64,000 nucleotides of DNA from the NCBI GenBank assembly GCA_048270185.1, contig JBLWTJ010000003.1, positions 160,001-224,000 on the forward strand, in the 5' to 3' direction. Source of the stretch: Bacteriovoracaceae bacterium (GTDB lineage: Bacteria > Bdellovibrionota > Bacteriovoracia > Bacteriovoracales > Bacteriovoracaceae). Made by a program: the position numbers and the translations under genes. Every line of letters starts with the position of its first letter. The stretch's first letter is position 1. The notes beneath the pieces are model-generated. The model saw only the letters and a list, made by a program, of their open reading frames with translations. It ran no database searches and was not told where the DNA came from. Shown piece by piece: positions 1 to 64,000 of this stretch.

Positions 1-1007
1 TCTTTAGTGAATTAGTTAATGAATTCACTCCTAGCGATCTTGTCAATTGGGCCCAAAGCTTGGGAACAGAAACATTCATTGGAAGTAGTGGACGAATTTT
101 TCCCAAAAAAATGAAGGCCGCCGATATTCTCTATCAATGGATGAGTTATCTCAAAGATAGACCAAATTTCCATCTCCACCTAAAGCATGCCTTAGAAGCT
201 ATAACGAATGATGCTGAGCTAGTCTTTCGCCACAATCACAGCCAGAAGGTAGTGAAGGCCGATTACTATATTCTAGCTCTTGGTGGTGGAAGTTGGCAGA
301 AAACAGGTAGTGACGGTAAGTGGATGGATTTTATTGAAGAACTTGGAGTCACGACTGCACCTCTTAAGCCAATGAATTGTGGTTTTGAAGTAGAGTGGAC
401 GCCATTATTTCTTGAAAAGGTTGATCGTGGTTTTGTGAAAAATATTACTGTGACAAGTTCAAATGGAGAGTCTTGTCGTGGTGAAATTATGCTTACTCCT
501 TACGGTATCGAAGGAGGTGCTCTCTATGGTGTTTCTCATCATATACGTGATGAATTAGAATCCAAAGGTAAGGGGATAATATCAATCGATCTAAAACCAG
601 ACTTAGAGCTTGAAGAAGTCATTAAAAAACTTTCTAAATCGAGTAAGGATTCTTTAACAAATCGACTTCGCAAGAACTTAGGAATTGAAAAAGTTGCTCT
701 ATCACTTCTTTACGAAGTACTCGATCGCAAGAAGTCTTTTGAAGACGTAAATTATCTTGCAAGAACTATTAAAGAGTTGAAAATAGAGACAAATAAATGT
801 CGACCTATTGATGAGGCCATCTCAACTTCAGGTGGAGTGTGTTTTAAAGATTTAACTAGCAATCTATCTGCTAAGAAGAATGAGCGCTATTACTTTGTTG
901 GTGAAATGCTTGATTTTGAAGCGCCTACTGGTGGTTATCTTTTACAAGGATGTTTCTCAACAGCTTACCGAGTAGCAAAGAGTATTAAGGAGAGAGAAGG
1001 TGTTTAA
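1..1007 (+). CDS. HI0933/BaiN-family NAD(P)/FAD-dependent flavoprotein (5'-truncated by the window edge)
   Basis: Frame stays open back to the window start (FSELVNEFTPSDLVNWAQSLGTETFIGSSGRIFP). Family motifs ALGGGSW, GEIMLTPYGIEGG, AISTSGGV, GEMLDFEAPTGGYLLQGCFSTA. Confidence 0.9.
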   Translation, partial: FSELVNEFTPSDLVNWAQSLGTETFIGSSGRIFPKKMKAADILYQWMSYLKDRPNFHLHLKHALEAITNDAELVFRHNHSQKVVKADYYILALGGGSWQKTGSDGKWMDFIEELGVTTAPLKPMNCGFEVEWTPLFLEKVDRGFVKNITVTSSNGESCRGEIMLTPYGIEGGALYGVSHHIRDELESKGKGIISIDLKPDLELEEVIKKLSKSSKDSLTNRLRKNLGIEKVALSLLYEVLDRKKSFEDVNYLARTIKELKIETNKCRPIDEAISTSGGVCFKDLTSNLSAKKNERYYFVGEMLDFEAPTGGYLLQGCFSTAYRVAKSIKEREGV

Positions 1008-1398
1008 ACTTCACGAAACTTTAGAAAAAGACTTAGTTGAAATTTGTAATTTAAAATTATCAAAACTTATGCTCTTACCAGATAGTGAAAACCCTTGGGT
1101 TGTTCTTGTTCCAATGAGAGATGATATTCGTGAAATTTGTGAGCTTGAGTGGGATGATCAAGTCGAGCTACTGCGAGAAATAAATATGATCAGTCGATAT
1201 TTATCGTCTAATTTTTCCCCTGATAAGCTCAATATTGGGGCCCTTGGGAATATGGTTCCACAATTACATATCCATTTAATTGCAAGATTTAAGACAGATC
1301 GAGCATGGCCTGGTGCGATCTGGGGCACTAAGTCGACTAAAGAAACCCATGATATCAATAAGTTAGAAATCTCTCTGAGAGAAGTGTTTGACGTTTAA
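1000..1398 (+). CDS. HIT-family nucleotide hydrolase
   Basis: KLNIGALGNMVPQLHIHLIAR histidine-triad-like motif; GTG start with RBS. Confidence 0.9.
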   Translation: MFKLHETLEKDLVEICNLKLSKLMLLPDSENPWVVLVPMRDDIREICELEWDDQVELLREINMISRYLSSNFSPDKLNIGALGNMVPQLHIHLIARFKTDRAWPGAIWGTKSTKETHDINKLEISLREVFDV

Positions 1399-1502
1399 TG
1401 ACTTATATTATCAAAATAAATTTTTTTTCCTTTTTCTTAGGAATTGTGGAAAAATTAAGGTAAAATATTTTCATTAAAAACAATTTTTAAGAGGTTAATT
1501 AA

Positions 1503-1700
1503 ATGAGTACAGGTACAGTAAAATTCTACAATTCAGCGAAAGGTTTTGGATTCATCACTAAAGAAGATGGTGGAGATCTATTCTTTCACATTTCATCAGT
1601 TCAAGGTGGAGAGCCACACGATGGTGATAAAGTAGAATATGAATTAGGTGACGGGCCAAAAGGGCCATGTGCTGTAAACGTTAAAGTTGCAAATAACTAA
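1503..1700 (+). CDS. Cold-shock domain protein
   Basis: GTVKFYNSAKGFGFI (RNP1) and DLFFHIS (RNP2); RBS GAGG. Confidence 0.97.
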   Translation: MSTGTVKFYNSAKGFGFITKEDGGDLFFHISSVQGGEPHDGDKVEYELGDGPKGPCAVNVKVANN

Positions 1701-1727
1701 TTTATATACATACATTCATTAAAGAAG

Positions 1728-1755
1728 AAGGCCCACTTTTTGTGGGCCTTTTTTT
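1728..1755. terminator. Intrinsic terminator between convergent genes
   Basis: AAGGCCCAC-TTTTT-GTGGGCCTT followed by a T run. Confidence 0.85.
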
Positions 1756-2590
1756 ATGAGTTTAATTTAATTCCATCTTTTGAAATCGTAATGATTTTAT
1801 CTTTATAGAGCATTCCAATCGAACTCTTAAAAGTTTTCTTACTCATGCCAAGATAATTCTTAATTTCTTCTGGGCTACTCTTATCGTGAAGAAAGCTTCG
1901 ACCACCATTCTTCTTTAAGAATTCAAGAATAACATCTTTAGAATCCATAAGGTTTTGAACACCTTGGATTTGAAGTGCAACATCAACAAGTCCATCTTCA
2001 CGAATCTTTTTAACAAAGACTCTATAAGTCTTTCCTAAATGAAGTTTTTGAAAGACCTCATTTTGATAAATCATTCCAATGAATTTCTTATTTAGTATAA
2101 CTCGATAACCAAGTTCAGACTTCTGTGCAATTTGAGCATCAACTTCGTCACCAACTTGAATATCGAAGTCAGATCCTTCAATGAATTGTCCTAGCTTAGT
2201 TGTGCCAAAAATACGTCCCGTAGCATCTTCTTTACAGATACGTACGATATGAGATTCAAACTTTCTTACCTTAATCTTTTGCTCATTACCTGGAACAAGT
2301 AGGTCCTTATCAATACCTAAGTCAAAGAAGGCACCAAAGTCTTGAACCTCAACAACGTCAAGAAGTGCATATTCACCAACCTGTCCGTATGGCATCTCAC
2401 TTGTTGCAACGAGATCACCCTGAGTATCAGGGTAGATAAAAACATCAAGTTTATGGCCGTGATTTGTATTGAGGGGAGCGAAGTCGTTAGGCATGAAGAC
2501 TTCATCAGTCTTCTCATCATCAGTTAAGAAGAAGCCGTTATGAGTTTTTCGGCTTACTGTAAGATGGTTTACTTTTCCTATTTGTAACAT
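1754..2590 (-). CDS. CvfB-family S1 RNA-binding protein
   Basis: MLQIGKVNHLTV start, GAFFDLGIDKDLLVP, C-terminal SSPEEIKNYLGMSKKTFKSSIGMLYK winged helix. Confidence 0.92.
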   Translation of the reverse strand: MLQIGKVNHLTVSRKTHNGFFLTDDEKTDEVFMPNDFAPLNTNHGHKLDVFIYPDTQGDLVATSEMPYGQVGEYALLDVVEVQDFGAFFDLGIDKDLLVPGNEQKIKVRKFESHIVRICKEDATGRIFGTTKLGQFIEGSDFDIQVGDEVDAQIAQKSELGYRVILNKKFIGMIYQNEVFQKLHLGKTYRVFVKKIREDGLVDVALQIQGVQNLMDSKDVILEFLKKNGGRSFLHDKSSPEEIKNYLGMSKKTFKSSIGMLYKDKIITISKDGIKLNS

Positions 2591-2867
2591 TTGTTTTTAC
2601 CTTTGCTGGTTTTGGTGCACTATTAGCTTGTGCCTTTTGGGCCCTTTCCTCACGTGTTCCGCGATTCTTAATGATTAGGCCATTTAAAAATTTTCTTAGA
2701 ACCTGATCTCCACATTCTTTATAATTTGGATGATCGTCTTTTCTAAAAAGTGCCGATAATTCGGTCTTAGTCATTTCAAATTCAACAAGTTTTAATATTT
2801 CAATTATTTCAAAATCTTTCAGTGATAATGCAATTCTAAGTTTTTTTAAAATATCGTTATTCGTCAT
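2538..2867 (-). CDS. DUF1456 (YehS-like) protein
   Basis: MTNNDILKKLRIAL...YKECGDQVLRKFLNGLI is the family pattern. Basic tail overlaps the cvfB-like start by 53 nt. Confidence 0.85.
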   Translation of the reverse strand: MTNNDILKKLRIALSLKDFEIIEILKLVEFEMTKTELSALFRKDDHPNYKECGDQVLRKFLNGLIIKNRGTREERAQKAQANSAPKPAKVKTNVTNRKSKPSYSKPKNS

Positions 2868-3268
2868 TACTTGCGTCCTAAGTGATCAAGTAGGTCATCA
2901 AGTCCGCGGCGACGACGTTGTTTCTTTTTAAAGATGATTTCTTCTTTTGCTTCTTCTTTTTCTAGTTTCTCTTTTGAGATCTTAGAAGCTAATTTTACCG
3001 ACTTTTCTTTCTTTGCCTCTTCAAAATTATCTTTTGCAATTGATACTTTGACAGTACGTCCATCAAGGACAGTTCCATCAAGAGAGTCGATTGCTTTCTT
3101 AGATGATTTTGCATCGGCCATTTGTATAAAAGCGATTCCGCGACTTTTTTGAGTACCTGGAATTGTCAGTAGATTTACTGATTTCACTTTGCCATAACGT
3201 CCAAAAATTCCTTGGAGTTGTTTTGCATCAATCTTATAATTTAGGTTTCCAATATAAACCGTATTCAT
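2867..3268 (-). CDS. RRM-domain RNA-binding protein
   Basis: VYIGNL (RNP2), SRGIAFIQM (RNP1), LDGRTVKVS; charged C-terminal tail. Confidence 0.93.
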   Translation of the reverse strand: MNTVYIGNLNYKIDAKQLQGIFGRYGKVKSVNLLTIPGTQKSRGIAFIQMADAKSSKKAIDSLDGTVLDGRTVKVSIAKDNFEEAKKEKSVKLASKISKEKLEKEEAKEEIIFKKKQRRRRGLDDLLDHLGRK

Positions 3269-3380
3269 ATATGCCTCTTAAGTTGTAAATATGGGCCAAC
3301 TTAGCATCATTCAAGGCAAATTTGTGAAAAACCTTTGAAATTAGGTAATAATTACGCTTGGTATAGGACTTAAGTACCTG

Positions 3381-4247
3381 TTAGAAGGAATCCCAAATAA
3401 ATTGAGCAACTTCTCCAAGACCATGTTCCTTCTTATGCCCTAAACAAAAATTGACGCTTACTTTTTTTTCTAGATTTTTAAGATAGACGAGATCCCCTGA
3501 TTTAAGATCATCTTTGATAAGAGTCGCCGGTAGACGCCCCCAACCAAATCCATTTAAAATCATCTCTTTCTTTGATGGGGTATCTGTAACGTGCCATTTT
3601 AGTGCATCTTCATTAATACCAATTTTGATATCATCATCTGGGATGGTACTTCGTTGAATAATTTGTGGATAATTAGCAAGGCTCTTAAAGCTTTGTTCTT
3701 TCTTTGGTAAGTTTAGAAATGGATGATCCTTGGCCACCACTAGATACATATCAACTTCACCAATTTGCTTGTACTCGTAATTCTTAATGCTTGAGAGATC
3801 TTCAAATATTGCAAGATCCACCTTTCCGCTATTTAACATCTTCTCACCACTTAAGATTTCACGTTCGATTATGATCTCTGTTGAGGGAGAAAATTCCATG
3901 GCCTTCTTTATGATCGGGTACAACTTTTCAAGTCCGTAAATTCCTGAAACTGATAAAGTGAGCCTTGTTTCAACGTTAGATGATATTTGTTGAGTCTTTT
4001 GAATTAGCTCATCATATTGATTTGTAAGCTTCTTTGCTTCATTAAGAAATTCACGGCCTTTTTGTGTGATGGTTGGTCGATAAGAATCTCTATCAAGCAA
4101 AGCAAAGCCAACTTGTTCTTCAAGATTGTTAATTGAGTAAATGACCGCTGACTTTGCCTTTGCTAAAAGGTTTGCGGCCTTGGTGAAACTTCCGGCCTGA
4201 TCTAGGGCCTGAAGACATTTTATCTGCTCTATTGTTATCCAAATCAT
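3381..4247 (-). CDS. LysR-family transcriptional regulator
   Basis: GSFTKAA...SAVIYSINNLEEQVGFALLDR HTH; divergent from a YceI gene. Confidence 0.93.
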   Translation of the reverse strand: MIWITIEQIKCLQALDQAGSFTKAANLLAKAKSAVIYSINNLEEQVGFALLDRDSYRPTITQKGREFLNEAKKLTNQYDELIQKTQQISSNVETRLTLSVSGIYGLEKLYPIIKKAMEFSPSTEIIIEREILSGEKMLNSGKVDLAIFEDLSSIKNYEYKQIGEVDMYLVVAKDHPFLNLPKKEQSFKSLANYPQIIQRSTIPDDDIKIGINEDALKWHVTDTPSKKEMILNGFGWGRLPATLIKDDLKSGDLVYLKNLEKKVSVNFCLGHKKEHGLGEVAQFIWDSF

Positions 4248-4361
4248 GGTCTAATTATAGCACAAGATGGTGGGGTTAATGTTCTTTATTTTTAAGGTTT
4301 TTTTGCTACTATTATATCAACAAATTAAGTAATAATTCATAATCGATAACGGAGGAATATT

Positions 4362-4901
4362 ATGAAAAAACTAATGATATTAGCAATTGCTGCTCTAACA
4401 ATGTTTACTGCTGGTGCTGCTCAAATTGATACTGCAAAATCAACTGTATACTGGCAAGGGACTAAGGTAACTGGCCGTCACTTCGGAACAGTTAAAATTA
4501 AATCAGGTGAAATTAAGCTTGAAAAAGGACAACTTGTATCAGGGACTGTCGTTGTTGATATGAACTCTTTCACTGCAACTGACCTACAAGGTGAGTGGCT
4601 TGATAAGCTAAATGGTCACCTTAAGAATGAAGATTTCTTTCATGTTTCAAAGTACCCAACTGCAACTCTTAAAATCAAGAAAGTTGAAGGTTTCACTGTA
4701 ACAGCTGATCTTACAATTCTAGGAAAGACAAATGAAGTTAAATTTCTAGCAGCTAATCAAGGAAATAAATTTGTTGGAACACTTGAATTTGATCGTACAG
4801 AATTTGGTCTTAAATATGGTTCGGCTTCTTTCTTCAAGAGCTTAGGTGATAAAGCGATTGATAACAAAGTAAGCTTAGCATTTGATGTTGTTGTAAAATA
4901 A
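4362..4901 (+). CDS. YceI-family periplasmic lipid/polyisoprenoid-binding protein
   Basis: Signal peptide; HLKNEDFFHVSKYPTA, DLTILGKT, FDRTEFGLKYGS. Confidence 0.93.
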   Translation: MKKLMILAIAALTMFTAGAAQIDTAKSTVYWQGTKVTGRHFGTVKIKSGEIKLEKGQLVSGTVVVDMNSFTATDLQGEWLDKLNGHLKNEDFFHVSKYPTATLKIKKVEGFTVTADLTILGKTNEVKFLAANQGNKFVGTLEFDRTEFGLKYGSASFFKSLGDKAIDNKVSLAFDVVVK

Positions 4902-4939
4902 ATAAAACACTCTCTCAAAATTTATTTTAACATCCAGAC

Positions 4940-4977
4940 AAAAAAAGAAGGCCAGCAAATGCTGGCCTTTTCTTTTT
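4940..4977. terminator. Bidirectional intrinsic terminator
   Basis: A run, AAGGCCAGC-AAAT-GCTGGCCTT, then T-rich run, between convergent genes. Confidence 0.88.
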
Positions 4978-6016
4978 ATTTTCTTTTTGGATATAAGTGA
5001 TAATAGTAGTCAGTAATGGTCTCTTCATATGAACGATATTTGATGAGTCCTGTCTCAAGTGATTTTGAGTTATCAATTTTTAATTGATGGCCTACATTCT
5101 TACTAACGTACTCGCGAGTAAAGTTGGCCAAAGGCGCAAAAAGCCATAGAGCAGGTTTCGGAAGATGAAGTCTTGGAAAGAGTAATCCACCTACTTTTTT
5201 TCGTAGTGTCTTTCCAATATCAAGTAGATTACAGTTTTCCGCTGATACGATATTTCTTCCACTCATTGATGAATCAAATCCTGCATTAATATGTGCTCTT
5301 GCAACATCTCTAACATCGACTATGGCAAGGTTAATATCAGGACATCCAAGCATCATTGTCCCGTCACAAAATTGTTTAAATATTTTCTTTGACTCATATT
5401 GTGCGTCTTTCTTTATTGCGGGGCCAATAATCCATGATGGATTAATAACGACAAGATCCCATTGATCTTGTTCTGCTACCATTTTCCATGCTTCTTTCTC
5501 TGCTTGTAGCTTTGAGAAAGAATAGGGGGCATGAGTAAGAGAGGAAGTTGTATTCCAATCATTTTCATTAAATGTGAAATTATCTTTTTGGGCCGCATCG
5601 ACACAATCACCAAAAATACTGGCAATACTACTAGTTAGAACAACTCTTTTAATGGAAGATGATTTATTTGCAGACTCAAGGATATTTCTCGTTCCGTTCA
5701 GTGCTGGCTCGATCAATTCTTTTTGTGGGTCTTTCTTTAAATCATAGAAGAAAGGAGAGGCCGTATGAATAATTAATTCACAACCTTCTATCGCTTCTTG
5801 ATAGCTCCCTTCTTCGAGTAAATCAGTTTTAAAGAATCTTATCTTTGATTTATCTTGTGTTAAATCTTGTAAGTGAGCAATCTTAGCTTCATCATCAGGA
5901 CTTCTTACACAACAATGAACACTATAACCATCATCTAGTAGGTATTTTACGATCCAACTAGCTAGGTAACCTGTCGCTCCTGTAACGACAATTGGTTTAT
6001 TCTTATCGATTTCCAT
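4976..6016 (-). CDS. Extended SDR, NAD-dependent epimerase/dehydratase (dihydroflavonol reductase-like)
   Basis: VTGATGYLA Rossmann motif, HTASPF, YSFSK catalytic YxxxK, VDVRDVARAH. Confidence 0.92.
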   Translation of the reverse strand: MEIDKNKPIVVTGATGYLASWIVKYLLDDGYSVHCCVRSPDDEAKIAHLQDLTQDKSKIRFFKTDLLEEGSYQEAIEGCELIIHTASPFFYDLKKDPQKELIEPALNGTRNILESANKSSSIKRVVLTSSIASIFGDCVDAAQKDNFTFNENDWNTTSSLTHAPYSFSKLQAEKEAWKMVAEQDQWDLVVINPSWIIGPAIKKDAQYESKKIFKQFCDGTMMLGCPDINLAIVDVRDVARAHINAGFDSSMSGRNIVSAENCNLLDIGKTLRKKVGGLLFPRLHLPKPALWLFAPLANFTREYVSKNVGHQLKIDNSKSLETGLIKYRSYEETITDYYYHLYPKRK

Positions 6017-6021
6017 TCTTC

Positions 6022-7296
6022 CTAGCTCAAGCTTTTCTTATCTAAGTATCTTTGTGTTACAACCGCCCCGATGATATCACCCTCGACATTGACGGCCGTT
6101 CTAAATGTATCCAGTGGCCTTTCAATAACTAATAAGATTCCAATGGCCTCAAGAGGAATACCGGCCGCGAGAAGAACCATCTGCATTCCCGACATTGACC
6201 CCGATGGCATTCCTGGCGCACCAATTGATGAGAGCATGGCCATAAAGAAGATCGAGAACATGGCAACACCTGAGAGTTCAATTCCGTAAAGGTTTGCTAA
6301 GAAGATCGCTGCGATTCCTTCAAAGAGTGCCGTTCCATCCATATTCATTGTTGCCCCAAGAGGGAAGACAAATCCACTTACTCCTTTGGAAACCCCAAGC
6401 TCCTCTTCACAAGTCTGCATTGTCACAGGTAGTGTTGCCGAACTTGAAGCAGTTGATAGGGCCAGAAATAGTGGTCTTGCGGTTTTCTTAAAAAGGTCAA
6501 TTGGATTAAGTTTTCCAAAGAACCAAGCAATTGATGGCAGAACAAGGAGCCCGTGAACCATCGTTGCGCCAAAGACTAAGAGGGCAAAGGAGAGTAGTTC
6601 TGAAAAGATGTCCCCAGAGACCTTGACTTTAAAATCAAAGACGATGGCAAAGATTCCAATTGGACTTAAGTTGATAATCCAATGAAGAACTTTATTGACG
6701 ACGATATTTAAGTCCTTAACGATTTGATAGAGAGGACTTGAAGTTTGATGGACAATTAGAAGGGATAATCCAAGAAGTAAGGCCGCAGTAACAATTCCTA
6801 GAATATTATTATTTGCTAGTGCATGGAATGGGTTCACAAGAGCTGTATTAAAAACATTCTGAATAACAAGTGGAATTGAATTTGATCCTTCAGCAATAAA
6901 CTTAGCAGGCTTTTGCTGTTGCATTGTCTCAGGTGTTTTAATTGTCACTCCTGAATCTTTCCAAGGGTGAATAAAGAAGACGGCCGCAAGTCCAATGCAG
7001 ATGGCAATGATTGTCGTTGAAATATAGTAGGTGATCGTAACCATTCCCATTGACTTTAATTTTGTGATTTCACCGATACTAATAATCCCTCCAATAAGAG
7101 AGAAGAAGATCATTGGTGCAATCATCATTTTAAGGGAGCTTATGAAAACCGATTTTATCATCACAATGATGAGGTATAAATTTGGTGGTGTCTTCATTGA
7201 TGCCCAGGCCGGATCACCAAAAATAGAACCGAATATATAACCAAGAACTCCTGCGACAAGAACCCAGAAGCTTAAGTTTTTGACTACTTTACTCAT
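6022..7296 (-). CDS. Dicarboxylate/amino acid:cation symporter (DAACS)
   Basis: TASSSATLP, PLGATMNMDGTALF, LDTFRTAVNVEGD. Confidence 0.96.
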   Translation of the reverse strand: MSKVVKNLSFWVLVAGVLGYIFGSIFGDPAWASMKTPPNLYLIIVMIKSVFISSLKMMIAPMIFFSLIGGIISIGEITKLKSMGMVTITYYISTTIIAICIGLAAVFFIHPWKDSGVTIKTPETMQQQKPAKFIAEGSNSIPLVIQNVFNTALVNPFHALANNNILGIVTAALLLGLSLLIVHQTSSPLYQIVKDLNIVVNKVLHWIINLSPIGIFAIVFDFKVKVSGDIFSELLSFALLVFGATMVHGLLVLPSIAWFFGKLNPIDLFKKTARPLFLALSTASSSATLPVTMQTCEEELGVSKGVSGFVFPLGATMNMDGTALFEGIAAIFLANLYGIELSGVAMFSIFFMAMLSSIGAPGMPSGSMSGMQMVLLAAGIPLEAIGILLVIERPLDTFRTAVNVEGDIIGAVVTQRYLDKKSLS

Positions 7297-7345
7297 TTAT
7301 TAATTCCTTTCTTTTATACGTGAGTCTCTATTTTAATCCTTAAAC

Positions 7346-7954
7346 ATGATTAAAAAAAGGGTTATAATGGATTGGATGAAAGAAAGATGCCCATGGCTTA
7401 AATTATCCAATGATGAATATGTTGATTACCACGATCGTGAGTGGGGGCGTCCCGTCCACGATGATCGAACACTTTTTGAGTTCTTAATATTAGAAGGTGC
7501 ACAGGCCGGTTTAAGTTGGGAAACTGTTCTTAAAAAAAGAGATAATTATCGTAAGGCATTTTTTAATTTTGACGTAAGGAAAGTTTCAAGAATTTCTCCT
7601 GCAAAAGTTGAAAAGCTCTTACAAGATCCAGGGATCATCAGAAATCGCCTCAAAGTTGAGTCAACTGTCTCTAATGCGAAGGCTTTCTTGGCCATTCAAA
7701 AAGAGTTTGGAAGCTTTGATAAGTATATTTGGTCATTCACAAATGGAAAGACGATCTACAATAGTTTTAAGACTCACAAAGACTATCCATCTAAGACTGA
7801 ATTAAGTGATACGATTTCAAAAGACTTAAAGAAGCGAGGCTTTCGCTTCGTTGGAAGTACGATTGTATATGCTTTCTTGCAAGCTTGTGGCATCGTACAA
7901 GACCATTCAAAAAATTGCTATCTACATGGAAAGAAATTAAAAAGATTGACCTAA
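7346..7954 (+). CDS. tag: DNA-3-methyladenine glycosylase I
   Basis: RCPW...YHDREWG, LEGAQAGLSW, IIRNRLK, C-terminal DHSKNC. True start may be 7367 or 7376. Confidence 0.95.
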   Translation: MIKKRVIMDWMKERCPWLKLSNDEYVDYHDREWGRPVHDDRTLFEFLILEGAQAGLSWETVLKKRDNYRKAFFNFDVRKVSRISPAKVEKLLQDPGIIRNRLKVESTVSNAKAFLAIQKEFGSFDKYIWSFTNGKTIYNSFKTHKDYPSKTELSDTISKDLKKRGFRFVGSTIVYAFLQACGIVQDHSKNCYLHGKKLKRLT

Positions 7955-7985
7955 AGTCTTTTAAACCCTAGGCCAATATATTGAA

Positions 7986-10900
7986 TTAGTTTAGAAAGAC
8001 TTCTTCTTCAACTTCCTCTTTCTTTATAACGAATCTTGTTAATAGTGAGAAGATTGATGGTGTTAGAAATAGGGTAATAATAGTTGAGATTGCTAGGCCC
8101 CATCCCATCGTCAGCATCATTTCTGATAGCATTGAGTCGTATCCTGCAAATCCATAGGCCGTTGGAAGAACCCCAATAACTGTTGTAAGAGTTGTCAGGA
8201 TAATCGCTCTTAGACGAGTTGAAGAGATATGGGCAATTTGCTTATAGAGCTCATCTCGATTTGGAGTATACTTTGTTTCATTTATCAGCTTATCGATGAG
8301 AACGATGGAATCGTTGACGACAACACCGATCATACCAAGAGCACCAATGACGGCAAAGAATCCAAAGATTGCCATATTGTGGGCCAGGAGAATATAGATC
8401 ACGCCAGAGATTCCTATTGGAATAATCGTCATGATTATGAGTGGTGCCGATAATGATTTGAATTGAATCGTTAGAATCATATAGATGAGGGATATGACGA
8501 GGAAGCCTGCCATCATAAAGTCACCTGTTGATTCACGAGTCTCTTCAATCTCACCAACAAAGTTAATAATTGCTGATGGGTATTGTTTTAGAATATCTGG
8601 AAAGACATCATTCTCATAATAATCAGCGATCTCCAGTGGCGTTGTATTTGCTCCATCTTCAATATCTGAGTACACCATTGTCGTTCTTTTGTAGTTAACA
8701 CGTTCAATATTGGATGGCTTAACAATCTCCTCAACCTTAATAAAGCGAGAGATTGGTACATAACCACCCTTACCATTATCAATACGAAGCTTCTCTAGGC
8801 TATCAATATCAACTTTGTAGTTCTTATCAACGGTGAGTCTAACTTCAACTTCTTCATCACTACTTTTAAGAGTGTAGAGAACTGAGCCTTGAACAAAGGT
8901 ACGTAGGGAAGTTGTGACATCACTTGGAGTAAGTCCAAATCGTAAGATTTCATTTTGATTGATTTTAAAATTATATTCTTTAGCGTCGATTGGTTTTTCA
9001 ATCTCAACATTTTTTAACTTCTTATTGGCCGTCTGGTGATCAGCAATGAGCTTGGCAATTTTTCCTCTTATCTCATCATTATTTTCTTGAATTTGAACTT
9101 CAATCGTAGAGCCCGATCCACTTCCCCAACGTGATTTAAAAAAGCGAACTTCGTCAAGATTCGGAAGTCCTGCTAAACGTCCTTCAAGGTGTTTAATAAT
9201 TTCATCGGCAGAAAGCTCTCTTTCATCGGCGGGAAGAATTTCAATATTGATACTGGCGCGATTATAGTTGACAGCCCCACCTCGTCGCGACTGACCGATA
9301 TTCGATCTAAAGCCAATAATACTCATTTTATCGGCATCTTCTAAAAGAATATCTTCAACTGGTTTTAGCCATTCATTCATCTCTAACTTAGAAGTTCCTT
9401 TCTTAGTTTTTATACTTAAACTAAGTTCCTTACTTTCTTCACGAGGAAACATAACGAACTTTAGCTTTGAAGAGAATAAGTAGCCAGATAAGAGAGTCGA
9501 ACAAATAAAACCAATGATTATAAGGAAACGGTATCGAAGGGCCTTTTCTAAGAAACGAGCATAAATTCCTTCATATTTTCTAAACCAATGAGCTCCATGT
9601 TTCTTCTTTGGCTTTTTCGAATAAACGTGGGCCGGCAAAACAGTGAAGGACTCTATGAGAGAGGCCACAAGCATCATTGTAATAATAAATGGAAGAACAT
9701 AGACGAATTTACCAAACCATCCTCCAAAGAAGAGTAGTGGTACAAAGGCCACACAAGTAGTGGCAATGGCACTTGTAATTGGCATAAGAAGTTTCGCAAC
9801 TTCTGATGTTACTTTATCCATTAATTCTTTTAAAGTACCTTTATGGTCTTCGGTTATTCGGCCAATATTTTCGGCCACAATAATGGCATCATCAACAACA
9901 ATACCCATAACGATAATAATTGCTGCAAGGGTCATATTATTGATGGTGTAGTCAAAGATCAGCATACAAATTAAGGTAAAACATAGAGTAAATGGTATCC
10001 CCATACTTACCCAAATCCCTGATTTAAAATCAAGAAAGAAGAATAGGACGAGAACGATAAGGGCAAAACCTAAGATACCATTACTCGCAACAATTGAGAG
10101 CCTATTCTTAACATCGTAGGATTCATCATCTAGAGTTACGATTTTAAGATCATCGTGTTGACCTTTTTTATACTTATTAATAAAAGCAAGTGTTGCTTTA
10201 TTGGCCTCAAGAATGTCTACATTGTGACTCTTCTTAAGGTTTAGCATGACTCCTTCGTGGCCATTAATCTTATATATTGAATTCGTCTTCTCAAATGCTT
10301 TCTTAAAAGTAGCAATTTGATCAAGAGTAACTCCTTCTCCGTCATAATTACCTGTGATAAGAAGATCTTTAAAATCACGCTCATCAATTAGTTCATTGAT
10401 GGAAGTAACTTTTGATTGCTGAGTATCTTCAAGAACACCAATAGGTGATCGAATATGACTTTCTCTTAAGCTTGAAACGACCTTGTGAATTGAAATTCTA
10501 TTTTGCTTAATTTTTGCAGGATCTAAGAGGATGTGATTTTCTGGATCGAGGTAACCGCTGCGATCGACTGCAGATACTGCTGGTAGAGTCTTTACCTGAG
10601 TTTCAAAATTTCGAACAAGTTGTTGAAGTCTTGCGCGGTCATCAACACTTAAGTCTCTCTTGCCTTCAAGATAAAAACCGACATCAATATAAGCTTTCTC
10701 TGTCGACTTAAATTGTCTGAAGCTTGGAACTTCCGCTTCATTTGGAAGATCAGCTCTTAAGACGGCATCTTGAATATCTAAATAGACTTCTCTTGGATTG
10801 GGGTAATTCTCTAGCATCACAACTGTGATAGAGCTCGAACCAGTTGAAGAAACAGATCTTACTTCATCAAGGCCTGCGACATTTTTTAGCTCTTCCTCAA

Positions 10901-11102
10901 TTGGCTTGGTGATAAAGAACTCGATATCTTCAGCACTGGCCCCAGGATAAATTGTTGATACACGAATATATGGTGATTCAAATTCAGGCATTTCTTCTTT
11001 TGGAATTTTTGTCCACGCAAAGATTGCTATGACAAAAACACTGAAGAATAAGACGTTGGAAATAAGGAGATTATCAATAAAGTATTGGATGAATTTTTTC
11101 AT
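7986..11102 (-). CDS. RND efflux transporter permease (AcrB/CusA superfamily)
   Basis: 1038 aa; YPGASAEDIE, GIVVDDAIIVAENI, GVVVNDSIVLID, TRLRAIILTTLTT. Confidence 0.93.
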   Translation of the reverse strand: MKKFIQYFIDNLLISNVLFFSVFVIAIFAWTKIPKEEMPEFESPYIRVSTIYPGASAEDIEFFITKPIEEELKNVAGLDEVRSVSSTGSSSITVVMLENYPNPREVYLDIQDAVLRADLPNEAEVPSFRQFKSTEKAYIDVGFYLEGKRDLSVDDRARLQQLVRNFETQVKTLPAVSAVDRSGYLDPENHILLDPAKIKQNRISIHKVVSSLRESHIRSPIGVLEDTQQSKVTSINELIDERDFKDLLITGNYDGEGVTLDQIATFKKAFEKTNSIYKINGHEGVMLNLKKSHNVDILEANKATLAFINKYKKGQHDDLKIVTLDDESYDVKNRLSIVASNGILGFALIVLVLFFFLDFKSGIWVSMGIPFTLCFTLICMLIFDYTINNMTLAAIIIVMGIVVDDAIIVAENIGRITEDHKGTLKELMDKVTSEVAKLLMPITSAIATTCVAFVPLLFFGGWFGKFVYVLPFIITMMLVASLIESFTVLPAHVYSKKPKKKHGAHWFRKYEGIYARFLEKALRYRFLIIIGFICSTLLSGYLFSSKLKFVMFPREESKELSLSIKTKKGTSKLEMNEWLKPVEDILLEDADKMSIIGFRSNIGQSRRGGAVNYNRASINIEILPADERELSADEIIKHLEGRLAGLPNLDEVRFFKSRWGSGSGSTIEVQIQENNDEIRGKIAKLIADHQTANKKLKNVEIEKPIDAKEYNFKINQNEILRFGLTPSDVTTSLRTFVQGSVLYTLKSSDEEVEVRLTVDKNYKVDIDSLEKLRIDNGKGGYVPISRFIKVEEIVKPSNIERVNYKRTTMVYSDIEDGANTTPLEIADYYENDVFPDILKQYPSAIINFVGEIEETRESTGDFMMAGFLVISLIYMILTIQFKSLSAPLIIMTIIPIGISGVIYILLAHNMAIFGFFAVIGALGMIGVVVNDSIVLIDKLINETKYTPNRDELYKQIAHISSTRLRAIILTTLTTVIGVLPTAYGFAGYDSMLSEMMLTMGWGLAISTIITLFLTPSIFSLLTRFVIKKEEVEEEVFLN

Positions 11103-11227
11103 AATTAGATTTTAAGTATCCTAAATCACGAGGTCAAACTCTTAATTAATAAGCGATGTAACATTAAGTTAAGTCTCAACGAATACTTATACGAGTATAG
11201 TAAGAATAGGTTTCATTGGAGGTGAAA

Positions 11228-12295
11228 ATGAAGCTCATCATATTGATTAGTTTAATTGTGTTAGGACCTGAAATCCTTGCTAAAACAGCTACTGCAACCC
11301 TTGGAGGCGGATGCTTCTGGTGCATGGAAGCTCCATTTGAAGAGATAAAAGGGGTTCATTCTGTAACTTCTGGCTATATGGGAGGGAAGGTTAAGCAACC
11401 TAACTATCAGCAGGTTGCAAGTGGTAGTAGTGGCCATGTCGAAGTTGTTCAGATTAAATTTGATGATACCAAGGTTAGTTTTGAACAACTGCTCGATATC
11501 TACTGGCAAAATATTGATCCCACCGATAGTGGCGGACAATTTGCTGATCGTGGCACCCAATACCGAACAGTTATCTTCTATGAAAATGAAGAACAAAAGA
11601 AAGTTGCCGAGTATTCAAAGAGTAACCTCGATGCTTGTAAGAAATATGACAAACCAATAGTGACCGCAATAGAGAAGGCGCAAGAGTTTTATCCCGCCGA
11701 GGATTATCATCAAAATTACTACAAGAAGAATCCTTTGCGCTATAATACGTATAAGAAGCTTTCTGGGCGTGCTGGCTATATCGAAGATATTGCGGCAAAG
11801 CCAGTTCGTTGTGAGAGAAAAGATAATCTAAAGAAATTAAATAAGGATACAAAAGTGAATTACAAGAAACCAACAAAAGAAGAATTGAAAGAAAAACTAT
11901 CTCCTCTTGAGTTTGAAGTGACTCAAAACGATGCCACTGAAAGACCATTTGCCAACAAGTACTGGGATCACAAGGAAGAGGGGATCTACGTTGATGTAAC
12001 AACTGGCGAGCCACTTTTTAGCTCCCTTGATAAGTATGATTCAGGATCAGGCTGGCCTGCATTTACAAGACCAATTGATGAAGCTGTCGTGACAACAAAG
12101 ATTGATAAGAGTCTCTTTATGGAAAGAACAGAAGTTCGATCTAGTACTGGGGACTCCCATCTTGGTCATGTTTTCAATGATGGGCCTGGGCCTTCCGGTA
12201 AGCGCTACTGTATCAACTCCGCTTCCATGAGATTTGTTGCTAAGGCCGACCTTGAAAAAGAAGGCTATGGGAAGTACTTGGTTCTTTTTAAGTAG
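11228..12295 (+). CDS. msrAB: Bifunctional methionine sulfoxide reductase MsrA/MsrB with signal peptide
   Basis: GGCFWC and AEDYHQNYY (MsrA); [23 protein letters not shown] (MsrB). RBS GGAGGT favours ATG 11228. Confidence 0.96.
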
Positions 12296-12328
12296 TTAAA
12301 ATTACATCATTTCTTCAGTTGATTTTGT

Positions 12329-12356
12329 TAAAGATTAGGCCCCAAGTAGTCGATAA
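12329..12356 (+). promoter_or_regulatory. Putative sigma28 (FliA)-type promoter
   Basis: TAAAG-N15-GTCGATAA, 14 nt upstream of ATG 12371. Confidence 0.6.
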
Positions 12357-12370
12357 GACGACGAGGGCCT

Positions 12371-13897
12371 ATGAAAAGACTGATTACATCTATTTTAATT
12401 CTATCGACATTAAACGCACAAGCATCTTGTATTGATGTTTTAAAATCATTTATGACTGTGAAAAAGAACTCATTCTATGACAGTCCTGAATTTGCCTTAA
12501 AAGAAAAGATCACAAAATTAGAAAATATAAATTCGGCCCTTAGAAACTCAAGTGAGAATAAAGAGCCGGCCATGACGCTTGCGATTTGGAAGAAAATCGA
12601 AAAGCTCGATAATAACCTCTTCACAAAACACTTCAGCGTGAATGTAAAAGACTGGGAAGTTTTCTTTCGTGAATTTGAAATCAATTATATTTCATTTAAA
12701 CGCTTAAAGGCCGTTCTTGATTTCTTAAAAGTAGGAGAAGCAACAGAAGCTGGCCTTAGTCAATTTTGTGCCCAAAAAGGTTACTCTCAAGAATTCCATG
12801 ATTTTATCATTTCTAAGTTTAAGAATACTCCCAGCATTGAACTACTTAAATCAAATCTCGATGATGAGATTAATAAGAATATGATTCATCTTGGTAATAA
12901 CTATTATGAATACCGCTTAGTAAGAGAGCACTTAAGAGATCTTAAGGGAAGTAATCTTTGTAATGCAGAATGTGAGAAAGAGCTTGCAAAGACTGTTAGT
13001 AACCTTGGAGTTGCAAGTGAATCAAATCGTAAGAGCTTTCCGTTATTTTTAAAGGGTGAAAGTCGTCCCGATCTTGATGAATTGACAAGTATTGTTCACG
13101 AGAACCCAATGATTCATATTACAAGGCTTAAGAAAGAAAGAAATCAAGAAGTAATTAACTGGCTTATTTCTCTGATGCTTCAACCTGAAATTGTTGATGT
13201 GATAATGGGCCTTGTTTATAAATCAAAAAGACTAGGGAAGTATCGAGCTGTGCGCTTCTTTCAAGCATTTTATAATGCTCAAGCACGTAATATCCACTTT
13301 CCAAAAATTAATAATGTCGTAAAGAGTTTCAAAAACGATATGGACAAGAGTTTTGCCCATCTAAAAACGGTAAATACAACAGTTCCAAAAGATGAGATTC
13401 TTGTGACTTTTGCTCGAATGGTTGACGCTCTACCTGTAAAAAAATGGAAAATGTTAAAAGAGTATGCCAAGGCCAATGATGCTAAATTCTATACCAGAAT
13501 GTTAGAGGCCGAAGAAAAGGCCATTGCTCGAGGTGATATTAGTATCACACATCGTCGAAGTATTATTGGGCAACTCATTCAATTTATACCGGCCTCGACA
13601 CCAATCTATCTCTACCAACATCATTATCTTGATCTAGATGATAAACCAACCGTTACGGAAGTTGATACTGATGGAAACGAAATTGATTCAGATAGTAAAG
13701 GTGGCCAAACTGTTGAAGAAGTAGATCCTGTCATTCCTATTGAACATGGAAGTGATATGGATAGTACTCTTCAAGAAGTCTCAGAAGTTATTATTACTAA
13801 TGAGGAAGGAAGTCGTGATCCATCATCAGTAAAACCAAGTTGGATGACAGGTATACTTGAAATGATCACTGTGTTTTTTAAAGGGGAAGTAAAATAA
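12371..13897 (+). CDS. Secreted hypothetical protein
   Basis: 508-aa ORF; signal peptide ending AQA/S; acidic C-terminal region containing RDPSS. No family recognised. Confidence 0.85.
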   Translation: MKRLITSILILSTLNAQASCIDVLKSFMTVKKNSFYDSPEFALKEKITKLENINSALRNSSENKEPAMTLAIWKKIEKLDNNLFTKHFSVNVKDWEVFFREFEINYISFKRLKAVLDFLKVGEATEAGLSQFCAQKGYSQEFHDFIISKFKNTPSIELLKSNLDDEINKNMIHLGNNYYEYRLVREHLRDLKGSNLCNAECEKELAKTVSNLGVASESNRKSFPLFLKGESRPDLDELTSIVHENPMIHITRLKKERNQEVINWLISLMLQPEIVDVIMGLVYKSKRLGKYRAVRFFQAFYNAQARNIHFPKINNVVKSFKNDMDKSFAHLKTVNTTVPKDEILVTFARMVDALPVKKWKMLKEYAKANDAKFYTRMLEAEEKAIARGDISITHRRSIIGQLIQFIPASTPIYLYQHHYLDLDDKPTVTEVDTDGNEIDSDSKGGQTVEEVDPVIPIEHGSDMDSTLQEVSEVIITNEEGSRDPSSVKPSWMTGILEMITVFFKGEVK

Positions 13898-14235
13898 TGC
13901 GCTTATTTATTCTCTCTCTTCTGACTTCTTCTATATTTGCGGCACAAACTCTAAAAATGCAAATCTATGAAAAAGGTAAATTCAAAGATATCGAAATCTA
14001 TGTAAAAGATGCCGCTTTTATGAATAAGAAATGCTTTGAGTCTGAAGACTGTCAAAAGATGAAAGGTAAGCATGAGCCATCTGGAGGCCTTAGTGGACAT
14101 CCTGGATCTGAAGCTTGTAAATCAATCGCAAATTCAGAGTATAAAATACTAAAAAGACAAAATGGTAATCAAATTGGGTTCTGTCGATTTGCCGACGGAA
14201 GTATGAAAAGTGCAAGGAGTCTTCTAAGTGAATAG
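13897..14235 (+). CDS. Small secreted Cys-containing protein, DUF333-like C-terminus
   Basis: Signal peptide; HPGSEACKS...QIGFCRFADGS resembles the DUF333 (NPAS.YC...G.C.(F/L).DG) pattern; TAATG coupling to the upstream gene. Confidence 0.65.
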   Translation: MRLFILSLLTSSIFAAQTLKMQIYEKGKFKDIEIYVKDAAFMNKKCFESEDCQKMKGKHEPSGGLSGHPGSEACKSIANSEYKILKRQNGNQIGFCRFADGSMKSARSLLSE

Positions 14236-15475
14236 AGGGCTGCCTTTTATATTCACCCTTTTCATTAGTACAACTTCAGCTCAAGTTCTTGACCGAGGAC
14301 TTGACGATGATTCTTGGCGTGCTTATCACCACAAGGCCTATCAGGCCAACAGTCCACGATTAAGTGAAAGGATTGCTGAAACAAGACAAGTTGCAACTAA
14401 TCCTGCAATTCGCGATCAAGATGGATTTGGTACATGCTATCTCTTTGCGGCCACTTCTCTTATGGATCAAGCTTGTCAAAAGAGTGGAATGTGTAATGAA
14501 GATGATCAGATTTCAGTTCTAGATGTTCTAGGGAAAACCCAGGGGAAGGACTCTGAGTTTCATGGCCTTAATGGTGGTAATTTAAGACAAGTCTATCAGT
14601 CTATTAATCCTGATCCAAATAAGAGAGTTAAGTTTGCTCGTGAGCAATGTGCTCCATATCAACAAATCGAAAACTACAACAATGCATCAAATGATTTCAG
14701 TATACAGGATTATCCTCAATTAAATGCGATTAAGAAAATATATGAAGATGCAAAGAAGCCTAAAAATAAAGCCGATTGTGAAGATTGCACAACTAAAGCT
14801 TTCAAATCATACTTTGCTTTTAATAATGAAATTCTTGAAAACTTAGAAAAGGCCGTTAGTAAGATTGCAACGATTAATGCCTTTTCAGACTTTCTAGATG
14901 AAGTACTAGTTCCTGAAAAGTGTAAGAAAGACTTAATCGAAATGCCCAAGTTTGAAATGAAAGAAGAACATATTCCTACAAAAATGGGACTTCGAAAAAA
15001 GTTAATTGAATTAGTTAATAAAGATCAATCGATTGCTATTACATCTTGTACCTGGACAAGAAGTTGTGAAGACTCGAGTATTAAAAATATTAATGAATGC
15101 CCACAAGAGTCTCGTAACCGTGTGTGCGGAGGTCATGCTTACCTTCTAAGTGGATATCGCCGAATTTGTCCAAAGCGTGCGCGAGGACCTAAGCTGTGTC
15201 GTCATCAGTATAAAGTACACAATAGTTGGGGAGAAGATTTTAATTTCTACAATGCAGACGGCTGGGTTGATGAAGATGAAGTTTTCAAAGCCTATAAAGA
15301 CCTAGGAGACGAAGTTGTTACATACGTCGATAAAATAGAAGAAACAGTTTTTAGGCCACCAATGAAACAAACAACTTTTAATGAGGTGTACTCATGTGAA
15401 GGATCAAGCTCATTCGGTGATAAAGCTTGGGCCTTAAATATGAGATCTAAAGGCTTCTTTTGCTACCCTCGATAA
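14228..15475 (+). CDS. Secreted papain-like (C1 family) cysteine peptidase
   Basis: IRDQDGFGTCYLFA (oxyanion Gln, catalytic Cys), GGHAYLLSGY (His), KVHNSWG (Asn); signal peptide. Confidence 0.88.
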   Translation: MNRGLPFIFTLFISTTSAQVLDRGLDDDSWRAYHHKAYQANSPRLSERIAETRQVATNPAIRDQDGFGTCYLFAATSLMDQACQKSGMCNEDDQISVLDVLGKTQGKDSEFHGLNGGNLRQVYQSINPDPNKRVKFAREQCAPYQQIENYNNASNDFSIQDYPQLNAIKKIYEDAKKPKNKADCEDCTTKAFKSYFAFNNEILENLEKAVSKIATINAFSDFLDEVLVPEKCKKDLIEMPKFEMKEEHIPTKMGLRKKLIELVNKDQSIAITSCTWTRSCEDSSIKNINECPQESRNRVCGGHAYLLSGYRRICPKRARGPKLCRHQYKVHNSWGEDFNFYNADGWVDEDEVFKAYKDLGDEVVTYVDKIEETVFRPPMKQTTFNEVYSCEGSSSFGDKAWALNMRSKGFFCYPR

Positions 15476-16587
15476 TCTTTGGCTTCAAATTTAATTTTAC
15501 AACGATCATTTCTTGTCTCTAAGTGAATATAATTAATATTCTCATGATTTTTTGAAACATTAAGAGCTCGTCTTTCAAGATTATAGAAAACTGCTGAGTC
15601 TTGATTTTCATCACAATTCTCACTCCAAGATGATGTGATCTTAATTATACGATTTGCACTTTTCACTAGTTTAGATATTGAAATATAGTCTCCAAATTTT
15701 TGAACACTACAATCATAACATTCATCCTGAGCTGCTTTAAGTTGGTACTGCATAAATCCATCTTCAAACATATAAGACATCGCTTCATTTGCATTTTCTC
15801 TAATAGATTCAATATTATCGATAAGTAAATTACCATCACATGAGTAATTTAAGTAATCTTTGAAGGATTCTTTCATCTCTGTAATCTTATCATTTGTCAT
15901 GGATTGGCATTGCTCATACTCGTAACAATCATCACCAAAGAACTCATCAAATTCCATGACTCTCTCATCGACATGTTCACACACGGCCTTTTGTCGTCGG
16001 GCAAAGGGGAGGACTTCATAGAGACCTTTGAAGTCCATATCATTATAGTAGGCAACGTCTTGAATAATTGATCCAAGATCAATCTTCTTTTCCATATCGA
16101 GTGTATTTAAAATGGCCTTATGATCTTCTGATAGGCCAAGTTCAGATGTCACTTGTTCATTAATAATTTTTCCAAGACTTTGAGCAATGGAGTAGTTGTC
16201 ATGGGTTTTATTTTGGTTATTTCGAATAAAGGCAATGGCCGTATCGATTTTGGCGTCATCAGAGTCTTCAATGGCCATTTCAAATTCAACGCTATGTCGA
16301 TTTCTCATAATCCATTCGTCATCTGTCGACGAAGTTTTATAAAGTGAGTCAAAACTTTCTAGATCTTTATTCTCTAGATACTTGTTTAAAACTTGTCTCG
16401 AAAGATACTCTTGGTAAGCAGTACCTTGTAGAATATTGTTAACTTGATCAGGCCCTTCTAACGCCAGTTTCTCAAGACATTCTTTTCTACAATTATCTAA
16501 ATTATATTGAGTTCCATCGGCCGCATAGAAAACCGACGCTTGTAGAGAAAATGTACATAGAAGTGCAGTAAATAGCGCCTTTTTCAT
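15463..16587 (-). CDS. Secreted acidic, Cys-rich hypothetical protein
   Basis: 374-aa ORF, signal peptide MKKALFTALLCTFSLQA; no family recognised. Confidence 0.85.
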   Translation of the reverse strand: MKKALFTALLCTFSLQASVFYAADGTQYNLDNCRKECLEKLALEGPDQVNNILQGTAYQEYLSRQVLNKYLENKDLESFDSLYKTSSTDDEWIMRNRHSVEFEMAIEDSDDAKIDTAIAFIRNNQNKTHDNYSIAQSLGKIINEQVTSELGLSEDHKAILNTLDMEKKIDLGSIIQDVAYYNDMDFKGLYEVLPFARRQKAVCEHVDERVMEFDEFFGDDCYEYEQCQSMTNDKITEMKESFKDYLNYSCDGNLLIDNIESIRENANEAMSYMFEDGFMQYQLKAAQDECYDCSVQKFGDYISISKLVKSANRIIKITSSWSENCDENQDSAVFYNLERRALNVSKNHENINYIHLETRNDRCKIKFEAKDYRG

Positions 16588-16625
16588 AAGTAAATACCTT
16601 AGTTCGAGTAAGTACTTATATTTAA

Positions 16626-16641
16626 AGCAATAGAGGTGCCA
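16626..16641 (-). promoter_or_regulatory. Sigma54 (-24/-12) promoter
   Basis: Minus strand TGGCAC-CTCTA-TTGCT matches TGGCAC-N5-TTGCW exactly; about 40 nt upstream of ATG 16587. Confidence 0.8.
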
Positions 16642-16665
16642 AAAAGAAGGGCCCTAAGGCCCTCT
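16641..16665 (-). terminator. Intrinsic terminator of the 16672-17577 gene
   Basis: Minus strand AGGGCC-TTAG-GGCCCT followed by TCTTTTT. Confidence 0.7.
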
Positions 16666-16671
16666 CTTTGA

Positions 16672-17577
16672 TTATCTGATAATGTGGTTTTCGATTATCG
16701 TTTTAATTTTTTGAGTTGATTCTTTTGAATCATAAGCTGGTCTTGTGCTCATTTCGTCATCAAGCTCAAATAGGCGAGACCATAGAGGAGCACCAGTTTT
16801 CTTAAAGTCGATTTTTACAGAAGCTTGCGAGTAAAGTTCTTTATCCCAAACCTTCACAACGTCACGCCAGAAGTACTTATGTCCTTTCCACCAATCGATT
16901 GCTGGTTGACAACGGCTATCAGCAACTTTTTCATAAGTGTTGTAACTCTTCTCCATGGCAAGCTTAAGCTCCATTCCATTCTCAAGCATATTAACTTTGA
17001 TATTATTTTGGTCGTGAACGTGACCGTATGAAGTTTGCTCATGGCGATTTGTTCTTCTAAGTACATTGTAGTCAGATCGAATTGAGAACTCACGTCTAGG
17101 CAGAGGAGCATTTGCCGTACATTCCCAGTAAGAATTCTTATCTGTGTGAATCCATGGCGCCGAACACTCGTATCTTGGAGAGTCATCAACTTGATAAACT
17201 CTTTGTACCCAATTACCTTGTGGGCTTTTTACAACAGAGTTATTCCAATTATTGAAACCTCTGTAATCAAGAGCAGTTTGAGCTTCCCAATCCCACTGTT
17301 GTCTCCAATGCTTAACGATTGCATGTGGAGTCACTAGAATATGTTGTATATTAACCATATTTTCATTTTCTGAATCAACAAAGATCCACTCAAGTGCACC
17401 TGAAGCATAGCGATCATAGAAATCGTAATCATTGCTATAAGCGAAAGTCTCTGCTGATTGAAATTTAACAGCGTAACATCCTGTCATTTTCTTGATTTCT
17501 TGGATGTCCTTATTCTTATCGATTGTAAGCCCTGCAAATGCTGGTAGCGCAAGAGCAAGAAGAACTAAAAACTTCAT
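16672..17577 (-). CDS. Secreted protein, probable DUF6607 family
   Basis: Signal peptide; IKKMTGCYAVKFQSAETF, IQHIL, KHWRQQW, QRVYQVDDSPRYE, PLPRREF recalled as this family. Confidence 0.75.
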   Translation of the reverse strand: MKFLVLLALALPAFAGLTIDKNKDIQEIKKMTGCYAVKFQSAETFAYSNDYDFYDRYASGALEWIFVDSENENMVNIQHILVTPHAIVKHWRQQWDWEAQTALDYRGFNNWNNSVVKSPQGNWVQRVYQVDDSPRYECSAPWIHTDKNSYWECTANAPLPRREFSIRSDYNVLRRTNRHEQTSYGHVHDQNNIKVNMLENGMELKLAMEKSYNTYEKVADSRCQPAIDWWKGHKYFWRDVVKVWDKELYSQASVKIDFKKTGAPLWSRLFELDDEMSTRPAYDSKESTQKIKTIIENHIIR

Positions 17578-17618
17578 ATTTTCCCCCGTTTTTGGTTGTG
17601 TGTGAATTTGAATGGTTG

Positions 17619-17647
17619 ATTATTGAAAATAGAGTTTGAGTTGTCAA
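17619..17647 (-). promoter_or_regulatory. Putative sigma70 promoter
   Basis: Minus strand TTGACA-N17-AATAAT upstream of ATG 17577. Confidence 0.55.
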
Positions 17648-17717
17648 ACAATATTAACTTAACTTTATTGGTGACGCGCAGGCCGTGGACGAAGTAGCCG
17701 GTTTTATTATAGAATAG

Positions 17718-19985
<2,268 letters not shown>

Positions 19986-20006
19986 TAAATAAAAGCTAAA
20001 AAGGAT

Positions 20007-20030
20007 GGCCCTCACTATGAGGGCCTTCCT
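20007..20030. terminator. Hairpin between convergent icd and STAS genes
   Basis: GGCCCTC-ACTAT-GAGGGCC; weak T tail. Confidence 0.6.
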
Positions 20031-20034
20031 GATT

Positions 20035-20802
20035 TTATACAGCACGCATTGAATCTTTCAATTCAATATTTCGAAGCCAGTTCCTTGCCTCGTCAATCGC
20101 GCCGTACTCGAAAACTTTTGCATCCACATCTTTTAAATGATTATTCACTGCTGGAAGAGCATTTCTAACTAATTCACTATCAGTACAGATTGCAATTTTT
20201 TCAATATGTTTACGATTATCTTTTAAAAACTCAAAATGCCTCAATAGCCCGCGAAGATCTTCCCAGCCAGGAAATTCCTTTGTATTAATAATTAGTCCTG
20301 AGATTACTTTCGTTTCTTTGTAAACTTGAGAGAGGAGGTTTTGCATCTTTTCAAAATCATTTATTCCTAGTGCATGAGATGGAATGATCGTTAGAATATT
20401 ATCATTCTTGTCATAGTGAAATTCGATATCACTTTCAGGTTCTTCATTAAGCCAAGCTTTTGCATCGGCAAGTTCACTAATTTTATATGATTTAAAATCA
20501 ATAGGAACAATTGGAGCAAATAGTTTTACTGCTCCTGTAATAAGGGCACTATCTGTGACAACAGCGCATTTCTTCATAACATTGAAGTATTTTAGGCCCA
20601 TTGCTGAATCTTCAAAAACAGCTCCTGGTGTATAACCTTCGTATGTCTCATTTAGGTAGAAGAGGATGGCCACACGCTCTTCTTTATCTCGGGCCTTATC
20701 TAGAATTGGCCCTAGTACATTGATATAGTCTTCTTTAGTGATTCTTCCAGAGCCTTCAATACCCACGATGCCTTTTTGTAGGCCTTGCATTACCTTTAAC
20801 AT
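20035..20802 (-). CDS. Tandem SpoIIAA-like (STAS/SEC14) domain protein
   Basis: Two similar halves (GRITKEDY...KCAVVTDS...DAKAWL and GINDF...KIAICTDS...EARNWL). RBS AAGGAG favours ATG 20802. Confidence 0.85.
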   Translation of the reverse strand: MLKVMQGLQKGIVGIEGSGRITKEDYINVLGPILDKARDKEERVAILFYLNETYEGYTPGAVFEDSAMGLKYFNVMKKCAVVTDSALITGAVKLFAPIVPIDFKSYKISELADAKAWLNEEPESDIEFHYDKNDNILTIIPSHALGINDFEKMQNLLSQVYKETKVISGLIINTKEFPGWEDLRGLLRHFEFLKDNRKHIEKIAICTDSELVRNALPAVNNHLKDVDAKVFEYGAIDEARNWLRNIELKDSMRAV

Positions 20803-20887
20803 ACACAATCTCCTTTCCGCTGAATGATTACTTCTTTAGTAGTCATCTCATCGGGAAGGAGGTTAGTGTATTAACTTAAGATTTTAT

Positions 20888-22084
20888 TTATTTTGCTAGG
20901 ATTTCATCAGCAAGTTCTTTTGTCAGATAACCATCTGGAACAAGACCTTGAGATACTTGATAGTTCTGAACTGCTGCCATTGTTTGCTTACCTGGAATAC
21001 CATCAACAGGACCAGCGTCAAAGCCTAGTTCATTAAGTTTTGCTTGAATTAATTTTGCCATCTCAAATGACATGAATGATTCTTCTTTTAAGTTAAACTT
21101 AGAAAAGTAATCAGCACGGTCATTAATAAGATCCGAGAGAACACCAATACCAAGTGCGTATTTTTCAGAGTTATTCCATTTAAAGATTGTGAAGAAGTTA
21201 GGGTAGACAATAAAGGCCGGACCTTTCGCTCCTTGTGGAAGATAGATGGCCGTCTTTCCCGCTGTATAAGGAAGTTGTGTTCCACCCTTTAGAGTGATGC
21301 CTCGATCAACCCAGTACTGTAGATCTTCTTTATACTTAAGTCCTGAGTGGAAGAAATCAAAATTCTCTGGTAGCTCAACTTCGTGGCCCCAGCTCTCTTC
21401 ACCATTCCAACCAACGCTTGTTAGAAAGTTTGCAGATGAGCCAAGAAAGTCATGACGATTTTCCCACATATTAATAGCGCCATCTTTATCATAATCAATT
21501 GCATAAGCTAGCATTGTTGAAGGCATGAATTGAGTTGAGCCCATTGCTCCTGCCCATGAACCTTGCATACGCTCACTTGGATAAGTGTAGATACCTCTGT
21601 CTAACATTGTAAGGGCATTGATTAACTCTTTCTTAAAGAAGGCCGAACGTCTTCCATCATATGTAAGAGTCGTAAGGGATCTAATAATATCCAGCTTTCC
21701 AGTGATGGAAGAAAAGTTAGTTTCTAGGGCCCAGAATGAAAGAAGAAATCTTGCTTGAAAATTATAGTCATCGCGAATACTCGCAAAGATATCAGCAAGT
21801 TCATCTTTGTACATTTGTCCTTTCTCAACGCGCGTACTACTTATAACGATACTTAAGTAGCGTCCCATACTCATGACAAATTCAGGTTGTCTGCGGTCAT
21901 ACTTTATAACGTCTTGGTTAAAAGTGACGCCTTCAAATGCTTCATCAAGAAGAGCATAAGAGAAGCCTTGAGTTTCATTTAGCTCGGCCTTGAGGTTATC
22001 AAGCCAGCTGTTAAACTCTTGTGTTGTTGGAGTTTGCGCAAAAGCGCTTAGTGCAATAAGTGTTGTTAGGATTATCTTTTTCAT
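20888..22084 (-). CDS. mltB: Lytic murein transglycosylase (MltB family) with C-terminal peptidoglycan-binding domain
   Basis: WALETNF (catalytic Glu), GSWAGAMGSTQFMPS, IDYDKDG EF-hand-like loop, LGFDAGPVDGIPGKQT...GLVPDG. Confidence 0.92.
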   Translation of the reverse strand: MKKIILTTLIALSAFAQTPTTQEFNSWLDNLKAELNETQGFSYALLDEAFEGVTFNQDVIKYDRRQPEFVMSMGRYLSIVISSTRVEKGQMYKDELADIFASIRDDYNFQARFLLSFWALETNFSSITGKLDIIRSLTTLTYDGRRSAFFKKELINALTMLDRGIYTYPSERMQGSWAGAMGSTQFMPSTMLAYAIDYDKDGAINMWENRHDFLGSSANFLTSVGWNGEESWGHEVELPENFDFFHSGLKYKEDLQYWVDRGITLKGGTQLPYTAGKTAIYLPQGAKGPAFIVYPNFFTIFKWNNSEKYALGIGVLSDLINDRADYFSKFNLKEESFMSFEMAKLIQAKLNELGFDAGPVDGIPGKQTMAAVQNYQVSQGLVPDGYLTKELADEILAK

Positions 22085-22192
22085 CTTGAGACACTACACA
22101 CAATTTTCCTTGATATGAAGACGCACCGAGTAAGGTCCACGCAACCTTTTCGTGATTCCAGTACTTTAGACTCGTTGGTTATCTTGATTATG

Positions 22193-22220
22193 TAAAGTTT
22201 ATTGTCTTTAATTCCGATTA
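22193..22220 (+). promoter_or_regulatory. Putative sigma28 (FliA)-type promoter
   Basis: TAAAGTTT-N12-TCCGATTA just upstream of RBS AGGAG and ATG 22228. Confidence 0.55.
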
Positions 22221-22227
22221 TAGGAGC

Positions 22228-23052
22228 ATGAAAATACTAATATCTTTATTTCTTTTGTCTAATTTTACCTTTGCTTCGGCCCGTGTTTGTAAAAAAGATG
22301 GTGCACTTGAAGTTTACTCAAACCTAATCTTCTATGGTGAAAAGGCCAGCGAGCACGGGGCAGATTGTGCGCAAGAGATATATTCAATGTTTAATGCACC
22401 CAATGCCAAGATTAAGATTAATGGAGAAGAATTTCCTGTAAAGTTTAAAGTCTCTTACCAGATAGAGAATGAGAAAGATGTTTACGCTTCAGTAAATATT
22501 AATAAGCGAGTTGAAAATAATTATATTCGTATTGAAGATAAGACTACAAATATCGAATGGAATCGTTCAAATCATACCTTAAGTGGTAATTGTGGTTTTT
22601 ACACTACTGGTGATAAGTTAGGGCACTCAACAACTTGTACCCATGAATTTGCTCACGGGCTAGGGCTGACTCATTATACAGATCGAGGTAGTGGTTACGG
22701 CTCTGACGGTAACTTAATTGGTAAGGGGGCCCCTGGGATCATGGCGGCCCGTGGTTTCTTCGTTGACAGAAAATATCAATATAATAAAAAAGCATCTCCC
22801 GGAACAAAAGGTGGGACAATTAATCCAATCCATCGAGTCGTTAGACAAGAAGATGTTGAAGATCTCGGTCTCGAATTTCTTAGTTTCGATGAAGATGGTT
22901 GTGCAGATCTCGGTTCAAACTTAGGCATGGCCTACACGAAAGAAGGGGATATTGTAACAGGTAAGAATTGGTACGCTTTCGATGCTCTAAATTACATTGT
23001 TAACGACTTCACTGGTAATCTAAATAAGCCAACTCAGTGTGGTGAAAAGTAG
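22228..23052 (+). CDS. Secreted metzincin-like zinc metallopeptidase
   Basis: Signal peptide; HEFAHGLGLTH (HExxHxxGxxH) and downstream GIMA Met-turn. Confidence 0.8.
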   Translation: MKILISLFLLSNFTFASARVCKKDGALEVYSNLIFYGEKASEHGADCAQEIYSMFNAPNAKIKINGEEFPVKFKVSYQIENEKDVYASVNINKRVENNYIRIEDKTTNIEWNRSNHTLSGNCGFYTTGDKLGHSTTCTHEFAHGLGLTHYTDRGSGYGSDGNLIGKGAPGIMAARGFFVDRKYQYNKKASPGTKGGTINPIHRVVRQEDVEDLGLEFLSFDEDGCADLGSNLGMAYTKEGDIVTGKNWYAFDALNYIVNDFTGNLNKPTQCGEK

Positions 23053-23104
23053 TTACCAAACTCCATATTTCTTAATTTATTCTTCTTGCGCTTAGTCCCT
23101 GGCG

Positions 23105-23322
23105 GGACTGAGGTGGCGCGGCCGGGAGGACTCGGCCTCTCTACGTCGGCATCCATGCCTCCTTGTTCGGCCCGACTCGCTCGCTTCCGTTCGCATCCTG
23201 CTCACTCTTCGCTATCGCGCGCTCCCTCGCTTCTCGTCCTCCTCATTCAATGAGGATACTATGTAATGTAATTAATCTATGCTTGAAATAGAGGACTGAG
23301 GTGGCGCGGCCGGGAGGACTCG
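23105..23322 (-). repeat. tRNA-linked direct repeat (30 bp, two copies 188 bp apart) enclosing a GC-rich structured element
   Basis: GGACTGAGGTGGCGCGGCCGGGAGGACTCG at 23105-23134 and 23293-23322. It equals the last 21 nt of tRNA-Arg (with CCA) plus 9 nt of trailer. Confidence 0.92.
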
Positions 23323-23378
23323 AACCCCCGACATTCAGATCCGAAGTCTGACGTTCTATCCAACTGAACTACGGCCGC
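23302..23378 (-). tRNA. tRNA-Arg (anticodon UCG)
   Basis: GCGGCCGTAGTTCAGTTGGATAGAACGTCAGACTTCGGATCTGAATGTCGGGGGTTCGAGTCCTCCCGGCCGCGCCA; full cloverleaf, loop CT-TCG-GA, encoded CCA. Confidence 0.97.
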
Positions 23379-23454
23379 ATATCTTAAATTATAAAAAGAG
23401 GAAGAGATAAGGTAAAGCAATAAAAAAGGCCAGCATTACGCTGACCTTAGTTTG

Positions 23455-26166
23455 TTATTTACATTCTTGAGTTGAAGGAAATTCAAGCTCTCTTTCAAGC
23501 TTAGTGAATTTTTCACCGGCCATTGTAAGCTTAAGCTTAAGTCCACAGTTCTTTCCTGTTTCATAAAGCTTCTTAAAGATATGCTTGCTTGAGAATACTG
23601 ATTTTCCGAGTTTCGCATATTGCTTAACGAATTCTTTATCATCTTTGTTGAAGTTTGCTTTCATTTTCTTTGCATATTTCTTCACTCGAGAAAGAGTTGA
23701 TCTAGCAACACTTGTCTCGCGATCAATACATTCTAGACGACGATCATTAAAAGAATTTCTCTCAGTACAATCTTTGTTGATTGCGTTGATTAGAGCATAC
23801 TTATGTGTATCGTAGCTTAAGTCTGCATTCATCAGGTAGTTTGCAAAGTCCTTAGAGTAGTTCACACTAACTTCAAGTTTTGTATAATTCAGTTTTCCTT
23901 TCTTCTTTCCGATTTCAACATCAAGGAAATTCGTTAGGGAAGTGAATTCAACAACTCTCTTAAGTGCTCTTCTAAGTTTCTTGTATGTTCCATTATTTGT
24001 TTCATAGAACCATACGAAGCTTGCACCGTTATTTTCTAGATCGACATTTTCAACATTTGCTTTTGCAACTGAAGTGTAGAAAGACTTAAGTGAAGTTCTT
24101 GCAAGGTCAGCAAAGTTTGATCTTGTTACACTTGTATAGACTCCGTAGTCTCTGTGAGTTTGAACACCATTTGCATGAGTTTCAGTATCAGAGAATCCTG
24201 AGTATAGACTCTTAGAATGATTCCAAGACAGAAGTTGAACAAATGGAGTCTTAAATCCAATATTAAATTCTCTACCTTTTAGCTTGAAGTTCGTTGTATG
24301 AACTTTCGTTACTCTAAGATCAGCATATGATTCACCCATTTCCTGAGCTTTTAAGAAGTTACCTTTAAGTACGTCTTCGTATACTTTTGCTGTGTACTCA
24401 TCAGAAAGATCGAAGATATAAGAAAGGTTTTTCCCTTCTTTCTTCACTTTCGCTAGAGACGCATTAGCATAGTAGATACCAGTTGAAAGCATTGCTGACT
24501 CAAGATCAGTTCTTGTAATCTCAACATATACTTTCTTATCTTCTAACTTCTCAATATAGTATTCGTAAGAACCTTTAAAGATTCCTGCAATCGTTGCTGG
24601 TACAGCGTTGTAAATTGCAGAGAATGAAAGGGCCACGCCACCTTCAGTTGTGTAGTTTACGCTATTACCAATATTCCAGCTATCAAGGTCACTTGCTTTA
24701 AATGGAAGCTTTCCTTTAAGTCTTAATTCTTGTGCTTCAGCTAGAGTTGGTGCTGACATCTTATAGATAACTTGTGAGTTGTGAAGAATAGTCACACCAA
24801 GGGCCAGAGAAGTATTAGCTAGTTTAGGGTAGTGCTCTCCTGCATTAGGGAAGTTCCAAGTACCGGCCATTCCAAGACCAATATCGTATTTTCTCATTGC
24901 AGTTACAAGGTATCCACCTGCTTCATCTGTATACTCAAGCTTTGTTGGCTCTAGGAATCCTTCACCAACAGCTTCAATACTTGAAGTTGACCAAATATTT
25001 CCAAAAACAATTGGCTTGATTCCTGCAAATTTTAAGACAAGCTCATCTCTCTTGCTTGGGCCATTGTCTGGAGTTGTCGTTGATGGTTGGTCGCCACTGT
25101 TATCTTCTCCATTATCTCCATTGTCATCGCCACCGTTGTCGCCATTGTCATCGCCACCGTTGTCGCCATTGTCATCGCCACCGTTATCGCCACCATTGTC
25201 GCCACCATTGTCGCCACCATTATGGTCGCCACCACCGTTACCGTTGTCTCCGCCATTGCCTTGATTGCCGTCAGAGCCACCGTTCCCGTTTCCATTATTT
25301 CCGTCACCGTGGTTTCCATTGTCGCCATTATTGCCGTTGTCACCACCGTTTCCGTTTCCGTTTCCGTTCCCGTTCCCGTTCCCGTTCCCGTTCCCGTTCC
25401 CGTTCCCGTTTCCATCACCGTGGTTTCCATTATCGCCATTATTGCCGTTGTCACCACCGTTACCATTTCCGTTATCACCAGAGTTTCCTTGGTCACCTGA
25501 ATGACTTCCGCCACCGTTACCATTGTCTCCACTATTTCCATTGCCTTGGTTTCCATCAGAGCCGCCTACGCCGTTTCCGTTGTTCCCATTGCCATGGTTT
25601 CCGTTATCACCAGAGTTTCCATTTGATCCAGAATTTCCATTAGATCCAGAATTTCCGTTTGATCCTGAGTTACCATTTGAACCAGTGCTACCTTGGTCAC
25701 CTGAATGACTTCCGCCACCGTTACCATTGTCACCGCTATTTCCACTGCCTTGGTTTCCAGCAGAACCGCCTACGCCGTTTCCGTTGTTCCCATTGCCATG
25801 GTTTCCGTTATCACCTGAGTTACCGTTTGAACCAGAGTTTCCATTGTCTCCAGAACTCCCGTTGGATCCTGAGTTACCGTTTGACCCAGAGTTACCATTT
25901 GAACCAGTGCTACCTTGGTCACCTGAATGGCTCCCGCCACCGTTACCATTGTCACCGCTACTTCCACTACCTTGGTTACCAGCAGAACCGCCTACGCCGT
26001 TTCCGTTGTTCCCATTGCCTTGGTTACCATTATTATTTGAATTACTATTGTTTGAAACTTGTGATCCATTACCGCTACCATTTCCGTTATTCGAATTATT
26101 CGATTTACCGGCATACGAGTTTTGCATCAGAAGTAAGACGAGAGTTAGTAGTAGGCTCTTTTTCAT
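23455..26166 (-). CDS. Secreted protein with Gly/Asn/Asp repeat N-terminal region and an uncharacterised C-terminal domain
   Basis: 903 aa; RBS AAGGA; signal peptide ending SYA/G; about 340 aa of low-complexity repeats, then about 530 aa globular region. Confidence 0.92.
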   Translation of the reverse strand: MKKSLLLTLVLLLMQNSYAGKSNNSNNGNGSGNGSQVSNNSNSNNNGNQGNGNNGNGVGGSAGNQGSGSSGDNGNGGGSHSGDQGSTGSNGNSGSNGNSGSNGSSGDNGNSGSNGNSGDNGNHGNGNNGNGVGGSAGNQGSGNSGDNGNGGGSHSGDQGSTGSNGNSGSNGNSGSNGNSGSNGNSGDNGNHGNGNNGNGVGGSDGNQGNGNSGDNGNGGGSHSGDQGNSGDNGNGNGGDNGNNGDNGNHGDGNGNGNGNGNGNGNGNGNGNGNGGDNGNNGDNGNHGDGNNGNGNGGSDGNQGNGGDNGNGGGDHNGGDNGGDNGGDNGGDDNGDNGGDDNGDNGGDDNGDNGEDNSGDQPSTTTPDNGPSKRDELVLKFAGIKPIVFGNIWSTSSIEAVGEGFLEPTKLEYTDEAGGYLVTAMRKYDIGLGMAGTWNFPNAGEHYPKLANTSLALGVTILHNSQVIYKMSAPTLAEAQELRLKGKLPFKASDLDSWNIGNSVNYTTEGGVALSFSAIYNAVPATIAGIFKGSYEYYIEKLEDKKVYVEITRTDLESAMLSTGIYYANASLAKVKKEGKNLSYIFDLSDEYTAKVYEDVLKGNFLKAQEMGESYADLRVTKVHTTNFKLKGREFNIGFKTPFVQLLSWNHSKSLYSGFSDTETHANGVQTHRDYGVYTSVTRSNFADLARTSLKSFYTSVAKANVENVDLENNGASFVWFYETNNGTYKKLRRALKRVVEFTSLTNFLDVEIGKKKGKLNYTKLEVSVNYSKDFANYLMNADLSYDTHKYALINAINKDCTERNSFNDRRLECIDRETSVARSTLSRVKKYAKKMKANFNKDDKEFVKQYAKLGKSVFSSKHIFKKLYETGKNCGLKLKLTMAGEKFTKLERELEFPSTQECK
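25090..26110 (-). repeat. Coding tandem repeats (three long units, 24-bp x3, hexamer x11)
   Basis: GNGNNGNGVGGS.GNQG.G.SGDNGNGGGSHSGDQG occurs three times; CCATTGTCATCGCCACCGTTRTCG x3 at 25118-25189; CCGTTY x11 at 25346-25411. Confidence 0.93.
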
Positions 26167-26348
26167 TTCTATCCTTTTTCCTTTATTGAGAATAAAGTAT
26201 GAATAAACTATTAAAATTTGCTCACAATTTAATGAAAAAATATGCCCAAGTAAATAGAATATGAACTAGTTACAGCGGAATTAATCAAAATTTAAACAAA
26301 ATTATCTCTAGCTTAAGAAAAGGATGATATAGGTCATGAAAATATGGA

Positions 26349-26732
26349 CTATACCTTATTGTAGGCCATTTCTTCGAGGGCCTTCATTGGGATAACGGCC
26401 AGGGTTTCTTCATGGCATGCTTCAAGAATAATAGGGCAGGCCTTGCCTGCTTTGTAGGCCGTAAGCCAACGGCCAGCACAGAGGCACCACTTATCTCCGG
26501 GGTTAAGTCCTGCAAATTGAAACTGAGGCATTGGAGTAGACAGATCATTGCCGTCGGCCCTTGAAAACTCAAGAAATTCTTCAGTCACGATACAGCAAAC
26601 AGTATGCATACCGCGGTCATTAATATCAGTTCGGCAAAAGCCATCACGCCAGAATCCTGTCATGGGAGTACAGCCACACATCTGTAGGGGAGTTCCTAGG
26701 ACATTCAAATGTTCTTGCGCATCTTGACTCAC
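26349..26732 (-). CDS. DUF2237-family protein
   Basis: NVLGTPLQMC, PMTGFWRDGFC, GNDLSTP, PGDKWCLCAGRW. Confidence 0.92.
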   Translation of the reverse strand: MSQDAQEHLNVLGTPLQMCGCTPMTGFWRDGFCRTDINDRGMHTVCCIVTEEFLEFSRADGNDLSTPMPQFQFAGLNPGDKWCLCAGRWLTAYKAGKACPIILEACHEETLAVIPMKALEEMAYNKV

Positions 26733-26747
26733 TTTTTGCCTTCCTTC

Positions 26748-27092
26748 TTAATACTCATTTTCTTCGAAATCTATATAAGTATATGAGATCGTATTTAGTT
26801 CATCAATACTATCGAGAACATGGTCTTCGCTAGTAAAGTTTTTCTCCATAAAGGCCAAATAATCTTTAACATCACCTTGAGTCTTAACCGTTGTTAATGA
26901 GTTAAATGCAATAAAGACGATCAAAGTAACAAGGGCGCCTGAGAGGCTAAAGAAGAATCTTTGTTTTCTTATCTTCTTCTCACGGTGAGCCTTAAAGGCC
27001 GTGTTGAAATCCTTTGCCATTGTTCTTGGGTAAGGGATATCAATTTTACTATTTAATGTATCCTTTAACTTCTCGTTAATTGAATCCTTCAT
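26748..27092 (-). CDS. Single-pass membrane protein, probable anti-sigma factor
   Basis: ATGA overlap with the ECF sigma stop; cytoplasmic N-terminus, one TM helix, acidic C-terminus. Confidence 0.65.
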   Translation of the reverse strand: MKDSINEKLKDTLNSKIDIPYPRTMAKDFNTAFKAHREKKIRKQRFFFSLSGALVTLIVFIAFNSLTTVKTQGDVKDYLAFMEKNFTSEDHVLDSIDELNTISYTYIDFEENEY

Positions 27093-27673
27093 AAAGACTC
27101 CAGCTCTTTCTCAAGTAATTCTTTTAGTTTAACTTTTGCACGATTTATTAAATTCTTTGATGCCTGCTTCGACTTGCCTAAGACATCAGCAATTTCTTCA
27201 CCAGTATAATCATCCATCCACATGAGAATTGCTTCTCGTTGTGATTCAGGTAAGGCGATTAAAGCTTCTGAAACATTCTTTGAAGTGGCCGAATCAATAA
27301 GCTGCTCAAGTGCCGAATTCGTCTCATCTTCAATATTAAATAAGATCTCATCCTTTAAACATGCTTCTTTGGACTTCTTTAAGTAATCGTAACTCTTATT
27401 TCGAGCAATGGTCCAAAGCCAAGTCGTCACTTTATATTCTTGGCGGTAACTCTTTCTCTTATCGTATAAAGATAAGAAAGCATCATGAACAAGGTCCTGC
27501 GCCTTTTGTTCATCAAGAACAATGAAGTAAACAAATTGATAGAGCTTTATATGGAGAACACGATAGAGCTCTTCAAAGGCCTTATGGTCATCATTCTTTG
27601 CCACCAAAGACATAAGCTCAGATGGTTCTTTTTGACGTGAATTTTTCCAAATCGAGTTACTCATTACACGCAT
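27089..27673 (-). CDS. ECF-family RNA polymerase sigma factor
   Basis: Region 2 AFEELY...AQDLVHDAF...TTWLWTIARNKSYD; region 4 LPESQREAI...YTGEEIADVLG...NRAKVKLK. Confidence 0.95.
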   Translation of the reverse strand: MRVMSNSIWKNSRQKEPSELMSLVAKNDDHKAFEELYRVLHIKLYQFVYFIVLDEQKAQDLVHDAFLSLYDKRKSYRQEYKVTTWLWTIARNKSYDYLKKSKEACLKDEILFNIEDETNSALEQLIDSATSKNVSEALIALPESQREAILMWMDDYTGEEIADVLGKSKQASKNLINRAKVKLKELLEKELESL

Positions 27674-27678
27674 ACCAT

Positions 27679-27707
27679 TTATACGATTAGAGGTTAGAAA
27701 GGTTTCG
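27679..27707 (-). promoter_or_regulatory. ECF-type promoter in front of the sigma gene (probably autoregulatory)
   Basis: Minus strand CGAAAC-N16-CGTATAA. Confidence 0.7.
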
Positions 27708-27751
27708 CTATCTAAAATTGATGCTATAATATTAGATACTTAGCACAAGAG

Positions 27752-27780
27752 TGAAACCTTTTATCTATTAGCCAGTATAA
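27752..27780 (+). promoter_or_regulatory. ECF-type promoter in front of the divergent gene
   Basis: TGAAAC-N16-AGTATAA; same motif and spacing as the minus-strand copy. Confidence 0.7.
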
Positions 27781-27805
27781 CAGGTAACTGTCTAAATAGG
27801 AGAAA

Positions 27806-28339
27806 ATGATGAAAAGATTAACAATATTTCTAATGACTTTTTTACTAGCATTTTCAGTTATGGCCGATCGAGGAGACGGTAGTCGTAAAAAACGTGGCGG
27901 AAAAGAAAGAGGAGCACGCCATGAGCAGATGAAAGAGTTAGATGAAGATATTTCTAAACTTTCAAAAGAAGACCTTAAGAAGTTGGAAGCTGAGTTTGCT
28001 AAGTTCCAAGAAGAACAACATAGGAAGAAGATTGAACTTGAAAAGAAAGTATTTAAGCTTAGAGAGAAATTTTTAAAAGAAAATGAAAAGAAAGTTTTCG
28101 CTCACCTGGAAGAAATAAATAAATTAAAGAAAGGTCTTAAATTTGGACAAAAAGATAAGAATAAAGAAATTAGAAAGCAAATAAAAGATAAGAGTCGAGA
28201 ATTTAGAAAAGAGATGAAAACTGCAAGACATGAAGATCAGCGCGGTGAAATAAAGAAACTAAAGAAAGAGTTTCATGAAGAAATGAAAGAAGCACGAAAG
28301 AAGTTTAAAGAAAAAATTAAATCTTATCGAAAGAAGTAG
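27806..28339 (+). CDS. Secreted highly charged (K/E/R) helical protein
   Basis: RBS AGGAG; signal peptide ending VMA/D; coiled-coil-like composition. Confidence 0.85.
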   Translation: MMKRLTIFLMTFLLAFSVMADRGDGSRKKRGGKERGARHEQMKELDEDISKLSKEDLKKLEAEFAKFQEEQHRKKIELEKKVFKLREKFLKENEKKVFAHLEEINKLKKGLKFGQKDKNKEIRKQIKDKSREFRKEMKTARHEDQRGEIKKLKKEFHEEMKEARKKFKEKIKSYRKK

Positions 28340-28348
28340 ATAGAAAAG

Positions 28349-28380
28349 AAAAGCCGCTTATAAAGCGGCTTTTTTTATTT
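28349..28380. terminator. Bidirectional terminator overlapping the lipB stop
   Basis: AAAAGCCGCTT-ATA-AAGCGGCTTTT plus T run. Confidence 0.8.
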
Positions 28381-29098
28381 CTTTAATTAATTGATCGATT
28401 AATTTGAGCCTGTACTCATCCTGACTCTCAATCTTACTTGTCGAAATACTACAGAGTGTATTGTAGATATCCCCTGGAAGTCCACAAGGGAAGGTCAGTC
28501 TTAGGGCCGAGTTCATTTTCTCTGATGGATAAACATTTAAGGCCATTCCATGCATTGAAACAAAGCGCTTAAGTTGGACACCCATTGAAGCAAGTTTCTT
28601 TTCTCCATGCCAAAGACCTAAGAGAGGTCGATCAAAATCAAGACTTTCAATTGTCTCATCATTTGCACCAATTGAATTGACAGTCATTTTAAAGAGATTA
28701 TTAATGAGCTCAATCGTTTTTAATTTTTGTTCAGCTATGTGAATGATAGGGTAAACAATTAATTGTCCTGGATGGTGAAAAGTTAAGCCACCACCTCTTT
28801 TAATATTTACAACTGGAACATCGATCTTATCAACAATGGCCTGATCAAAGTCAACTAAACCATGTTCTTCAATTTGATTGCGTTGAAGTCCTCGGCCCAT
28901 TGTGAAAACTTCTGGGTGAGAAGTGATAATATAGATCATCTCACTAGAATTATTGTAGATATATTCATTGGACTTCTCTTGGAAGGCAAGTGCCTCTTCA
29001 TAGTCCCAATTATCTTTGTGAAAGATATGAAGCTTATCATCTGATTCCAGCTGATAATTAGAAATATTTAAATCAGTGATTAATTCTTTAAACGTCAT
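28358..29098 (-). CDS. lipB: Lipoyl(octanoyl) transferase
   Basis: HPEVFTMG, RGGGLTFHHPGQLIVYPI, KLASMG, MHGMALNV, PCGL; adjacent to lipA. Confidence 0.95.
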   Translation of the reverse strand: MTFKELITDLNISNYQLESDDKLHIFHKDNWDYEEALAFQEKSNEYIYNNSSEMIYIITSHPEVFTMGRGLQRNQIEEHGLVDFDQAIVDKIDVPVVNIKRGGGLTFHHPGQLIVYPIIHIAEQKLKTIELINNLFKMTVNSIGANDETIESLDFDRPLLGLWHGEKKLASMGVQLKRFVSMHGMALNVYPSEKMNSALRLTFPCGLPGDIYNTLCSISTSKIESQDEYRLKLIDQLIKEIKKAAL

Positions 29099-30074
29099 GA
29101 CCTTTCGCTCTTAAGTGGTCAAGGTAGTCACCGGCCTTATAGCTTGAACGAACAAGAGGCCCTGAAGCGACAAATTCAAATCCCATGTCATAGGCAGCTT
29201 GCTTATAGAATTCAAATTCTTGAGGTTTGTAGTATCTTTCAACTTTTAAATGTCTCATCGTTGGACGCATATATTGCCCAAGAGTCACAATATCACAACC
29301 AACATCACGAAGGTCTTGCATTGTCTGCAGAATTTCTTCGTGAGTTTCACCAAGTCCTACCATAATAGAAGACTTAGTTGAGATATGTGGGTAATTTTCT
29401 TTATAGAATTTTAGACAAGCTAGAGTTTGTTCATAACCTGCACGACGGTCGCGCACGTCATGAGTTAGTCTTTTAACAGTTTCAATATTTTGTGCAATAA
29501 CAAATGGGTTACTCTTTGCAAGAGTGTGCATATGTTCTTCAACACCGTTAAAGTCAGGAATTAAAACTTCAACAAGAGTATCAGGGTAGTCTTTATTGAT
29601 TCTTTTAACGACGTTTCCAAAGTGGCTTGCTCCAAAGTCAGGCAGATCGTCACGATCAACACTTGTGACAACAAGATACTTTAGTGACATTGTCTCAACC
29701 ATATTGGCCGCATTTTCTATTTCATTAAAATCAACAACACCTTTTGGATTTCCTGTATCAACGTGGCAGAATTTACAAGCACGAGTACATGTTCCTCCAA
29801 GGATCATCATCGTCGCAGTCTTTGCCGACCAGCATTCTGAAATATTAGGACAACTTGCTTCTTCGCAAACAGTGAAGAGCTTCTTTTCGCGAAGTTCTTT
29901 TTTTACTTCTTTGAAGTTATCTCCGGTAGGGATTCCGACTCTTAGCCACTCAGGTTTTCTCTCAAGGTTACGAGCTTCAAGCTCCTTTCCTTTATTTAGT
30001 CGGGCCTTCTTTTCTTGAATTTTCTGGCGTTGGGCCTCGTAGCTACCGGTCTTCTGGTCTGTTACTTGTGTCAT
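29088..30074 (-). CDS. lipA: Lipoyl synthase
   Basis: CEEASCPNISEC, CTRACKFC, VTSVDRDDL, GPLVRSSY. Confidence 0.98.
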   Translation of the reverse strand: MTQVTDQKTGSYEAQRQKIQEKKARLNKGKELEARNLERKPEWLRVGIPTGDNFKEVKKELREKKLFTVCEEASCPNISECWSAKTATMMILGGTCTRACKFCHVDTGNPKGVVDFNEIENAANMVETMSLKYLVVTSVDRDDLPDFGASHFGNVVKRINKDYPDTLVEVLIPDFNGVEEHMHTLAKSNPFVIAQNIETVKRLTHDVRDRRAGYEQTLACLKFYKENYPHISTKSSIMVGLGETHEEILQTMQDLRDVGCDIVTLGQYMRPTMRHLKVERYYKPQEFEFYKQAAYDMGFEFVASGPLVRSSYKAGDYLDHLRAKGHDV

Positions 30075-30156
30075 TTAAAATACCTCAAAATATGTCTTAG
30101 CTTATAGCAGTTTAGGGCCTTTAAGTTAAGACATATGATGAGTTAGTATGTAATTT

Positions 30157-32457
30157 CTATGCTTTAGACTCGACTTTTGAGCTCTTCATACTCAATAATG
30201 CGGCCGGGAGCACAACTAAGTCCGCTAAAAGCGCCAGTGATAGAATAATTGAACAGTAAACACCAAACTTTTGATTTGGCACAAAGTCTCCAAGATAGAA
30301 GAGTCCAAAGGCCACTGTTAGCATCGCTGTTGTTAGGGCCAAGGCCTTTCCTGTTTGGTGCATTGTTGATGCAAGAGCATCGTGCCCATTCATGCCTTGT
30401 AGAACCTTGAGCTTGTAATTGGAAATAAAGTGAATGGTATCATCGACAGCAATCCCTAAACAGACTGCAAAGACGATAACGTTTCCAATATTTAAATCAT
30501 CTCCAACTAAGTACATTATTCCGGCCGCCACTGAAAGTGGGAAGACATTTGGAATAAGAGAGAGAAGAGCTAATTTAAGATCCTTGAAAACAAAGAGGAT
30601 AATTAAGAAAATAATCGGAAGAGAAATACTCATGGAAGTCAGAAGTGTATTTACAACAAGATCATTAACTCGATTATAAATTGGAGATTGTCCTGCTTCA
30701 TAGATATGAATTCCAATCTCTTTTGCTTTCTTTAAGATCTCATCTGTTTTTGCAATCGCCGCTGTTGAGTCATTGATATCCCACATAACAAGAACTCTAA
30801 ATCTTCGATTATCAAGTGATAGTTGGTTCTTTAAATCAAGTCCTTGCGGAAGCCCTAGTGTATAGAGGAAGAGTTGGTCGGCAATGGCCCTTCTTGTATC
30901 AGGGACAGCATAGAAATCTTCATTATCACTATGAAGAGTTTTATTCATTTGCTTTACAATATCTAAGACTGAACTGACACGAATAATTTTTTCGTCCTTA
31001 AGCATCCACTGAGTTAGTTCATCAGCTTTTTTCATGAACTCTGGATCTTTTACTCCCTCAGGCTTTTCAGAATCAAAAACTAGCTCAATCATTCTTGAAC
31101 CGCCAAACTCCTTACGAACCATATCAAAAGCCTTTTTCACTGGAGTATGGTCATCAAAGTACTCAATTGGATCGGCATTGATATAATTTTGCATTCCAAA
31201 ATAAATTGAAGCAATTGTCACAATAGGTGTGATGATATTAATGGCAAGCTTATATTTTTCAGCGAAATTAAAGATTCCATCAAATGCAGTAAATTTACTA
31301 TCATCGTATCTTTCTACTTTAAAGTGAACCTTTGTTAGTAGCGGCCCTAGGAAGAAGTAAGTATAGAACCAAGCAATACAAGTCCCAATTCCTGAAAGAA
31401 TTCCCAGATTATAAATTGGCTTAATTTCAGTTGAAGTAAGTGAGAAGAATCCAATGGCCGTTGTTAGTGTCGTAAGAAGAGTTGGTATGAAATTCTTCTT
31501 AAGAGCAGCTATTGCTGCATCATGCTCATTCATGCGATCAAAAATATAAAAGTGCCTATACGTAATAAGAATATGAATAGAGTCCGCAAGTCCAATCGCA
31601 ATGAGAATTGCAGGTAGAGCGGCAATAATACTTGAGAGCTCAATTCCTAAGTGCCCCTCTACTCCAAATGCTGAAATAATTGAAAGTCCAACAAGTGAGA
31701 AAGGAAGAATGATTCCCAAAAAATTTCTAAAGAAAAGAAAGAGGATAAGAGATAGGATTCCAACAACAATTGGAAACACAACCATCATATCACGGTCTGA
31801 TGCTCGCTGGAGTGACTCATTAATAAATGAAATACCTCCAAGGTAGAATTTAACATCCGGAACTTTATTGTGATACTTCTCAAGAAGTGCTTCCGTGTCG
31901 ACAACGACCTGATCATACGGAGGCGTTCCATCAAATGTATCAAGGAATGCACGAATATAAGTAAAACGTCCTGATTTAGAAATTGTCGAATTTACTAGCT
32001 GGCGATCATTGACGGCGCGATCTCTTTTTAAAACTAAGTTCTCTGGCGTTAATTCAACTTCTTCATCTAAGAAAGGGGTAATGAAGATATCATCTTCTTC
32101 CGATTCAATTGAGTTGTAATTTGTTAAACTTTCAACTCTTACAATATGCTTAATTTGCCAAAGGTCATTCGTAATATCTTGAATTGCCTTAATAGTGGTT
32201 TCATCAAAGAGACCCTTTTCATTGTAAACCATGATATCAATGGTATCTGAACTTCCAAAAATACCTTCATGGGCCTTTAAGTCAGTTAGACGTTTGTCAT
32301 GATCCATCAACCAACCCTTTACTGAGTAATTGGCATGAATTTTTGGGATACCTGAACTTAGGGCCACTAAGACAAGAAAAGAAACAAAAAGACATGTTTT
32401 TGTATTATCAACGATATACTTAGATACTCTTTCTGCTAATGAATGAACGCGTTTCAT
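30157..32457 (-). CDS. MMPL/RND-family membrane transporter
   Basis: Two repeats of periplasmic domain plus TM bundle; IGLADSIH, LGIAVDDTIHF. Confidence 0.9.
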   Translation of the reverse strand: MKRVHSLAERVSKYIVDNTKTCLFVSFLVLVALSSGIPKIHANYSVKGWLMDHDKRLTDLKAHEGIFGSSDTIDIMVYNEKGLFDETTIKAIQDITNDLWQIKHIVRVESLTNYNSIESEEDDIFITPFLDEEVELTPENLVLKRDRAVNDRQLVNSTISKSGRFTYIRAFLDTFDGTPPYDQVVVDTEALLEKYHNKVPDVKFYLGGISFINESLQRASDRDMMVVFPIVVGILSLILFLFFRNFLGIILPFSLVGLSIISAFGVEGHLGIELSSIIAALPAILIAIGLADSIHILITYRHFYIFDRMNEHDAAIAALKKNFIPTLLTTLTTAIGFFSLTSTEIKPIYNLGILSGIGTCIAWFYTYFFLGPLLTKVHFKVERYDDSKFTAFDGIFNFAEKYKLAINIITPIVTIASIYFGMQNYINADPIEYFDDHTPVKKAFDMVRKEFGGSRMIELVFDSEKPEGVKDPEFMKKADELTQWMLKDEKIIRVSSVLDIVKQMNKTLHSDNEDFYAVPDTRRAIADQLFLYTLGLPQGLDLKNQLSLDNRRFRVLVMWDINDSTAAIAKTDEILKKAKEIGIHIYEAGQSPIYNRVNDLVVNTLLTSMSISLPIIFLIILFVFKDLKLALLSLIPNVFPLSVAAGIMYLVGDDLNIGNVIVFAVCLGIAVDDTIHFISNYKLKVLQGMNGHDALASTMHQTGKALALTTAMLTVAFGLFYLGDFVPNQKFGVYCSIILSLALLADLVVLPAALLSMKSSKVESKA

Positions 32458-32561
32458 ATGATCATTTTCCTTTGAAGATTAAGTGCTATCACTATATTAA
32501 GTTTTGTTAGGAAAAGCGAAGATTTTTAAGTGAAGATTATAAGAAATACGTGAAGTTATGT

Positions 32562-32634
32562 AGACGCTCCGGCGAAATAATGTCTAAGCTCTTAATGAGT
32601 TTAAGAGTGAATTAATTCGTGCTCCGGAGCGTTT
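32562..32634. other. Long imperfect stem-loop in intergenic DNA
   Basis: Nested arms ACGCTCCGG/CCGGAGCGT, CGAAATAAT/ATTAATTCG and CTCTTAA/TTAAGAG. Confidence 0.65.
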
Positions 32635-32655
32635 GTCTTGGAGTGTCTTTATCAG

Positions 32656-33213
32656 TTATTGAAGACCGATAAAGTCCATTCCAAGTTTTGAAGTTGCATT
32701 CTCTTTCAAGAATGGCATCTTCGTATTGATATTAAATTTTGCGCCCTTTAAAGAACAACCAACAAAGATCGTGCTTAAAAGATCGACATTCGAAAAATCA
32801 CAACCTGCTAGGTTACAATTTTTAAAAGTCACACCCTTTAGGTTTGCCCAGCGAAAGCTTGTCGAATCAAGCTCACACTCGATAAACGTACTATTTTCAA
32901 GATTTGTACACTCAAGGTTAGCTTCTTTTAAATTGATTCGGTGAAAGCGATTGGCCGCAAGGTTAGACCAAGTAAAGTCTGTTCCTTCATAATTTGAAAA
33001 ATTATGCTTTGCGTACTTCATATTACACTTTCTAAGGTCACTTTCATTTAAGTCTGAGTTTCTAATGCTAATTTTATCTAGCATCGAGTTATCGAATGAA
33101 CTCTTTTCGATTTTAGAGGCACTGATCAATCGTAAGTTATCGACATTGCGAAGGTTTATACGATTTTCATTCTGTTGTTTGATAGCTGTAAACGTCGTGT
33201 TTTGCGTAGTCAT
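32656..33213 (-). CDS. Pentapeptide-repeat protein
   Basis: Five-residue periodicity: SDLNE SDLRK CNMKY ... ANLEC TNLEN STFIE ... ANLKG VTFKN CNLAG CDFSN VDLLS. Confidence 0.93.
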   Translation of the reverse strand: MTTQNTTFTAIKQQNENRINLRNVDNLRLISASKIEKSSFDNSMLDKISIRNSDLNESDLRKCNMKYAKHNFSNYEGTDFTWSNLAANRFHRINLKEANLECTNLENSTFIECELDSTSFRWANLKGVTFKNCNLAGCDFSNVDLLSTIFVGCSLKGAKFNINTKMPFLKENATSKLGMDFIGLQ

Positions 33214-33313
33214 TGGTTTTCCTCTTTTAAAACTTAAAAGATAGTATCGATTTTATTTAGCTATATTAAGTCAATTATTTGTAAATTCGGAAATTCCGAA
33301 TTATTGTATCAGC

Positions 33314-34207
33314 ATGAATTGGAATCATCTCTATTGTTTTTATGAAGCTGCAAAGCATAAGTCTGTTAAGAAAGCGGCCGCCCGAATGGGCCTTGCACCG
33401 TCGACTGTAAGTGAGCAGATTAAGAAGCTTGAAGTGAATTATGGCGTGCAACTCTTTGAGCGTAAGGTGCGCGAAATTGTACTAACTAAGAAGGGTGAAG
33501 AGGTCTTTTCATATTCGAAGAATGTTTTTTCAAATGGAATGCGTCTCGTTGACAACTTAACCTTTCAAGATGATGGAGGGTATGATGTAACGTTCTGTGT
33601 TGAGTCTCATTTAGAGTCTCCTGGTATTGCTTCATTCATTGCTGATTACTTCTGTATGTATCAAGACTTCGGTCATACAAAGACAAAGCGCTCAAAGAAC
33701 TTCTCGCAAACAATGTACTTTCTGGAAAACGATACTGTTGATATTGCCATTAGTGATAATAAGCTAGGTAATGAAATGTATGAGAATTACCTTGTTGCTC
33801 AAAATCATCTGAAATTCTACGTCAATGAAACGGTTAGAACGAAGTATAAAGATATGCCCTTGGAGCAAATGGTTAAGAAAATTCCAGTAGGTTTCTTGTC
33901 TTCAGATGAGAAATTAATCGTAAACGTTAAGCAAGTATTAAAAGAGCAACGTGTTTACCTAAAAGATACTTTCTATAGTGAGCACTTAGACTATCTTGCG
34001 ACACTTTGCGAAAGAGGAGATATCATCCTTGCTTCCATTGGCCGTGCAGGAATATTTGAAAATCTTGAATGCATTGGACCTGAAGTTGATATCTGCGTAC
34101 CTACATATGCGATTTTGAAAAAACAGAACTCAAATTTACTTTTTGCTCGTAAACTAAAAGATATCTTAAAAATTGAAGCTGATTCAAATCAACAAATTCT
34201 TCATTAA
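33314..34207 (+). CDS. LysR-family regulator (NhaR-like N-terminus)
   Basis: MNWNHLYCFYEAAKHKSVKKAA...STVSEQIKKLE...LFER. Confidence 0.9.
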   Translation: MNWNHLYCFYEAAKHKSVKKAAARMGLAPSTVSEQIKKLEVNYGVQLFERKVREIVLTKKGEEVFSYSKNVFSNGMRLVDNLTFQDDGGYDVTFCVESHLESPGIASFIADYFCMYQDFGHTKTKRSKNFSQTMYFLENDTVDIAISDNKLGNEMYENYLVAQNHLKFYVNETVRTKYKDMPLEQMVKKIPVGFLSSDEKLIVNVKQVLKEQRVYLKDTFYSEHLDYLATLCERGDIILASIGRAGIFENLECIGPEVDICVPTYAILKKQNSNLLFARKLKDILKIEADSNQQILH

Positions 34208-34246
34208 TTTATAATTGCCGATTAGTTAAAAAGTATATAGCCTCAA

Positions 34247-36157
34247 GTGATGAATTTTTCACGACTTTCAAAAATACTTATCAGTATTTTTCTTATATTT
34301 AACACGATTACAATATCGGCCCAAAATCTTACTAAAGATGATGACTTTCTAAAAGAAAGTAAGCTTAAAGATATTATCATTCGTGAAATTGCCAATCTTA
34401 ACCTATCAACTTCAATTAAGCTTTTGGATTTTGATAAGGTAAAGGGACTTGATGTTGGGCTCAAGTATGGCTATGAGATGACGCCATCTTATTTAAAGGG
34501 CAAGTTTGCAAGAGTAGATGAGTGGACACTTAGTCGCTCAGTAAACCCCGGCTCGATTATTGATGCTGTGACACCAATTAACCTAACACTTTCAAAAAGT
34601 GATCGCATTACTTTTATACGTCACTTTGAAAGTCAAAAGAAGGCGATCCTAGCACTTCCTTATTCGATAAATAAAATCCCATACAATGCACAGAGCACAT
34701 TAAAAAGACTTAAAGTAGGTGACTTTGTTAGTATTCCTGCCACAATGAGCCTAAATATTGGAGTTAGTGCTGGCTACGGCTTTGGTGAAATTATCGCGGC
34801 CAAGGGGTATGCTAATTTAATTACAAGTGGAAATTTTAATATCAATATCTTTCGAATGGATGAAAATAAAGTTCGCTTAAAAATAGTTACGCGTACTTCA
34901 TCTGAAGCAAAGGTTGGTGCCAATTTAAAAAGTGATTTCTTTGTTTCAACTTTAAAAAGACTGAAAGCGCCTGACTTTGTTTCTGACGTTCTTGAGTTAG
35001 AAGTTTTTGAGTATAAATTAGGGCGTGGTATAGGTGAGCAGTATATTCTGGACTATATATTTGATTTAAGTAATGAGAAGGCCCGTGAAGCTTATGATAG
35101 AATCTTAAAACCTAAGTTTAAACTTAATTTCGAAAAGGTTATTGGCCAGTACCAGGGGCGTGAGTACATTGAAGACAAACTCATTTCAGACTTTAAAATG
35201 GCCAATGAATTATCCCAATTAAATGATGGAGTCGAATTACTTTTTCAAGGTTTTAACCAGTATAAGTTTAAAAGGAAAGGTTTTGAATTTGGTCTTTTCA
35301 TTTCAAAGATTGAATCGGGGATGACTTACTTTAAAAATAATATTTCGATTATTTCAGGTAATGAAGCCGGTGATTTCTTCTTTCCAAACAAGGTTTATAA
35401 GTACAAAGAGGAGTTTAATATCTTAGTTCACAGGCGAGAGGACAAGATTGAAGAATCCTTCTTTTCTTTTATTCCAAAATCAAAGACATTATCACAGTCT
35501 TCGATTGATTTCGGTACGAATTATTTAAGAAAAGATCGCTACTTTACACGTGGAGAGTGGAAAAGTGTAAGAAGAAAGATTAAGGCTCTAATTCCAAGTG
35601 ATATTTTCTTAAAAATCGACTTTAATGAACTTGAACAAATTAAAACAAATATCACGACTGAAGTTAGTTACCGCTTAGTTTTTAGAAAAGAGATCTTCAA
35701 CTTTATGGAAGGTGTAACGATTGAGAAGATTATTGACGAAGTTAATAAGATAAAAAGAGATCGTGGTCTTCGTGGCGTAAAAATTGATCGTAGTGGCAAT
35801 TATGTCACAAAGAAACTTTACTTCTGGCAACGATCTCATACTCGCTTAGTTGCTCGACGAATTCATCGTGTATTAAATTCTTTTAAAGATGATATTTATC
35901 GCAAGCTGGAAAATATTATTGATAATATTGATAAGAATGACTTTAGAAAATACTTTTACCGTGTTGTTCAAAGTCTCGTTCCTATTAATGATTTACAGAA
36001 TCTGATTTATTTTAAATTAGATATCCTAGGTAATAGAAGTAAGCCAGTTCACTTTAAATATGGTGAATATGAGTTTCCTAGTATTTATCATGAAATCTTA
36101 GATATAAACCGAGATTTCCATGATTCAAAAAGAGACTTAAAGATTATTACGGAGTAA
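34247..36157 (+). CDS. Secreted hypothetical protein, paralogous to the C-terminal domain of 23455-26166
   Basis: 636 aa; signal peptide ending ISA/Q; shared motif blocks listed in findings. Confidence 0.85.
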   Translation: MMNFSRLSKILISIFLIFNTITISAQNLTKDDDFLKESKLKDIIIREIANLNLSTSIKLLDFDKVKGLDVGLKYGYEMTPSYLKGKFARVDEWTLSRSVNPGSIIDAVTPINLTLSKSDRITFIRHFESQKKAILALPYSINKIPYNAQSTLKRLKVGDFVSIPATMSLNIGVSAGYGFGEIIAAKGYANLITSGNFNINIFRMDENKVRLKIVTRTSSEAKVGANLKSDFFVSTLKRLKAPDFVSDVLELEVFEYKLGRGIGEQYILDYIFDLSNEKAREAYDRILKPKFKLNFEKVIGQYQGREYIEDKLISDFKMANELSQLNDGVELLFQGFNQYKFKRKGFEFGLFISKIESGMTYFKNNISIISGNEAGDFFFPNKVYKYKEEFNILVHRREDKIEESFFSFIPKSKTLSQSSIDFGTNYLRKDRYFTRGEWKSVRRKIKALIPSDIFLKIDFNELEQIKTNITTEVSYRLVFRKEIFNFMEGVTIEKIIDEVNKIKRDRGLRGVKIDRSGNYVTKKLYFWQRSHTRLVARRIHRVLNSFKDDIYRKLENIIDNIDKNDFRKYFYRVVQSLVPINDLQNLIYFKLDILGNRSKPVHFKYGEYEFPSIYHEILDINRDFHDSKRDLKIITE

Positions 36158-36160
36158 TCC

Positions 36161-36769
36161 ATGAGTGATTATAAGGAATTTATCGGAGCCTTTAACGAAA
36201 CACCTGTTGAGATTTTTGAGCAGTGGTTTAAGGCAGCTGTTGAAAAAGAAGAAAATGGTGCAGCCTTTGTTCTATCGACTGTTGATACTGAGGGTGTCCC
36301 TAATGCAAGAACACTTTTATTAAAAGGCTTTGATTCACACAGACCTTTCTTCTTTTCGAATTATACATCAGTAAAGGGACAAGAAATTGAAGCCAACTCT
36401 AACGTGGCAATGACATTTTATTGGCATCGCCTTGGTAAACAAGTACGAGTTAGAGGAAAGGCCGTAAAGTGTAGCCTAGAACTATCGAGAGATTACTTCC
36501 ACTCAAGAGGGAAGGAGAGTCAAATTGCAAGCTTAACTTCTTCTCAGTCAAAACCTATTTCTAGTAGGAAAAAATTAGAAGATGAATTTCAAGCAAACGT
36601 CTTAAGGTATAATGATCAAGAGATTATTCCTCATCCACAAGAGTGGGGAGGGTATATGATTGATGTTGAAGAGATAACATTCTTCATTTACGGAGAGCAT
36701 CGCCTCAATGATCGCTTCCAGTTTATTAAGAAAGGGCAAGAGTGGGAATCGTTAAGACTTTATCCTTAA
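36161..36769 (+). CDS. pdxH: Pyridoxamine 5'-phosphate oxidase
   Basis: ARTLLLK, FFSNYTSVKG, FYW...KQVRVRG, YFHSR, WGGY, RLNDR. Confidence 0.93.
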   Translation: MSDYKEFIGAFNETPVEIFEQWFKAAVEKEENGAAFVLSTVDTEGVPNARTLLLKGFDSHRPFFFSNYTSVKGQEIEANSNVAMTFYWHRLGKQVRVRGKAVKCSLELSRDYFHSRGKESQIASLTSSQSKPISSRKKLEDEFQANVLRYNDQEIIPHPQEWGGYMIDVEEITFFIYGEHRLNDRFQFIKKGQEWESLRLYP

Positions 36770-37284
36770 TTACATTATTTGTTTTACTTTCATTCAAAGT
36801 TAGTGCCGCCAATGTCTATCTTGGTGGTGGCGGATCATTTAGTGGTGTCATCTCAAGCACAGATTACTACAATGGTGCTAACTCGTTTATTCCAGCTCTA
36901 AATTTAGGAGTTAGATATAACTCATTAGGGATTGATACATTCATTCGTAAGGGAACTCTTACAAATGAGCACCAGGGCTTTGATATTGATCTCGATACGA
37001 CTCAATTTGGTTTTATGTTTAGATTCTCTCCTGATGAATGGATGGATCTGAATCTTGGGGCACACTGGACAACAGTTGAAGGGAGTTCTTCAGTATATAA
37101 TGGCCAGAAACTTACTGGTCTAATTAATCGTACCGTTACCTCTGCTCTCTTTGGAGTAGGTTTTAACTTTCCCATCACTGAAAGATTTAGATTTAGAACT
37201 GATTTTAATTATTATCTAGGAAAAGAAGTACTATCACTTCTTCAATTTGATATTTCTCTTGTCTACAGCGTAATTACTTTTTAG
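36742..37284 (+). CDS. Small outer-membrane beta-barrel protein
   Basis: Signal peptide, alternating amphipathic strands (VYLGGGG, LNLGVRY, FGVGFNF, RFRTDFNYY), terminal Phe. Confidence 0.75.
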   Translation: MGIVKTLSLITLFVLLSFKVSAANVYLGGGGSFSGVISSTDYYNGANSFIPALNLGVRYNSLGIDTFIRKGTLTNEHQGFDIDLDTTQFGFMFRFSPDEWMDLNLGAHWTTVEGSSSVYNGQKLTGLINRTVTSALFGVGFNFPITERFRFRTDFNYYLGKEVLSLLQFDISLVYSVITF

Positions 37285-37660
37285 AACTTGCTGGAATACG
37301 TCCATCATGTCGCTTTATGTACTTTGCAATTTCTGGTGTAATAGCATCTTGCTTTTCAAGAACGTCGATTAATTTACGATTATCAAGTTTCAATTTTTGT
37401 ACATAGTCTTCTGAATTATGAAGTTGTGCAGTAAGCTCTTGATGCTTATTCACTGTCTTCTCGTAAGCAATACGATAGAAGTTCATTTTTTCTTTAGCTT
37501 TTGCAAGCTCTGTCTTTGTATTATGAAGCTCTGTTGCCATCATCGATGTCTTATTAAGCTGCTTCTTATATTCAATAATATCTTTATCTGAAAAATCTCT
37601 TCCAGCTTTTACGACAAAAGCGATTAGAACGATAAAATGTGCAACAATAATCTTCTTCAT
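37274..37660 (-). CDS. Exported or membrane-anchored coiled-coil hypothetical protein
   Basis: RBS GGAG; hydrophobic N-terminus; heptad-like middle; ends GRIPASSKK. Confidence 0.82.
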   Translation of the reverse strand: MKKIIVAHFIVLIAFVVKAGRDFSDKDIIEYKKQLNKTSMMATELHNTKTELAKAKEKMNFYRIAYEKTVNKHQELTAQLHNSEDYVQKLKLDNRKLIDVLEKQDAITPEIAKYIKRHDGRIPASSKK

Positions 37661-37685
37661 AATATTTCTCCATTATTCAATTAAC

Positions 37686-37713
37686 GTATCGACATATTAA
37701 AAAAAATCATTAA
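37686..37713 (-). promoter_or_regulatory. Putative sigma28-type promoter
   Basis: Minus strand TTAAT-N15-GTCGATAC upstream of ATG 37660. Confidence 0.45.
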
Positions 37714-37768
37714 TATTTTTCAAATTCTTCCGAAATAATAGGTACTTAGTGACATGCAAGGATGTTTT

Positions 37769-38023
37769 ATGTTTTTAATTGATGTTAATTTATTCGAGGA
37801 CGAGTTCTACCTATTGCCCGTTGAACAGACTAAAGGTGACCAGTATAAGATTCAATGTCATTCAATTGAGTCGGCTAAATTACTGCAAGAATCACTTGAG
37901 AAGATGAAGCATCTTCATCCAACAAAGGATAAGAGTCGTTTCAAGCTTTTGAGGCAAGAGAAGCATTTTGGCTTTAATGTGAAAGTTTTAGGATATATTG
38001 AAGAAGAAAAAAAGGCCTCATAA
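37769..38023 (+). CDS. Small hypothetical protein
   Basis: Open frame filling the intergenic space; AAGGA upstream favours ATG 37769. Confidence 0.65.
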   Translation: MFLIDVNLFEDEFYLLPVEQTKGDQYKIQCHSIESAKLLQESLEKMKHLHPTKDKSRFKLLRQEKHFGFNVKVLGYIEEEKKAS

Positions 38024-38032
38024 GAGGCCTTT
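38007..38032 (-). terminator. Intrinsic terminator of sodB (probably bidirectional)
   Basis: AAAGGCCTC-ATAA-GAGGCCTTT with an A run on its left. Confidence 0.82.
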
Positions 38033-38039
38033 CGTTTAA

Positions 38040-38615
38040 TTAAAGATTTGAGTTAACGAAATCCCAATTTACAAGATTCCAAAATGCATTGATGTAATCT
38101 GGACGAGCATTTCTGTAATCAACATAGTAAGCATGTTCCCATACGTCGATTGTTAGAAGAGCTGTGTGACCATCTGTCATTGGAGTTTCTGCATCGTCAG
38201 TGTTAACGATTTCTAGCTCTCCACCTTTGTTCTTTACAAGCCATGTCCAACCTGAAGCAAAGTTAGTTGCCGCAGAGTTTGAAAATTCTTCTTTGAACTT
38301 ATCAAATGATCCCCATTTAGCATTGATAGCATCAGCAATTGCTCCAGTCGCTGCTCCACCTGCATTTGGTGCTAAACAATTCCAGTAAAAAGTGTGGTTC
38401 CAAACTTGAGCAGCGTTATTGAATAGTCCACCGCTTGACTTCATGATGATCTCTTCAAGAGTCATATTTTCAAATTCAGTCCCTGGGATAGCAGCATTAA
38501 GTTTTGTTACGTAAGCATTGTGGTGTTTACCGTAGTGAAACTCAATCGTTTCTGCTGAGATATGAGGTGCTAGAGCGTCTTTTGCCCATGGTAGTTCAGG
38601 AAGTTTATGTTCCAT
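38040..38615 (-). CDS. sodB: Superoxide dismutase [Fe]
   Basis: [16 protein letters not shown] (Fe-type AAQ), DVWEHAYY. Confidence 0.96.
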
Positions 38616-38743
38616 AGTAATTCTCCTTAGATTCTTAAATGTTTTTTGAACTCCATCATTCTAAAGCCTTAAGCGTTTAAGTGCAAAACGCGATTTGTTA
38701 AAGCAGTAAATTCTGTCATTCTGGATTAAATACTTATTTTAAC

Positions 38744-38770
38744 TCAAGAATTATCACCAAATGTCGATTG
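38744..38770 (+). promoter_or_regulatory. Putative sigma28-type promoter
   Basis: TCAAG-N14-GTCGATTG just upstream of the 38775 gene. Confidence 0.45.
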
Positions 38771-38774
38771 CTTA

Positions 38775-39725
38775 TTGATGATATTTTCACGTTATCTCTT
38801 ACTATTTCCGACTTTTTTAATCTTGCTTTGCAATAATTCTTTTGCTTCGAGTTGGGCCGAGCGTGGTGGAACAATTCAGTCGGGTACTAATAAGTACACA
38901 GGTAATTGGAGAAGATTGGCCTCAAGTGAAGAGAAGAGTGTTGAACAACTAATTCAAATCGTTGCCACTTCAGAACTTGGTGTAAAGCTTATCGATAAGG
39001 CCAGGCTTCGAGCTGCCAAGGATCGCAAGCGTCTTGAAGAGGTCATTAGCGGTGGGGAAGTGTCGGTCACAGACACAACTTTAGTGAGAAAATTTAGCCC
39101 TCATTCACCTGAGAGTGTACGTTTTGAGACGCGATCTCGTGTCTATATTGATAAGTCTCATAGCACCAAGAATGCAGTATTAGACCTTATTCACGAATTA
39201 ACTCATTATATCTATAAGAAGCCATTTAACCCTTATTTGAGTGATTTTTCAGTATCGAGTTTTTTAAATGATACAATTCAAGGTCGAGGTGGCGAAGTCG
39301 ATGCTTTTCTTGTTGAATGTCGTATTGGCCGTGAGATTTATGGCCTAAAGGCAATTTCGCCACAATGTCTCAATATTCTTAGTGGAGATGAGTTTTCTCG
39401 CACATTGGCGGTAAAGGAATTTTATAAAATTGGTCATTACTATGATCAGTTCAAGAGTGATGCCACTGAACTAGGAATAGATAAGAAGGTTATCGCTGAT
39501 ATATCGAAGGACCAAACAAGTCTTGTTTCCTCGGCTTGGTCAAAGCCGTACCCAGTTGCTGTTGTTGCCGAGTATGAGGCGATAATGACTAAGGTCTGTC
39601 ATAATGATCTCAAGCGTATGACCTATCTTTCTGAGGAGCTAACGAGGGGGCCTGCTAGTAAATCCTCTAAGGTTAATGATGTTCGTTCAAAGTTTAATGC
39701 TAGATGTCGTTCTTATTTAGATTAA
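38775..39725 (+). CDS. Secreted hypothetical protein with HExxH (gluzincin-like) motif
   Basis: Signal peptide ending SFA/S; LIHELTH and downstream GGEVDAF; C-terminal RGPAS. Confidence 0.75.
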   Translation: MMIFSRYLLLFPTFLILLCNNSFASSWAERGGTIQSGTNKYTGNWRRLASSEEKSVEQLIQIVATSELGVKLIDKARLRAAKDRKRLEEVISGGEVSVTDTTLVRKFSPHSPESVRFETRSRVYIDKSHSTKNAVLDLIHELTHYIYKKPFNPYLSDFSVSSFLNDTIQGRGGEVDAFLVECRIGREIYGLKAISPQCLNILSGDEFSRTLAVKEFYKIGHYYDQFKSDATELGIDKKVIADISKDQTSLVSSAWSKPYPVAVVAEYEAIMTKVCHNDLKRMTYLSEELTRGPASKSSKVNDVRSKFNARCRSYLD

Positions 39726-39797
39726 ATTTTATTGACGAGTCTATTAACAATGCCTCAATGCACTAACAAAAAATCTCTCTTTTTTCGTCGGGTTTAA

Positions 39798-39826
39798 TTG
39801 ACTAGGACTCTAAGCATTGGTAATTT
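39798..39826 (+). promoter_or_regulatory. Putative sigma70 promoter of nuoBCDI
   Basis: TTGACT-N17-TAATTT with TG extension. Confidence 0.6.
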
Positions 39827-39875
39827 ATAAGCTAAGAATTTCATAATTTTACATATCTAAAAAGGATTGCTGGCA

Positions 39876-40358
39876 ATGCAAGATAGTGTTGTTTTATTAA
39901 AACTTGATGACTTCCTTAACTGGGGAAGAAAGAACTCTCTATGGCCAATGACATTTGGTCTCGCATGTTGTGCTATTGAAATGATGGCAACTGGTGGATC
40001 TAAGTATGACTTAGAAAGATTTGGTTGTGGTGCTTTCATGGCGACTCCAAGACGCGCAGACTTAATGATTGTTGCAGGTACTGTAACACTTAAAATGGCC
40101 CCTAGAATTAAGACTCTTTATGAGCAAATGGCCGAGCCGAAATATGTTATTTCGATGGGTTCATGTGCGAATAAAGGTGGTCCATACTGGCAACACGGCT
40201 ACCACGTTCTAAAAGGTGTTGATGAGATCGTTCCTGTTGACGTTTATGTTCCAGGTTGTCCTCCAAGACCAGAAGCTCTAATCGAAGGTCTAATGACTCT
40301 TCAAAAGAAAGTCGCTAATGAAAGACTTCTTAAAGATAAGTGGGTGAAGCATGCTTAA
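39876..40358 (+). CDS. nuoB: NADH-quinone oxidoreductase subunit B
   Basis: [38 protein letters not shown] favours ATG 39876. Confidence 0.97.
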
Positions 40359-40989
40359 TGAGTTAGTAAGTTTTATCAATGATAAAGTAAGTGGTGCAAA
40401 TGCATCACTAATTGAAAACGAAGCAGGGGATAAGCCAATCCTAATTGATGCTTCAAAAATCAAAGACGTTTGCTACGCTCTTAGAGATAGCTCTGAATAT
40501 CAATTCAATGTCCTTCAAGTTGTATCAGGTGTCGATTACCCTGAAGAGATCGAAGTTAATTATATGCTAGCTTCTTTTATTACAAACTCAGATGACGTTA
40601 TCCTAAAAGTTAAGCTTCCTAAAGCTAACAAAGATGATGTTCCAAAAATCGATTCTGTTTGTGACGTTTGGAAGTCTGCGAACTTCTTAGAGAGAGAAGT
40701 ATATGACATGAACGGAGTTGAATTCGTTGGTCACCCAGACTTTAGAAGAATTCTATGTCCAGAAGATTGGGAAGGTTTCCCATTACGTAAGGACTATGAA
40801 GTTCAAAAAGCTTGGCAAGGTCATGAGATTAATCCTGAACATAAGATCAATAATGCTGATCATGAATTCTTTGCTAAGGCTAGAATTGATGCAGCTGAAC
40901 CGAAGAAAATTTCGGGGTCTTGGGACGGAAAGATTGCAGCCGACTTAGAAGCCGCTTTAAATAAGAAAATGGAAGAAGCAAATAAATAA
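40351..40989 (+). CDS. nuoC: NADH-quinone oxidoreductase subunit C
   Basis: [39 protein letters not shown]. Confidence 0.96.
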
Positions 40990-41005
40990 TTTTAAGGATA
41001 TTTTA

Positions 41006-42151
41006 ATGGAAGATAATACATTAAAAACACAACAAGAAGCCTTACATACTGATCTTCTGACAGTAAATATGGGGCCTCAACACCCTGCCACTCACGGGGT
41101 TCTAAGAGTTGAAATTAAAACTGACTCTGAAATCGTGGTTGAAGCGACACCTTACCTTGGTTACCTTCACCGTTGTATGGAAAAGCATAGTGAGCATTTA
41201 GACTACCGAGGAATCATTCCTTTCACTGATCGTATGGACTACCTAGCTTCAATGTCAATGGAGTGGGGATATGTTCAAGCAATCGAAAAGATGCTTGGTA
41301 CAGAAGTTCCAGAAAGAGCTGAGTACGTAAGAATTATCGTTGCAGAACTTCAAAGAATTGCATCACACTTAATGTACTTTGGTACATACGCAATTGACCT
41401 TGGGGCCTTCACTCCGTTCTTATATGCTTTCCAAGATAGAGAGCAAATCCTAAGAATCTTTGAAGAGCTTTCAGGAGCCCGTCTACTTTATAACTATATT
41501 TGGGTAGGTGGTGTATGGAATGATATTAATGACGATCAACTTCGTCGTATCGATAAATTCTGTACTGAAATGGAAGAGAACATGAAGAAGTACCACGATC
41601 TTGTTGGTATGAACGCTATTTTCCGTAACAGAACAGCTAATGTTGGTATCGTAACTCCTGAGATGGCCTATGAATATGGTGCGACTGGTGCTGTTCTTCG
41701 TGGTTCAGGTGTTGAATGGGACCTTCGTAAGAAGAAGCCATACGGACTTTATGAAAAATTTGATTTTGATGTTGTAACTGGTAAAGGTGAAATGGGAACT
41801 GTTGGTGACTGTTGGGATCGTTACTACGTACGTGTTTTCGAAATCTTTGAATCAATTAAAATCCTTCGCCAAGCACTTGATGGTATTGAAGCTGGACCAG
41901 TTATGGGGAAAGTTCCAAAAATCATCAAACTTCCAAAAGGTGAAATTTATACAAAAACTGAGTGTCCACGTGGAGAGCTTGGTTACCACATCGTATCTGA
42001 CGGTGGTAAGACTCCTTACAGAGTTAAAGTTAAGTCTTCATGTTTTACACACACTTCAATGCTTCCAGAGCTAGGGAAAGGGCAAATGATCGCTGACTTC
42101 GTAGCAACTATTGGTAGTATTGATATTGTACTAGGAGAGGTTGACCGATGA
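41006..42151 (+). CDS. nuoD: NADH-quinone oxidoreductase subunit D
   Basis: NMGPQHPATHGVLR, GYLHR.MEK, DRMDY, ECPRGELG, DIVLGEVDR. Confidence 0.97.
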   Translation: MEDNTLKTQQEALHTDLLTVNMGPQHPATHGVLRVEIKTDSEIVVEATPYLGYLHRCMEKHSEHLDYRGIIPFTDRMDYLASMSMEWGYVQAIEKMLGTEVPERAEYVRIIVAELQRIASHLMYFGTYAIDLGAFTPFLYAFQDREQILRIFEELSGARLLYNYIWVGGVWNDINDDQLRRIDKFCTEMEENMKKYHDLVGMNAIFRNRTANVGIVTPEMAYEYGATGAVLRGSGVEWDLRKKKPYGLYEKFDFDVVTGKGEMGTVGDCWDRYYVRVFEIFESIKILRQALDGIEAGPVMGKVPKIIKLPKGEIYTKTECPRGELGYHIVSDGGKTPYRVKVKSSCFTHTSMLPELGKGQMIADFVATIGSIDIVLGEVDR

Positions 42152-42666
42152 GCACTCAAGCAACTTATCAAGCAAGTGATGAACTAACGATTGGAAAGTG
42201 GTTTAATAATATCTGGACTGCAGTTAGAACGGTAACTAAAGGTCTTGGAATCACTTTTAAATATGTATACGGTGTTAAGCCTGTAACAATTGAATACCCA
42301 GAAGTTAGAGAGGAGCTTCCAAAGAACTCTCGTTCACGTCTTTTTAATGACGCTGAAAACTGTATCTCTTGTTACCAATGTGCAACAGCATGTCCAGTTG
42401 ACTGTATCTATATTACAGCTGTTAGACGTGAAAAAGATGCACCAGTACTTAAAACAAGTGGTGGAACTCCAATCAAGTTAGATCTACTTCAATACACAAT
42501 CGACACAGCTCTTTGCTGTTACTGTGGTCTTTGTACAACAGTTTGTCCTACTGAGTGTCTAACTCACACGACTGACTACGAATTCTCTCAATATACTCTT
42601 GATGAGATGAAGTATGACTACCTTGCTCCAGATATCAAAAAATGGCGTGAGCGTATTGTGAAGTAA
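42148..42666 (+). CDS. nuoI: NADH-quinone oxidoreductase subunit I (2x[4Fe-4S])
   Basis: VTIEYPE, CISCYQCATACP, CCYCGLCTTVCP. Confidence 0.95.
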   Translation: MSTQATYQASDELTIGKWFNNIWTAVRTVTKGLGITFKYVYGVKPVTIEYPEVREELPKNSRSRLFNDAENCISCYQCATACPVDCIYITAVRREKDAPVLKTSGGTPIKLDLLQYTIDTALCCYCGLCTTVCPTECLTHTTDYEFSQYTLDEMKYDYLAPDIKKWRERIVK

Positions 42667-42689
42667 GCAACTTAAAAAAATGATTATAT

Positions 42690-42716
42690 AAGGCTCCGTT
42701 TGGAGCCTTTTTTTTT
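42690..42716 (+). terminator. Intrinsic terminator after nuoI
   Basis: AAGGCTCC-GTTT-GGAGCCTT followed by a long T run. Confidence 0.92.
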
Positions 42717-42768
42717 GACACTGCTCAAGCCTTAAACACCCTAAGTTCTTAATATCCCATCAGAAATC

Positions 42769-42784
42769 TGGCACTTCTCTTGCT
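42769..42784 (+). promoter_or_regulatory. Sigma54 (-24/-12) promoter
   Basis: TGGCAC-TTCTC-TTGCT, exact consensus, about 40 nt upstream of ATG 42824. Confidence 0.8.
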
Positions 42785-42823
42785 CTATATAATCCTATCT
42801 TAAAAGTTTTTCTGGAGGATTAG

Positions 42824-43324
42824 ATGAAATCACTTATGAAAATTATGCTTCTTATGGCCCTAATGTTTAACTCATTTGCATCAGATAAGAAGATCATCAA
42901 GGCACTTGGCGATCTTAAAGTTGATGGGAAGCCTATGAAGTCTATCACTATTGAAGGGTCAAAGCTTTCAATCGGAGATGGTATCTCTAATCAATTCATG
43001 TTTGAATTTGATCCGAAGAATAAACGAATGAAAGAATTAATGATCGAAATCTTAAAAGAGAGCGATATAAATCTTTTAAAGAATTTAGAAGGAAAGATAG
43101 AGGCCCAGGTTCTAGTCTATGATGGTGAAGAAGTTAAGTTACTTGAAGCGATGGCACTTTTAGACTTTCTTGAGCGATGTGGCTTTGGTTGGATTTGTGA
43201 TGATGAAGACGATGAGGATGATGCAATCGAGCAAAGTGATTTAAAGCGTTTTGAAATTAAAGAATCTCAAATAATAAATAAAGAAGTAGTTAAGGCCGTA
43301 AAGTCTAACTCTTCTTTAAAGTAG
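42824..43324 (+). CDS. Secreted hypothetical protein
   Basis: RBS GGAGG; signal peptide ending SFA/S; CGFGWIC followed by an acidic run. Confidence 0.85.
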   Translation: MKSLMKIMLLMALMFNSFASDKKIIKALGDLKVDGKPMKSITIEGSKLSIGDGISNQFMFEFDPKNKRMKELMIEILKESDINLLKNLEGKIEAQVLVYDGEEVKLLEAMALLDFLERCGFGWICDDEDDEDDAIEQSDLKRFEIKESQIINKEVVKAVKSNSSLK

Positions 43325-44039
43325 ATAATTCCTTAGAAAACTCATTAATCTGGTCGAGCATCCTCTTGTGTGTCTCGGCCATAATTTCTTCAATATCATC
43401 TAGTGTCTTACCAACAGTTGAGATTGGCTCTAGTGCCTTCATAATTACTTTTCCAGGAACTAATTTCTTAAGATCAAATGATTCTTCATATTGAGAGAAG
43501 ACAACAGGATAGATAGGAAGTTGTCCTTCAATGGCCACAACAAATGGGCCCTTCTTAAACGGTAGTAGACCTCGACCTTTTGAACGAGTTCCTTCCGGCA
43601 TGATCCAAACATTGCAATTGTCTTCTTTAATCGTTCTTGCAACTTCCTTCATTACATTCCAGGCCTTCTTGCGATTGCCGCGGTTAATGAGGATATTTCC
43701 AGAAAGCCAGTACATTTGGCCAAAGAATGGAATATAGACAAGTGATTTTTTTCCAAGAGAAACAGTTCTCGTTGGAAGAATAGGGCCTACAAAGAAGATA
43801 TCAAGATTTGATTGATGGTTAGAAATAATAACACTATTTCTAATATACTTATGACCTTTAGGCATACGAGCATCAAGTTTAATATTTAAAAAGATGCGTG
43901 TTAGCCATGAGTAGTAAGTGGCAATAAAGTGCGTGTTACCACGATTGGCCGGTCTAAACATGCAAATTGGGATCCAGATAATTGTTCCAATAACAAGAAA
44001 TAGTCCAGCTAGAAATAGGCGAAAGTACATTAATAACAT
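43305..44039 (-). CDS. plsC: 1-acyl-sn-glycerol-3-phosphate acyltransferase
   Basis: NHQSNLD, GNILINR, PEGTRS, PFKKGPF. Confidence 0.95.
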   Translation of the reverse strand: MLLMYFRLFLAGLFLVIGTIIWIPICMFRPANRGNTHFIATYYSWLTRIFLNIKLDARMPKGHKYIRNSVIISNHQSNLDIFFVGPILPTRTVSLGKKSLVYIPFFGQMYWLSGNILINRGNRKKAWNVMKEVARTIKEDNCNVWIMPEGTRSKGRGLLPFKKGPFVVAIEGQLPIYPVVFSQYEESFDLKKLVPGKVIMKALEPISTVGKTLDDIEEIMAETHKRMLDQINEFSKELSTLKKS

Positions 44040-44115
44040 TTGTATTTTATATCATAAGAATCATCTCAATTTGATTCTTATTCCAAGCTCTCTTAACGTA
44101 TATTAGTTAGAATCG

Positions 44116-44562
44116 TTAAAATAAAGTAATAAGAATTACTGATCCGATGGCCATGAGGATTCCAAAGCCTTTCGTCATCGTAAGTGGAATATGCTCAATG
44201 AAAACATCCCAAAGAACGCTTGTTACCATTTGTGCAGCAATAAGGCCAACTGTTGTTTTTACTGCTCCAATCTCATAAATCCCAAGTGGAAGTCCAACAA
44301 CAAATAGAAATCCAAAAATACCAGGGATCACGTACCACCATTTAAATTGAAACTCTTTTAGACGAACAAAGTCAGGAAACATTTCAGGATTAGCTTTTAC
44401 GAAGAAGTAGAAACCAATACAAACAAGAAGAGTCACAACATTCCCTAGAAGCGCCATCCAAGTAAGACCAATATCATTTGTCATTAGACGGTTAAGAGCT
44501 CCTTGAAGGATTCCAATACAACCAATAAATAGAGGGACAATAATTGCAATATTTTGAGACAT
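44116..44562 (-). CDS. DMT-superfamily small transporter (YdcZ/DUF606-like)
   Basis: Five hydrophobic segments; LQGALN, WWYVIPGIFG, IGAV...AQMVTSVLWD. Confidence 0.8.
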   Translation of the reverse strand: MSQNIAIIVPLFIGCIGILQGALNRLMTNDIGLTWMALLGNVVTLLVCIGFYFFVKANPEMFPDFVRLKEFQFKWWYVIPGIFGFLFVVGLPLGIYEIGAVKTTVGLIAAQMVTSVLWDVFIEHIPLTMTKGFGILMAIGSVILITLF

Positions 44563-44575
44563 TCTTTTTCCTATT

Positions 44576-45772
44576 TTATTTTTTTAGTAGTGTTAAGCCT
44601 TTAAGGTAATCACCTTCAATAAAGCCTTTAAGAGAAGGGCAATCTTCCACAAGTTTTAGTGCACCTGTGATACTGATTTTTCTCTTTCCAATATATTCTT
44701 TAATTTTCGTTTCAAACTTCTTTCTCGTTACAGAATGAGTATTTAAAAAGATATGGGCCTTACCACCTTTATTTAAAATCATATCAAAAAGTGGAACTAG
44801 GTCTTTATAAGCATCAATAGCTTTAGATACTTTCTTCCCATCACTTGAAGCACTTGGTGGATCACAGATGATAAGATCGAATTTTGTACCATCAGCTTTA
44901 AATTTTTCAAGGGCCTTAATTGTTGGCATACAAAGAGAAGTATTTCCCTCCATTGCATTTAGATCAAGGTTTTCTTGTAGCCAGTCTAGGTACTTATTCG
45001 AAAGATCAACACTTGTCACTTCTGTTGCACCATTCTTTAATGCGAATAAAGAGTAAGCGCCAGTGTAGCTATATAGGTTAAGAACAGATTTACCTTCGAA
45101 ATCATCTTTGATGCGATTTCTAATACCGGCCATGTCTGTATAAATTCCGATGTCATAGAATTGGTTTAGACGAATCTGATACTTGATACCAAATTCTTCA
45201 ATGACGAATTCTTCTTCAGTTAAATTCTTATTAGTAGCACAGTAGAACTCTTTCTTTCTTTTAAGATTTCTCTTTTGTACCCAAACAGTGTCTTTAGGGA
45301 AGAAGTCTTTAACAATTCTTAGAACATCTTTTTCAAAGTGGTTCCAGAAGTTTGCATAGAATTGAATGAGGATGCGATCTTTTAGACGTATGATAAAAAG
45401 CCCCGGAAGGTAATCAGTTTCACCAAAAGCGAGGTAGTAATTTTCACGCCCTAAGTCTCCACCTCTGGCTTCAAATGAAGCTTGCATTCTTTCTCTTAGT
45501 TCAAAGTAGAAGTCCTTAGGGCCAAGATGTGATCCTTCTCCAATGCGCCAAACACGAGCAAGAACAGTGTCATGTGTAGGATCATTTAGAAGGATTGCAA
45601 ATTTCTTCTCATCTAATTTTGCCGTCACAAAAGGTGAACCTTTCGGGAATCTTTGAGAGTAGCTATCTTTTGTAATCCAAGGGTGATCCTTGAAAATATA
45701 CTTTATACTTGCTGGGTGGAGGTCAACTCGTGGAGTACGGATGCGACTGCGCCCAGTGGATTTTTTGTTCAT
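44576..45772 (-). CDS. Class I SAM-dependent rRNA methyltransferase (RlmI/RlmK-like)
   Basis: HPWI PUA-like start, ETDYLPGL, VLNLYSYTGAYS, FDLIICDPPS. Confidence 0.9.
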   Translation of the reverse strand: MNKKSTGRSRIRTPRVDLHPASIKYIFKDHPWITKDSYSQRFPKGSPFVTAKLDEKKFAILLNDPTHDTVLARVWRIGEGSHLGPKDFYFELRERMQASFEARGGDLGRENYYLAFGETDYLPGLFIIRLKDRILIQFYANFWNHFEKDVLRIVKDFFPKDTVWVQKRNLKRKKEFYCATNKNLTEEEFVIEEFGIKYQIRLNQFYDIGIYTDMAGIRNRIKDDFEGKSVLNLYSYTGAYSLFALKNGATEVTSVDLSNKYLDWLQENLDLNAMEGNTSLCMPTIKALEKFKADGTKFDLIICDPPSASSDGKKVSKAIDAYKDLVPLFDMILNKGGKAHIFLNTHSVTRKKFETKIKEYIGKRKISITGALKLVEDCPSLKGFIEGDYLKGLTLLKK

Positions 45773-45775
45773 TTT

Positions 45776-46084
45776 CTATCTTTCTTGTTGTGATTGTTCT
45801 TCGAGCTTAATTCTGTATTGCAGATTATTCTCAAGAAGCAGTAGGAGTTTATTTGTTATATCAAATGGGTTTGATAGATCGATGATCCCATATTCTTGCA
45901 GACGAAACTTTGTTTCTAAATCCAAATTTACATAAGGATCAAAAGTGTCACAAAAACTTCTCAGTTCGGCCAGGGCTTCGTCATTTAGATAGAAGTCTGG
46001 GCGAACAATATCTTGCTCGATTTGAGTCTGCTGATTTTGGTGACTCTTATTCTGAATTTGAAATACTTCGTCTCTTGTTTCCAT
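45776..46084 (-). CDS. Hypothetical protein
   Basis: 102-aa ORF ending 3 nt before the methyltransferase start on the same strand. Confidence 0.7.
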   Translation of the reverse strand: METRDEVFQIQNKSHQNQQTQIEQDIVRPDFYLNDEALAELRSFCDTFDPYVNLDLETKFRLQEYGIIDLSNPFDITNKLLLLLENNLQYRIKLEEQSQQER

Positions 46085-46138
46085 TAAATATTGTTATTTC
46101 AGATACATAGCGTTACGTCAAGATATGGAGGTAAACAC

Positions 46139-46999
46139 ATGGCCATTTTAAGTTTTTTTCTTATAACAATTTCCGTCCTATTTATTCCAACTGAGAAGCT
46201 TTTATCTAAATTCAGTGACTTAAGGAAGAAGTATCGAACTCGTTACCAAAGAGGGAAGGATTTACTCATCGAGTTAACAAGTCTCCACTTGTTAGGGGAT
46301 TTGACTCACTTATCTAGTTATAAGTTCTATGAGACCCTCATTCTTGAGATAGCCATCGTCACAAAAGAGTATGGTGTAGCAACTTCAAAGACCTTATCTA
46401 AGATCCGCCATGCACTTTCTAAGGACTTAGTAATTGAAAAGAAGCTGGCCGCTACAATTAGTGAAACTTACTTTCAGTTCTTCTTGTCACAGGCCTTAAC
46501 GGTTTTATTGAGTATCTTCTCGTCTTCAATTCTAGAGCTTGAAATTGATTTGACCTTTCTTTTGTTTGCTTCTCTATATAGTTTAATTGGATACTTTACT
46601 TTCGCACTTATTATTAAAAAACTTGAAAGGAGATTATTGTCTCCTGTTGGCCAGGCCCTTAAGTCATTTCTAATTTTTAAGATGCTCTACGATGTCGGGG
46701 CCCCTCTCAATTATCTTATTGAAAAATCTAAAATAAACTGCCTTATGGACCTTAAGACATCTTTCTCACACGAACTTTATCGACGCTTAGCTGCATTAGT
46801 GGAGCTTCGCCAAAACCAGGGGATGGAGATAAAAGAGGACCTTGAGTCGATGGAGATTGGCCTATGGGATGAGTATCAAGGCCAGAACGAAGCCTTAAGT
46901 AGTCGTGTCACTATCCTTAAGTTTGTCTGGCTTATAATCTTTTTCTTTACTCCGTACGTTGCTAACTTCTTCAGGCTCGTAACTCGTTTAAATCTTTAG
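46139..46999 (+). CDS. Membrane protein, probable fused TadB/TadC (T2SSF-like) pilus platform protein
   Basis: RBS GGAGGT favours ATG 46139. Two helical segments each followed by TM helices resemble the TadB and TadC C-termini. Confidence 0.6.
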   Translation: MAILSFFLITISVLFIPTEKLLSKFSDLRKKYRTRYQRGKDLLIELTSLHLLGDLTHLSSYKFYETLILEIAIVTKEYGVATSKTLSKIRHALSKDLVIEKKLAATISETYFQFFLSQALTVLLSIFSSSILELEIDLTFLLFASLYSLIGYFTFALIIKKLERRLLSPVGQALKSFLIFKMLYDVGAPLNYLIEKSKINCLMDLKTSFSHELYRRLAALVELRQNQGMEIKEDLESMEIGLWDEYQGQNEALSSRVTILKFVWLIIFFFTPYVANFFRLVTRLNL

Positions 47000-47080
47000 T
47001 TTGAGCTGCGCTGAATGATTGATCTTCTATTGTTTTAACGGTAATTTGTATAGGTTAAATTTTAAACTGGAGCAGCTACA

Positions 47081-48766
47081 ATGGCCTATCAAAATGATAA
47101 GCAAATTATTTATTCAATGAATCGTGTTGGAAAAGTCTATAAACAAAAACACGTTCTAAAAGATATCTCACTATCATACTTCTATGGAGCTAAGATTGGT
47201 GTACTCGGTCTTAATGGTGCTGGTAAGTCGACACTTCTTAAGATCATGGCAGGACTTGATCAAGACCATCTTGGTGAAACTCACTTAGCAAAAAATTATT
47301 CAGTTGGATACCTTGAGCAAGAGCCAAAACTTGACCCAGAACTAACTGTTAGAGAAGTTGTCCAGCAAGGTTGTCAGGAGACAGTTGATCTACTTGCTAA
47401 GTTTGATGAGATCTCTGCTAAGTTCATGGAACCAATGTCAGATGACGAAATGAATGACCTACTTGATAAGCAAGCAAAGCTTCAAGATAAACTTGATGCC
47501 GCTGATGCTTGGACTCTTGATAGTCAACTCGATCTAGCGATGGAAGCACTAAATTGTCCGCCATCAGATGCAAAGTGTGGAAATCTATCAGGTGGAGAAA
47601 AGAGGAGGGTTGCCCTTTGTCGTCTACTTCTTCAAAAACCAGATATCCTTCTACTGGATGAGCCAACAAACCACCTTGATGCAGAAACTGTATGGTGGCT
47701 TGAAAGACACCTTCAACAATACAAAGGAACTGTTATTGCCGTAACACACGACCGTTACTTCCTTGATAATGTTGCCGGTTGGATTCTAGAGCTTGACCGT
47801 GGTCAAGGAATTCCATTCGAAGGTAATTACACTGGTTGGCTAGAAACGAAAGCAAAACGTCTTGCCCAAGAAGAAAAGCAAGAGTCAAAAAGACAAAAGG
47901 CCATGAAAGAAGAGCTTGAGTGGATTCGCTCAAACCCTAAAGCACGTCAGGCCAAGTCAAAAGCTCGTATCAAAAACTACGAAGAAAGAGCAAAAATTTC
48001 AAACGAAAAGAGAAACGAAACAAATGACTTATTTATTCCACCGGGGCCTCGTCTTGGTGATAAAGTTATCGTTGCTCAAGGAGTTTCAAAAGCATTTGAT
48101 GATAAGCTTCTTTATGAAGACCTCGAGTTCTCTCTTCCTCCAGGAGGGATCGTTGGGATTATCGGTCCAAACGGTGCAGGTAAGACGACACTATTTAAAA
48201 TGATTACAGGGCAAGAGAAGCCAACTGCTGGTACTTTTGATGTTGGTGAAACTGTTAAGCTTGCATATGTTGATCAAGGACGCGAGCTAGATCCAAATAA
48301 AACGATTTACGATGTCGTTGCTGATGGACATGAATTGATTACAGTTGGTGGCCAGGAAGTAAACTCTCGTGCGTATATTGCAAAGTTCAATTTCTCTGGT
48401 GAAGACCAAAAGAAGAAGGTTACTGAACTTTCTGGTGGAGAAAGAAACCGTGTTCACCTTGCAAAAGTTCTTAAAGAAGGTGGAAATGTACTTCTACTAG
48501 ATGAGCCAACAAACGACCTTGATGTTAATACTCTTCAAGCTCTTGAGAAGGCCCTTGTCGACTATGCTGGTTGTGCTGTTATTATTTCCCATGATCGCTT
48601 CTTCTTAGACCGTCTTGCTACACATATTCTTGCCTTTGAAGGTGAGGGTAAAGCTGTGTGGTTTGAAGGAAACTTTGCTGAGTACGAAGAGGATAAGAGA
48701 AAGCGTCTAGGAGATGCTGCAATCAATCCTAAGCGTTACACTTATAAGAAACTAACAAGAGATTAA
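47081..48766 (+). CDS. ettA: Energy-dependent translational throttle protein (ABC-F)
   Basis: IIYSMNRVGK, GAKIGVLGLNGAGKS, two ABC domains, ELEWIRSNPKARQAKSKARI linker. Confidence 0.97.
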   Translation: MAYQNDKQIIYSMNRVGKVYKQKHVLKDISLSYFYGAKIGVLGLNGAGKSTLLKIMAGLDQDHLGETHLAKNYSVGYLEQEPKLDPELTVREVVQQGCQETVDLLAKFDEISAKFMEPMSDDEMNDLLDKQAKLQDKLDAADAWTLDSQLDLAMEALNCPPSDAKCGNLSGGEKRRVALCRLLLQKPDILLLDEPTNHLDAETVWWLERHLQQYKGTVIAVTHDRYFLDNVAGWILELDRGQGIPFEGNYTGWLETKAKRLAQEEKQESKRQKAMKEELEWIRSNPKARQAKSKARIKNYEERAKISNEKRNETNDLFIPPGPRLGDKVIVAQGVSKAFDDKLLYEDLEFSLPPGGIVGIIGPNGAGKTTLFKMITGQEKPTAGTFDVGETVKLAYVDQGRELDPNKTIYDVVADGHELITVGGQEVNSRAYIAKFNFSGEDQKKKVTELSGGERNRVHLAKVLKEGGNVLLLDEPTNDLDVNTLQALEKALVDYAGCAVIISHDRFFLDRLATHILAFEGEGKAVWFEGNFAEYEEDKRKRLGDAAINPKRYTYKKLTRD

Positions 48767-48769
48767 TAC

Positions 48770-49810
48770 TTGAGAAGTGTTTATAAATTTGGTGGTAGCT
48801 CAATTAAAAGTGCTACCACCATTAAAGAAATCGCTGAGTTAATTTGTCATTGTCCAAACGACGCTCTTGTTGTTCTATCGGCAACATATAATTCAACGAA
48901 TGAGCTTGAAGAAATCTATCATAGTGAAAGTCATCTTCAGGAAGATCTCATTAAGGTTTTCTTTGATAAGCACAATAGTATAATATCTGAGCTAGGTTTA
49001 AACCTAAGCCTTGAGCATATTAAGGCCGAGCTTTGTGAAAGTCTTTTAAATGATAGTGGAGCAGATACTCTCGATTCGATCTATTGTATCGGTGAGCGTA
49101 CCTCAACGGCAATTCTTAGTAGCTACTTAACAAAGCTTGGTAAAGATCATCATCATGCCGACGCCCGAGATTTCATTACAACAAATACTGATTTTAATAG
49201 TGCGAAAGTACTCTTTAAAAATACAAAAGAGAAATGTCGTCAGCTAACAAAACATAAGCTTGTTATCACACAAGGCTTTATTGGAAGAACTCTTGATGGT
49301 AAAACTTCGACTCTCGGACGAGAAGGTTCTGATTACTCAGCGGCTATTTTTGCATGGGCCTTAGAAGATGTTAGTGAGCTTATCATTTGGAAAGATGTCC
49401 GTGGTATTTACGGGCATGATCCAAAGGTTCTCTCCAATGCTCCTCTGATATCTGCTCTAAGCTATCGCCAGACAAATCTATTAACAAACAAAGGTGCTAA
49501 GATCCTCTTTCATCGTACGATGAATCCTCTTATTGAAAAGGGACTACCGTTAATTGTAAAAAGTGTATTCCATCCGGAAGAGACCGGGACTCGTATCAGT
49601 GCAGAGGAGCGTGGAGCCTTTAAGGCCATCTCAACTGAAGATTCAACCATCACAGTCTTTGGTCAGGCCTTTGAAGATGTAAAACTTATTACTCATGCTT
49701 TTGAACTAGATGAGAATAATGATGATTACTTCTCGCTAAAAGTTAACCCACAAGAGATGAATGAGTGGATAAACCTCTTTGGTGATCAGCTATTTGGTTC
49801 TCATAAATAA
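48770..49810 (+). CDS. Aspartate kinase (short form)
   Basis: VYKFGGSS, LVVLSA, IGER, TQGFIG, TLGREGSDYSA, IWKDVRGIYGHDP. Confidence 0.9.
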   Translation: MRSVYKFGGSSIKSATTIKEIAELICHCPNDALVVLSATYNSTNELEEIYHSESHLQEDLIKVFFDKHNSIISELGLNLSLEHIKAELCESLLNDSGADTLDSIYCIGERTSTAILSSYLTKLGKDHHHADARDFITTNTDFNSAKVLFKNTKEKCRQLTKHKLVITQGFIGRTLDGKTSTLGREGSDYSAAIFAWALEDVSELIIWKDVRGIYGHDPKVLSNAPLISALSYRQTNLLTNKGAKILFHRTMNPLIEKGLPLIVKSVFHPEETGTRISAEERGAFKAISTEDSTITVFGQAFEDVKLITHAFELDENNDDYFSLKVNPQEMNEWINLFGDQLFGSHK

Positions 49811-50891
49811 CTGAAAAGATTGGCGTGTCATTTTCACTTCCATGAACTTCGATAATCTCTTTTACTTTCTTGTCCTCAAGAAAGATGACGTTATCAACAC
49901 TCTGGCATATTAGTTTTAATATTTGAGAAAAATCGATACCGTTTTTACTATTTGAAAAAATCGAAAAGAGAGTCGTTAGCCTTAAAAGAGTATCCTTGGC
50001 GTTATTGGCATGAATTGTTGTCATCATTCCTTTATGACCAGTATTCATCGCCAAGATAAAAGGAATGATTTCTTGTGAGCGTATTTCTCCAAGTAGGATT
50101 CTCTTTGGTGACATTCTAAGGGCATAACTACAATAATCGTTTAAGCTCTTTCCTGGGCTATCGTGGGCCAGGAGGTGAGTGGTATTTGAAATATCCCCAT
50201 CAATCTCTGAAACGTCTTCTATTATAATATGATGCTCTTTTTCATCACAAAGGCTTTTACAAACTCTAAGGAAACTAGTTTTTCCGCTGGCCGTAGAACC
50301 TGCAATCACAATATTCTTATAATTTGCAATGAGCCCATCAATTGCTATTCTAACTTCCTTTGTTAATGTGAAATCTGCCAAGGTGAAATTCTCTTTCTTA
50401 TGTACACGAATAAATAACTTTGCTGACTTTGAAGGTGTCAGGGATGGATGAGAGAGGGAGAGTCTTAAGTCAATTTCTCCTTTTGTTGTTTTTCTCGTAT
50501 CTTTGAAAGAAGCGAAAGGATGAGCAAAGTTCCAATCAATATTGAGTTTTCTTGTTAAGAAATTTAAACTGAGCTCGTAATCCTGTTGATTTAAGAATTC
50601 AACTTTAAGCTTGATTGTCTCCTGTCCCTCAACTTGTACATCACTTGGTGAGTGGATGATAAATTCATTTGCCTCATACATTTCAAGTAGGTCATTAATA
50701 TAGTCTTGATGGTAAACTTTATTAAACCAGGCTTTGACTGATTCAATATTTGAAATATCTTCTTGTTTGAGATTGTTTCGATTAAGAGTTTCTATGATGA
50801 TATTATCAAAATTAATAAATTGAGACTTTTTAGACGCTTCAATGATAGATGTCTTAAATTCATTAAAGAAGTATTGATCGATTGAGTTCAT
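49743..50891 (-). CDS. tadA: TadA/CpaF-family pilus assembly ATPase
   Basis: Walker A GSTASGKT, IEDVSEI Asp box, LRMSPKRILLGEIR (Walker B), MNTGHKGMMTTIHAN (His box). Confidence 0.9.
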   Translation of the reverse strand: MNSIDQYFFNEFKTSIIEASKKSQFINFDNIIIETLNRNNLKQEDISNIESVKAWFNKVYHQDYINDLLEMYEANEFIIHSPSDVQVEGQETIKLKVEFLNQQDYELSLNFLTRKLNIDWNFAHPFASFKDTRKTTKGEIDLRLSLSHPSLTPSKSAKLFIRVHKKENFTLADFTLTKEVRIAIDGLIANYKNIVIAGSTASGKTSFLRVCKSLCDEKEHHIIIEDVSEIDGDISNTTHLLAHDSPGKSLNDYCSYALRMSPKRILLGEIRSQEIIPFILAMNTGHKGMMTTIHANNAKDTLLRLTTLFSIFSNSKNGIDFSQILKLICQSVDNVIFLEDKKVKEIIEVHGSENDTPIFSVIYENQIADHQRGLSTHSSLVG

Positions 50892-50900
50892 TAGATTCCT

Positions 50901-52160
50901 TTATCGTAATTTCGCGATAGCAATAATTCGTTTATATGTTTTAAACTTTGCTGAAGAAGAAAATAGCTTTCCTAAGACTGGTATATTTCCTAGTAGAGGA
51001 ATATTTCGTGAAGAGTTGTCATCTGTTGTCAGATCAACTTCAAACATTTGAATGGCTGAATCCTTTCCAATTAGAAAACTCGATTGCTGAACATTACCTG
51101 ATATATATGTATCACCATTGAGCTGAGTCATAGGCCTTGTAAGCTTTGTTTTATACTTTATTTTGTAGCGATTATTGATTCGACTCAGTGTTAAATCAAT
51201 TTTTAATCCTGCAAATTTCCATTGGGTATTATTTCCATTATTCACTGTTGTCGTCGTATAGGGAACTTCAGATCCAATTTGGACAATCGATTTTTCATTC
51301 GTACGAAGGAGGATTTTCTGTGTCGCAAGTGTAGAGACTTCATAATCAGTATCCCTAAGGAGTATATTTTGATTTCTTGTTAAAGCGATCGCACCATTAT
51401 CAAGAAGGTCTGTAAGACCAACATTGATTTGATCGAGTCCAAAGTTAATTTCTCTTCCATCGAGTCTTTCAATTTGAATAATTCTCATTTCCAATTTGTG
51501 ATTATCTAAATTATCAAATCTTTGGGATAGCCTAAATTTAACAAAGTATTTTTTCTCTATTGGGGCCAAGAATTTCTGATCTTTTAAAATCTCTTCACTT
51601 GTCTCACATATAATATCAAGTTGAGACTTCATACATCTGATATCATCATAGTAGTTTTGAAAGAAACGATGATGAACTTCTGATATAATACTCTTTGCAA
51701 CTTTATCTTCGAGCTTACCTTGGAAGATGATCTCTTGGTTTTTTTGAAGTAGAGGTCTTAAGACTAAGTACTGCTCAGTTGTTCTAATATTTCCTGTAAT
51801 AAAGAGACGATCTCCTTTAATTCTTCCTGTGATGCCAAAATTCTTTAGATTCGCTAAGATCTCAAGCATTTTAAATTGACCGGCCTTAGAAAGAACATAT
51901 ATCGATATCGTACGCTTTTGATTATTCTGCCAAAGAGTGATGATTGAGCGTCCTTTCATTGAGCCCTTAATCAATAATTTTGAGTTGGCCTTATCGTGCT
52001 TACTTGTTAGGATCTCCTTGTTTGAGATACTGAAGCTTTCCACTCCCTTTAACGAAATTTCAGTAACTTGGCCTATGCTGAGAGTGATCTGGTTCTGCTT
52101 TACTGCGTAAACATTGAAATTTACGACAGATATTAAGGTAATCACTTTGACAAATGGCAT
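50901..52160 (-). CDS. RcpA/CpaC-like pilus secretin
   Basis: Signal-like MPFVKVITLISVVNFNVYA; N-domain SISNKEIL...LLIKG...GRSIITLW; secretin motifs GSEVPY, WKFAGLKI, IPLLGNIPVLGKLFSS. Start moved to 52160 because the longer frame overlaps a + strand gene. Confidence 0.85.
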   Translation of the reverse strand: MPFVKVITLISVVNFNVYAVKQNQITLSIGQVTEISLKGVESFSISNKEILTSKHDKANSKLLIKGSMKGRSIITLWQNNQKRTISIYVLSKAGQFKMLEILANLKNFGITGRIKGDRLFITGNIRTTEQYLVLRPLLQKNQEIIFQGKLEDKVAKSIISEVHHRFFQNYYDDIRCMKSQLDIICETSEEILKDQKFLAPIEKKYFVKFRLSQRFDNLDNHKLEMRIIQIERLDGREINFGLDQINVGLTDLLDNGAIALTRNQNILLRDTDYEVSTLATQKILLRTNEKSIVQIGSEVPYTTTTVNNGNNTQWKFAGLKIDLTLSRINNRYKIKYKTKLTRPMTQLNGDTYISGNVQQSSFLIGKDSAIQMFEVDLTTDDNSSRNIPLLGNIPVLGKLFSSSAKFKTYKRIIAIAKLR

Positions 52161-52233
52161 GAATCTTAGTAAAAAGTCATACTCAAAAGCTGTTTTAAAT
52201 TTAGTTTTGTATATATTATTGAGGAGATAAATC

Positions 52234-52359
52234 ATGGTTTCAAGAACTCGTATCACAAGAAACAAGCGTAATGCTAAGAAAACAAAAATGGGTGCTAAGA
52301 GAAAAGCGCATAACAGAAACAAGGGAACAACTCCTAAGTTTAAAATTCATTTAGATTAA
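52234..52359 (+). CDS. 41-aa Lys/Arg-rich small protein (not in the ORF track)
   Basis: RBS GAGGAG 7 nt upstream; MVSRTRITRNKRNAKKTKMGAKRKAHNRNKGTTPKFKIHLD; own terminator downstream. Confidence 0.85.
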   Translation: MVSRTRITRNKRNAKKTKMGAKRKAHNRNKGTTPKFKIHLD

Positions 52360-52388
52360 TATTAAATTTTTCTATTGATATATAAGAT

Positions 52389-52418
52389 AGGCCTTCTTTA
52401 TGAAGGCCTTTCTTGTTT
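52389..52418 (+). terminator. Intrinsic terminator after the 41-aa gene
   Basis: AGGCCTTC-TTTAT-GAAGGCCT followed by TTCTTGTTT. Confidence 0.8.
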
Positions 52419-52436
52419 GGGCCCAACCAAGCTTAC

Positions 52437-52733
52437 TTAGCGTGCAAAGGTGTTACTAAGAACCTTTTGATTTTGTCTTACTAGGATAGGTTCAAAGTTC
52501 TTTCCCTTAAAGCATAGGTGAAGAAGGGCATCTTTATAAATGTCTTCACATGGATTCTTCTTTTTGATGAAAGCAAAGTCTGATGGTTTCACACTGTATT
52601 CTTTCATCATTTCTGTGATCATCTTGTACATGATATTTTCTTGATTATCGTATGTGTAGACTATGATCTGTCTTGCATGAATATTTGCTGAAAGAAGCAT
52701 CATAAGCAGACTAAATTTCAATTTCATAAGCAC
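52437..52733 (-). CDS. Small secreted hypothetical protein of the Tad cluster
   Basis: Signal peptide MKLKFSLLMMLLSANIHA; RBS AGGAGG; one Cys pair. Confidence 0.78.
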   Translation of the reverse strand: MLMKLKFSLLMMLLSANIHARQIIVYTYDNQENIMYKMITEMMKEYSVKPSDFAFIKKKNPCEDIYKDALLHLCFKGKNFEPILVRQNQKVLSNTFAR

Positions 52734-53208
52734 CTCCTAAAGGTTTTGGGTGGTTAGTAACTGGATATGAAGCTAACTCAAGGGCCTTAAATGGCTCAAT
52801 CTTATTCAACTCTGAAATAGGAATTTTTACTAAGTAGATAGGAGTATCATCATTACTAAGCTCTTTTATAATTTTTGCCTTATTTGTAATATGCTGGCTC
52901 CCTGAATATAGAGCGATAAATTGGTCTTTACCTACTGTATTGGTCATTTCGTTTATTTTAAGCTTTAGAATTGTTTCATCTTTATTAATGACAATCTCTC
53001 TTTCCTGAATGATTGGTTCTGATGGCATGGATAGAATAAAAGTAAAGATATTAGTCAGTAGAAGTGCCATCCAAAACTTCATATAGAGTGAGCGCTTTAA
53101 TTTCTCTTCTTTCTCCTTATTAAATAGAAGTGCTTGTGGAGTGTCCTTATTTGATTGAATTCCAATTGTTGATGAATTGTTTGATTTGTTGTTGTTTAGA
53201 ATTTTCAA
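52711..53208 (-). CDS. Single-pass membrane protein of the Tad cluster
   Basis: TM segment FWMALLLTNIFTFILSM then a beta-rich region; overlaps neighbours; start uncertain. Confidence 0.7.
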   Translation of the reverse strand: MKILNNNKSNNSSTIGIQSNKDTPQALLFNKEKEEKLKRSLYMKFWMALLLTNIFTFILSMPSEPIIQEREIVINKDETILKLKINEMTNTVGKDQFIALYSGSQHITNKAKIIKELSNDDTPIYLVKIPISELNKIEPFKALELASYPVTNHPKPLGGAYEIEI

Positions 53209-53479
53209 TCTTAACCTCCAAGTTGAGTACGAGTAAAAGTGAGCTTACAAAAACTGAAGTCCATAAAACTCCTTCAATTGTTGAATACCCATGGGACCCA
53301 AGTGCTGTGAACTTAGGGAGAAATCGTTGGAGAAAAGATTCTCCTTTAGTTTGAAATTTAGCTTGATGGCAAAAGAATGAATCTCGTCTAAGTTGCTTCC
53401 TTGATAATGAAAAGGCATATAGGCATTCCACTTCTTTTCCAACTTTGCTGTCTGATCGAAATTTCTTTTTATTTTCCAT
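53147..53479 (-). CDS. Possible TadE-like minor pilin (start uncertain)
   Basis: HG/YSTIEGVLWTSVFVSSLLLVL fits a prepilin site with Glu at +5; overlaps the upstream gene heavily. Confidence 0.45.
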   Translation of the reverse strand: MENKKKFRSDSKVGKEVECLYAFSLSRKQLRRDSFFCHQAKFQTKGESFLQRFLPKFTALGSHGYSTIEGVLWTSVFVSSLLLVLNLEVKIENSKQQQIKQFINNWNSIK

Positions 53480-53880
53480 ATTCTCTTTCCTAGGGGATCG
53501 ATAACTCCCAAGTGAATAAGATTTTCTTTCTTACATTCTTTGATATTTAAAAGCTGAAATCGAAATAGGCCTCGATATGATGCTTGCCCCATTTTTGCCA
53601 TTCTTAAAGCTAGTTTTATTCCGGCCAATTGTTGGGGTGTGATCGACGTAAATTGTAAGTAATACAGCGTTCTAATCGATGCATTTGATATGGAAATCAT
53701 CTTATAAAAAGTGTCATACTTAGAGACGACTTTCTTGGCACAGATATATGAGCGATTATAATACTGAATGAGCTTAAGCTCCTCTAAAGACCTGGCCATA
53801 TTAGAAAAGATAATCGCAATAAATGCCATAAAAAAGAGTATGGCCACAAGACTGACACTACCTTTCTCATTTAGTTGCAT
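53245..53880 (-). CDS. TadG-like pseudopilin
   Basis: MQLNEKG/SVSLVAILFFMAFIAIIF: prepilin-like leader without Glu+5, in Flp context. Confidence 0.62.
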   Translation of the reverse strand: MQLNEKGSVSLVAILFFMAFIAIIFSNMARSLEELKLIQYYNRSYICAKKVVSKYDTFYKMISISNASIRTLYYLQFTSITPQQLAGIKLALRMAKMGQASYRGLFRFQLLNIKECKKENLIHLGVIDPLGKRIWKIKRNFDQTAKLEKKWNAYMPFHYQGSNLDEIHSFAIKLNFKLKENLFSNDFSLSSQHLGPMGIQQLKEFYGLQFL

Positions 53881-54187
53881 TTTTGGGCCTGAGTCCATTT
53901 GAGATTCCTAAGATTACTTTTTGCTTTTTGTACTTTAAGTATTTTTCTTCTTTATTCTTGATAAATTTCACAGTGTAGTTTGAGTTGATATATCTATTTA
54001 GATTAAGAATACTGACACACGAAAAAGTCTTCTTAGCTTTCTTGTCATCGTGAGATTTTATTAAAGTGTAGACATAACTACGAAAAACCATGGTGTTTTT
54101 ACAACGATAAGCTTCACTTGCCATACAAGCGTATAGGAAAACAATGAAAACGAGAGTAATAGCAAGTGAGGCCTCTAAGATCTTCAA
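53867..54187 (-). CDS. Pilin-like membrane-anchored protein of the Tad cluster
   Basis: TTG start; ILEASLAITLVFIVFLYA hydrophobic helix directly downstream of flp. Confidence 0.55.
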   Translation of the reverse strand: MKILEASLAITLVFIVFLYACMASEAYRCKNTMVFRSYVYTLIKSHDDKKAKKTFSCVSILNLNRYINSNYTVKFIKNKEEKYLKYKKQKVILGISNGLRPKNATK

Positions 54188-54195
54188 GGAGAGCT

Positions 54196-54366
54196 CTAGT
54201 TGATTTTGATACTTTCAGTGATCTTATCTGATGCACTCTCTAGTCTTTTTTGAACTCGGCTTCCGAGGGTTTTAACGGCCGTAATACAGATGATTCCAAC
54301 AAGGCTTGTAATGATCATGTATTCCATAACACCTTGTCCTTTCTGATTTTTTAAAATTTTCTTCAT
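54196..54366 (-). CDS. flp: Flp (type IVc/Tad) pilin
   Basis: RBS AAGGAG; MKKILKNQKG/QGVMEYMIITSLVGIICI with the Flp G-xxxx-EY motif; 56 aa. Confidence 0.93.
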   Translation of the reverse strand: MKKILKNQKGQGVMEYMIITSLVGIICITAVKTLGSRVQKRLESASDKITESIKIN

Positions 54367-54530
54367 TGGATCTCCTTTTTTAATGCCAAATGCTTTATAG
54401 GGGAGATATGCAAAGAAATCATGTGGCCGGATAAATAAGTCGGTTATTATTCCACTTTTGAAATAAAGGATTATTTTTCCTAGTATTTTCAGCAAGTTGC
54501 TAATAATTCATGAGAGATTAAAATATCCTT

Positions 54531-55253
54531 ATGAACGATAAAAGTAACTTCTATGTATTTGAGAAAAAAGAAATTGTATTGGTTGTCTTCTTTGTAATTT
54601 TAGTGGCCATTACTTCTTTTATTTTTGGTTTAAAGATTGGATCAAACTATGGTTTTGAAAAAGCAGGCAATAGTGAAGCTGAAGAAAAAGCAATTGTTGC
54701 TCCTGTTTCAAAGCAAGATCGAATTGATCTAACTTCTCCTGAAGAAGAGAAAGTAAAAGAATTAGTCGAGTCTCAAAAATCTGAAGCAAATAAAGTTTCC
54801 AAAGAAGAACTTAATAAGAAAATTGAAGAATCTCTTAAGCAGAAAATGGTTAATGAGTTCACAAATGAAAATAAAGAATTCAATGATATCTCAAGTGATC
54901 GTCCTCAAATAGAAGAGTCTCCAAGAGAAGTTGTTGAGGAGAAATCAGAAAAAGTCGCTGAGTCTGTTCCTGTGGTTCAAGAGGCCATCGGCGATAAAAC
55001 TGATGAGTACACAGGTAAGTATACAATTGTCGTTGGTTCATTTGAGTCAATTGATGATTCAAAAGAGTTTGCTGAAGGTTTTAGAGTTCTTGGTTTTAGC
55101 CCAATTATTAATGAAAAAGATATTCCGGGCAAGGGAAATCGCTTCAGAGTTAGCTTAGGCTCTTTTGAAAGAATTATTGAAGCGAAGCAATATGTTAAGA
55201 AGAATCGCTCTCTTTTTGCAGGGCGTGATTACTTCATTACCAAATTTGAATAA
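54531..55253 (+). CDS. SPOR-domain membrane-anchored protein
   Basis: N-terminal TM, charged linker, YTIVVGSFESIDDS...RFRVSLGSFERIIEAK. Confidence 0.88.
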   Translation: MNDKSNFYVFEKKEIVLVVFFVILVAITSFIFGLKIGSNYGFEKAGNSEAEEKAIVAPVSKQDRIDLTSPEEEKVKELVESQKSEANKVSKEELNKKIEESLKQKMVNEFTNENKEFNDISSDRPQIEESPREVVEEKSEKVAESVPVVQEAIGDKTDEYTGKYTIVVGSFESIDDSKEFAEGFRVLGFSPIINEKDIPGKGNRFRVSLGSFERIIEAKQYVKKNRSLFAGRDYFITKFE

Positions 55254-55283
55254 TTCATCATTTTAAAATTTTTGTGATACCAT

Positions 55284-55311
55284 GCCCTTATTAAAAATAA
55301 GGGCTTTTTTT
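55284..55311 (+). terminator. Terminator-like hairpin abutting the manC start codon
   Basis: GCCCTTATT-AAA-AATAAGGGC-TTTTTTT then ATG. Confidence 0.65.
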
Positions 55312-56376
55312 ATGAATATTTATACACTTATCATGGCCGGAGGAAAGGGAACTCGTCTTTGGCCTGAGTCAACTGAATCAAAACCGAAACAATATCTTTC
55401 ACTAGTTGGAAAAGAGACGCTTTTAGGACAAACTCTTGAGCGATTCACTGATGCAGTAGATGTTGATAAGAGATTTATCATCACAACACGTGATCAAAGT
55501 GATTTGGCCATTAGTTGTTCAAAAGATCTCGTTAACGAAGAACATATTATTTACGAGCCAGCTGGACGAAATACTGCCCCTTGTATTCTCCTATCTCTTG
55601 CTGCTATTGAAGCTGCAGGGGCCAAAGATGAAGATATCGTGGCCGTCATGCCTTCAGATCATGTGATTCTAAATAAGAATGGCTTTACTTCAAGCTTTAA
55701 TAAGGCCGTAAAGCTCTCGAGCGAGACTCAAACTATAACTACTATTGGAATTCCTCCTCACTTTCCTCACACTGGATATGGCTATATCAGAACGAGTGAT
55801 ATGGTGGGTGATGGACTTAATGTTGATGAATTCGTTGAAAAGCCAAATTTTGAAAAGGCCAAAGAATATCTTGCGACTGGAAAGTACCTTTGGAATGCCG
55901 GAATGTTTATGGCCCCTCTTGGTGTCTTTAAATCTGAATTTGAGGCCCACTCACCAGAAATGTTTAAATTCTATAGTGAGTTAAAAGAAAGTTTAGGTAG
56001 TGAAGAAAAACTTGAAGAAGTTTATAACAAGATTCCAAAGGACTCGATTGACTATGCCATTATGGAGAAGTCCAATAAAATTACTCTAATCAAAGCAGAG
56101 TTTGATTGGAATGATTTAGGCTCGTGGGAAGCACTTGAACAAGTAGTTGACCGCGTGGAAGGAAACACTATAATTGATAGTAATGGAACTTTCCTTAAGG
56201 ATGCGACTGGAAATATTATTTATGCTCCAAATAAGCATGTTTCATTAATTAATGTAAAAGACTTAGTTGTTGTTTCTAATGAGAAGGCCGTGATGATCGT
56301 GCCTAAAGATGATTCACAACGAGTAAAAGAAATTGTTCAACATTTAAAAGAAAATAACAGAAGAGAATTACTTTAG
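55312..56376 (+). CDS. manC: Mannose-1-phosphate guanylyltransferase
   Basis: IMAGGKGTRLWPES...PKQY, EPAGRNTAP, PSDH, TGYGYI, FVEKP, SIDYAIMEK, WNDLGSW. Confidence 0.95.
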   Translation: MNIYTLIMAGGKGTRLWPESTESKPKQYLSLVGKETLLGQTLERFTDAVDVDKRFIITTRDQSDLAISCSKDLVNEEHIIYEPAGRNTAPCILLSLAAIEAAGAKDEDIVAVMPSDHVILNKNGFTSSFNKAVKLSSETQTITTIGIPPHFPHTGYGYIRTSDMVGDGLNVDEFVEKPNFEKAKEYLATGKYLWNAGMFMAPLGVFKSEFEAHSPEMFKFYSELKESLGSEEKLEEVYNKIPKDSIDYAIMEKSNKITLIKAEFDWNDLGSWEALEQVVDRVEGNTIIDSNGTFLKDATGNIIYAPNKHVSLINVKDLVVVSNEKAVMIVPKDDSQRVKEIVQHLKENNRRELL

Positions 56377-56384
56377 GAGAAGTC

Positions 56385-56594
56385 ATGGAAGTTGTTAAAA
56401 AATCTGGTGAATACACTATCGTTAAAAAGAGATCTGGGCGTTTTGCAGTTAAAGATGCCAACGGGAAATTCGTTAACAAAGAAGAAAAAGTAAAAATCCT
56501 AACTGAAGCTGGTCTAATTACTGCTCCAGTTGCAAAAGTTGAAGAAGCTCCTGCTGAAGAATCAGCATCTGAAGAAACTTCTGCTGAAGCATAA
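56385..56594 (+). CDS. Small hypothetical protein with acidic Ala/Glu tail
   Basis: RBS AGGAG, 69 aa, followed by a terminator. Confidence 0.85.
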   Translation: MEVVKKSGEYTIVKKRSGRFAVKDANGKFVNKEEKVKILTEAGLITAPVAKVEEAPAEESASEETSAEA

Positions 56595-56617
56595 TTCTAA
56601 ATTACATTAGAAATAAG

Positions 56618-56646
56618 AAAGGCTCCTGATGGAGCCTTTTTATTTT
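56618..56646. terminator. Bidirectional intrinsic terminator
   Basis: AAAGGCTCC-TGAT-GGAGCCTTT plus T run. Confidence 0.88.
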
Positions 56647-57342
56647 CTATAAGTAATTTGGTCTTTGGTCATACTCAATTGGATCTTCGATACCAGCTTT
56701 TTGAAAGCCTCTAAGTCTTAGGGCGCATGAATCACATACTCCGCAAGCCTTATCTCCACGAGCATAGCATGAATAAGAAAATTGTAGAGGAGCGTTTAAG
56801 TCAACGGCCTTTTGAACAATCTCATTCTTTGCAAGATCAATAACAGGCGTGATGATTTCAATATCACCGTCTTTTGTACCTTGCTTGATTAGCTCATTGT
56901 AAGCTTTGTAGTAACTTGGGCGACAGTCTGGATATCCAGATGAGTCTTCATTTACTGCTCCAATATAGATATTCTTAGCACCAACGACTTCTGACCAAGA
57001 AACGGCCATTGCGATGATGTGGGTGTTTCTAAAAGGTACATAACTATCAGGGATTTCTTCTGAGTCACCTTTATATTGTTTTACATCAATTCCGTCGTCA
57101 GTGAGTGAACTACCACCAATCTGCTTAAGAAATGAAACATCGATTACTTTACGAAGTGACTTATCGACCCCGTAGTGATCAGCAATTTTTTGGAAACAAT
57201 CTAATTCACGTTCTTCAGTTTTTTGTCCATAGTTTAGGTGAAGGAACGCAAGGTTCTCATGCTTCTCATTTGCAATTGCTGCACAAACTAACGAATCCAT
57301 ACCACCACTAACTAAAACAACTGCAAGTTTATCACTTTTCAA
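56647..57342 (-). CDS. queC: 7-cyano-7-deazaguanine synthase
   Basis: SGGMDS, NYGQK, YVPFRN, GYPDCR, SCY...CGVCDSC. Confidence 0.96.
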   Translation of the reverse strand: MKSDKLAVVLVSGGMDSLVCAAIANEKHENLAFLHLNYGQKTEERELDCFQKIADHYGVDKSLRKVIDVSFLKQIGGSSLTDDGIDVKQYKGDSEEIPDSYVPFRNTHIIAMAVSWSEVVGAKNIYIGAVNEDSSGYPDCRPSYYKAYNELIKQGTKDGDIEIITPVIDLAKNEIVQKAVDLNAPLQFSYSCYARGDKACGVCDSCALRLRGFQKAGIEDPIEYDQRPNYL

Positions 57343-57361
57343 AATTTTTACTCCTTATAAC

Positions 57362-59128
57362 CTATAGTCCTTCAGCAGTTTCATTAATGAATGCTAAAAA
57401 CTCATCAGTTACCTTTGAAGCCTTTGCTTTCTTTTGAGCTAAGCTTCCTTCTTTTTCCTGAATCATAATGTAGAACTTAATTTTTGGCTCAGTTCCTGAA
57501 GGGCGAAGGTATAATCGGTTGCCATTTTTAAAGTGATAACCAATAACATTACTCACTGGATAATCCAGTTTCGACTCTTCATTAGACTCTAGGTTTTTTA
57601 CAAGACCTGTTTGATAATCTTCTATAACGTGAATATCCTGTCCGCACAAGCTTGTCGGAGCTAAGTCTCTAAAATGACTCATTATTCGTGTAATTTTTTC
57701 GGCCCCTTCCTTACCTTGGTAAACAAGATTTAGGAGGCTTTCTTGACTGAAGCCAAATTCTTCGTAAATTTTATCGAGGGCCTGGATAAGGTTAAGACCT
57801 TGCTTCTTGAAGTATAGAGTTACTTCTGACATGAAAGTGATTGAAGCAACACCATCTTTATCGCGTACGAAATTATGTGGAAGGTATCCAAAAGACTCCT
57901 CTGTTCCAAAAAGGAAATTTGCCGAAGGATCTTCTTTTTCGATTTTATTCATAAGGCCACAGATCCATTTAAAACCTGTTAGAGTTGAATAGGATTTAAC
58001 GCCATACTTGTCTGCAATGAGCTCCTGTAGAGGAGTTGTTACAATAGTTTTCACAAAGTAAGGGTTGGCCGGCATTGTTCCGTTCTCATTCAGGTTGTGA
58101 AGCATATAGTAGAGCATAAGGATTCCGATTTGGTTTCCGTTGATATACTGAACTTCACCTTCGTGTTCAAAAGCAACTCCAAGACGATCTGTATCAGGGT
58201 CTGAACCATAAGCGATATCTGCTCCAGTTTCTTTCATTAGGTCAACGGCCATCTTCATTGCCGAAGCATTCTCTGGGTTTGGAGAACTAACAGTAGGGAA
58301 GGCAGAGTCTGGTTGTGCTTGTTCTTTAACGACTTCAACATTTGTGAATCCAAGTTGTGCAAGTGCAGTTGTACAAGGAATTAGTCCTGTACCGTGAATT
58401 GGCGTGTAGACGATTTTAAGATCTTTGCCATCTTGCTTACACATTTCAGGATTAACTGTTTTAGATAGGATATCATTGTAGAAGCTCTGTTCAACATCTT
58501 CTCCAACCCACTGAATAAATCCTTCAGCTTCTGCTTGTGTAAATTCCATGAACTTAACTGCATCATACGAAGTAATATCATAGTAGCGATTGATGATATT
58601 CTTATCATTTGGTGGAGTAACTTGTGCTCCATCATTCCAGTAGACTTTGTAACCGTTGTACTCAGGAGGGTTATGAGAAGCTGTTACCATAACACCAGCT
58701 TGTGCCTTGTGATATCTTACCGAGTAAGAAAGCATTGGGACTGGATTTAGTCGCTTGTAGATATAAGACTTAATTCCATTGGCCGCCATAACGCTACAAA
58801 CTTCTTTAGCGAACTCAAATGAGAATTTACGAGAATCGTAACTGACTGCAATTGATGGGGCCGTGATTCCTGTTTTTTCACTGTGGTCAAGTACTTCACC
58901 AGCAAGTGCTTGAGTGGCCCTTCTTACTGTATATTTATTAATGCGGTTATTTCCGGCCCCTAGGATTGAACGTAGCCCACCTGTTCCGAATTCAATATCT
59001 TTATAAAACCTTTCTTCAATTTCTTTCATATCATCATTATCGATAAGGTTTTGAACTTCTTTGCGTGACTCTTCATCAAAGTAAGAGTTGTTGGCCCATG
59101 CTGTTGCTTTTTCTAGGCTCGTCGTCAT
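57362..59128 (-). CDS. pgm: Phosphoglucomutase/phosphomannomutase
   Basis: FGTGGLR, TASHNP, DPDTDR, EESFG, RPSGTEPKIK; RBS GGGAG favours ATG 59128. Confidence 0.94.
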   Translation of the reverse strand: MTTSLEKATAWANNSYFDEESRKEVQNLIDNDDMKEIEERFYKDIEFGTGGLRSILGAGNNRINKYTVRRATQALAGEVLDHSEKTGITAPSIAVSYDSRKFSFEFAKEVCSVMAANGIKSYIYKRLNPVPMLSYSVRYHKAQAGVMVTASHNPPEYNGYKVYWNDGAQVTPPNDKNIINRYYDITSYDAVKFMEFTQAEAEGFIQWVGEDVEQSFYNDILSKTVNPEMCKQDGKDLKIVYTPIHGTGLIPCTTALAQLGFTNVEVVKEQAQPDSAFPTVSSPNPENASAMKMAVDLMKETGADIAYGSDPDTDRLGVAFEHEGEVQYINGNQIGILMLYYMLHNLNENGTMPANPYFVKTIVTTPLQELIADKYGVKSYSTLTGFKWICGLMNKIEKEDPSANFLFGTEESFGYLPHNFVRDKDGVASITFMSEVTLYFKKQGLNLIQALDKIYEEFGFSQESLLNLVYQGKEGAEKITRIMSHFRDLAPTSLCGQDIHVIEDYQTGLVKNLESNEESKLDYPVSNVIGYHFKNGNRLYLRPSGTEPKIKFYIMIQEKEGSLAQKKAKASKVTDEFLAFINETAEGL

Positions 59129-59249
59129 TTTTATAACTCCCATAAATAATTAATTGTATAGTTGTGCTATATTCGCAAATCTAGTAGACTTAGGCAAAAG
59201 AATATCAATTAAAAATTGTGTTATGTGTTAATAATATCAAGGAGTTAAC

Positions 59250-59498
59250 ATGGCCAATAAAGACATGAAGCATAAGGATAATGTTGCTGGTAAGTGGTAT
59301 TGTACTGATCCAGATGACGATAACGGAGAAGGATGCATTGCATGTAACGTTTGTTACACAGGTGCTCCAGAATTTTTTGGGGAAGATGAAGATGGAAATG
59401 CTTATATTATGAAGCAGCCTTCAACTCCTGAAGAAGAAGAATTATGCCAAGAGCAAATGGATGCTTGTCCAGTTGCTTCAATCGGAAACGATGGCTAA
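59250..59498 (+). CDS. Single-cluster ferredoxin
   Basis: CIACNVC...AP..F...CPVASIG; acidic; RBS AAGGAG. Confidence 0.93.
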   Translation: MANKDMKHKDNVAGKWYCTDPDDDNGEGCIACNVCYTGAPEFFGEDEDGNAYIMKQPSTPEEEELCQEQMDACPVASIGNDG

Positions 59499-60818
59499 TT
59501 AGAATCTCTTCGAAAATCTAAGGAAAGCGGCGGTTTCATCTGACTTGGACCCCGCTTGATCTTTTGTATACCTAAATCCCATTGTGACGGTTGCATCGTC
59601 GAAAACTTCAAGTGATTTATCGCTAGTAAAATCAATCTGTCCATTGTCGTGAAAAACAGTACCTGTTTTAATAATGGAGCTACCGTGATACCTAAAATCA
59701 TTCTTCATTGTAAGTGTTTGGTTTGAATCATATTCAAAATCTGTTTCTAATTCAAAATTACTATATTCTGGTGTTAGTAGAGTAACCCCGGCGTAATATG
59801 AACCATTGGCCTTAACTTGCGCACGAGCAATCTCACGCCCATTATACTCGACATTCATTTTTACTCGTTGGTCACGATCTGAGATTTTAACATCAGTATT
59901 AAATTTCGTACTCTCTGTCATTTGACTTGAAGTGGACATATCAATAAGTGTTACTGATTTTGGAATATAGTATTTTTCCTCAAGAGATAGACCTTTTTTA
60001 ATCTTCACACTTCCGAAGGCCGTCTCATATTCTTGATTACTGATAACTGAGTATTCACCAGATTTTGATTCGGTTTTTGTTTTTGTCTTTGGAAGTTTTG
60101 CTTCACTAGTAAGGGACGGGATTTTGTGAGCATAGACATTGATCTTAGGATCGATGAATGAATCATCAGCTCGGTAAACTTGAAAGTAAGGTTTTTCGCC
60201 TTGGATGCTTACGACTTTGATAAAGATATCATCGTCAGCTTCTGATTTGGCCCGAAGCCAAGTAATCTTTTGCTTCTGATTGCTTGAGACGATGGAAAGA
60301 GAGTTTAGATCTCCAAGATCAATTTTTGAAGTTAAAAGTAATTCAAATTTATCGAAATCTCTTGGTTCATAAAAATGCTTAGTATCTCTAAAGTTAGAGC
60401 CAATACATCTTTCCTCACCATTTTCACCGATAATACTTGTGTAGTCAGCAATGGCCTCTAGCTTTAATGCTTCCTGTGCAAGTTGAACACTGTCTTTTGG
60501 AGAGTCCTTATTTAATTTACTGATAATCTTACTCACGTCACGAGAAAGGTTGGCAATATCGCGACACTCAACACAGAAATCACCTTCTCCAGCATTTATT
60601 CTTGCTGGTGGCGGGATATCGTCGGTGAGTGGAATTGGAGTAATATACTTTGGCGACTTATTTTTTGATATTCGTATTACGTCTTTAATAAGTGCCTTGG
60701 TTGTTACCGGCTTTCCATTGACTTCAATAGTCTGATCAAGAGCAGATAAATCAACAGGAAAACACTCAAGGTGCAAAATGCAAATCAATAAAATGATTTT
60801 AAATCTTCTAAATATCAC
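59499..60818 (-). CDS. Secreted hypothetical protein with probable C-terminal beta-barrel
   Basis: Hydrophobic N-terminus, CVEC, C-terminal alternating strands ending AAFLRFSKRF. Confidence 0.7.
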   Translation of the reverse strand: MIFRRFKIILLICILHLECFPVDLSALDQTIEVNGKPVTTKALIKDVIRISKNKSPKYITPIPLTDDIPPPARINAGEGDFCVECRDIANLSRDVSKIISKLNKDSPKDSVQLAQEALKLEAIADYTSIIGENGEERCIGSNFRDTKHFYEPRDFDKFELLLTSKIDLGDLNSLSIVSSNQKQKITWLRAKSEADDDIFIKVVSIQGEKPYFQVYRADDSFIDPKINVYAHKIPSLTSEAKLPKTKTKTESKSGEYSVISNQEYETAFGSVKIKKGLSLEEKYYIPKSVTLIDMSTSSQMTESTKFNTDVKISDRDQRVKMNVEYNGREIARAQVKANGSYYAGVTLLTPEYSNFELETDFEYDSNQTLTMKNDFRYHGSSIIKTGTVFHDNGQIDFTSDKSLEVFDDATVTMGFRYTKDQAGSKSDETAAFLRFSKRF

Positions 60819-60955
60819 ATCTTTCTTGTCGGTTAATTTGCTTTAATAAATTAAATATTTGACTAAAAAAATTCAATATTGTGCAAAATTGAGTACTTGC
60901 AACGGGGAGATTAGAGGAATAAAATAGGGGAGATCACATTTACAAAGGAAGTAAC

Positions 60956-62275
60956 ATGAATCCAACAAATCTACAGTTAGTAGGTACGATTCTATTTGCA
61001 TGTGCAATTTTACACACATTTTTAGTTTCAAAAATTCAACACTTAGCTCACAAGTACCCTGAAGGGTCGATGATGGAAAACCTGCTACACTTCTTAGGTG
61101 AAGTTGAAGCAGTTTTCGGTATGTGGGCCGCAGCCTTCATTGTTTACTACAGTGCCACTCATGGCTTTGCTGTTTATGATGATGCACATAAAGTAGTAGG
61201 TGGAGCTCTTAAATATCTTGAGCAAGACGTTAACTACACAGAAGCGGGATTCGTTTTCGTTATCATGTGTATGGCAGGGACAAGACCAATTATTCTTCTT
61301 GCTGAAAAAATCATTAGTATGATTGCAAAGCTTATCCCTATGCCAGGTAAAATGGCATTCTATGTTTCTGCTCTAATCATTGGACCAATTTTAGGATCAT
61401 TTATTACAGAGCCTGCGGCAATGACAGTTACTGCACTTATCCTTCTTGACTACTTCTTCTCTGATGACAAGATGAGCATGAAATTTAAGTATGCAACAAT
61501 TGGTCTACTATTTGTAAACGTATCAATCGGTGGAACTCTATCTCACTTTGCTGCCCCTCCTGTTTTAATGGTTGCAGGTAAGTGGCATTGGGGATTCATG
61601 CATATGTTAACAAACTTTGGTTATAAGGCTACAGTTTCGATTATTATTGGAACACTTGTAATCGCATTCTTATTTAAGAATGAACTACAAGGAAAGCTTG
61701 AAATTAAACAAAAGCATGACAACTGGATGGCACCAACTTGGTGGATGACATTAATCCACATTATCTTTATGGCACTAGTTGTTTTCTCTGCTCACCACAT
61801 GGTTTTCTTCCTTGGTCTTTTCCTATTCTTCCTAGGTTTCACAACTGTTACGAAAGAATACCAAGACGAAATTAAACTTAAAGAATCTCTTCTTGTTGGT
61901 TTCTTCCTTGCTGGTCTTGTAACTCTTGGTGGACAACAAGGATGGTGGCTACAACCAATTCTAACTAAGCTAGGTGATTTTGTTCTATTTGTTGGTGCAA
62001 CTTCACTAACTGCTATTACAGATAACGCTGCCCTGACTTATCTTGGGACGCTCGTTGAACTTAGTGATTCAGCTAAGTACAACCTTGTTGCTGGTGCTGT
62101 TGCTGGTGGTGGTCTAACAGTTATTGCTAACGCTCCAAACCCAGCTGGTTTTGGTATCCTAAAGGGAACTTTTGGAAAAGAGGGAATTAATCCAGGAAAG
62201 CTACTTCTTGGTGCACTTTTCCCAACAATTTTAGCAATGATCTTTTTTCAAATTCTTCCAAATTTAGGGAAGTAG
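60956..62275 (+). CDS. Putative Na+/H+ antiporter (ion-transporter superfamily)
   Basis: Polytopic; LGEVEAVFGMW, GSFITEPAAMT, NVSIGGTL, TDNAALTYL, GGGLTVIANAPNPAG. Confidence 0.85.
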   Translation: MNPTNLQLVGTILFACAILHTFLVSKIQHLAHKYPEGSMMENLLHFLGEVEAVFGMWAAAFIVYYSATHGFAVYDDAHKVVGGALKYLEQDVNYTEAGFVFVIMCMAGTRPIILLAEKIISMIAKLIPMPGKMAFYVSALIIGPILGSFITEPAAMTVTALILLDYFFSDDKMSMKFKYATIGLLFVNVSIGGTLSHFAAPPVLMVAGKWHWGFMHMLTNFGYKATVSIIIGTLVIAFLFKNELQGKLEIKQKHDNWMAPTWWMTLIHIIFMALVVFSAHHMVFFLGLFLFFLGFTTVTKEYQDEIKLKESLLVGFFLAGLVTLGGQQGWWLQPILTKLGDFVLFVGATSLTAITDNAALTYLGTLVELSDSAKYNLVAGAVAGGGLTVIANAPNPAGFGILKGTFGKEGINPGKLLLGALFPTILAMIFFQILPNLGK

Positions 62276-62282
62276 AAATAGC

Positions 62283-62311
62283 AAGGGCCTCAATCGAGGC
62301 CCTTTTTATTT
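62283..62311 (+). terminator. Intrinsic terminator
   Basis: AAGGGCCTC-AATC-GAGGCCCTT-TTTATTT. Confidence 0.88.
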
Positions 62312-62342
62312 GATGTCTATTTAATTACTTTAATTGATTTAA

Positions 62343-63395
62343 TTAAAGATTCACAATCCAATTAAATTGATCTTCAATTGTCTTTTCTTGAATACCTAAG
62401 AGAGTTTCTCTAAGCATCTTAGTCGTTGGTCCAAATTCTTCTTGAATGTTAACAAAGCTTCCGTCATCTTCATGAAGGGAGCAGATAGGTGTGATAATAG
62501 CGGCCGTTCCACAAGAGAAGCATTCAGTACATTTCTTAGAACGAATATCTTCAATAAGCTCATCAATATTCATCTTGCGTTCAATAACTGTCAGGCCTTT
62601 TGAGCGAGCAATATCAATGAGTGATCTTCTTGTGATTCCATCTAAGATTGTTTCTGTAAGCTCTGGCGTGTGAATTTCCCCGTTAATAACTGCAAAGAAA
62701 TTCATTCCGCTTAGCTCTTCGATTGAAGTGCGATCAAGGGCCGAAAGCCAAAGGTTTTGGTGAAGACCTTTCTGCTGAGTGCGTACTGCTGAGTTAAGGG
62801 CACCGGCGTAGTTACCACCTGTTTTAGCATTGCCCATCCCTCCTGGACATGCTCTAACCATTTGCCTTTCAACGAGAACCTTATAGCTTCCACCTGAGAA
62901 GTAAGATTCAACAGGAGAGGCGATAACCATGAAGAGAAACTCTTCACTTGGTTTAATTCCAAGGTTATTTTCTGTGGCAATCATAAAAGGTCTAATATAG
63001 AGAGACTCACCACTTCTTTTTGGAATAAAGTTTTCACCCATTTTTACAATTGTATTAATGGCGTTTGTAAAAATCTCATTTGGTACTTCTGGCATGGCCA
63101 TACGACGAGCAGAAAAATTAAAACGCTTTAGGTTTTCTATAGGACGAAATAGGTTAGGCCCATTTCCTTTGAAATTATAGGCCTTCATTCCTTCAAAGAT
63201 CTCTTGACCATAGTGAAGAACTTTACAAGTTGGATCGAGTTCTAGTTTAGCGTAAGGCTTTACTGTTAGCTCTCCCCATTCTCCTCGTTTGTATTCACAT
63301 GTGGCCATAATTGGTAGTAGGACTTTACCAAATCCCACTTTATCAGGCATAGAAAACTCTTCGATGGCCTTTTTGGCGCTATCTAATATATTCAT
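62343..63395 (-). CDS. ilvE: Branched-chain amino acid aminotransferase
   Basis: LHYGQEIFEGMKAY, LYIRPF, AKTGGNY (PLP Lys), ILDGITR, GTAAIITP. Confidence 0.96.
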   Translation of the reverse strand: MNILDSAKKAIEEFSMPDKVGFGKVLLPIMATCEYKRGEWGELTVKPYAKLELDPTCKVLHYGQEIFEGMKAYNFKGNGPNLFRPIENLKRFNFSARRMAMPEVPNEIFTNAINTIVKMGENFIPKRSGESLYIRPFMIATENNLGIKPSEEFLFMVIASPVESYFSGGSYKVLVERQMVRACPGGMGNAKTGGNYAGALNSAVRTQQKGLHQNLWLSALDRTSIEELSGMNFFAVINGEIHTPELTETILDGITRRSLIDIARSKGLTVIERKMNIDELIEDIRSKKCTECFSCGTAAIITPICSLHEDDGSFVNIQEEFGPTTKMLRETLLGIQEKTIEDQFNWIVNL

Positions 63396-63419
63396 AAATC
63401 TCCCAAAATCGAATCTATT

Positions 63420-63704
63420 CTACTTACAGTTATAGCCTACGCCATAAACTTTCCAAGTATTTCCTTGGTTAACAGATTCTTTGACATAAAGAGTATTCGC
63501 ACCTTCTTCGGCAACTAGATTTGTTGCGTGGTTGATGGCAAGTTCTTTAATTCCATCTTCATTCTCACCAACAACACTTTTAAAAGGCGAACAGTTCTTT
63601 CTTGGTTTTTGATAAGTTACCTTAACTTTTTCACCGGCTTTAGTTAATTTAGTTTTAGAAACAGCACAGCTGCAAAGTAGTAATACCATAAATAAATTTC
63701 TCAT
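63420..63704 (-). CDS. Small lipoprotein (DUF4156-like)
   Basis: RBS GGAGG; lipobox LCSC; LTKAGEKVKV...C...GANT...YNC. Confidence 0.75.
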   Translation of the reverse strand: MRNLFMVLLLCSCAVSKTKLTKAGEKVKVTYQKPRKNCSPFKSVVGENEDGIKELAINHATNLVAEEGANTLYVKESVNQGNTWKVYGVGYNCK

Positions 63705-63779
63705 AAATCCTCCGTGAATCTTGAATATCCTAACAAAAAGAGTGCGATGTTGCTTAGGTTTGTGCGTCAATTTTATCTT

Positions 63780-63808
63780 TTGACGGAGCTAGGGTTTTGG
63801 AATATTAT
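63780..63808 (+). promoter_or_regulatory. Sigma70 promoter of tRNA-Val
   Basis: TTGACG-N17-TATTAT, 14 nt before the tRNA. Confidence 0.75.
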
Positions 63809-63822
63809 TTTTGGACACTTGT

Positions 63823-63899
<77 letters not shown>

Positions 63900-64000
63900 T
63901 CTTTATTTCCTCAATATTAATGATTAATCTGGCGAAGGCTTTCTGCTTTGCTCAGTTTCGGCTTAATTGTTTTCACATTATCGCTACTTCTCATATAGTC

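Follow-up and report, generated by a model that had tools for sequence, protein, structure and literature searches.

The window, i.e. the 64,000-nucleotide stretch of DNA analysed here, contains a small gene that a marine predatory bacterium carries in antisense orientation within a cluster of pilus genes. Its coding sequence (52234..52359, plus strand) starts with an ATG at 52234, comprises 41 codons and is closed by a TAA stop codon (52357-52359, included in the coordinates). A Shine-Dalgarno sequence, GAGGAG, can be read at 52221-52226, 7 nt upstream of the start codon, and GAGGAG, AGGAG or GGAG is found at the equivalent position in the relatives inspected. The gene product, MVSRTRITRNKRNAKKTKMGAKRKAHNRNKGTTPKFKIHLD, is a 4.82 kDa protein with a computed pI of 12.0 and a net charge of approximately +14, containing nine lysines and six arginines (15 basic residues in total) and a single acidic residue (D41). 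Neither a hydrophobic segment nor a signal peptide or membrane segment was recognized in its sequence. The ribosome-binding site, start and stop codons, the 15 basic residues and the one acidic residue, an upstream TTGACA and a terminator had all been listed in the initial annotation of this DNA, and each of them is found in the sequence as described there. The same annotation regarded the gene as uncalled, which holds for the open reading frame list, where the frame of the adjacent secretin runs across it, but not for public protein sets, which already contain close relatives (identity of 93% and lower) under 'hypothetical protein [Halobacteriovorax]' and similar names.

The small gene fills a gap of 276 bp. 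On one side it is divergent from a gene encoding a Tad/Flp-type secretin (RcpA/CpaC-like, 50901..52160, minus strand; Pfam Secretin PF00263, E 2.1e-10), downstream of which a TadA-like secretion ATPase is encoded (49743..50891, minus strand; Pfam T2SSE PF00437, E 1.2e-27). On the other side it is convergent with the gene of a 98-aa exported-looking pilus-cluster protein (orf98; 52437..52733, minus strand), which shows 33-60% identity among loci of the same genus and matches no Pfam or NCBIfam family. In the open reading frame list, the secretin frame starts at TTG 52322 and spans the small gene. Homology to other secretins, as seen with tblastn, begins at residue 1 to 3 of the form starting at ATG 52160, rather than upstream of 52234, a start that the initial annotation had considered as speaking against the small gene. 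Residues 1-20 of the form starting at ATG 52160 resemble a signal peptide when inspected by eye. Among 84 distinct orthologous sequences, the antisense extension frame is interrupted by stop codons in 10, and the mean BLOSUM62 score of differing pairs is -0.96 for this extension versus -0.10 for the plus frame of the small gene. The secretin frame is over-extended, as had been proposed in the initial annotation, and its true start is probably ATG 52160, located in the promoter spacer of the small gene. The extension represents the antisense frame sharing the wobble position with the small gene, and since lysine and arginine codons read in reverse give leucine, phenylalanine and serine, this frame tends to stay open. 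For genome annotation this means that the open antisense frame of a lysine- and arginine-rich microgene lets an adjoining open reading frame, here that of the secretin, over-extend and thereby hide the microgene. A candidate minus-strand promoter for the secretin (TTGAAA-17-AATAAT, 52243-52215) was rejected, as it is not conserved; the Ser3 and Val2 codons vary, the former being TCA in 46 and TCT in 36 of the 84 sequences.

Upstream of the small gene, a -35 hexamer TTGACA (52147..52152, plus strand) lies within codons 3-5 of the secretin gene on the opposite strand and is followed, 17 nt further 3', by the -10-like hexamer TAAAAA (52170..52175, plus strand). The latter was omitted by the consensus promoter scan because the scan requires a T at position 6. 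The two elements make up a near-consensus promoter of the sigma-70 type, from which transcription of the small gene is expected to start near 52182. In 85 of 89 loci, the 140 nt preceding the orthologue contain an exact TTGACA, with a preferred distance of 78-93 nt to the ATG, which makes the hexamer pointed out in the initial annotation a genuine conserved -35 element. The -10 region of the relatives reads GTAAAAA, TTAAATT or GTAGAAA, 17-18 nt past TTGACA. Downstream of the gene, an intrinsic terminator (52389..52419, plus strand) starts 30 nt past the stop codon. It consists of a hairpin (52389-52409) with an 8-bp stem, five pairs of which are G-C, and a 5-nt loop, followed by a T-rich tail (TTCTTGTTTG). 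The terminator scan yielded two terminator-like sites in 1 kb compared to 0.5 expected from shuffled sequences and scored the hairpin as terminator-like on both strands; the predicted transcript also folds with this hairpin in both its minimum free energy and its centroid structure. A hairpin with a T tail is located within 120 nt past the stop codon in 77 of 90 distinct orthologous loci, the stem sequences being unrelated to each other. Read on the minus strand, the hairpin could also end transcripts of orf98 and the pilin genes, and this may be a by-product of the gene arrangement. An Rfam scan of positions 51900-52600 gave no match near its gathering score; the best one, L20_leader (23.6 bits versus 58.7), was driven by the terminator.

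For an estimate of the expression class, codon preference was scored with 25 ribosomal-protein genes of the S10/spc/alpha cluster of the same genome (confirmed by NCBIfam) against 2229 long open reading frames. The mean codon log-likelihood of the small gene is +0.171. In windows of 40 codons, ribosomal-protein genes reach +0.154 and all open reading frames -0.184, while the tad neighbours score -0.295 (secretin) and -0.229 (tadA). The value of the small gene is matched by 2.1% of the windows from all open reading frames and corresponds to the 99th percentile of whole-gene scores. Its codon usage is thus ribosomal-protein-like and unlike that of the flanking tad genes. The promoter pattern TTGACA-N16-18-TAnAWW occurs at 22 sites in the whole 3.35-Mb genome, the promoter of the small gene among them, and the promoter of the S10 operon (TTGACA-N17-TAAAAG) is near-identical to it. 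We infer that the small gene is a strongly expressed, monocistronic housekeeping gene. Other sites of the same promoter pattern precede apparent L21 and S4 genes, which were identified by eye. A spacer of the form TTGACA-NN-GGCCC, considered as a link of the orthologue promoters with those of S10, L21 and S4, was discarded, as this loose pattern has 75 mostly irrelevant matches in the genome and the copy in the window reads GGCAT.

Homologues of the small protein were retrieved from public protein sets with 24 matches of 41-54 aa, the named ones of which are 'hypothetical protein' entries from Halobacteriovorax and Bacteriovorax. An alignment of 25 close homologues (A1) contains 18 invariant residues. 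For 84 distinct coding sequences, entropy values of 0.54, 0.50 and 1.22 were obtained at the first, second and third codon position, respectively, and the median dN/dS is 0.25 (1263 of 3486 pairs with usable synonymous divergence). Across 20 Bacteriovoracia loci, the small protein is 63-100% identical, compared to 22-74% for the adjacent secretin. Because variation is highest at the third codon position, substitutions are conservative only in the plus frame, and promoter and terminator recur in relatives, the small gene can be regarded as real and under purifying selection, judged from the sequence comparisons. A lack of conservation, which the initial annotation had named as an argument against its reading, was not encountered; the gene is conserved at the protein level.

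The source organism belongs to Halobacteriovorax. With the single protein as query, matches at E<=10 were obtained in 50 of 61 relatives; at the level of the genus these were 10 of 12 genomes (11 of 13 when the source genome is included) and at the level of the family 32 of 36. A profile of 90 sequences matched 364 of 401 sampled Bdellovibrionota genomes at E<=0.001, nearly all of them once, which includes 361 of 395 high-quality genomes; 178 of 197 genera were covered. A 0.9-Mb genome of 96% completeness (G037) and several genomes of 1.2-1.5 Mb are among the positives. In B. bacteriovorus, the orthologue is located at 165132-165257 of contig 1 (G135). No family match was obtained with this profile in three taxonomic families (f6, 0 of 28 genomes; f16 and f20, 0 of 2 each). 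A pattern scan of one genome per GTDB species for sites encoding NKGTTPKF returned 258 sites, 251 of which were confirmed as relatives; this recurrence, together with promoter, Shine-Dalgarno sequence and terminator, goes well beyond chance. The taxon-named loci among the 80 kept belong to Bacteriovoracia or other Bdellovibrionota throughout, except for metagenome-assembled genomes labelled only Proteobacteria, Deltaproteobacteria or 'bacterium'. In an exhaustive profile search of 1.84 billion representative sequences, 114 clusters were found at E<=0.001, all of them with lengths up to 123 aa, and a sub-family profile retrieved 720 clusters. Fused or longer forms were absent between 147 and 2000 aa, a search that counts as weak evidence. 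The few source names among the clusters are all 'hypothetical protein', and some bins are labelled CSSED10-310, Alphaproteobacteria or Myxococcota. A search for the motif in related phyla had been suggested in the initial annotation, and the one carried out beyond the source genome points to a family that is specific for the lineage Bdellovibrionota, with 251 species genomes in the pattern scan and 364 of 401 genomes with the profile. The 41-aa protein appears to be the first to be described from a family that has no name and that, within the searches made, is restricted to Bdellovibrionota and some unplaced metagenome bins.

In Bacteriovoracia, the small gene is located head-to-head with a Tad-type secretin gene in 20 of 20 loci analysed with tblastn, and the Pfam Secretin domain and/or the corresponding N-terminal domain was detected beside the gene in 76 of 78 testable loci (80 in total); of the two misses, one open reading frame is cut at a contig end and the other is without a match. 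For the other lineages, one or a few genomes from each of approximately 30 further families were compared. Two arrangements of neighbouring genes are found, which track the C-terminal motif of the protein. In type A, with the C-terminus GTTPKF.IH, the secretin gene is divergent (families f10, f14, f15, f18, f19, f21, f23, f25 and f29) and metK is encoded directly downstream on the same strand (the same families with the exception of f19, plus f24 and f33). In type B, with the C-terminus GTT...LFGD or GTT...LFKD, a gene encoding an outer-membrane beta-barrel-like protein of about 280 aa is located upstream on the same strand and a TonB_C gene is convergent (f9, which is Bdellovibrio-like, f13, f17, f22, f26, f30, f31, f32, f34 and f37, with f28 as a variant). 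The beta-barrel-like gene showed sub-threshold PorV/PorQ matches in five of five cases tested. Other neighbours are present in seven families (f3, f4, f5, f7, f8, f11 and f27), and in one of these (G043) the small gene follows a uL3-like gene and faces efp.

From these comparisons, the linkage to Tad genes is of long standing and stable in half of the phylum, but it is not universal. As ten Bdellovibrio-type families have no adjoining secretin, the small gene is not considered a part of the Tad system. In Halobacteriovoraceae, pilin and pseudopilin genes came to lie where metK sits elsewhere. The overlap of the -35 element with the start of the secretin gene would be a simple reason why the two genes are hard to separate, and the location in the Tad cluster probably reflects a long-frozen neighbourhood rather than functional membership. 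According to the initial annotation, transcription of the small gene may uncouple secretin-tadA from the pilin genes. This would fit the convergent two-way hairpin at the locus studied here, but it cannot be the reason for which the gene exists, since metK takes the place of the pilin genes elsewhere and ten families are without an adjoining secretin.

The protein itself could not be assigned to any described family. No Pfam or NCBIfam family was matched at E<=1, and no PHROG match was found for it at this threshold, with two orthologues giving E-values of 0.22 and 0.53. For 90 family members, no ribosomal family was matched and only chance matches appeared (Cyclin_N2 in six members, best E 0.021). 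The profile A1 gave no match among all PDB chains, which include every solved bacterial ribosome (apparently none from Bdellovibrionota), and a broader profile (A2) yielded a single noise match in the same chains (Tyw1, E 0.069). The statement of the initial annotation that the protein matches no recognized ribosomal protein can accordingly be widened to the absence of a named family in Pfam, NCBIfam and PDB chains. An AlphaFold2 model built with 90 sequences (pLDDT 88.1) contains helices at residues 4-18 and 21-30, between which the invariant G20 forms the turn, and ends in an extended tail (pLDDT 60-74). Foldseek returned no match for this model; the best VIA-align Z-score was 3.4, for generic helices including two mitoribosomal chains, and a hairpin protein of 41 residues is too small for a verdict on the fold. 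In the ESM Atlas, the protein is close to unnamed clusters (0.94-0.97). The nearest named ones, DUF6800 (0.83) and Ribosomal_L32p (0.79), were dismissed, as they lie under the lead level of the tool and found no confirmation by Pfam. A diverged copy of, or substitute for, a missing standard small ribosomal protein was rejected as well, since the same genome carries genes for bL32, bL33, bL34, bL35, bL36 and bS21 at other sites. The same applies to a leader peptide, a type I toxin or an antimicrobial peptide, given the lack of a hydrophobic segment, the terminator of its own and the phylum-wide conservation at the protein level. The protein is not described in the parts consulted of publications dealing with nucleoid compaction or ribosomes in Bdellovibrio, with transcriptomes of Halobacteriovorax, or with ribosomal proteins restricted to single lineages.

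A lineage-specific ribosomal or stably ribosome-associated protein is the reading we tentatively prefer, although we rate it at somewhat less than an even chance. This rating is based on the protein being small, polybasic, conserved, encoded by a self-contained single-copy gene that is near-universal and kept in reduced genomes, and written in ribosomal-type codon usage, all of which are properties common to lineage-specific ribosomal microproteins. The more far-reaching form of this reading, in which the protein is an unrecognised Bdellovibrionota-specific ribosomal protein deserving a bS or bL number of its own and occurring in practically all predatory Bdellovibrio-and-like organisms, with two C-terminal forms tracking the two great branches of the phylum and an H1-like tail on the ribosome surface in some lineages, is put forward with a little more reserve, roughly as a one-in-three guess. 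A ribosomal or nucleic-acid-binding function, as already proposed in the initial annotation, would fit the codon usage, the near-universal single copy and the confident model of a basic helical hairpin. Residues 4-30 are predicted to form a basic helix-turn-helix hairpin with G20 in the turn, to which the extended tail with the invariant GTTPKF.IH would be attached. The protein may bind a specific structured nucleic acid, for which ribosomal RNA would be the most likely target; the invariant residues S3, T5, T8, G20, A25, N29 and G31-T-T-P would make sequence-specific contacts, and the lysines and arginines would neutralise phosphate charge. The many invariant non-basic residues would argue for a defined binding pocket rather than a generic coating of charge. 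Several observations are not in favour of the ribosomal reading. The profile searches of PDB chains, solved bacterial ribosomes among them, gave no real match. The context of a ribosomal-protein operon is lacking in the 40-odd cases examined, with G043 as the sole exception, and a divergent pairing with one secretin gene that has been kept for so long is unusual for a ribosomal-protein gene.

Codon usage and universality suit an abundant nucleoid protein equally well, and a protein of this kind, whose basic helical hairpin would bind DNA and condense the chromosome of the predator in analogy to chlamydial Hc1/Hc2 or protamine- and H1-like proteins, is the main alternative, although we consider it unlikely, at about one chance in four. 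It would be in line with the net charge of about +14 on 41 residues, with the strong promoter and the codon usage typical of highly expressed genes, and with the location of the gene apart from ribosomal-protein operons. In many orthologues of Bacteriovoracaceae (Bacteriovorax stolpii, Peredibacter and others), the protein is prolonged at its C-terminus by Ala/Lys/Pro repeats to a total length of up to 99 aa, and these tails resemble histone H1; histone-H1-like tails are more often discussed for DNA-binding proteins. Such tails are also found on ribosomal proteins, as NCBIfam holds 'sunset domain' variants of L4 and L17 with Ala/Lys/Pro tails, so that they do not discriminate between the ribosomal and the nucleoid reading. 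L17 carries no tail in Peredibacter, and a longer L17 frame is present in a Bdellovibrio genome. When Peredibacter was searched for further proteins ending in this Ala/Lys/Pro tail, the small protein was the sole match. Non-growing attack-phase predator cells have very compact nucleoids. The near-universal single copy would agree with the unusually compact nucleoid reported, in the parts of the publications consulted, for the model species of the phylum (PMC8445325, PMC11318664). On the other hand, the core of the protein is not of low complexity, its 18 invariant residues, many of them non-basic, being more typical of a defined pocket, and the gene is kept in a 0.9-Mb reduced genome. The nucleoid proteins listed for B. 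bacteriovorus comprise SMC, HU, Fis, IHF, Dps and, with a histone fold, Bd0055 and Bd3044 (10.1101/2025.09.24.678257); a protein of the type described here is not mentioned in the sections of this source that were available, which is an absence of mention only.

The shared N-terminal 33 residues are combined with two distinct lineage-specific C-terminal motifs, which suggests a short linear motif coevolving with a partner, and the tail is modelled as extended with a pLDDT of 60-74. Both features would be compatible with a small adaptor or regulator that docks via its C-terminal motif on a protein partner (RNA polymerase, an RNA chaperone system, or factors of ribosome hibernation or rescue), with RNA held by the basic hairpin. 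In rescue factors such as ArfA and BrfA, expression is weak and the terminator is located inside the open reading frame; the small gene differs from them by its terminator 30 nt past the stop codon and by its codon usage of the highly expressed type, and the gene neighbourhood indicates no partner, so that an adaptor is judged improbable. Even less credit is given to a factor dedicated to the Tad pilus genes, either as a regulator, with the protein controlling the divergent promoter of secretin-tadA, or as an insulator, with convergent transcription and the two-way terminator keeping the expression of pilins apart from that of the secretin. Conserved divergent gene pairs often link a regulator to its target, and the small gene and the secretin have stayed paired in 20 of 20 and 76 of 78 Bacteriovoracia loci and in nine further families; moreover, the -35 box overlaps the secretin start and the hairpin is terminator-like on both strands. 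Nevertheless, this explanation seems very improbable, as the gene is not beside a secretin in ten Bdellovibrio-type families, conservation is much stronger for the small protein than for the secretin, the small gene differs from the tad genes in codon usage, the candidate minus-strand promoter in the 5' end of the gene is not conserved, and loci with metK in place of the pilin genes contain nothing to be insulated.

Lineage-specific ribosomal microproteins are known from several bacterial groups, namely bTHX from Thermus, bS22 and bL37 from Actinobacteria (bS22 also from Bacteroidota and Borrelia) and bL38 from Bacteroidia. The protein described here is similar to them in size (25-50 aa), extreme lysine and arginine content, helical character, restriction to a single phylum or class and strong conservation therein, while it shows no sequence similarity to any of them by PDB profiles, Pfam or NCBIfam. 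According to the parts consulted of the publication on bL38, this protein was found only by cryo-EM, is conserved across Bacteroidia and critical for growth, and is encoded downstream of bL28 and bL33 (PMC11851116). In contrast to bL38, the small gene lies outside a ribosomal-protein operon, and its role on the ribosome is putative. Chlamydial Hc1/Hc2-like proteins are polycationic nucleoid proteins with Ala/Lys/Pro repeats from bacteria with a condensed, non-replicating infectious stage. The family described here is polycationic, too, and some of its orthologues have long Ala/Lys/Pro repeat tails. Unlike Hc1/Hc2, the protein encoded in the window ends at residue 41 without repeats, the conserved core of the family is a specific sequence of 39 residues, and binding of DNA is putative; the repeats are optional C-terminal tails found in some orthologues only, and the family does not qualify as Hc1/Hc2-type by its repeats.

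As in Tad/Flp loci of Bdellovibrio-and-like organisms, genes for pilins or pseudopilins and rcpA-tadA-like genes are encoded at the locus, and the small gene lies between the two groups. Such loci, with RcpA secretin, TadA and further components, have been described without the small gene in the parts of the publication consulted (PMC5430801). The small gene differs from Tad/Flp components by its opposite strand, its own promoter and terminator and the lack of a match to any Tad family, and it also occurs in lineages without adjoining Tad genes.

Research on Bdellovibrio-and-like organisms treats them as living antibiotics and as model systems for a predatory life cycle with two phases, which gives weight to their core machinery. 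A protein of 41 residues that about nine in ten genomes of the phylum encode in ribosomal-type codon usage, and for which no family name exists, leaves the parts list of these cells incomplete. If it is located on the ribosome, the set of lineage-specific ribosomal proteins would grow by one, and the protein might give access to the control of translation between attack phase and growth phase; if DNA is what it coats, it would bear on the compaction of the predator nucleoid. In either case, as far as can be judged from the sequences compared, the gene appears to found an unnamed, phylum-wide family of tiny polybasic, putatively nucleic-acid-binding proteins.

The 41-aa polybasic protein encoded within the Tad pilus cluster (small gene, window 52234-52359, + strand) is flanked downstream by two pilus-cluster genes on the opposite strand, encoding proteins of 98 aa (window 52437-52733) and 165 aa (window 52711-53208). 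Both genes are conserved beside the small gene across the genus (25-66% identity), and their products were assigned to a family in neither Pfam nor NCBIfam searches. Within the same order, the small gene is also retained in G037, a genome of 0.9 Mb that is 96% complete (locus L021, contig 1, 205746-211862). There, it adjoins a gene for a T2SSE ATPase as well as an ORF of 324 aa that takes the position of the secretin gene; a Pfam search with this ORF gave no match at E≤1e-5.

The C-terminus of the small protein varies among lineages. Orthologues of Bacteriovorax stolpii, Peredibacter and many Bacteriovoracaceae bins (loci among L048-L109) carry C-terminal Ala/Lys/Pro-rich repeat tails and reach a total length of up to 99 aa, as exemplified by L066:4001-4219 and L093:4001-4300. 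The window copy is without such a tail. In Bdellovibrio-type lineages, a second form of the protein is found, in which the GTTPKF.IH motif at the C-terminus is replaced by GTT...LFGD or LFKD (L119:5001-5129, L120, L121, L137, L142, L144 and L146-L149). The gene of this form is always preceded by a gene encoding an outer-membrane beta-barrel-like protein of approximately 280 aa, and is always faced by a TonB_C gene.

A second tiny polybasic ORF of 34 aa, located outside the window in the same genome (contig 1, 1736829-1736933, + strand; L124:829-933), consists of 44% Lys/Arg and is preceded by a Shine-Dalgarno-like site. It gave zero matches in an NCBIfam search, even at a cut-off as loose as E≤10. 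The product of the adjoining gene (L124:2-649, - strand) starts with about 50 Lys-rich, low-complexity residues, after which the remainder looks like an ordinary protein.

Small-gene orthologues of several genera (e.g. L015, L047 and L052) share a promoter of the form TTGACA-NN(N)-AGGCCC..-TAAAA. In the genome holding the window, promoters of this form are located on contig 1 near 1775511 (the S10 operon) and near 1476850, and on contig 3 near 263386; besides the S10 operon, they precede L21-like and S4-like ORFs, the identity of which was judged by eye. A loose version of the pattern matched 75 times across this genome and is thus not specific. The TTGACA-NN(N)-AGGCCC..-TAAAA form may be a signature of translation-apparatus promoters.
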